In this document: piece by piece, positions 1-10,844 of the stretch
Layout of the letters: each line of letters opens with the position of its first letter
How positions within the stretch are numbered: the stretch's first letter is position 1
From: Armatimonadota bacterium
GTDB lineage: Bacteria; Vulcanimicrobiota; JACPDS01; JBDRKI01
DNA: 10,844 nucleotides
Reading direction: 5' to 3'
Assembly: GCA_043814095.1 (NCBI GenBank)
Contig: JBDRKI010000103.1
Location: 1-10,844 of the forward strand
Notes under the pieces: model-generated
Seen by the model: only the letters and a program-made list of their open reading frames with translations
Told to the model about the DNA's origin: nothing
The model's database searches: none
Program-made: the position numbers and the translations under genes

Positions 1-120
1 TTCTGCGGAATAGAATTAGACAGAGACTTAAATGCCGCAATAAATATTCTTAGGTTCGGGCAGAACCTTCGGGCGCTAACGCAGCGGACTGCCGCAAGCG
101 TAGCCCGAGAATCTCCTTGA
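1..120 (+). CDS. tnpB: C-terminal fragment of IS200/IS605-family RNA-guided endonuclease TnpB (5' part outside window)
   Basis: Frame 1 translates to FCGIELDRDLNAAINILRFGQNLRALTQRTAASVARESP* (TGA 118-120). CG-x3-DRDxNAAxNI is the end of the TnpB zinc ribbon plus the RuvC-III motif, with the catalytic Asp retained. Confidence 0.93.
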   Translation, partial: FCGIELDRDLNAAINILRFGQNLRALTQRTAASVARESP

Positions 121-141
121 ATTTATTCAGGAGAGTGTCAA
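1..141 (+). mobile_element. Right end of IS200/IS605-family element
   Basis: Subterminal hairpin (T)CTCC-t-TGAA-ttta-TTCA-GGAG(A) at 112-134, GAAT at its 5' foot (109-112) and TCAA at 138-141. This is the same guide/cleavage tetranucleotide pair (GAAT/TCAA) known for the IS608 right end. Confidence 0.85.
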
Positions 142-161
142 CCTCCTCATTTAAGAAAATG
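52..161 (+). ncRNA. Predicted TnpB omega-RNA (reRNA) 3' scaffold plus guide; true 5' end unknown
   Basis: Three consecutive stem-loops overlap the tnpB 3' end: AGGTTC/GAACCT (52-68); a long interrupted stem TCGG..GCTA..CGC..GCGG/CCGC..GCG.TAGC.CCGA (69-108); and the right-end hairpin (112-134). The guide is expected from 142 onward (CCTCCTCATTTAAGAAAATG). Confidence 0.7.
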
Positions 162-206
162 TTATGACCCCAAAAGTAAAAAGTGGCACAAATTAGATTA
201 AGCTAT

Positions 207-258
207 GATAAAAATAAAAAAGGGCGGTTGAAAACAACCACCCTTTTTTATTTTTATC
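207..258. terminator. Bidirectional intrinsic terminator
   Basis: 24-nt inverted arms 207-230 and 235-258 with 23/24 matches and a 4-nt loop. The GC core is flanked by A6/T6 tracts. The single mismatch is a G-U pair on the minus-strand transcript. It lies 14 nt past the stop of 273..899(-). Confidence 0.9.
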
Positions 259-272
259 TGCCGTTTTATTTC

Positions 273-899
273 TTAGTGCGTTGTAGGCTGCGCGGGTGTA
301 GGTTCTGCCGCGGGAGTTTCCGTTTTTTCAGCATTTGCTTCTTCAACCTCTTCCACGACTATCTGTTCCACGGCGGGCACAGACATATGGCTCTGGACTA
401 CAACCCATTTGTTTTCTTTTGTCTTTTCAAGAATTCCGGTAAATCTCACACCCGCGAAATTAACCGGTTTAACTTTCTCAACTTCTTTGACTTCTTTTGT
501 GTCTTTGTCCATTTCGGCTTCTTTGTATTTGACATCGGCGCTGAAATCAACAACTTCCCAGAACCATGCAACTTTGCCGGATTCGTGAACTTTGATAATC
601 TGATTTCTTACGTTTAACTTTACATTATCAAATTTCTCAAACTGTTTGTTCATGGCTTCGGAGAAAGTGGCCCATCCCACAAATTCCTCGCCCGGGGCTG
701 TGCCTATAACCATAACCTCGGGTCCCTGGGAATAAACCTGTCCGAGAAGATTTATGTCTTCATTCTCGGTAGCCTTTAAATTCTGATCAAGAACAGCCTT
801 GACCTGAGCGGTTTCTGCCGCTATATCAACTTTCTGTGTACAGCCGCAGACCATAAAAACACCAATTACCAGCAATAATGCTATGATTGCTTTTTTCAT
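273..899 (-). CDS. Lipoprotein with SnoaL/NTF2-like domain
   Basis: MKK, hydrophobic stretch and lipobox VCG-C20. The NTF2/SnoaL pattern (IGT.PGEEFVGW, GKVAW, RFTGILEK..NKWVVVQSHMS) is followed by an acidic/Pro-rich tail. SD AAGGAG at 915-910. Confidence 0.85.
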   Translation of the reverse strand: MKKAIIALLLVIGVFMVCGCTQKVDIAAETAQVKAVLDQNLKATENEDINLLGQVYSQGPEVMVIGTAPGEEFVGWATFSEAMNKQFEKFDNVKLNVRNQIIKVHESGKVAWFWEVVDFSADVKYKEAEMDKDTKEVKEVEKVKPVNFAGVRFTGILEKTKENKWVVVQSHMSVPAVEQIVVEEVEEANAEKTETPAAEPTPAQPTTH

Positions 900-933
900 G
901 TTTTTGTTTCTCCTTCCGTTATTTAAATTTTAT

Positions 934-963
934 AAAGACTCCCTGTAAACACAGGAAGTTTTT
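934..963 (-). other. Stem-loop in the 5' leader of the lipoprotein gene (or weak terminator of the upstream gene)
   Basis: Minus strand ACTTCCTGT-gttt-ACAGGGAGT (959-938) forms 9 bp with one G-U pair, extended by A-U pairs. The U-tract is only short. Confidence 0.4.
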
Positions 964-980
964 TATATTTTTAAGAGATA

Positions 981-1004
981 TTCTAGCTGGATTTTATTTT
1001 ACCT
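981..1004 (-). promoter_or_regulatory. Sigma-H-like promoter P1 (lipoprotein gene)
   Basis: gcAGG-taaaataaaatccagcta-GAAtat, 18-nt spacer. Confidence 0.65.
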
Positions 1005-1023
1005 GCATTTTAAAATTATATTT

Positions 1024-2670
1024 TTAAAATACTTTCGTAATCATTTCCGAACACCATTTTATAAAATGGGCGCTGGGCATAAATATAAGCTGGGAGACTA
1101 CTGTTCCCACAATCATGCCCACTATAAGAAAAACGGCCATAATCTCAACATGATGCTTAGGACGCTGACCCGATACCGCCTGGTCTGTTATAAGGGATGC
1201 CATGGGGTCAACTATAAGCCCCATAAGTATCGTAGCAACGCCGTTTACAACGCCGGAGAGCAGCGCCGCCTGCCTGGCAAAATCTTTGCAAAGAGCGCCC
1301 GCGTAAGTCGCCGCGAGAACCCCGATTGTATGAATGGCAATGACTATAATATTGTATATAAGGAAGTTCCTGGGTATCTGCCTTATTTCACTCAGCTTTA
1401 CTCCTAAAACAGAAGGAGTGCGCAGGCACCTTACCCATTTGCCCCAGTTATTAGGCATTAACGAAAACAGTATAACCTTGGGCAGGGAGCCGTATTTTTC
1501 CATGCCCCTTATTCCTTTATTGTAAATTTCAATAAAAGTAGGCATTAAAATAAAACCCACCGTCATGCCGAAAGTCGTGCCCAGTATAATCCATCGCAAC
1601 TGTCCTTCAAGCCGGAAAACAGTGTTTGTCTTGACGGCAAAATCCACTATAGTGCCTATTATGGGAGCATAAATCTGCTGGGCAAGCCTTGTTATTAAAA
1701 AAAACAGATTGTAAACGGCTATCGCCGTAGCGACTCTTTTTGTAACAACCGCGGACACTCTTGAAACCGCGGTAGTGGAATAAAGAACGGCAACGAGAAC
1801 GGCTAAAGACACGACAAGCGCTATGCTCCCGCCTACGCCCTGAGCCATTTTAACGGCAACAAATTCTACTACCGCAACGCCGGGCATGAAAAGAAACTGG
1901 GAGAGTATCATGCCTAAGACTGTGCCTGCAGTAAGAAAAACAGCTGTTATATAGATATGTTTCTTCGGACGTTCTCCCGCTATTACCTCGTCGGTAATAA
2001 GGGACGCTTTGGGATCAACAAGTGTGCTGAAAATTATCGCGGCGATGGAATTTACGGCGCCCGAGAGAAGCACTGTCGCAACCTTATATTCGGGGCGAAC
2101 GGCGCTGACATAAAGGGCGCATAAGACGCCAACTGTCCATATTCCCGTTCCTATAACATTCCATATAAGGAAACCGGCAGGCAGGCCTTCAAGGTTAAAT
2201 AAAGACACGCCGAAATTCGTAGGACGCTTGAAGCATTTTATAATCTTAGGTAAGTTTAGCGGATTTAAAGCCATTAGGACAACTTTTACCATTGAGCCGC
2301 TTCTTTCAAATGAGCGCACTCCCTTGCAGAAAAGCTCAACAAAGGTAGGAAGCAGTAACCACAGCGCAACCCCGCCTAAAAACGCCCCCCATATAATAAT
2401 GCGGAGTTGTATATTTAAAAGCCCTATGTTTTTGGACAAAACCGCCCTGTCCACATAAGTGGCAAGAAGAGGAATGTAAAAAAAGTTGGCAAACCGGGTA
2501 AACATAAAAAACACGTTATGAAGGGTATTTGATGTTGCGACCCTTCTTGTTATGACCGCTGCGGGACGTGAAGCGATGGTATTGGCGGTAAGAAGCGCCA
2601 CGATACCTGCCATAACCGCTATAAATATAAGTTTCGGATCTTTTAATGCAATTAAATACTGTTCAAACAT
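1024..2670 (-). CDS. amj: Amj/DUF2837-family lipid II flippase, tandem two-domain form
   Basis: Polytopic membrane protein with Amj-type motifs present twice at an offset of about 269 aa: SRPAAVITRRVAT/SRVSAVVTKRVAT, LLPTFVE/LMPTFIE, LLSGAVNSIAAIIFSTLVDPKASLITD/LLSGVVNGVATILMGLIVDPMASLITD. Confidence 0.85.
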   Translation of the reverse strand: MFEQYLIALKDPKLIFIAVMAGIVALLTANTIASRPAAVITRRVATSNTLHNVFFMFTRFANFFYIPLLATYVDRAVLSKNIGLLNIQLRIIIWGAFLGGVALWLLLPTFVELFCKGVRSFERSGSMVKVVLMALNPLNLPKIIKCFKRPTNFGVSLFNLEGLPAGFLIWNVIGTGIWTVGVLCALYVSAVRPEYKVATVLLSGAVNSIAAIIFSTLVDPKASLITDEVIAGERPKKHIYITAVFLTAGTVLGMILSQFLFMPGVAVVEFVAVKMAQGVGGSIALVVSLAVLVAVLYSTTAVSRVSAVVTKRVATAIAVYNLFFLITRLAQQIYAPIIGTIVDFAVKTNTVFRLEGQLRWIILGTTFGMTVGFILMPTFIEIYNKGIRGMEKYGSLPKVILFSLMPNNWGKWVRCLRTPSVLGVKLSEIRQIPRNFLIYNIIVIAIHTIGVLAATYAGALCKDFARQAALLSGVVNGVATILMGLIVDPMASLITDQAVSGQRPKHHVEIMAVFLIVGMIVGTVVSQLIFMPSAHFIKWCSEMITKVF

Positions 2671-2680
2671 CTGGAGTATC

Positions 2681-2704
2681 TTCTACAAGGAAAAATAAAT
2701 ACCT
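2681..2704 (-). promoter_or_regulatory. Sigma-H-like promoter P2 (amj-like gene)
   Basis: gtAGG-tatttatttttccttgta-GAAgat, 18-nt spacer, 10 nt before the ATG. Confidence 0.6.
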
Positions 2705-2713
2705 ACTTTTTCA

Positions 2714-2738
2714 AGGATTAATACAGATATGAGTAGAA
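2714..2738 (+). promoter_or_regulatory. Sigma-H-like promoter P3 (COG2426/flavin reductase operon)
   Basis: caAGG-attaatacagatatgagta-GAAata, 19-nt spacer. Confidence 0.55.
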
Positions 2739-2752
2739 ATATCTTTATTAAG

Positions 2753-2761
2753 ATTATACCA
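2753..2761 (-). promoter_or_regulatory. Possible sigma-A extended -10 element facing the amj-like gene
   Basis: Minus strand reads TGgTATAAT (perfect TGn-TATAAT); no clear -35. Confidence 0.4.
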
Positions 2762-2781
2762 TTTCAAATGGGAGTAATTTC

Positions 2782-3234
2782 ATGCCGTCTATAGCTTATC
2801 TATCAAAACTTTTATCGGTATTTGTCCTTGGAGCAATAGAGCTCTGGGCGGCCATACCCGCCGGCTTTATCATGAAGCTTGACCCCGTAACAACAGCCGT
2901 AACATCCGCTCTGGGAGCCATATCCGGTGCTTTTATAGTCTTAACCCTGGGGGAAGCTGCTAAAAAATTCTTTGAAAAATTTAAAAAGAAAAAAGAAACC
3001 GAATCCAAAGAAAGCTTTATAAAAAAGGTCTGGAATAAATACGGCGCGCCGGGGCTCGGGCTTCTTGCCCCCCTTATAACAGGCGCGCCTCTCGGCGTCA
3101 TACTCGGGGTATCGCTGGGCGCGGACCGTAAAAAACTCATCCTCTGGATAAATATAGGCGTAATTATATGGTCAGTCATACTGACCCTGGCGGTTGTGCT
3201 GGGCATAGCCGGAGCAGAGAAAATAAGGCACTAG
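2782..3234 (+). CDS. COG2426 / putative small multidrug export family membrane protein
   Basis: GAIELWAAIPAG, KYGAPGLGLLAPLITGAPLG and about four hydrophobic segments. SD GGGAG at 2770-2774. Confidence 0.8.
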   Translation: MPSIAYLSKLLSVFVLGAIELWAAIPAGFIMKLDPVTTAVTSALGAISGAFIVLTLGEAAKKFFEKFKKKKETESKESFIKKVWNKYGAPGLGLLAPLITGAPLGVILGVSLGADRKKLILWINIGVIIWSVILTLAVVLGIAGAEKIRH

Positions 3235-3250
3235 GAAGGAATGTTGACAA

Positions 3251-3772
3251 ATGAAAAAAATTAAAGACAATATCTACCATCTTCTGCATCCCAAGCTTTC
3301 CGTGCTTATAACAAGCATAGATAAAAAAGGAAGCCCAAATGTCATGTCATGCGCATGGACATCGCCCGCGAGCGAAATACCCCCTATTGAGATAATCTGT
3401 ATTGCAAAAGAAAGTTATACTGCAAAACTGATAAACGAAACTAAACAGTTTGTAATAAATATACCTTCAAAGAAACTTTTAAAAGCCGTATGGATATGCG
3501 GCTCGCATTCGGGAAAAGACACGGATAAATTCAAAAAAGCCGGACTTAAATACAAAAAAGGGAAATTTGTAAAGGCACCTGTAATTAAAGGTTCTGTTGG
3601 ATATATTGAATGCAAGCTATGGAAAACCGTCTCTGCCGGTGAATGTTATGTTTTCTTCGGAAAAGCGGTATATGCTTCGGTGGATGAAAAATATTTCAAA
3701 AAAGGCGGGTGGATAAAATCCGGGGAGCTTCCGCTTCATCTTGCAGGCGCAAAAATGGTATATGCCAAATAA
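3251..3772 (+). CDS. Flavin reductase family protein (DIM6/NtaB-like, FMN-binding split barrel)
   Basis: LLHP..VLITS..G.PNVM..AW, PP, FVINIP, CGSHSGKDTDKF, APVI...GYIECKL. SD AAGGA upstream; 16 nt after the previous stop. Confidence 0.9.
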   Translation: MKKIKDNIYHLLHPKLSVLITSIDKKGSPNVMSCAWTSPASEIPPIEIICIAKESYTAKLINETKQFVINIPSKKLLKAVWICGSHSGKDTDKFKKAGLKYKKGKFVKAPVIKGSVGYIECKLWKTVSAGECYVFFGKAVYASVDEKYFKKGGWIKSGELPLHLAGAKMVYAK

Positions 3773-3796
3773 AGGAATATTAGCGTCATGGAAGAA
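3773..3796 (+). promoter_or_regulatory. Sigma-H-like promoter P4 (TPR lipoprotein)
   Basis: aaAGG-aatattagcgtcatggaa-GAAtta, 18-nt spacer; full match to RNAGGAWWW-N11-RNNGAAT. Confidence 0.7.
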
Positions 3797-3833
3797 TTAA
3801 TGAACCGTTAGAACCCTTAAAAGGAGGGCAAAA

Positions 3834-4595
3834 ATGAAAATTTCACGCAAAATTCTTATAGTAATAGCCGTATTACTATGCGCGGCTCTGGCCGTAACAA
3901 CATTAACAAGCTGCAAAAAGAAAGATACCTCAGAGTATAATAAACTCGGGTTTGCTTATCTTAAAGAGGGTCTTATTGATGAGGCCATGGTAGAATTCCA
4001 GAAGTCTTTAAAAATCAACCCTAAAGATCTTGAAGCACGCAGCAACCTTGCCGCATGCTATATCCAGAAAGGCCAGCTTGATAAAGCCATAGACGAATAT
4101 CAAAAATGCACTAAAATAAAGCCCGAAGATGCAAATTCATATAACAACCTTGCTTTTGCTTATTATTCAAAAGGCGATACGGCAAAAGCTATCGAGACAT
4201 TCCAGAAATCCCTTGAAATTAACCCTAAATTTGCGGATTCCTATTACAACATTGGATATATTTATGATAAAACAGGAAAGCCCGATGAAGCTATAGTTGA
4301 GTACAAAAAGGGTATAGAAGCCAATCCCAATGACGCGAAAATCCACAACAGACTGGGACTTGTTTATTACAAAAAAGGCATGAAGGACGAAGCTCTCATC
4401 TGTTTCAAAAAAGCCATTGAGGTTAACCCGAATTACAATATGGGCTACTATAACCTCGCAAAATATTATTTTAACAATAAAGATTACGAGCTGGCAGTTG
4501 ACGCGTATAATAAAGCCGTTGAACTGGGATGTGAACCTAAAGAAGATTTCGCAAAAGCCATACAGCCGTATTTAGAAAAAAAGAATAATACTTAA
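3834..4595 (+). CDS. Tetratricopeptide-repeat lipoprotein
   Basis: Signal peptide with lipobox LTS-C27, then six 34-aa TPRs (e.g. ANSYNNLAFAYYSKGDTAKAIETFQKSLEINPKF). SD AAGGAGG at 3821-3827. Confidence 0.92.
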   Translation: MKISRKILIVIAVLLCAALAVTTLTSCKKKDTSEYNKLGFAYLKEGLIDEAMVEFQKSLKINPKDLEARSNLAACYIQKGQLDKAIDEYQKCTKIKPEDANSYNNLAFAYYSKGDTAKAIETFQKSLEINPKFADSYYNIGYIYDKTGKPDEAIVEYKKGIEANPNDAKIHNRLGLVYYKKGMKDEALICFKKAIEVNPNYNMGYYNLAKYYFNNKDYELAVDAYNKAVELGCEPKEDFAKAIQPYLEKKNNT

Positions 4596-4610
4596 TTTTA
4601 AGGGGAAAAT

Positions 4611-4640
4611 GGGGCCGGATATTTTTATATCCGGCCTTTA
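4611..4640 (+). terminator. Probable intrinsic terminator after the TPR gene
   Basis: Perfect 10-bp stem GGCCGGATAT (4613-4622)/ATATCCGGCC (4627-4636) with a TTTT loop, followed by TTTAATTT. Confidence 0.7.
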
Positions 4641-4647
4641 ATTTATC

Positions 4648-5331
4648 ATGAGAAAACTCTTCTTTTTTCTGCTTTTTATAATAATATTTATTTTCTCGCT
4701 TTACATATCTTTATATAATGTTCCAAAACCAAAAATCATATCTAAAATAGACATAATAAAAGAGATGACTGATCTGGAGATACCTTCCGGAAATATAGAT
4801 ACCAGCGAGATAAAAATCACTAAAAAAGACGGTAAGTATTATATAAATGACATCTGCTGTATTTCTGAAAAGGAAATGGAATATTTCATAAAATATAACT
4901 ATATTGAACTTTCCAATGATCCCGGTAATCCTACGGTAATAAGCCCTGATGAACTGCATACCATATTAAATATTTTAAAATATATGCACGCTGAAAAATA
5001 TAAAGTGCAGGGTACAATAATATCATGGAACGCGGGAGTAAACAGCGGCACATTCTCCATAAAAACAGATGACGGCAGAATAATGAACTATCTTTTCTGG
5101 TCCGGAAGCTGGGGACATCCGACCATAATAGGAAGTTATAAAGATGTTCTGAAAAACTACAGATGCTATGAGCCCGATTCATATGACTTTGCGGAAAAAA
5201 TTGAAGAAAAACCCTTCCCCGATGAAAAACTTTATTCGGGTAAAGATAAACTGGACAAAAAAATAAAGATTATTTACGTAAAGACAGATCCCGGAAGCAA
5301 GTGGAAATCCGTTGTGGCATATGAGCTTTAA
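4648..5331 (+). CDS. Hypothetical protein with N-terminal membrane anchor/signal
   Basis: 227-aa ORF filling the gap between genes; MRK plus a strongly hydrophobic stretch. No recognisable family and no SD. Confidence 0.7.
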   Translation: MRKLFFFLLFIIIFIFSLYISLYNVPKPKIISKIDIIKEMTDLEIPSGNIDTSEIKITKKDGKYYINDICCISEKEMEYFIKYNYIELSNDPGNPTVISPDELHTILNILKYMHAEKYKVQGTIISWNAGVNSGTFSIKTDDGRIMNYLFWSGSWGHPTIIGSYKDVLKNYRCYEPDSYDFAEKIEEKPFPDEKLYSGKDKLDKKIKIIYVKTDPGSKWKSVVAYEL

Positions 5332-6734
5332 GACAGTATCATAATCTTGGGTTCTGTCATCTCTTCTATGGCCCAGCGCGGGCCTTCACGCCCTAGCCCG
5401 GAATCCTTAACTCCCCCGTAAGGCATAGAATCTATCCTGAATGCCGAAACATTATTTATAATAACGCCGCCCGCGTCTATCTGGTCAAATGATTTCATTA
5501 TCAACCTTATATCATTAGTGAATACTCCGGCCTGGAGGCCGAAACGGGAGTCATTTACTTTATCCAGTGCTTTATCAAAATCATCATACCCCTCAAGCAC
5601 AATAACCGGTCCGAATACTTCTTTTGATACCACAGCGCACTTTTGGGGAACATTTTCCATAATTGTAGGTTCATAAACAGAGCCTGTAGAATTACCTCCC
5701 GATATAATCCTACCCCCTTCTTTAACGGCTTCATCAACCCAGTCTTTAACGCGTTCAAGATTGGCAGAATCAATTAAGGCGGAAATATCCGTATTTTCAT
5801 CCATAGGATCGCCTGTTTTTAACTTCTCTGTTTCACATTTAATCTTATTTTTAAATTCATCATAAATATCCGTATGTACATATATCCTCTGTACCGATAT
5901 ACAGACCTGCCCTGAATAGGAAAATCCTCCCGTAACGCATTTTTTCGCCGCATCTTCTATATCCGCGTCTTTATGCACAATAACAGCCGCGTTCCCGCCG
6001 AGTTCAAGCGCAACTTTCTTTTTGCCTGATTTTGCCTTTAAAGCCCAACCGACTGTATCGCTACCGGTAAATGTAAGCAGTTTAATCCTGTCATCCGCAA
6101 CCATCTTTTCAGCTAATTCTGATGAACATGGCAGAACGCTTATTGCTTCCCACCCGGCGCTGAGCACCGCAAATCCCAGCATTAACGCGCTTAAAGGCGT
6201 TTTTGACGCAGGTTTTATTATTACCGGATTGCCTGAGGCAATGGCAGGAGCCACTTTGTGAGCTACAAGCATCAAGGGAAAATTAAACGGGGTTATGCCT
6301 AAAACAGGGCCTATAGGGAACCTTTTTATAACCGCGGTCCTGCCTATGCCGGACGGAACTATATCAACGGGAAGAACCTCCCCCTTTATTCTTTTTGCTT
6401 CTTCGGCGGCTATCCTGAAAGTGGATACAGCTCTGTCAACTTCTATCCTTGAGAATCTAATGGGCTTACCGGCTTCCCGAGCTATAATTTCTGCAAACTC
6501 TTCTTTCTTGCTTTCCAGGTTATCCGCAGTTTTTACAAGTGCCTGAGCTCTTTCCATGGAACTCATGCGGCGTGTTTTTTCAAATAATTCTACCGATTTT
6601 GCAACCGCTTCTTCAATATCGGCTTCCTGCGCTTTGTAAGTTTCGGCAAATTCTTTCCCGTTATAAGGGTTAATAACGGGGAGTATATCATGGGATGCCT
6701 TTTTTCTGCCTGCAACTACAAATTGAAAATTCAT
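5328..6734 (-). CDS. NAD(P)-dependent aldehyde dehydrogenase
   Basis: ITPFNFP, KPASKTP, FTGS, catalytic Glu in LELGGN, catalytic Cys in GQVCIS, EVFGP, PYGGVKDSGLGREG. SD GGAGG at 6745-6741. Confidence 0.97.
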   Translation of the reverse strand: MNFQFVVAGRKKASHDILPVINPYNGKEFAETYKAQEADIEEAVAKSVELFEKTRRMSSMERAQALVKTADNLESKKEEFAEIIAREAGKPIRFSRIEVDRAVSTFRIAAEEAKRIKGEVLPVDIVPSGIGRTAVIKRFPIGPVLGITPFNFPLMLVAHKVAPAIASGNPVIIKPASKTPLSALMLGFAVLSAGWEAISVLPCSSELAEKMVADDRIKLLTFTGSDTVGWALKAKSGKKKVALELGGNAAVIVHKDADIEDAAKKCVTGGFSYSGQVCISVQRIYVHTDIYDEFKNKIKCETEKLKTGDPMDENTDISALIDSANLERVKDWVDEAVKEGGRIISGGNSTGSVYEPTIMENVPQKCAVVSKEVFGPVIVLEGYDDFDKALDKVNDSRFGLQAGVFTNDIRLIMKSFDQIDAGGVIINNVSAFRIDSMPYGGVKDSGLGREGPRWAIEEMTEPKIMILS

Positions 6735-6767
6735 ACTCTTCCTCCGGAATAAAATCTGATATATCTG

Positions 6768-7187
6768 TCAGTAATTATTATCTTTTACGGGAGCCCGCAT
6801 GCGTTTTTTTTGGGATTGTTTGTGTTTTACTTCAAGCATTTTTTCTTTAGCTCTTTTTGATCTTTTTCTTTTCTGGCGTTTTAACTTTTCAATGCGCTTT
6901 CTTTCTTCCGATTCCCTGCCCAAAGCAATCTCATTAATCTTCTTTATTAATATTTTACGGGCGTAATAACGGTTTAATGACTGCGAGCGCTCTTTCTGGC
7001 ATTTTACTTCAATGCCGGTGGGAATATGCTTAAGATACACGCAGCTTGAGGATTTATTGACTTTCTGTCCGCCCGGACCGGAAGATTTTATGAATTTTTC
7101 AATTATATCTTCCTCTTTTATCCCGAGGGAGGACATCTTCTCTATTATAGCTTTTTCTTTTTCATGACTTATGCCGAAATCATACAT
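6768..7187 (-). CDS. Stand-alone GGQ peptidyl-tRNA hydrolase domain protein (release-factor-like ribosome rescue factor, C12orf65/ArfB class)
   Basis: [11 protein letters not shown] (GGQ at aa 39-41), [22 protein letters not shown] and a long Lys/Arg-rich tail. It has no codon-recognition domain (139 aa). Confidence 0.92.
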
Positions 7188-7202
7188 TACTTTTGATATC
7201 CT

Positions 7203-8228
7203 TTACGGTTTTTCTTTTGCCGGACGCCTTCTTTCAAGTATTTCGGAAGACGTGCCGCTCTTTTTATGATGCGATACCCATAGAACCCTTACGGCAACAG
7301 ATACGTTCCTGCCGGTTTCGTCTTCAAGGGTTTTCCGCAGTTTATCCATATAATCCGCTCCGGGCTCTTCCGGGGAATATACCGACAGCTCCACATTGAT
7401 GTCTTTTTTGTTCTGCGTCCATTTAATATCCGCAAGCCGCGCCTCCGGATCCAGCGCGGGTACGGCTTCACTGGCAATCCTTGTTATCTTTTCGTTTAAT
7501 ATAGAATGGTTAATCGTCTGGTACATAATAAAGCTCAACGGCACCGCCAGTATAAGGACTATAATAACCGAGACCGCGGCCTTCCAGTAAAACCCCTTTG
7601 ATGGGCTTCCTTTTATCTTTCCGAATCCTTCCAGATAAAATACCACAATGCCGGCAAGATGGATGCCGGCAAGGTTTGACGCTCCCAGTATAAACGCGCC
7701 GTAAGCTATGTCAAACCTGTTTAAGGCCAGCCCGATGCCCGATGCGGCAAGAGGAGGCAGAACCGAAACCGCTATGGCAACTCCAGCTATGCTGGTCAGC
7801 CAGCTTCTCTTAGACATGGCAAAAGCGCCGGCCGCGCCCGCGGCCATCCCTATAATAAGATCATAAAGCGTGGGTTTAATCCTCGCCATAATCTCCGCCG
7901 TTACGGGAACATGGGGCATCAGCTTCACCATGAAAAACGATATTAGGTAAACAACCGCGATCCCCTTGAAGAGCTCCCTTAATGACCTGTATATAAGGGA
8001 CATATCGCTCTTAACAATGCCTATGGAGGCGGACATAACAGGTATTGTTATGGGAGCTATCACCATAGAACCTATAATGACTGCGGCGCTGTTAATAATA
8101 AGACCCAGTGTCGCGATAATCGCCGATAAAGTCGTAAATAAATAATATTCCTTAAGATCAATTTCCAGCATTTGTTTTAAATACAGCGATTTTTCGGTTT
8201 TTCTGAAAAAGTTTTTCAAAAATTTCAT
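7203..8228 (-). CDS. DUF389 / TIGR00341 family membrane protein
   Basis: LSAIIATLGLIINSAAVIIGSMVIAP, EIMARIKPTLYDL, GVAIAVSVLPPL, plus a soluble C-terminal domain. Confidence 0.9.
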   Translation of the reverse strand: MKFLKNFFRKTEKSLYLKQMLEIDLKEYYLFTTLSAIIATLGLIINSAAVIIGSMVIAPITIPVMSASIGIVKSDMSLIYRSLRELFKGIAVVYLISFFMVKLMPHVPVTAEIMARIKPTLYDLIIGMAAGAAGAFAMSKRSWLTSIAGVAIAVSVLPPLAASGIGLALNRFDIAYGAFILGASNLAGIHLAGIVVFYLEGFGKIKGSPSKGFYWKAAVSVIIVLILAVPLSFIMYQTINHSILNEKITRIASEAVPALDPEARLADIKWTQNKKDINVELSVYSPEEPGADYMDKLRKTLEDETGRNVSVAVRVLWVSHHKKSGTSSEILERRRPAKEKP

Positions 8229-8240
8229 TGTAATTTACAA

Positions 8241-8264
8241 TTCTATATATACATTTATTGTCCT
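8241..8264 (-). promoter_or_regulatory. Sigma-H-like promoter P5 (DUF389-GGQ-ALDH operon), overlapping a sigma-A-like promoter
   Basis: acAGG-acaataaatgtatatata-GAAttg, 18-nt spacer. The same DNA also reads TTGACA(8269-8264)-N18-TAGAAT(8245-8240). Confidence 0.7.
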
Positions 8265-8289
8265 GTCAAACAACATTAAACTCCTTCGG

Positions 8290-8313
8290 AGGAAGATTTT
8301 ATTAATTAAAGAA
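8290..8313 (+). promoter_or_regulatory. Sigma-H-like promoter P6 (secreted hypothetical)
   Basis: ggAGG-aagattttattaattaaa-GAAaac, 18-nt spacer. Confidence 0.55.
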
Positions 8314-8334
8314 AACATTTATTGAGGTGACATT

Positions 8335-9075
8335 ATGAAAAAAAAATACCTGTACATTACCGTAACTTTATTAATTGCTTTATTCGCTTTTTCTTCGTTA
8401 AGCGTATTGGCGCAGAATAAACCAAAAGAACTTGAGGCATCGGACACCCCGCATAAAATTACCATACAGGAAATTTCAGACCAGGATATATTAAAAGATT
8501 TTTTCTCCGGATCCGGGTCCGGGCTGGATTTTATCCTGAAAATGCTTTTAGAATCAAAAGCCTCGCATCTGGGAGACAAAATAAATAAGGCAAGAAAATA
8601 TAAAGATGCGGACGGTTTAATAAGCTCCTATAAAACTTTATACTGGCTGGAAAAAACAACCGGCAAAAAAAGCACATCCGTCACATCGGAAGAGCTTTTG
8701 TACGAAATATCCGTCATATCAGAAGAGCAGTCTAACCCGGATATCTTGAGAAAAGTAGCTCGTCTGTGGGGCGATCCTCCTTTTGGGAACATCTCCCAGC
8801 AAACAAAATACCTTAATCTGGCAAAAGAAGCAGAGAAAGCAGACCCGGCAAAAACCTGCTATATTCAGATTTTCAACAAAACTTCAAACTACAATATACT
8901 GCTTTACCTGAATTCAACATATATAGAAAAACTTGCTCCGGGAAGCGCTGTTACAAAAAAAGTTCCCGCGGGGAAGCTAAAACTGCTCGCGCAGGATGAA
9001 CAAGGATATGAATGGGGTCCGAGAAATTTGAATTTAAATAATGGCGAGACATTCCTCTGGAAATTATATGAATAA
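8335..9075 (+). CDS. Secreted hypothetical protein
   Basis: MKKK, hydrophobic stretch and VLA-Q signal peptidase I site. The middle looks helical and the last about 70 aa look beta-rich. SD GAGGTG at 8324-8329. Confidence 0.8.
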   Translation: MKKKYLYITVTLLIALFAFSSLSVLAQNKPKELEASDTPHKITIQEISDQDILKDFFSGSGSGLDFILKMLLESKASHLGDKINKARKYKDADGLISSYKTLYWLEKTTGKKSTSVTSEELLYEISVISEEQSNPDILRKVARLWGDPPFGNISQQTKYLNLAKEAEKADPAKTCYIQIFNKTSNYNILLYLNSTYIEKLAPGSAVTKKVPAGKLKLLAQDEQGYEWGPRNLNLNNGETFLWKLYE

Positions 9076-9079
9076 CATT

Positions 9080-10438
9080 TTATGTGTTGATATATAACTC
9101 AAAATGATCATAAGGCAGTGTAAAATATACCGTTGTGCCGGTGCCGGGCTTTGATTCCATCCAGATATGTCCGCCGTGAAGCTCTACCAGTTTTTTGCAT
9201 ATGGCAAGCCCGATACCCATCCCGGGATACTCCCGGTCTTCATGCAGACGCTGGAAGATGGTAAAAGCAAGCTCTGCATGATCCTGTTGAAATCCTATGC
9301 CGTTGTCCTTAACAGAAAATAACCAGCCGTCATCTTCTTTTTCTGCTTTTACCGTAATTTCGGGAGAATTCTCTCCCTGAAATTTAATTGAATTGCTTAT
9401 AATGTTCTGGAGTATCTGCATAAGATGAAGTTCATTGCCTAAAACCTCTGGCAGATCTTTATATAATACTTTTGCTTTGTGTTCCTGTATCGGGAGGTCC
9501 AGATTTAAAAGCACGGTTTCCATGACATTGTTCATGTTTACTTCTTTAAAAGACTCTTTACCCTTGCCTGTCTTGGAATACGCGAGCAGTCCCTTAATAA
9601 GATTCTGCAGGCGCGAAGCTCCCGTAAGGGCGCGCTCAATATGCGGTTCTACCTCTTTCACCGTTTTATTCGAGCATTCGTCAATCAAAAACTTAAGATA
9701 ACTTATAACCGCCAGAAGAGGCTGCTGGAGATCGTGTGAAACCACATAAGCGAACCGTTCAAGCTCCTCATTGGAATGCTTTAAATCTTTCTCCGCGAGA
9801 CGCCTTATGACTATCTCTTTTTCAAGATTTTCATTTATCTCTTCCAGGCTCGCGTTCATTTTAACAAGCTCTTCCTGGGCTCTTACCAGTTCAAGATTTT
9901 TCTTTACGGCTTCTTCGTACGTGGAAAGAAGAAAATCCAGTATCTGGTGAGGCTTTGAGGCTACAAAATATTTCTGACCGCCGAAAAAAACTTCTACCGT
10001 TTCTTTTGGTTTCTTAATATCTCCTGATGGCAGGTTTCTGAGAATATGGTTAATTCTGGTTAAAAGATACTCTGGCTCATACGGTTTTATGATAAAATTA
10101 TCAGCCCCCGCTTCAAGACCTTTTATAACATCATTAATCCCGGAAAGGGATGTTAAAAGTATAACGGGTATGGATCTTAACTCATCGTTATTCTTAATAT
10201 GACTGCAAAGCTCATATCCGTCCATCTGCGGCATTACAATATCGCTTATAACCAGCTGCGGTTTCTGTTTTTTCAAAAATTCAAGCGCTTCGGCCCCGTT
10301 ATGCGCAACATCCGCTTTAAAACCGTTCTCCACAAGTATGTCTTTTAAAACCTGGGCCTGAGTAAGGCTGTCTTCCACTATCAGAATATTTACTTTATCA
10401 TTTATGCCGTTTTGCCCCATAAAAGCCTCGTTATCCAT
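9080..10438 (-). CDS. Cytoplasmic hybrid response regulator-histidine kinase (REC-coiled coil-HisKA-HATPase)
   Basis: REC (ILIVEDS, ISDIVMPQMDG, LLTS, IIKP), H-box SHDLQQPL, N-box QNIISNSIKF, G1 DNGIG, G2 GMGIGLAICKKLVELHGG. No TM segments. Confidence 0.96.
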   Translation of the reverse strand: MDNEAFMGQNGINDKVNILIVEDSLTQAQVLKDILVENGFKADVAHNGAEALEFLKKQKPQLVISDIVMPQMDGYELCSHIKNNDELRSIPVILLTSLSGINDVIKGLEAGADNFIIKPYEPEYLLTRINHILRNLPSGDIKKPKETVEVFFGGQKYFVASKPHQILDFLLSTYEEAVKKNLELVRAQEELVKMNASLEEINENLEKEIVIRRLAEKDLKHSNEELERFAYVVSHDLQQPLLAVISYLKFLIDECSNKTVKEVEPHIERALTGASRLQNLIKGLLAYSKTGKGKESFKEVNMNNVMETVLLNLDLPIQEHKAKVLYKDLPEVLGNELHLMQILQNIISNSIKFQGENSPEITVKAEKEDDGWLFSVKDNGIGFQQDHAELAFTIFQRLHEDREYPGMGIGLAICKKLVELHGGHIWMESKPGTGTTVYFTLPYDHFELYINT

Positions 10439-10466
10439 ATATTATATCTGCTATCCACGTATAAAG

Positions 10467-10490
10467 TTCTTTTTATATTAAACAATTCCT
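10467..10490 (-). promoter_or_regulatory. Sigma-H-like promoter P7 (hybrid kinase)
   Basis: ggAGG-aattgtttaatataaaaa-GAActt, 18-nt spacer. Confidence 0.65.
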
Positions 10491-10530
10491 CCGCAAAAAT
10501 AATTAAAATCTTATGCTTTTATTCTTTCAA

Positions 10531-10554
10531 AGGAAATTAATGTTTTTTACAGAA
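10531..10554 (+). promoter_or_regulatory. Sigma-H-like promoter P8 (CARDB-like gene)
   Basis: aaAGG-aaattaatgttttttaca-GAAata, 18-nt spacer. Confidence 0.65.
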
Positions 10555-10592
10555 ATACTATATTTATCTTACAATTCGGGGAGGCACATACA

Positions 10593-10844
10593 ATGAAAAA
10601 AAAACAGATCAACCTATTTATTTTATTAACGGTCATTCTTCTCGCAATTACACTCACAGCCGCAACGGCTCAAAGAAAGACAACTAAAAGAACAATACCC
10701 CAAAAACCCGACCTTGCCGTAACAAACCTGCAGGTTAACTGGAATAACGGCACTGTAACCGTATCATGCGCTAATACGGGAGGCGCGCAGGCGAATAACT
10801 TCACTATCGCGGTAAAAGGATATAAAGGGGGAACCCAATTATTC
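10593..10844 (+). CDS. Secreted protein with CARDB-like Ig-fold domain (partial, runs off window)
   Basis: Not in the ORF track. Translates to MKKKQINLFILLTVILLAITLTAATAQRKTTKRTIPQKPDLAVTNLQVNWNNGTVTVSCANTGGAQANNFTIAVKGYKGGTQLF, i.e. a signal peptide plus the PDLxV...VxVxxxNxG..A..FxI CARDB pattern. SD GGGGAGG at 10578-10584. Confidence 0.8.
   Translation, partial: MKKKQINLFILLTVILLAITLTAATAQRKTTKRTIPQKPDLAVTNLQVNWNNGTVTVSCANTGGAQANNFTIAVKGYKGGTQLF

Follow-up and report, generated by a model that had tools for sequence, protein, structure and literature searches.

The window analysed here, a whole 10.8 kb metagenomic contig of 10,844 nt from a low-GC (41%) uncultured bacterium, carries eight intergenic copies of one two-block motif, AGG and GAA separated by 18 nt (19 nt in a single copy), each pointing into the adjacent gene. 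The motif precedes eight of the eight to nine transcription units in the window, these units are functionally unrelated, and canonical TTGACA/TATAAT sites are no commoner upstream of the genes than within them. We therefore read the eight sites, with roughly even confidence, as core promoters with the two-block layout of the sigma-70 family, which together would form the default promoter class of the organism. What was observed directly is the motif with its enrichment, orientation and spacing, and the way it resembles the sigma-H consensus.

Intergenic DNA accounts for 948 nt of the window (9%), and the eight sites were assigned to the transcription units as listed in Table 1. A sequence-only reading of the same DNA had reported these sites and their directions, and both held for all eight, with seven N18 spacings, one N19 and AGAA in 8/8 sites. 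Its count of eight motif-led units out of nine likewise agrees with the gene map, the exception being ORF 4648-5331. A 12-bp hairpin lies 9 nt 5' of this ORF, which may be co-transcribed with the TPR lipoprotein gene; the count would then become 8/8 units.

Table 1. Transcription units of the window and the motif sites assigned to them.
Feature	Coordinates	Strand	Remarks
SnoaL-domain lipoprotein gene	899-273	-	target of site 1
double-Amj gene	2670-1024	-	target of site 2
operon: small membrane protein and flavin reductase	2782-3772	+	target of site 3
TPR lipoprotein gene	3834-4595	+	target of site 4
ORF	4648-5331	+	sole unit without its own motif; maybe also served by site 4
operon: DUF389, ArfB-like, ALDH	8228-5328	-	target of site 5
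secreted hypothetical protein gene	8335-9075	+	target of site 6
response-regulator/histidine-kinase hybrid gene	10438-9080	-	target of site 7
secreted hypothetical protein gene	start 10593	+	target of site 8
site 1 AGGTAAAATAAAATCCAGCTAGAA	981..1004	-	AGG-N18-GAA; GAA-to-ATG 81 nt
site 2 AGGTATTTATTTTTCCTTGTAGAA	2681..2704	-	AGG-N18-GAA; GAA-to-ATG 10 nt, no Shine-Dalgarno
site 3 AGGATTAATACAGATATGAGTAGAA	2714..2738	+	AGG-N19-GAA, sole 19-nt spacing; back-to-back with site 2
site 4 AGGAATATTAGCGTCATGGAAGAA	3773..3796	+	AGG-N18-GAA; targets 3834-4595, possibly 4648-5331
site 5 AGGACAATAAATGTATATATAGAA	8241..8264	-	AGG-N18-GAA; GAA-to-ATG 12 nt, no Shine-Dalgarno
site 6 AGGAAGATTTTATTAATTAAAGAA	8290..8313	+	AGG-N18-GAA; back-to-back with site 5
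site 7 AGGAATTGTTTAATATAAAAAGAA	10467..10490	-	AGG-N18-GAA; targets hybrid kinase gene 10438-9080
site 8 AGGAAATTAATGTTTTTTACAGAA	10531..10554	+	AGG-N18-GAA; back-to-back with site 7

The arrangement of the sites follows that of the genes. All three divergent regions hold exactly two sites, back-to-back and each beside its own gene, and in both unidirectional regions the site has the same sense as the gene that follows it; site 4 is in such a region, so its orientation is informative. The distance from GAA to the start codon ranges from 10 to 81 nt, and the shortest gaps, of 10 and 12 nt, are found at the very two first genes whose gap contains no Shine-Dalgarno sequence. At site 2, the mRNA of the double-Amj gene would consequently be leaderless or nearly so. 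The start codon of this gene is corroborated by an alignment of 13 homologues, in which 5/5 close ones (69-74% identity) begin at the same position. The predicted leader between site 1 and gene 899-273 folds into a hairpin that, if it is a minus-strand terminator, would block a promoter at this site.

Eight bases are invariant in the eight sites: A, G and G in the upstream block, a T at position -8 counted from the G of GAA, and A, G, A and A in the downstream block. The base directly after AGG is A in 6/8 sites, and by our own sum the relative entropy of the conserved columns comes to ~18 bits. The refined pattern AGG-N10-T-N6-AGAA, built post hoc from the very sites on which it was then counted, has seven matches in the window, which are seven of the listed sites, against 0.40 expected (0/200 shuffles reach 7). 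The two intragenic N18 matches do not have the extra conserved bases. Eighty unrelated loci with a total of 1.27 Mb contain 17 copies of the refined pattern, which makes it ~50x rarer per base there than in the window.

All trimer pairs with 8-25 nt between them were counted in 979 nt of upstream DNA taken in the orientation of the genes. AGG-18-GAA ranks first of the 73,728 pairs, with 7 occurrences against 0.12 expected (Poisson P = 7.7e-11; Bonferroni-corrected P ~6e-6). Dinucleotide shuffling of the intergenic DNA, with spacings of 18 and 19 nt allowed, yielded 0.89 matches on average and never more than 7, so that 0/20,000 shuffles reach the observed 8. With both strands of the whole window taken together, AGG-N18-GAA has nine matches, seven of them intergenic, and intergenic DNA is enriched over coding DNA with an odds ratio of 37 (Fisher test, P = 1.2e-6). 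The bare pattern counted over the whole window is not above the shuffled level (9 versus a mean of 5.8; 25/200 shuffles reach 9). At spacings of 14-17 and 20-23 nt there are 0-2 intergenic matches each. Among the 80 unrelated loci, 55 could be analysed for upstream regions, and AGG-18-GAA occurs there 0-2 times per locus (none in 43/55, maximum 2). Taken with the anatomy of the sites, the enrichment bears out the earlier claim of a real, strand-specific and spacing-specific motif, placed like a promoter before 8 of 8-9 units.

As in canonical sigma-70 promoters, the two blocks are separated by about two turns of the helix and the DNA upstream is AT-rich. In sequence the canonical -35 hexamer fits poorly, a point in favour of the default-class reading: TTGACA is complete (6/6) at one site, the others matching at 1, 2, 2, 2, 3, 3 and 4 of 6 positions, and the conserved AGG sits ~4 nt downstream of the place expected for TTG. 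Compared with TATAAT, the downstream block has A at position 2 in 8/8 sites and T at position 6 in 3/8 (3-5/6 matches overall), and its invariant G at position 3 is unlike the canonical hexamer. A scan with a sigma-70-like consensus found 40 matches in the window versus 25.3 +/- 6.6 in shuffles. Five of these are, by our own reading of the coordinates, at least partly upstream-intergenic and face the adjacent gene, so that the earlier statement that only two sigma-A-like sites are apparent was roughly right. The best of the five is site 5 itself, the only site that also matches TTGACA-18-TAGAAT (11/12).

There is precedent for a lineage with another default promoter. The primary sigma factor of Bacteroidota (sigma-A Bfr) uses -33 TTTG / -7 TAnnTTTG promoters, so that in that case a whole lineage departs from TTGACA/TATAAT with strong conservation from gene to gene. 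Neither the sequence nor the spacing of these promoters resembles that of the present motif at all, and the Bacteroidota factor is known and tested, whereas the reader of our motif is putative. A weak outside hint in favour of the default-class reading comes from a preprint that searched for canonical sigma-70 promoters, in which Eremiobacterota belong to the top three phyla for incomplete promoter lists (75.5% of 155 genomes); high GC may be the explanation.

The closest likeness is to sigma-H of Bacillota. The consensus boxes are RNAGGAWWW and RNNGAATWW in PMC8510167, and AGGA and GAAT separated by 17-18 nt in PMC12456013; between the long boxes this leaves 11-12 nt. The spacing of 17-18 nt equals N18 in seven of our sites and N19 in the eighth, in line with the match to sigma-H spacing claimed earlier. 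Compared with these consensus boxes as quoted, AGG is present in 8/8 sites and AGGA in 6/8, a purine stands two bases before AGG in 7/8 and three bases before GAA in 7/8, and most of the three positions after AGGA are A or T. In the -10 box, GAA is present in 8/8 sites, followed by T in 3/8, A in three, and G and C in one each. The T of GAAT in only 3/8 sites counts against the main reading. The quoted consensus has neither the invariant T at -8 nor the invariant A that directly precedes GAA. Moreover, sigma-H is an alternative factor in Bacillota, whereas our motif stands before 8 of 8-9 units. As for lineage, the named relatives of the window's proteins come from Eremiobacterota/Vulcanimicrobiota, Omnitrophota and similar groups, with none from Bacillota, and a Spo0H orthologue is therefore not expected, given the distribution known for the family. 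The single proteins disagree: the double-Amj protein and one hypothetical protein suggest Eremiobacterota/Vulcanimicrobiota, and ArfB suggests Omnitrophota, Syntrophorhabdaceae and Auribacterota. A scan of genomes showed no synteny and no relative above 53%.

The main rival, which we judge unlikely, is that an alternative sigma factor of a sigma-H-like or ECF-like kind reads the sites as its promoters and that the contig happens to be an island of an envelope-function regulon with canonical housekeeping promoters elsewhere. It owes its rank to the products of the first genes behind the motif, 7/8 of which belong to the envelope: three are membrane proteins, among them the homologue of the lipid II flippase Amj, two are lipoproteins and two carry signal peptides. 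This composition resembles an envelope-stress alternative-sigma regulon, and amj of Bacillus subtilis belongs to a regulon of that kind. Near-invariant boxes are typical of alternative factors, more so than of a default class, and seven to eight positions are invariant in 8/8 sites here. In Sporomusa, according to PMC12456013, sigma-H-type motifs already make up 16.1% of assigned motifs versus 69.8% for SigA, and non-sporulation functions are included. At this 16%, the rival needs 8 of 8-9 neighbouring units to fall into one regulon, for which our own arithmetic gives P ~3e-6. The motif-led units also encode flavin reductase, ALDH and the kinase as cytoplasmic enzymes, together with the ribosome-rescue factor ArfB, and no convincing canonical promoter offers itself as a substitute for these genes.

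Its ECF-like version meets a further difficulty in geometry. ECF promoters combine a GGAAC/T-type -35 box with a short GTC/CGT-type -10 box, usually as GGAAC-N16-17. The G-G-A-A core of the upstream block, the very high conservation and the envelope gene targets are ECF-like; the distance between the blocks is 4-5 nt shorter, and AGAA differs from CGTC/GTC.

Far less probable is that the motif is no promoter at all and instead an intergenic site bound by a regulator or nucleoid protein. High conservation and the paired copies in divergent regions would suit such a site. The gaps between paired copies vary (9, 25 and 40 nt by our own count), which means that there is no fixed dyad, and the motif is asymmetric and always faces the adjacent gene. 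A layout of two blocks at a constant distance of 18 nt, with AT-rich DNA between them, is promoter-like, and the placement near start codons that have no Shine-Dalgarno sequence fits transcription starts. That the motif is a chance pattern picked by eye from AT-rich intergenic DNA has a negligible probability, since the level of the bare pattern in the whole-window shuffle, which favours it, is set against the unbiased pair ranking and the intergenic shuffles, by which it is effectively refuted, and against the scarcity of matches at other spacings and in the control loci.

Returning to the eight sites as default promoters, we infer promoter function, start-site position, genome-wide dominance and the identity of the sigma factor as follows. 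RNA polymerase with one sigma factor would bind both the upstream block AGGA(A) and the downstream block T-N6-AGAA(W), whose AGG-to-GAA distance is 18 nt and once 19, with AGGA contacted by sigma region 4 and AGAA by region 2. Transcription would start a few bases downstream of GAA. The resulting leaders would be normal, with a Shine-Dalgarno sequence, for five genes and ~0-5 nt long for the two genes without one.

By analogy with Bacteroidota, the reader of the motif is more likely a diverged primary (group 1) sigma factor with changed specificity than a promoted Spo0H-type sigma-H; it explains the same data as the SigH-type reader favoured by the sequence-only reading, whose interpretation is borne out in part. 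The gene map has no sigma factor gene within the 10.8 kb window. It has no ribosomal-protein, rRNA, tRNA or RNA polymerase operon within these 10.8 kb either, that is, no classical housekeeping operon, and for this reason the terms near-housekeeping and default promoter extrapolate from a stretch of 10.8 kb with eight sites.

The motif is most likely the organism's usual transcription start signal, and it is unlike that of most bacteria. We put forward tentatively, at somewhat less than even confidence, that in a lineage probably within Eremiobacterota/Vulcanimicrobiota or next to them the default promoter has changed to AGGA-N17/18-(A)GAA, either through a primary sigma factor with sigma-H-like recognition or through a sigma-H-like factor that runs general transcription. 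If so, a geometry that is otherwise not known outside sigma-H, the sporulation-transition factor of Bacillota, would serve general transcription, and this would be the second known large bacterial group, after Bacteroidota, to abandon TTGACA/TATAAT. Canonical promoter predictors and expression vectors would then fail in that group.

The sequence-only reading had claimed eight intergenic copies of AGG-N18-GAA, one of them with a 19-nt spacing, and all eight were found where it had placed them, with AGAA at every -10 block (see table). The window (10,844 nt, G+C 41%) appears to be a metagenomic contig in its entirety. Over its whole length, the bare AGG-N18-GAA pattern is unremarkable, with 9 matches versus 5.8 in shuffles. 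Seven of these nine fall in the 948 nt of intergenic DNA, and the other spacings (14-17 and 20-23) have 0-2 intergenic matches apiece. Fisher's test for the motif in intergenic versus coding DNA gave an odds ratio of 37 (P = 1.2e-6). In dinucleotide-preserving shuffles of all intergenic DNA, with spacings of N18-19 counted on both strands, the mean was 0.89 and none of the 20,000 shuffles reached 8. As an unbiased test that does not depend on the original choice of motif, all trimer-N(8-25)-trimer pairs were enumerated in the nine gene-oriented upstream regions (979 nt). AGG-18-GAA ranked first among 73,728 combinations (7 observed versus 0.12 expected, P = 7.7e-11); just below it came its own one-base shift and its own reverse complement, the latter because divergent regions were counted in both orientations. 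A chance origin of the motif is, for practical purposes, excluded, and the original observation is confirmed and considerably stronger than its reader could show.

Genes, motif sites and upstream TTC stretches in the window
Feature	Coordinates	Strand	Source
SnoaL-domain lipoprotein	273-899	-	gene map
548-aa protein, two Amj ('alternate to MurJ') domains	1024-2670	-	gene map
Small membrane protein (Sm_multidrug_ex/VTT)	2782-3234	+	gene map
Flavin reductase	3251-3772	+	gene map
TPR lipoprotein	3834-4595	+	gene map
Membrane-anchored hypothetical protein	4648-5331	+	gene map
Operon of DUF389, ArfB-like RF-1 domain protein and aldehyde dehydrogenase	8228-5328	-	gene map
Secreted hypothetical protein	8335-9075	+	gene map
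Receiver/histidine-kinase hybrid	9080-10438	-	gene map
Secreted hypothetical protein	10593 onward	+	gene map
Motif site	1004-981	-	
Motif site	2704-2681	-	
Motif site (N19)	2714-2738	+	
Motif site	3773-3796	+	
Motif site	8264-8241	-	
Motif site	8290-8313	+	
Motif site	10490-10467	-	
Motif site	10531-10554	+	
TTC + AGG stretch	2710-2716	+	sequence
TTC + AGG stretch	8285-8292	+	sequence
TTC + AGG stretch	10526-10533	+	sequence

Aligned, the eight sites share A-G-G and A-G-A-A without exception, as well as a T placed 8 nt ahead of the G of GAA; AGG is followed by A in 6/8, and a purine occupies the second position ahead of AGG in 7/8 sites and the third position ahead of GAA in 7/8. The refined pattern AGG-N10-T-N6-AGAA has 7 matches in the window (0.40 expected), every one at a motif site, and is descriptive rather than an independent test because it was derived from the same sites. 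The N19 site fits its one-base-longer form, and the two gene-internal N18 matches do not meet it. Three of the four plus-strand sites also carry TTC 4-5 nt upstream of AGG (TTCAAGG, TTCGGAGG, TTCAAAGG), which is reflected in an enrichment of TTC-N23-GAA in the trimer-pair enumeration; this TTC may lengthen the -35 block or be coincidental.

The orientation of the sites into the adjacent gene proved consistent throughout. Both regions between same-strand genes have their site on the sense strand, and the three divergent regions contain exactly two sites each, placed back-to-back with each adjoining its own gene. An opposite-strand reading (TTCT-N18-CCT) was rejected, since in both unidirectional regions such a site would face away from the gene downstream. 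Start codons follow GAA after 10-81 nt, and a clear Shine-Dalgarno sequence lies within the predicted leader of 5/8 downstream genes. The shortest gaps, those of Amj (10 nt) and DUF389 (12 nt), lack one, which fits leaderless or near-leaderless mRNAs that would start a few bases after GAA. In the alignment, the Amj start codon corresponds to the same first residue in 5/5 close homologues (69-74% identity).

Several other elements accompany the genes. The receiver/kinase hybrid gene has no Shine-Dalgarno sequence (10439-10466, minus strand), a perfect TATAAT precedes its ATG (10438) by 3 nt, and another ATG occurs in frame six codons further on; the assigned start codon and start site of this gene are tentative. 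A stable hairpin (930-958, minus strand; CUUCCUGUG-UUUA-CAGGGAG) lies between the site at 1004-981 and the start codon at 899, in the predicted SnoaL lipoprotein leader. The folding energy of this leader (79 nt) is -13.8 kcal/mol (z = -3.07), which none of 200 shuffles matches; read on the plus strand, the hairpin is scored as a terminator with a T-run behind it. Its possible roles are attenuation, stabilisation of the leader, or termination of transcription from the upstream Amj gene. Another, a 12-bp G+C-rich hairpin (4611-4647), follows the TPR gene and ends 9 nt before the ATG of gene 4648-5331, which has neither a Shine-Dalgarno sequence nor an AGG-N18-GAA site and either shares a transcript that reads through the hairpin or relies on an unrecognised mode of expression. 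The stop codons of this gene and the convergent gene 5328-6734 (minus strand) overlap by 4 nt (5328-5331), leaving no room for terminators between them. The window opens (1-66) with the final 20 codons of a TnpB/Cas12f-like gene (FCGIELDRDLNAAINILRFG); their match to the end of Pfam Cas12f1-like_TNB (E = 7.5e-5) falls short of the curated cut-off. Non-coding, G+C-rich DNA follows to about 240 and could be a guide (omega) RNA and the right end of the element; Rfam gave nothing credible over this stretch, and its 8 matches in the window at permissive E-values, all far below gathering scores, included no credible RNA family.

The sequence-only reading had likened the motif to sigma-H promoters. 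PMC8510167 quotes the sigma-H consensus as RNAGGAWWW and RNNGAATWW, and a Sporomusa study describes AGGA and GAAT boxes with 17-18-nt spacers (PMC12456013). These spacers are equivalent to AGG-N18/19-GAA, and the comparison is therefore correct as to spacing, the AGG and GAA boxes and the flanking purines. It does not extend to the T of GAAT, present in only 3/8 sites, or to the invariant T at -8, a feature of the window sites that is absent from the quoted consensus. At the DNA level, the sigma-H likeness nevertheless appears real. Set against the sigma-A -10 hexamer, NAGAAN retains A at position 2, but position 3 is an invariant G and T occupies position 6 in just 3/8 sites. A TTGACA-like -35 hexamer at 16-18 nt accompanies one site (8264-8241, 11/12 overall), whereas the others match it at 1-4/6 positions. 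Because AGG is invariant and the canonical -35 position is not conserved, we discarded the reading in which the -10 block is a plain TATAAT variant and AGG is there by chance. Sigma-70-like consensus matches number 40 in the window (25.3 +/- 6.6 in shuffles), of which five lie at least partly in upstream intergenic DNA and are aimed at the adjacent gene; thus, canonical sites are no commoner upstream than inside genes.

As controls, we took the best 80 listed loci from a search of genome contigs with the aldehyde dehydrogenase protein (many phyla, 38-53% identity); among the matches listed, none shares a gene neighbourhood with the window. Fifty-five were analysable, the other 25 being too short or having fewer than 5 upstream regions. 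Each contained 0-2 AGG-18-GAA matches (zero in 43/55), versus 6 for the window under automatic gene calls in the same pipeline, and the refined pattern occurred 17 times in 1.27 Mb of control loci. A clear TTG/TAT-type pair was not recovered from them by trimer-pair enumeration; because this detects very strict motifs only, its silence carries no information on the promoters of those organisms.

Relatives of the double-Amj protein at 42-56% identity were labelled Candidatus Eremiobacterota/Vulcanimicrobiota/Xenobia (seven entries), 'Armatimonadetes' (two) or 'bacterium' (one), and the closest matches reach 69-74%. The tandem-Amj fusion, both halves of which are well conserved in the alignment, forms a family of about 100 clusters, whose named members are all Eremiobacterota/Vulcanimicrobiota/Xenobia, 'Armatimonadetes' or unclassified MAGs. 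For the hypothetical protein 8335-9075, the nearest Atlas cluster (score 0.94) occurs most often in Vulcanimicrobiota. ArfB is too conserved across phyla to settle the lineage, with named matches in Omnitrophota, Syntrophorhabdaceae and Auribacterota (66-73% identity), and one related 10,977-nt contig encodes both Amj (74%) and ArfB (70%). For DUF389, the best match was 41% and Atlas gave generic clusters only; neither this protein nor the aldehyde dehydrogenase was informative about lineage. Tentatively, the window belongs to an uncultured, low-GC bacterium within Eremiobacterota or neighbouring that phylum. Bacillota were absent from the named best hits of the window proteins. The one cultured member of the Eremiobacterota phylum is described in PMC9758169 as Gram-negative and non-spore-forming.

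In the simplest view, the sites would be core promoters read by one sigma-70-family factor. A single factor seems to serve nearly all transcription in the window, because the motif precedes eight of the 8-9 neighbouring units, whose products are unrelated, and no rival promoter of canonical type is conspicuous. As the candidate reader, we weight a group-1 sigma with altered specificity more heavily than the sigma-H-type replacement first proposed, despite the sigma-H geometry, since the former has a precedent in Bacteroidota and we know of none for a sigma-H-type factor replacing the primary sigma. A less probable but serious alternative is that these are alternative-sigma promoters and the contig is an envelope island of one regulon, given that 7/8 first genes downstream of the sites encode envelope proteins, that the boxes are almost invariant and that a sigma-H-type regulon can be extensive (16.1% of motifs in Sporomusa, PMC12456013); however, every one of eight contiguous units would need to be a member of that regulon, and the operons also hold cytoplasmic enzymes and a ribosome-rescue factor. 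Binding sites of a regulator are an improbable reading, into which asymmetric, oriented sites with a varying gap between paired copies fit poorly.

We found no description in the literature of AGGA/GAAT-type promoters as the dominant class in any organism, and no promoter study of Eremiobacterota. The ProFinder preprint reports that 75.5% of 155 Eremiobacterota genomes yielded incomplete lists from its canonical-promoter finder, only one phylum doing worse; this is compatible with a non-canonical default promoter but may instead reflect high G+C.

Should the motif be this lineage's default promoter, the main holoenzyme would recognise promoters in a less universal way than is assumed, with Bacteroidota no longer the sole exception, and a sigma factor with informative substitutions would be expected, in regions 2 and 4. 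AGG-N10-T-N6-AGAA would then be a high-information rule by which transcription units and leaderless genes could be annotated in MAGs of a phylum with almost no genetics. If it instead marks an alternative-sigma regulon, the window would represent an envelope island of unusual density, and a recognition code resembling that of sigma-H would exist outside Bacillota.
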